The position numbers and the translations under genes were made by a program. The notes under the pieces are model-generated. The model saw nothing but the letters and a program-made list of their open reading frames with translations, did not search any database and was not told the origin of the DNA. A stretch of DNA of 10,723 nucleotides from Candidatus Altiarchaeota archaeon (GTDB taxonomy: Archaea; Altiarchaeota; Altiarchaeia; IMC4; SCGC-AAA252-I15). The stretch lies in the NCBI GenBank assembly GCA_043804895.1, contig JAZDIN010000038.1, forward strand, positions 1 to 10,723. The letters run 5' to 3'. Shown here piece by piece: positions 1 to 10,723 of this stretch (its first letter is position 1; every line of letters starts with the position of its first letter).

Positions 1-292
1 CCTGGAAGGATGCACAGTACTAGTTGAAGGCAGAAAGGACGAGGAAGCCCTAATCCGACTAGGCGTAGAACCAGAAAACATAGTCGTCCTACACAAAGGC
101 CAGACAATCCTCGACACAATCGAAGCACTCCAAGGCCGAGAAGTAGCAATACTAACCGACATGGACCAGGAAGGCAAAATAATGCGACACAGACTCCTCA
201 AACAATTCAGCATGTACGGCATAACCGAGAACAAAAGACCCCGCGAACTATTCGCAAAACTAAGACTAAGCCACGTCGAAGGACTTAAATAG
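1..292 (+). CDS. TOPRIM domain protein (small primase-like / RNase M5-like), 5'-truncated by the window edge
   Basis: Not in the ORF track; translated manually. Frame 2 is open from the window start to TAG at 290-292: LEGCTVLVEGRKDEEALIRLG...EVAILTDMDQEGKIMRHRL...LSHVEGLK*. It contains the TOPRIM VEGxxD and DxD (TDMDQEG) motifs. Confidence 0.88.
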   Translation, partial: LEGCTVLVEGRKDEEALIRLGVEPENIVVLHKGQTILDTIEALQGREVAILTDMDQEGKIMRHRLLKQFSMYGITENKRPRELFAKLRLSHVEGLK

Positions 293-323
293 CTATTGTT
301 AATTGTAATAACGGTGTTTTGAT

Positions 324-554
324 ATGAAAGTCAAATATGACAGTGAGGTGGATGCGGCGTACGTCTACTTCAATGGCAAGATAAGTCCCGGCGAGGTGAA
401 ACAGACAATCACCCTAAACAACAGCCTAATCGTGGACCTTGACCGCAAAGGCAAGCTACTCGGCCTTGAGATCCTTGACGCCAGCCGGAACCTCACCAAA
501 CAAGCCCTCGGCGAATTCTCCCACTCTAAGAAACCGCACGTAACGACCGTATGA
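324..554 (+). CDS. DUF2283 domain-containing protein
   Basis: 76 aa: MKVKYDSEVDAAYVYF...LIVDLDRKGKLLGLEILDAS matches the DUF2283 pattern YDxxxDxxYI...xDxDxxGxxxGxEIxxAS. An SD-like GGTG lies at 313-316. Confidence 0.9.
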   Translation: MKVKYDSEVDAAYVYFNGKISPGEVKQTITLNNSLIVDLDRKGKLLGLEILDASRNLTKQALGEFSHSKKPHVTTV

Positions 555-570
555 CTGACTCAACCATGCT

Positions 571-583
571 GAAGGCTTTAATT
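571..583 (+). promoter_or_regulatory. Putative archaeal BRE/TATA promoter for the 606 gene
   Basis: Purine-rich GAAGG followed by TTTAATT (577-583), ending 22 nt before ATG 606. This spacing is typical of leaderless archaeal transcripts. Confidence 0.45.
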
Positions 584-605
584 CTCATCCTTCCCGATAT
601 ATGTC

Positions 606-1613
606 ATGGGAGTCGTTGCTCGTAAGCCGCCTTTTGAGGAGGACCCAGAGTTAGCCAAGAGGCTTGGCGAGCTTTACCCTGCTGCCATAAGCAGGTCCCC
701 TAAGAACATCCAGGTCGCTGAGAGGGACTTCGTGAAAATCGCCTTAAAGGACCCTACTGTCAACAAAGCCTTAAGTACACTGGGAGAAATTACTCCCGAG
801 AGATTCTTGCGCGATTACTTCGGAAGACGACATATGGACGAACTCACCTCTGGGGTTAGTGATTTCAAAGAGCTACCCCCCCTTCATACTGCCACCATGC
901 CTTTAGTTGAAGGTGACGAGGATTTGGTGACAAAGCACCCATATGTAGTGTCTGTGTCCACTCAAAAATTCTCGGAGTTGCCAATCAAAAATGGCTTTGA
1001 GCTAACAGATTATGGGAATGAAGTTTTTGATGTGGTTGCTGCTACATTAAGTAGACGGGTCAATCAGCCACTGAAGGTGTTATTCATCGGCCCCGGCCGT
1101 GGCATTGAGGTCTACGATCTTATCCGTCGCTTCGGCGACCGGATTGACGTCAGTATACTGGCCAAGGAAAATCTGCTAGCGAATCCGAGATACCTTTATA
1201 TGCGTTCAGGAAATCTATTTCCCCTCTCCTCACCCCAGGAGGCTAAGGTCTATGTCGAGAAGATGAAGGATGCACAGAAAATCGGGAATCTTGAGGATAT
1301 GAGTTTGTTCAGGGATGGGGAGTTTGACCTCGTCGTCTTCGGGTTAGGCACAATCTTCCATGGTTCGAACCTCAACCCGGCTTTGAATGAGGCTAAGAGG
1401 GTCCTTGTTCATGGCGGGACTGCAGTAATGCCTTTGAAGGATGTTAGAAACGCTTTCGATAATAAGCAGTCAGACGCTGACTCACCCAGCATTCATGGGA
1501 CTATCGACCCGGTAAGTCGCCTGTGTGAAAACAATGACTGTTGTTCACACACAACCTTCTCGTTCATGTTGACCAACAAGAATCCTGGTGAAAGAATCAA
1601 TACTCCCCTCTAA
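606..1613 (+). CDS. Class I SAM-dependent methyltransferase-like protein with a long N-terminal extension
   Basis: Gly-rich motif I-like LKVLFIGPGRG, then GNLEDMSLFRDGEFDLVV and LNPALNEAKRVLVHGGTAV, matching the Methyltransf_11-type FxDxxFDxV and AxxExxRVLKPGG motifs. The 3' end overlaps the convergent gatE by 17 bp. Confidence 0.7.
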   Translation: MGVVARKPPFEEDPELAKRLGELYPAAISRSPKNIQVAERDFVKIALKDPTVNKALSTLGEITPERFLRDYFGRRHMDELTSGVSDFKELPPLHTATMPLVEGDEDLVTKHPYVVSVSTQKFSELPIKNGFELTDYGNEVFDVVAATLSRRVNQPLKVLFIGPGRGIEVYDLIRRFGDRIDVSILAKENLLANPRYLYMRSGNLFPLSSPQEAKVYVEKMKDAQKIGNLEDMSLFRDGEFDLVVFGLGTIFHGSNLNPALNEAKRVLVHGGTAVMPLKDVRNAFDNKQSDADSPSIHGTIDPVSRLCENNDCCSHTTFSFMLTNKNPGERINTPL

Positions 1614-3435
1614 TCATCTCTCCAACAGCTTGTGCATCAGCTCTTCCTTTAACTTGCGCCATGATTTTGCCTGTGAGTTGGCCTTTGTTTAGTCCTGGGT
1701 TTTCTGTTTTTACTTTTTTGATTATCTTCTCCAGTTCGGCCTCGGATAGTATTGTCATGTCGTTCTCCTGAGCTGTCTTCTCGACCGGCTGCAATGGTTT
1801 CTCGCAGACTTTTGCGATAAGGTCTACGACTGCATTCTTGGATATCCGGCCGTCCGCGATAAGCTTTAAGATTTGCCTGTAGTGGTCTTCGCCAATCTTC
1901 GACACGTCAGCCGCGTATCTTTTTGCTGCCTCCTTCGGCGCCGACGTTATTGTCGTCGCTATGGCTGTCGGTGGCACGTTCGTGAACTCATCAACAAACG
2001 ATTCGAATAGCCCAGCTTCCCCTGATTTTGATAGTTGCGATGCAAGCTCCGCGCCTAATCCCAATTCAACGTACCTCTTCGCCTTATCCTCCCTCAGCTC
2101 TGGCAGATGTGAAGAGATGTCGGCGAGCATGTCACTGCCGACTGGAATCAGAAGCTCATCAGTCTCTGGGTACATCCTGTTGCTTCCTGGAAGCGGCCTC
2201 ATGAACTCCGTGGAGCCGTCTTCGTTTGCCTTCCTCGTCTCCACAGGGACTCCATCCAATGCAATCTTGCACCTTCCGAGCACTGCGTTCAAGGCCTTCT
2301 CAGCCTGCTCCTCTGGTGCTGCGACCAGGACGTATGAGTCGTATCCTGAGACGTCTAGTGCTTTGATGACTGAATCAACCTCTGTTGGGCTTATCCCGTA
2401 TGCGGGCAGCTCATCTCCGTGGAACACGCCTTTGACTCCCGCCATGGCGCGTGCATACTGGGCAACCTGCGGCCCGAACTTACCCTTAAGGAGGCTCTTG
2501 AGGCCTTTTAGTGGGACCCCCAATACGACTCCCTTATTTTCCAATGCTTTGCGCATCACAGTCGAATGTGTTCCTGTGAAAAGAGTGGAAACGTCAGTAG
2601 GCCTGGCATCATACTCTCCTTTCTTTACGCCGCGGCTCATCAGCTCCTTCCTCACTTCAATCAGCATCACCTGCCTCTCAACTTCTCCTTCGACAAGTTT
2701 TGCTATGAGTCTCAGGTCTTGGACGCCCTTCACCTCAACACGCGTCCCATCCCTTATGGACACGTTCAAGTCCTGCCTTATCGTACCAAGGCCTCTCTTC
2801 ACCTTGCTTGCACGGAGTATGGACCCGATTTTCTCGGCCACTTCCCTCGCATGTTGCGGATTTTTTATCTCAGGGTTGGTGGCTATCTCAATCAAAGGTA
2901 TCCCCAGCCTGTCAAGACGGTAGCGTACTGTCCCCCCCTCCTCGCTTATTATCCTCGCAGCATCCTCTTCAAGGCAGATGGTCGGTATACGCACAGGGCC
3001 CTCCGATGTCTCGACTACTCCATCTTCGGCTACGAGCATCGTCCTTTGGAATCCGCTAGTGTTGCTCCCGTCAATGACCGTCTTCCTCATCACATGGACT
3101 TCGTCGACAGGCCTGGCCTTCAGAAGCAAGGCAACCTCTAAAACAGTCCTGAGGGCCTCTCCATTGATGTTGTGGGGTGGCTCCTCATCCAATTCGACAA
3201 GGCAGTTAGTATCAAAATAGGCCTCATATACGAGTGTCCTGTCCCTTAGGAACTCGTGTAAGGCAGCCGGGTCAACGTTCCCGAGCTCCCCTGCGACGGC
3301 CCTCATCCTCCTCTCAACCTGTATGTCCGGCTTCTCATCGCGGGTGATTGAGGGGCAGGAGCAGAACAGCTTATGCGTGTCAAGCTGCTGGTGAATCTCT
3401 ATCCCGCATTTGAATCCTAGCTTCTGGTAGTCCAT
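1597..3435 (-). CDS. gatE: Glutamyl-tRNA(Gln) amidotransferase subunit E
   Basis: 612 aa starting MDYQKLGFKCGIEIHQQLDTHKLFCSCP. Contains CLVELDEEPPH, MRKTVIDGSNTSGFQRT, CLEEDAAR, LDRLGIPLIEIAT, RGLGTIRQDLNVSI, EVKGVQ, an insert domain with HGDELPAYGI, RPLPGSNRMYPETD and a C-terminal helical tail. Confidence 0.98.
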   Translation of the reverse strand: MDYQKLGFKCGIEIHQQLDTHKLFCSCPSITRDEKPDIQVERRMRAVAGELGNVDPAALHEFLRDRTLVYEAYFDTNCLVELDEEPPHNINGEALRTVLEVALLLKARPVDEVHVMRKTVIDGSNTSGFQRTMLVAEDGVVETSEGPVRIPTICLEEDAARIISEEGGTVRYRLDRLGIPLIEIATNPEIKNPQHAREVAEKIGSILRASKVKRGLGTIRQDLNVSIRDGTRVEVKGVQDLRLIAKLVEGEVERQVMLIEVRKELMSRGVKKGEYDARPTDVSTLFTGTHSTVMRKALENKGVVLGVPLKGLKSLLKGKFGPQVAQYARAMAGVKGVFHGDELPAYGISPTEVDSVIKALDVSGYDSYVLVAAPEEQAEKALNAVLGRCKIALDGVPVETRKANEDGSTEFMRPLPGSNRMYPETDELLIPVGSDMLADISSHLPELREDKAKRYVELGLGAELASQLSKSGEAGLFESFVDEFTNVPPTAIATTITSAPKEAAKRYAADVSKIGEDHYRQILKLIADGRISKNAVVDLIAKVCEKPLQPVEKTAQENDMTILSEAELEKIIKKVKTENPGLNKGQLTGKIMAQVKGRADAQAVGEMIRGEY

Positions 3436-3535
3436 AAGCGATGAAACCGCCCTCCTTTATGGGGCGGTAAATATGTGTATCTATTATACGGTTTCAAGCT
3501 TATCAAACCGGCGACTTTAGTCGCCGGTATTGATA
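3436..3535. mobile_element. Putative miniature palindrome-pair element (non-autonomous IS200/IS605-like or REP-like); alternatively a structured gatE leader
   Basis: Two related hairpins in the same orientation: ACCGCCC(3446-3452)/GGGCGGT(3462-3468) and TATCAA-ACCGGCGAC(3501-3515)-TTTA-GTCGCCGGT-A-TTGATA(3520-3535). Both follow the pattern AT(G/C)AAACCG...CTTTA...CGGTA. No transposase is present in the window. Confidence 0.5.
3501..3535. repeat. Near-perfect inverted repeat (15-bp stem, 1-nt bulge, TTTA loop)
   Basis: tatcaa-accggcgac-ttta-gtcgccggt-a-ttgata read directly from the sequence. Confidence 0.95.
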
Positions 3536-3767
3536 CTCCCTACAATATGGTATTAAAGTATTTTATAATGAATCCACAAGGCCATTGGCAGGCTTGAAGG
3601 ACATCAGAGTCCAGGACAGCAAAGAACCGCTCCAACAGCTACTGTACGACACACCAACAGGCAACGGGTAAAACACCCCCCTACAACTGGAAGGCGCCGA
3701 AGACAAGGTAAGGGCTGAGTTTTAACCTGTTTTGGCCTAATTTATTACAGTATTGCCTATATGTATA

Positions 3768-6700
3768 ATGTTCAAAATGCCCCTGGTTTTTCGCGATTAT
3801 TCTGCCGACGGAGGCGGAGAGGAGATATACGATGTCGGCCCAATAGAAGCCACCACCCCTCTACAGAGATTCTTCAATAAAATCGGTTTGAAGGTTCCTG
3901 TAGTATGGCTGCCTAAATTCGGCAAGGTGGACATGTCTAAGTGGGCAGTCATAGCATGCGACCAGAAGACAGCCGACGAAAAGTATTGGGAAGACGTTGA
4001 TACTCTCGTAGGCGACTCCCCCTCCACCCTCAGGACGATACTCCCTGAAATACACTTAGGGAAGAAAGACAAACTACATAGGGTGCGTAAAATACATTCC
4101 GCAATGCGCGATTACCTGAGAAGTGGCATATTGACTCCGCAGAAGCCGGGGTTCGTTCTCGTCGACAGGGAGACATCCACCGGACACAGGCATGGTCTGG
4201 TTGTCGCATTAGATTTGGAGCAATACGACTACAGTCCTGACTCCACAAGCCTTATTCGGCCAACTGAGGGCACAATACCTGAGAGGATTCCACCGCGAAA
4301 GGAGATACGGGAAGGCGCACCCATGGAAGTTCCGCACATCATGGTGTTGATTGACGACCCTGAGGACACGGTCATAGGACCACTGTCTAAAAAGGCCTCT
4401 GATTTTAATCAACTCTACGACTTTGACCTGATGCTCGGCGGAGGCCACATCAACGGCCGCCTCATAGACGACCCTAAGGTGATATCTGAAATAGCGAAGG
4501 CGCTGGGGGCTCTCGCAGACCCTCAGGTGTGCATGGAAAAATATGGGGCTCCCAGGGAGAAGTGTAATGCGCTGTATTTCGTCGGCGACGGGAATCACTC
4601 CCTCGCGACAGCGAAGGCTATCTGGGAGGAGAAGAAAAGACTGGCCGGCGGCTTGGATGCCGTGAAGGATGACCCGGCGCGCTACGCCCTTGTCGAATTG
4701 GTGAACATTCACGACTCGTCTCTGAAGTTCGAGCCGATACACCGGGTCCTCTACAACGTTGGTTTCCAGAACATGCTGCAGGAGATGGAGTCCTTCTATG
4801 AGAAACAGGGTTCAAAATTCTCATATCACCCCTTCGAGATTAACACAGAATACGAGAAATACCTTAAAGAGAAATCAGAGGACGGCAGCCACATCATCTC
4901 TACAACATCAAGCCAGGGATTCGGGGTGATAGTCGTCGAAAAACCCAAATCCAACCTCACAGTCGACACGTTACAGTCTTTCCTAGACTACTACCTCAAA
5001 CATTATAACGGCCCTAGTCTGGATTACGTGCATGAGCCTGATATCGTCGCCGTTCACGGCGCTGACCCGGAAAAAAGCAACGTAAGCTTCTTCCTACCTC
5101 CACTCAACAAAAATGAACTTGTTAGATACATAATAGAGCACGGCCCCCTGCCGAGGAAGACGTTCTCTATGGGCGAGGCAGAAGATAAGAGATACTATCT
5201 GGAAGGTAGGGTCATATCCCCTGAAGACGTGAATCCGGAGGCTAAAACAAAATCTAAACCGCCGGCGTTCACAAACTACCGTGTCTCAAAGGTTAAATTG
5301 GTTTCATCCCATGTGGAATTCACATCAGATTCGGCTGAAAAATATGTGCTGGAAAGAGGCATACTTACTCCTCTAGAGGGTTCTCCTGGCTTTTACGCCG
5401 GCCTTCCTTTAAGTGGCGCTCCATCAATCATCTTCCCATCTGGTATTCCTAAGGGGCTTTTGCAGCTTACTGGCCATGATACCTCAAATGATGACGACTC
5501 TAGAATACATGAGCGCTCAATGTATTACAATGGTATAGTCCTCAAGGGAGGCGGTAAAAGGACAAATGATGGCGATAAAAATTATGGCAAGGACAAATGT
5601 AAAGTTCACATACCATTTACATACTTCGAGGACCGTCTGGGGACCCGTATGTACTGGGGTTTTCTGACAGAGAGGGAGGTACAACAGAATATCGCAGCTG
5701 CAGAAAGAATAACGTCCGAATATAAGACTGCCTCTGATGAGGGCGACCCAGTATTCACAAAACTTAAAAGTGAGCTTGGCATAGACGACCCCCGCATTAT
5801 GTGGCCCCTCTTCACAGCGACACCCCATGCATGGCCGGTATATTTTAACTTTGCGGAAGGTATGGACCGGATTGACTCGATTCCCGATGAAATAAAGGGT
5901 AACCTGTCTGAGCAGGATTTGGAGTTGATATCCAAGATACCTAGCAACAAGTTCATAATACCGGTGGATACTGACAAGGTAATCAGGATGAGTGGAATAC
6001 CTCCGGATGCCGGGGAGCCGGTTGTCCTGGGCTACTCAGTTACACAGAACCTCAGGCTTAATGAAATGGGATCAATCTTCTACTCACATTATTGGAACCA
6101 GAAGGATACCTCCAACTGGTTTAAGGCTTTCGAGGATGCGGGCTACCGGCTTGAACTGGCTGAAGGCAAAACCAAACCAGAAAGCATCGGCGACCTTAAA
6201 GTCTCCTCCATTGAAACAGGACAGGATGTCTCATACGAGGAGGCGCGTGACCAGGTGTTGGAGCGCTTCGCAGGTTTCCTTGCGCTCCGTTACCATCTGA
6301 TAACCAACAGGCTGGGTGGGACTCAGACTGGCTATCTAAGATGGGGTACGGTCAATTTATCTCCCGGACAACCTATGCACACCAGCGTCCTGATGGAACA
6401 TAATGCTATAGTCACGGGTGATGCTGTTGACCTGTCCGATGTTGGATTCCCTCCTCTATTTGAAAAAGGCGAAAAAAGAGCGGAATTAGGGTCTGGAAGA
6501 CATGCAACCCCAGAGGCATACCAAAAATACGACCGAGAGAAAAGCATGGGATTGATAAAAATGGCGGCTCGCCTCATGATGACTCCTGAGGAGCTCGGGA
6601 GACAGCGCACGGAAGTGGATACCCCCTACCAAAATTTACATAACTTCGAAGAGGAAGCCATTGAAATGTACCCTGACAAACTTAAGGTCATCACATCAGA

Positions 6701-6770
6701 AAAAGCCATAGACCTCTTCAATCAAGCAGTAAATTTAGGCCGCGAATACATGGCTAGCAGACAGTCATGA
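3768..6770 (+). CDS. Fusion protein: DUF1015 domain plus a C-terminal ~500-aa putative SelO/protein-kinase-like domain
   Basis: Numbering from 3753, residues ~44-489 (nt ~3882-5219) carry DUF1015 motifs: KWAVIACDQ, IRPTEGTIPERIPPR, PHIMVLIDD, LYDFDLMLGGGH, GDGNHSLATAK, ELVNIHD, FEPIHR, LPRKTFSMGEAEDKRYYLEGR. The frame then runs on without a stop through IVLKGGG and HNAIVTGDAVDL. The ORF track start at 3753 is TTG; ATG 3768 or 3777 is more likely, with TTTATTA at 3741-3747 upstream. Confidence 0.85.
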   Translation: MFKMPLVFRDYSADGGGEEIYDVGPIEATTPLQRFFNKIGLKVPVVWLPKFGKVDMSKWAVIACDQKTADEKYWEDVDTLVGDSPSTLRTILPEIHLGKKDKLHRVRKIHSAMRDYLRSGILTPQKPGFVLVDRETSTGHRHGLVVALDLEQYDYSPDSTSLIRPTEGTIPERIPPRKEIREGAPMEVPHIMVLIDDPEDTVIGPLSKKASDFNQLYDFDLMLGGGHINGRLIDDPKVISEIAKALGALADPQVCMEKYGAPREKCNALYFVGDGNHSLATAKAIWEEKKRLAGGLDAVKDDPARYALVELVNIHDSSLKFEPIHRVLYNVGFQNMLQEMESFYEKQGSKFSYHPFEINTEYEKYLKEKSEDGSHIISTTSSQGFGVIVVEKPKSNLTVDTLQSFLDYYLKHYNGPSLDYVHEPDIVAVHGADPEKSNVSFFLPPLNKNELVRYIIEHGPLPRKTFSMGEAEDKRYYLEGRVISPEDVNPEAKTKSKPPAFTNYRVSKVKLVSSHVEFTSDSAEKYVLERGILTPLEGSPGFYAGLPLSGAPSIIFPSGIPKGLLQLTGHDTSNDDDSRIHERSMYYNGIVLKGGGKRTNDGDKNYGKDKCKVHIPFTYFEDRLGTRMYWGFLTEREVQQNIAAAERITSEYKTASDEGDPVFTKLKSELGIDDPRIMWPLFTATPHAWPVYFNFAEGMDRIDSIPDEIKGNLSEQDLELISKIPSNKFIIPVDTDKVIRMSGIPPDAGEPVVLGYSVTQNLRLNEMGSIFYSHYWNQKDTSNWFKAFEDAGYRLELAEGKTKPESIGDLKVSSIETGQDVSYEEARDQVLERFAGFLALRYHLITNRLGGTQTGYLRWGTVNLSPGQPMHTSVLMEHNAIVTGDAVDLSDVGFPPLFEKGEKRAELGSGRHATPEAYQKYDREKSMGLIKMAARLMMTPEELGRQRTEVDTPYQNLHNFEEEAIEMYPDKLKVITSEKAIDLFNQAVNLGREYMASRQS

Positions 6771-6795
6771 TATCAGTCTAGTCGCCGGTCAGATA
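6771..6795. repeat. Degenerate partial copy of the 3501-3535 hairpin
   Basis: TAGTCGCCGGT at 6779-6789 is identical to 3518-3528. It is flanked by TATCA (6771-6775) and GATA (6792-6795), as in the intact copy. Confidence 0.5.
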
Positions 6796-6802
6796 ATATA
6801 GT

Positions 6803-9800
6803 CTATTCTACTAGGTCAGACCAGTCGTCATCTGACAGTATTCGTAATCCCGAGCCTGGTTTGTCTTGACTTGGGGGTGGCGGCCGGTAAGGTGGTTCCT
6901 CCTCCAGTTGCTGTAGGCTTGAACCGCACGGCGTTTCTATAAGGCCCCCTCCCCCTAAAACATCGCTGTAGATTGTTACATTACGACTTTCCTTGAGTTT
7001 GTATGCGCATATGCCCCGCATATGTGAGATATTAATGCCTACCTTATTCGCCTTTTCTCTAAGGGCTCTGTCGAACTCTTCGATGTATTCCTCCCTTTCC
7101 GGATAGCTTTTCTCCGGCATCAATAGCGGTTGGTTCATTACTCCCCTTATGCACCTGAAAACTTCACGAGCTTCCACGTCACTAACCCCAACCAACTCCC
7201 CTTTTTCATCATACAATGGCGGGCCGATAATGAACTGCTTGGAAAAAGCGTCTGCAGGGTAACTGGGGAGGGCTTTGTTCTGGTCTGTCCCTTCAGTCCA
7301 CCTCTGGCATGTTCGAACAGGTCTTGTGCCCACCTGAATCATGTCAAAAAGGTCGTCTGTCTCAACTAACGCCCTAGTGCCTGTTTTCTTCCCCGACTCT
7401 GTTCTAAACTCCTCTTGGAAGTTTTCCATGTCCACCTGCGGTTCCTTAAGCTTTAATTCGGTAAGCGACTGTCTCACTGATCTCACCCAATCCATAGTCT
7501 TGTGTGCCGGGATGCTGGGGTCATCCATGGCCTTTCTCAATGAAATGAACCTCTCCGCCAGCACTCTTTGCGAATCCAACCTCGCGTATCTCTTCCACAT
7601 CTCTTTTCTTTCGCTATCACCTACAGTCCCCCTTATCCTATCTTTGAGGCTCCTCGTTTCCTCTTTAACTCTATTTACATATTCCTCGGAAATGTTAATG
7701 CCAAGCTCATCTTTCACGTGTCTTTCCGTGCTTTCTAAGATGCCATTCAGCGCCTTAAGCTTGCTTTTTTGTGACGGTGGTATGACATAGATTATCTTAG
7801 CGGAATCTTTACTCCACTCCCTCCTCTGTTCCTCCGTCAGGAACTCCAACTGTTCTGCCCCCTGGCCTCCATACCTCCACTCTTTCCATCTGCCTTCGAC
7901 ATAAGGCTTTATCATCTCCGTAATTAAACTCATTTGTCTTTCAGGCATGAAACTGGATAAACTGGATAGTATCTCCAGTAAATTTGTTTCAGTGGCTGCT
8001 GGATGCTCAGACAGCAACTTCTTGTGTTTTTTACTCAAACCGAGTCTTTTAGTACTGATGCCCATTGCTTTGTCAACAAGCTTTTTTTTGTAATCAACTG
8101 GTTGTTCGAATTTAGGATAATAATCCTCTCCAAGATTTCTCAGGGTCATGGTCCATTGTATTATGGAATCTGCCTCTCCTCCTGTCACACCTTCCAGATT
8201 CTTTAGAAGTTCCCCTTTGGGTCTCGTCCACATATTGCCTACGTAGTGGACTAAGTGTCTAATAGCGTCTTTGTTGCGTGATACTGACTCCCAGTCTAAC
8301 TTAAGGTTTTTCCCATCAAACTCTGGGATGCTCTTCAAGCACAGGAACACAGGCAATGGGATGTGCTCGTTTTCTCTAACCTCCTCTGGCGAAGATTTAA
8401 CATTGCTGACGCAACTGTTGAATACATTCCAAAAGTCATACTCTAATCTGCCGAGCGAAGTCAGTTTAGAACCTACGTACTTCAAATCACCCAGGTTCTT
8501 TATAACTCCTGCACTGCAGCATGCAGACACTCCATTCCACACAACCTGCTCTCCATTTTCATACTTCCTGGCAGTTATTCCAATCAGTATTTTTCCAGCA
8601 GCTTCTACCTCCTCTAAGTCTTTGATTGCTCTAGCGTCGACTAACCTCCCCAAAGCATACAATACTGCACCCGAGTTTTCCCCCGAATCCTCTACTATGT
8701 GCTTTAGGGTCTCATCTGCTTTCTTAATCGTTTCAGCGTCCTTTACAATACCAGTTCTTGCGAATGCGGGTAATATCGATCGCAATACATCCTCCTTAGC
8801 TTTCTCATCCACTACAGTTAACCCCTTCAACGCTCCACCTAACTCTAACATGGTTGGTATGTCCTTGAGCATACCTACTTCTGCAAAAGCTGGTAGGGTG
8901 TGCACTAACACCTCATTGCTATTCTCCCCCATGTCATCCGATATGCTCACTAACGCATCACCAGCTTCCTTTAGCATGCGCATGTTCTCATCGTTATCAC
9001 CGTAGTCCTTCACTATCCCTGCTGTTGCGCAGGCTCTCAGTCCACAATCCATCATGTTGTATTCGTACCCTATGTCCTGCTTTTTCCGAGATGCTTTTTC
9101 CACAATCCTATTCAATACCTTCCCAGCTTTCAGCAGTGACTTCTGGTCCCCTTCTTTGTATATTCCAACTTCCTTGCAAAGTGGCAAACCATATCTTAAG
9201 ACTGGTATAACCTCCCCCTTTGAATCGCGAATAATCTCCTTAACGGTTCTTAATGTTTCATTGTCTGTGATGACTCCCCCCTCCCTGCAATCGCTCAGAC
9301 CATGAATAACAATGCTATAAACATCCTCTCGCGACAGTGGCAACTCTATTATCTCCTTTAATATCCTCAATGACTCGTTGTCCCTTATAATCCCTGCGCG
9401 TTTGCATATACTCAAGCCATCTTGAATCATATTGTCACATTTATCTCCAGAAGCTTCGACTATGTCCCTGATTATTGCAAGCGACTGAACATCCGTAATC
9501 ACGCCTTCTTTTGCGCAAGCGCTTAGTCCGCCTCTCAGCACATATGCGTCCTTTTCCCCGGCCGATTTCTCAATCCCCTCGATGTGTTCCGAGCCTAGAA
9601 TCATAATGTCCTCTACGCCTGCATAATCCTTAAAGTCAAGGGCGCCATAATGTCTCTCCCTAATCCCATCAATCCTCTTAAGATGCTGTTTTAGTGTCCC
9701 ACTGTCAACTTTTGACAGTTTTTCAGCCGTTCTTTCCGCAGCTTCAGGGCTTAAACCCAGTTTTTGGAGTTTTCTCTTTAGTTGTTGGGATGGCATGGTG

Positions 9801-9868
9801 TTAGGCAGATTCCCCCCGATGTCCGTAGGGCTCTCATCCACTCTAACGCCAACTACGTTTTGCATCAT
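6803..9868 (-). CDS. Large hypothetical protein: nine tandem helical repeats plus a C-terminal Cys-containing putative enzymatic domain
   Basis: 1021-aa uninterrupted ORF with repeats at aa ~110-472. The C-terminal region has WKEWRY, ETDDLFDMIQVGTRPVRTCQ, NKALPSYPAD, AREVFR, EKSY and YSD. A TATA box sits at canonical distance upstream. Confidence 0.85.
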   Translation of the reverse strand: MMQNVVGVRVDESPTDIGGNLPNTMPSQQLKRKLQKLGLSPEAAERTAEKLSKVDSGTLKQHLKRIDGIRERHYGALDFKDYAGVEDIMILGSEHIEGIEKSAGEKDAYVLRGGLSACAKEGVITDVQSLAIIRDIVEASGDKCDNMIQDGLSICKRAGIIRDNESLRILKEIIELPLSREDVYSIVIHGLSDCREGGVITDNETLRTVKEIIRDSKGEVIPVLRYGLPLCKEVGIYKEGDQKSLLKAGKVLNRIVEKASRKKQDIGYEYNMMDCGLRACATAGIVKDYGDNDENMRMLKEAGDALVSISDDMGENSNEVLVHTLPAFAEVGMLKDIPTMLELGGALKGLTVVDEKAKEDVLRSILPAFARTGIVKDAETIKKADETLKHIVEDSGENSGAVLYALGRLVDARAIKDLEEVEAAGKILIGITARKYENGEQVVWNGVSACCSAGVIKNLGDLKYVGSKLTSLGRLEYDFWNVFNSCVSNVKSSPEEVRENEHIPLPVFLCLKSIPEFDGKNLKLDWESVSRNKDAIRHLVHYVGNMWTRPKGELLKNLEGVTGGEADSIIQWTMTLRNLGEDYYPKFEQPVDYKKKLVDKAMGISTKRLGLSKKHKKLLSEHPAATETNLLEILSSLSSFMPERQMSLITEMIKPYVEGRWKEWRYGGQGAEQLEFLTEEQRREWSKDSAKIIYVIPPSQKSKLKALNGILESTERHVKDELGINISEEYVNRVKEETRSLKDRIRGTVGDSERKEMWKRYARLDSQRVLAERFISLRKAMDDPSIPAHKTMDWVRSVRQSLTELKLKEPQVDMENFQEEFRTESGKKTGTRALVETDDLFDMIQVGTRPVRTCQRWTEGTDQNKALPSYPADAFSKQFIIGPPLYDEKGELVGVSDVEAREVFRCIRGVMNQPLLMPEKSYPEREEYIEEFDRALREKANKVGINISHMRGICAYKLKESRNVTIYSDVLGGGGLIETPCGSSLQQLEEEPPYRPPPPSQDKPGSGLRILSDDDWSDLVE
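8453..9541 (-). repeat. Protein-level tandem repeat, 9 units of 37-49 aa
   Basis: Unit starts: VLRGGLSACAKEGVITD, MIQDGLSICKRAGIIRD, IVIHGLSDCREGGVITD, VLRYGLPLCKEVGIYKE, MMDCGLRACATAGIVKD, VLVHTLPAFAEVGMLKD, VLRSILPAFARTGIVKD, VLYALGRLVDARAIKD, VVWNGVSACCSAGVIKN. Confidence 0.9.
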
Positions 9869-9884
9869 TCTATTCTACGCATGA

Positions 9885-10723
9885 TTAGGCTATATACGTT
9901 TTCTGGTGGCTTTTTTTGAATGGTATTAGCATTAGGTTCCAGGGTAGTTCGTAGGCTATTACTGCTAGTGTGATTTTGGGGTTGAAGTATTGGGTTGAGA
10001 AGACTATTGCGAGGCTTAGGTTGTTGTAGGCTGAGGAGACTGATGATGCTATTTTGTCCTCCCTCCTCAGCCAGTATATCCTTGCCCACCCTATGGTGTG
10101 GAGGGCGGCTGATATGAGGAACATGTAGATTGTGAAGACTATTATCTCGCCTAGGTTCTGGAATATCTGCGTCGAATATTTGGCGAGTGGGGCCATGACG
10201 ATGGGCATGAGGAGTATGATTGTGACTCCGCTGTAGTATCTCTTCGTTTCCTCAATCTGCTTCTTTGCCGCATTCCTCACGACTACTGCGGCCGCGAATG
10301 GGAGGAATATTATCTTAGCGAGGCTGAGCATCATCGACTCGGCTGAGACTGTCAGGTTTTCCCCTAGAGCATAATGCATCACGAGCGGTATGGTGAACGG
10401 GCACAGGAGCGATGTGAAGGTGGTTATGACGAGGGCCAGCGACACGTTCCCCTTCGAAAGGTCGGTGAGCGTCGGCCCAGCCATCGCAGCGGGTATGGCT
10501 GTTAGTATGAGCACTGCAACGGCCAGCTCCTGGCTGATTACGCTGGTGGTGTAGAATAGTATTAAGGGGACTGCTATGAGTTGTGTTAGCGTAAGGTATC
10601 CGATGAGCATCGGATTCTTGAGGTGGTGGAGCACGTCGCCGTAGTCTATCTTCAGGCAACTGAGGAAGAGCATGAACGCGATGCAGTGTATCACATACGG
10701 CTGGAAGAGGATGCCGAAGTCAG
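9885..10723 (-). CDS. Bile acid:sodium symporter (BASS/SBF) family transporter, 5'-truncated by the window edge
   Basis: Multiple hydrophobic helices with QLIAVP, AIPAAMAGPTLTDLSKGNVSLALVITTFTSLLCPFTIP and a late NNLSLA motif typical of BASS. The frame stays open upstream of GTG 10694 to the window end (..DFGILFQPYVIHC..), so the true start lies outside the window. Confidence 0.88.
   Translation of the reverse strand, partial: DFGILFQPYVIHCIAFMLFLSCLKIDYGDVLHHLKNPMLIGYLTLTQLIAVPLILFYTTSVISQELAVAVLILTAIPAAMAGPTLTDLSKGNVSLALVITTFTSLLCPFTIPLVMHYALGENLTVSAESMMLSLAKIIFLPFAAAVVVRNAAKKQIEETKRYYSGVTIILLMPIVMAPLAKYSTQIFQNLGEIIVFTIYMFLISAALHTIGWARIYWLRREDKIASSVSSAYNNLSLAIVFSTQYFNPKITLAVIAYELPWNLMLIPFKKSHQKTYIA
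9891..9904 (-). promoter_or_regulatory. Putative BRE/TATA promoter for the 1021-aa gene, embedded in the last codons of the symporter gene
   Basis: The minus strand reads AGAAAACG-TATATA, with TATATA at 9896-9891, 22 nt before ATG 9868. Confidence 0.55.

Follow-up and report, generated by a model that had tools for sequence, protein, structure and literature searches.

The window that we analysed, a stretch of 10,723 nucleotides from the genome of a Candidatus Altiarchaeota archaeon, contains a Toprim fragment, a methyltransferase gene, a gatE gene, a gene that joins a DUF1015 domain to a C-terminal protein-kinase-like (PKL) domain, a 1,021-aa ORF, and an SBF transporter gene. The positions of the fusion gene, its domains and motifs, and its convergent neighbor are collected in Table 1. 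PADLOC and PHROG assigned no family to the fusion protein, to the 1,021-aa neighbor, or to the methyltransferase, and Rfam returned no family in the window. A promoter and terminator scan yielded nothing above shuffled sequence, the models being of bacterial type and unsuited to archaea. Positions 1 to 603 of the window are 97 to 98% identical to the end of another contig (C29) of the assembly, which indicates strain variants in the sample.

Table 1. Features of the DUF1015-PKL fusion gene and its convergent neighbor (window coordinates)
Feature	Position	Strand	Remarks
Fusion gene	3768..6770	+	1,000 aa from ATG 3768, stop included; frame without internal stop
DUF1015 / SerBK-type domain	3768..5216 (aa 1-483)	+	Pfam match aa 54-408; natural end KRYYLEGRVI
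WAVIACDQ motif	3942-3965 (aa 59-66)	+	Invariant columns of alignment A3
GDGNHS motif	4584-4601 (aa 273-278)	+	Invariant columns of alignment A3
Linker SPEDVNPEAKTKSKPP	5217..5264	+	16 aa, between DUF1015 end and C-terminal half
PKL domain, undescribed family	5262..6767	+	Predicted fold nearest SelO/YdiU
H581-x-R583 and F-x-F-K593-G-x-G	5508..5546	+	Putative phosphate-binding loop and beta3 lysine
R763 and E766, Y..P...R..E motif	6054..6065	+	R in 10/10 members; E766 Glu in 9/10, Asp in 1/10
N879 and D888, H-N-x4-G-x2-V-D-(Y/L)-D	6402..6431	+	Putative Mg2+ ligands
1,021-aa repeat protein gene	6803..9868	-	Convergent with fusion gene

The longest reading frame at the locus spans 3753..6770 on the forward strand (1,005 codons from a TTG start), its first ATG lies at 3768, and the database's own gene call begins at ATG 3777 and encodes 997 aa. 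The initial annotation had described a full DUF1015 domain followed by about 500 further residues in frame, joined exactly at the natural end of the domain, and both points hold. Three stand-alone DUF1015 proteins from Altiarchaeota (444, 425, and 469 aa) terminate in ...KR(Y/F)Y(I/V/L)ECRKIV(E)*; at the same point the fusion protein reads KRYYLEGRVI, continues in frame into SPEDVNPEAKTKSKPP, and extends about 517 residues past the DUF1015 end in an uninterrupted ORF. Both alternative frames are interrupted by stops over the junction, where no homopolymer is longer than 4. The linker retains two features suggestive of its history: a GTG at 5229-5231, aligned with the position at which stand-alone members of the kinase-like family start, and a GAA at 5223-5225 that is a single substitution from TAA. 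The GTG is possibly a relic, or an internal start, of a formerly separate second gene. The C-terminal ~500 residues are a genuine conserved domain and not read-through junk, and the fusion has the appearance of a real, if singleton, new architecture.

The DUF1015 half and its relatives

The N-terminal half is a full-length member of PF06245 (E 8.7e-58; 196.2 bits against a cutoff of 25.8), the match spanning profile positions 7 to 324 of 325. In an alignment of six sequences (A3), the family motifs W-x3-A-C-D-Q, G-D-G-N-H-S, and C-terminal K-x2-Y-x-E-x-R are all present in the fusion protein, which by construction of the alignment keeps all 84 of its 84 invariant columns. Neither the DUF1015 half nor the A3 profile matched any PDB sequence. 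A stand-alone paralogue, 54% identical to the DUF1015 half of the fusion, is encoded on contig C4 of the same genome, downstream of HAD and FolE2-type GTP cyclohydrolase genes. The terminal branch leading to the fusion's DUF1015 half measures 0.54, double the 0.27 of the C4 paralogue; the tree gives no resolved origin for the domain.

In the portion of their preprint consulted here, Price et al. (bioRxiv 10.1101/2024.10.14.618325) propose that SerBK (DUF1015) is a serine kinase able to replace phosphoserine phosphatase, and they report that CBO1128 complements E. coli serB, that Foldseek finds DUF1015 to resemble the serine kinase SbnI, and that ATP can be docked; the same portion states that biochemical activity and the direction of flux are still to be proven. 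The putative ParB/Srx-like (SbnI/SerK-like) fold of DUF1015 is taken from the resemblance to SbnI given there. The fusion's N-terminal half shares with the SerBK proteins (CDIF630erm_01132, CBO1128, and BT1151) the full PF06245 domain and its WAVIACDQ and GDGNHS signatures. It differs from them in being a second copy in its genome, in carrying the additional C-terminal residues, and in that the window lacks both serA and serC, the gene context by which Price et al. define SerBK; the gene content thus agrees with the initial annotation, which had listed no ser genes. No SerB match exceeded the cutoff in the source genome, which is 88.7% complete. By analogy with SerBK, the DUF1015 half is probably a serine/phosphoserine enzyme.

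DUF1015 had been regarded as a normally stand-alone domain, which is accurate for related genomes, where forms of ~420 to 470 aa occur, but does not hold more widely: 247 proteins of 550 to 1,750 aa match the DUF1015 half at E<=1e-5. The partners among these fusions include FolD, Maf, HAD, LMW phosphatase, GHMP kinase, cytidylate kinase, polyphosphate kinase, NUDIX, and Pol-beta nucleotidyltransferase domains, among others. As in the window protein, a single DUF1015 domain is linked to a nucleotide- or phosphate-handling enzyme; the kinase-like partner of the window protein, however, occurs in none of them. Against this background the unusual feature is the kinase-like partner, not a DUF1015 fusion as such. 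Two bacterial DUF1015 proteins of ~950 aa (P0084 and P0093) were considered as sharers of the architecture and rejected, their tails being charged, repetitive, and of low complexity. The fusions with FolD come from dinoflagellates and those with Maf from gut bacteria.

A kinase-like family in Altiarchaeota

The C-terminal half had no match in Pfam, NCBIfam, or PDB sequences, and a PDB profile search (A2) likewise returned none. Its relatives are rare, with five matches among 1.84 billion representatives and members in 6 of 61 Altiarchaeota genomes, and they are either stand-alone proteins or the C-termini of proteins of 1,778 to 1,947 aa. One of these very long proteins shows sub-threshold HEAT hints, and PADLOC assigned no family to two of them. 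An alignment of 10 members contains conserved motifs at an overall identity of 17 to 29%. A word-indexed homology search with the C-terminal half (among proteins of 550 to 1,750 aa) and with profile A1 recovered the window's own protein only; that search is insensitive here, because it missed the family members P0003 and P0005. With profile A1, 1 of 98 candidate stretches was confirmed in genome contigs and 1 of 340 in metagenome contigs, and none of 216 in viral contigs, so that no viral relative was found there. A search of the ESM Atlas with the C-terminal half gave no usable match. Stand-alone members share no conserved neighborhood and are surrounded by housekeeping genes. The FtsZ encoded on metagenome contig L009 is 53 to 60% identical to those of all families and provided no placement. 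A further candidate member (P0006), with J-domain-like repeats, was judged spurious. Among the matches listed in a literature search on SelO-like, archaeal, and kinase-like proteins, none concerned this family at the level of title and abstract. Within the searches made, the PKL family is undescribed, has no Pfam model, and is seen in Altiarchaeota-type archaea only.

An AlphaFold2 (AF2) model of the C-terminal half built from the alignment of 10 sequences reached a pLDDT of 73.4 and a pTM of 0.79; a single-sequence model (pLDDT 38) was unusable. All 50 of the structural matches listed by VIA-align for the former are kinase-like. Entries for SelO/YdiU (UPF0061, PF02696; PDB 6eac, 6k20, 6iii, 9jym, and 9l29), an AMPylating or UMPylating pseudokinase, occupy ranks 1 to 5 with Z scores of 11.9 to 13.9, root mean square deviations of 3.6 to 4.3 A over 256 to 266 aligned residues, and identities of 9 to 12% (for SelO 6eac_A, Z 11.9 and 3.9 A over 266 residues), and the next match scores 9.4. 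Foldseek places the same entries on top, weakly (E 0.04 to 0.09; probability 0.66 to 0.90). Hanks-type kinases, of which dozens were matched (Z 8.0 to 9.4), share the overall bilobal fold but score below SelO, and the C-terminal half has neither a match to their Pkinase model (PF00069) nor their HRD Asp. The small-molecule NIS synthetases SbnC, AcsD, and IucA also appear among the matches (Z 8.6 to 9.3). The ESM-Atlas structural neighbors of P0005, which are leads only, comprise SelO-domain and MchC clusters, and Kdo/WaaP kinases occur among the ESM-Atlas neighbors as well. From the model, then, the C-terminal half is predicted to adopt a PKL fold nearest to that of SelO/YdiU, in keeping with the earlier proposal of a putative nucleotidyl- or phosphotransferase as the fusion partner.

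This structural likeness is accompanied by no detectable sequence homology: neither PF02696 nor Pkinase matches any of the 10 PKL members at E<=10, the window protein included, and although hhalign pairs N879 and D888 with the N and D in the ...TDN...DYG... stretch of E. coli SelO, its probability of 1.8% is nonsignificant. The resemblance between H-N-x4-G-x2-V-D-Y-D..G-F in the C-terminal half and ...T-D-N...D-Y-G-P-F-G-F in SelO must be read accordingly. The PKL family also differs from SelO in its extra inserts and in its other partners (DUF1015 and very long proteins).

The conserved residues of the family nonetheless invite comparison with the SelO active site, for which the available excerpt of PMC7359531 gives the set K113, E136, R176, D252, N253, and D262 together with residue roles; roles are also given in that of PMC8097203, in which SelO is said to have formerly been termed a pseudokinase. 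A His, an Arg, a Tyr, a second Arg, and an Asp are invariant across the 10 PKL members, and a Lys, a Glu, and an Asn are kept in nine. H581, R583, and D888 belong to the first group. K593, located at a strand end in the AF2 model, is replaced by Leu in one member and may be equivalent to SelO K113; N879 is displaced in the tenth sequence by what appears to be a one-column shift. R763 and E766 may serve as a phosphate contact or as the partner of the Lys. The C-terminal half resembles SelO, as described in those excerpts, in keeping candidates for the Lys, Asn, and Asp and in missing the canonical HRD Asp, which is absent throughout the PKL family, where no Asp is conserved upstream of the Asn. 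At the position of the SelO catalytic base D252, however, immediately before the Asn, the family has H, Q, K, P, or L and never Asp, and no conserved alpha-C helix Glu was seen in the alignment. Because of these two departures, catalysis by the PKL domain is unproven.

What the fusion may do and how it may have arisen

The DUF1015-PKL fusion was found, in the searches made, solely in the window protein; the initial annotation had called for a search of other genomes, and the pairing is evidently not common. DUF1015 was matched in none of five other genomes with the PKL domain and the PKL domain in none of three others with DUF1015, which argues against a general functional dependence between the two families. 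One apparent co-occurrence (G005) was a false positive caused by an AspRS. Neither half was found in any of four genomes of the same genus, three of which keep gatE, with differing neighbors and no fusion.

The initial annotation had raised the possibility of a two-activity enzyme, either a writer/eraser pair or one catalyzing two metabolic steps. The reading that we prefer, at a probability of roughly 40%, is that a natural single-gene fusion has produced a two-domain enzyme in which a kinase-like half regulates the tethered SerBK-like DUF1015 domain or its partners. The DUF1015 half would be a serine/phosphoserine phosphotransferase that depends on ATP or ADP. Its kinase-like partner would bind Mg-nucleotide and move a nucleotidyl group, as SelO does, or a phosphoryl group onto a protein hydroxyl, most plausibly one on the DUF1015 domain to which it is tethered or on the partners of that domain. 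The second SerBK copy of the genome, a spare, would thus carry its own covalent regulator, with the housekeeping role left to the stand-alone C4 copy. The presence of the PKL domain at the end of proteins of 1,778 to 1,947 aa, one with HEAT hints, fits a protein-directed enzyme. Since the fusion is a one-off, a built-in regulator is hinted at, not proven.

The natural fusion of DUF1015 to a SelO-like domain offers a testable hint that SerBK can be placed under covalent, nucleotide-dependent regulation, a hint whose weight is limited by the singleton fusion and by families that otherwise live apart. DUF1015 is commonly fused to other enzymes; in the searches made, this DUF1015 partner, and the undescribed kinase-like family to which it belongs, are new. 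The C-terminal half would also lengthen the short list of SelO-like folds, SelO itself being rare in archaea (in the portion of Dudkiewicz et al. consulted, 3 of 107 archaeal genomes, each belonging to the Euryarchaeota). A bolder claim, which we regard as unlikely, is that the C-terminal half founds a branch of SelO-like "pseudokinases" that is new, archaeal, and nucleotidyl-transferring, and that it covalently switches a tethered serine/phosphoserine phosphotransferase on or off. If true, this would define a self-contained writer-plus-target enzyme and give a first handle on the control of DUF1015/SerBK activity or of its direction (kinase versus phosphatase-like).

Possible, but doubtful, is a metabolic enzyme whose domains catalyze consecutive steps; its kinase-like half might, for example, adenylate or phosphorylate serine, phosphoserine, or a related small molecule at a carboxylate or hydroxyl group. 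Most of the known DUF1015 partners are enzymes that act on small molecules, nucleotides, or phosphate, and NIS synthetases, Kdo/WaaP kinases, and MchC all appear among the structural relatives described above. SelO/YdiU clearly outscore these small-molecule enzymes, however, very long proteins ending in a PKL domain would be unusual for metabolism, and the two families are not found together in the eight other genomes that have one of them. We consider it improbable that the kinase-like half is a true pseudokinase, a noncatalytic nucleotide sensor or scaffold that gates or localizes the DUF1015 enzyme. The missing HRD Asp, D252 equivalent, and conserved alpha-C Glu, and the Leu in place of Lys in one member, speak for such a role, but residues conserved in 10/10 and 9/10 members at 17 to 29% identity indicate that an active site or ligand site has been conserved, and SelO too once carried the pseudokinase label.

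Codon usage bears on the origin of the fusion. The DUF1015 half had been presumed to be horizontally acquired, a proposal that is not supported, since its codon usage is genome-typical (GC3 at the 25th percentile and RSCU distance at the 9th); the atypical part is the PKL half (4th and 94th percentiles, respectively), and the GC3 change point falls at codon ~470, near the junction at codon 483. The 1,021-aa neighbor is similarly atypical (GC3 0.489, 4th percentile), and the atypical block lies between two native-like genes, GatE and SBF. A block comprising the kinase-like gene and the repeat-protein gene may have landed directly after a resident DUF1015 paralogue, whose stop codon would then have been lost, possibly at the present GAA, the linker GTG marking the former start. 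It is less likely still than the noncatalytic reading that the fusion is not functional and that two separate proteins, the second starting at GTG 5229, are concealed by an error in the consensus or assembly or by a stop codon lost very recently: the singleton architecture, the GTG and GAA of the linker, the nearby GC3 change point, and the strain variants in the sample are in its favor, but the frame is continuous across short homopolymers, a chimera would require two joins in the contig, since the neighbors of the block on either side are native-like, and two genes would still form a tight operon, so that the association would stand.

The 1,021-aa gene was possibly acquired together with the PKL half. 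Its product has no match in Pfam, PADLOC, or PHROG, and the suggestions that it is itself kinase-like, or that it matches the CPSase beside the G022 homologue, were rejected. The protein contains about six repeats of the form C..AG[VI]I.D, and its residues 50 to 163 match the N-terminal extension of the PKL member on contig C87 of G022 (28% identity; E 2e-11).

The fusion frame and its origin

The window is an entire contig (C38, 10,723 bases) of an archaeal MAG of 1.58 Mb in 71 contigs that is 88.7% complete. A single open frame encodes 1000 aa from the ATG at 3768, or 997 aa in the public protein call, which starts at the ATG at 3777. Pfam places DUF1015 (PF06245) on aa 54-408 of this protein (E 8.7e-58) and matches nothing outside that interval; NCBIfam matches nothing along the whole protein. 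We aligned the N-terminal half with stand-alone DUF1015 copies from contig C4 of the same genome (444 aa) and from two other genomes of the phylum, G006 (425 aa) and G005 (469 aa). The fused copy is 54% identical to the C4 paralogue, and all invariant columns are kept in it, including WAVIACDQ and GDGNHS. Where the stand-alone proteins terminate at ECRKIV(E), the window reads EGRVI-SPEDVNPEAKTKSKPP- and continues in frame, with the remaining two frames both closed at the junction. Frame, Pfam match and alignment thus confirm the initial annotation's claim of a complete DUF1015 domain followed in frame, at its natural end, by a second domain. Two codons of the linker would fit the fusion of directly adjacent genes through loss of a stop codon: its GTG sits where stand-alone members of the C-terminal family start, and its GAA is one substitution from TAA.

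Features of the window, with codon usage ranked against 669 long ORFs of the same genome
Feature	Position (strand)	GC3 (percentile)	RSCU distance percentile
Methyltransferase gene, 335 aa	606-1613 (+)		
GatE (flanking)		0.598 (22nd)	13th
Intergenic element between gatE and fusion gene, ~100 nt	3433-3535		
Perfect 10-nt stem in that element	3507-3516 / 3519-3528		
Open frame of the fusion	3753-6770 (+)		
DUF1015 half	aa 1-483	0.607 (25th)	9th
Linker codons GAA; GTG	5223; 5229		
Kinase-like half	5262-6767 (+)	0.489 (4th)	94th
Convergent gene, 1021 aa	6803-9868 (-)	0.489 (4th)	84th
SBF transporter (flanking)		0.67 (native-like)	

The proposal that the DUF1015 half had been horizontally acquired is not borne out by its codon usage; the C-terminal half is the atypical part of the protein. 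Within the frame, the best-fitting change in GC3 falls at codon ~470, near the junction at codon 483, with a log-likelihood gain of ~8. The convergent neighbour is a repeat protein of about six ~40-aa units carrying C..AG[VI]I.D, with no matches in Pfam, PADLOC or PHROG and only weak relatives, in 3 of the phylum's 60 other genomes. Its residues 50-163 match an N-terminal extension carried by one member of the kinase-like family (G022:C87; 28% identity, E 2e-11). Because of this match and the atypical composition of both the C-terminal half and the neighbour, we read 5217-9868 as an atypical, possibly acquired block that came to be fused with a DUF1015 paralogue already resident in the genome.

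For the DUF1015 tree, 40 representatives (<62% identity) were drawn from 123 domain sequences. Nearly all of these were long forms, taken from a search of 550-1750-aa proteins, so the tree does not sample the family as a whole. The C4 paralogue clusters with those of G006 and G005 (support 92/86). The fused copy lies beyond this group, beside dinoflagellate FolD fusions, in a position without support (70/32). Grouping it with the C4 paralogue, as an in-lineage duplicate would be, was not rejected by an AU test (p 0.41), and its end branch is twice as long as that of the C4 paralogue (0.54 versus 0.27).

A kinase-like family with a predicted SelO-like fold

When the C-terminal half was searched exhaustively with phmmer against 1.84 billion representatives, five proteins matched at E<=1e-3, including the window's own. 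Two are stand-alone proteins, P0003 (427 aa, 2e-8) and P0005 (434 aa, 3.9e-5), and the fifth, a repeat protein, was judged spurious. The remaining match, P0004 (4,799 aa, Paulinella micropora, eukprot), has seven stretches that match only residues 295-356 of the half (E 1e-7). In the kinase-like domain these residues make up a small insert of helix and strand, perhaps a mobile module in its own right.

Within the phylum's 61 genomes, a single-sequence search found one relative, a stand-alone protein of 683 aa in G022, and a profile search found the domain in six, the window's own counted; a seventh was dropped as an AspRS false positive. The domain is absent from all four same-genus genomes searched. 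Its other members in the phylum are stand-alone proteins of 374-724 aa or the last ~430 residues of two long frames, one of 1,947 aa cut at a contig end (L022, G017:C27:3-5843) and one of 1,778 aa (L023, G010:C71, locus 1195-6528). Pfam gives only sub-threshold HEAT hints in the N-terminal part of the former and no match in that of the latter. Across an alignment of ten sequences, 17-29% identical to the window's half, H581, R583, Y756, R763 and D888 are kept in all and K593, E766 and N879 in nine. The half is thus a genuine domain, and the family to which it belongs is rare. Even at E<=10, Pfam models, those of SelO and Pkinase among them, match none of the ten, and the family profile matches no PDB sequence.

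AlphaFold2 modelled the half with pLDDT 38 from the single sequence and with pLDDT 73.4 (pTM 0.79) from the ten-sequence alignment. Foldseek returned nothing at E<=1e-3 with this model; its best rows were 6iii (probability 0.90), YdiU entries (0.66-0.69), and then kinases and NIS synthetases. In VIA-align against 48,161 representative chains, the top match was the SelO of Pseudomonas syringae (6eac_A, Z 11.9, rmsd 3.9 A over 266 residues); all 50 matches listed were kinase-like folds, the others at Z <=9.4. When the Foldseek candidates were re-scored, SelO/YdiU took ranks 1-5 (Z 13.9, 13.8, 12.5, 12.3 and 11.9; rank 6, 9.4), spanning model residues ~16-517 and standing 2.5-4.5 Z units over ordinary kinases. 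The ESM-Atlas structure neighbours of P0005, among them Kdo/WaaP kinases and clusters for MchC and the SelO domain, are leads only, because all fall below the tool's naming bar.

In SelO, the gamma-phosphate is held by K113 and R176, K113 is held by E136, Mg2+ is bound by N253 and D262, the base is D252, and the HRD Asp is missing (PMC7359531, PMC8097203). The family keeps candidates for SelO's Lys, Asn and Asp and is likewise without the HRD Asp; unlike SelO, it has H, Q, K, P or L rather than Asp before the Asn. Aligned by hhalign with E. coli SelO, the family profile reached a non-significant probability of 1.8%, and the sole alignment places H-N879...D888-Y-D..G-F on T-D-N...D-Y-G-P-F-G-F. 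The half therefore resembles SelO in its predicted fold and in part of its putative site, but sequence comparison does not identify it as belonging to the SelO family. The earlier suggestion of a nucleotidyl- or phosphotransferase-like partner finds support in this predicted kinase-like fold, nearest SelO/YdiU.

Rarity of the architecture and candidate function

Of 7,998 scored candidates of 550-1750 aa, 247 matched the DUF1015 half at E<=1e-5. Partners were taken from the best 120 of the 247, with domain positions checked for 12. Among the matches listed, DUF1015 is joined to FolD in dinoflagellates and other eukaryotes, to Maf in gut bacteria, and also to HAD, LMW phosphatase, GHMP kinase, cytidylate kinase, polyphosphate kinase, NUDIX, Pol-beta nucleotidyltransferase and aspartate kinase, among others. 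DUF1015 joined to nucleotide- or phosphate-handling enzymes is thus common in sequence data. We found no discussion of such fusions in the literature under the terms DUF1015 or SerBK. No other protein joins DUF1015 to the same partner, either in the 550-1750-aa search or among the 1.84 billion representatives. Four bacterial metagenome proteins of 943-968 aa (P0084, P0092, P0093, P0094) carry an N-terminal DUF1015 and a ~520-aa tail without a second Pfam domain; the two tails read (P0084, P0093) are highly charged and repetitive, with LSRRELKxLKRQQ-like units instead of a kinase-like domain. Among the phylum genomes searched, the two families occur together only in the window's genome: DUF1015 has no match in the five others with the kinase-like domain (G010, G011, G015, G017, G022), nor the kinase-like domain in the three others with DUF1015 (G005, G006, G008). 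New here are the domain architecture and a SelO-like kinase-fold family not described before; as a fusion the protein is a singleton, and its chemistry is putative.

Price et al. (bioRxiv 10.1101/2024.10.14.618325) report complementation of E. coli serB by a DUF1015 protein, a predicted DUF1015 structure that resembles the serine kinase SbnI, and the importance of BT1151 for growth on serine. SerBK is their name for the family, whose biochemistry they describe as unresolved. No SerB above cut-off occurs in the window's genome, at its 88.7% completeness. In our best but tentative reading, with a probability of about 0.4, the fused protein would combine an active SerBK-type domain with a Mg-nucleotide transferase that is SelO-like. 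The transferase would modify a protein, most plausibly the attached DUF1015 domain or its partners. A small-molecule two-step enzyme is unlikely. We consider it less likely still that the half is a non-catalytic nucleotide sensor or scaffold. An artefactual or non-functional join is, in our estimate, the least probable.

The housekeeping role could be filled by the stand-alone C4 copy. At its locus (L007, G000:C4:128943-133274) it follows HAD hydrolase and FolE2-type GTP cyclohydrolase genes on the same strand, with a convergent Pol-beta nucleotidyltransferase gene downstream; elsewhere, DUF1015 is also fused to domains of the HAD, nucleotidyltransferase and folate (FolD) kinds.

Other features of the contig

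The hairpin-bearing intergenic element upstream of the fusion gene has six further copies in the same genome at 82-92% identity (C24, C4, C3, C35 and two on C7). Window positions 1-282 and 475-603 match the last ~650 bases of contig C29 at 97-98% identity, with no match between them, and C29 ends right at the start of the methyltransferase gene; this overlap suggests that variants of a strain were assembled together and that the locus is variable. The methyltransferase gene overlaps the 3' end of gatE by 17 nt in the window, and in a same-genus genome (L045, G003:C35) a Toprim gene lies ~90 nt from gatE with no 335-aa methyltransferase gene in between.
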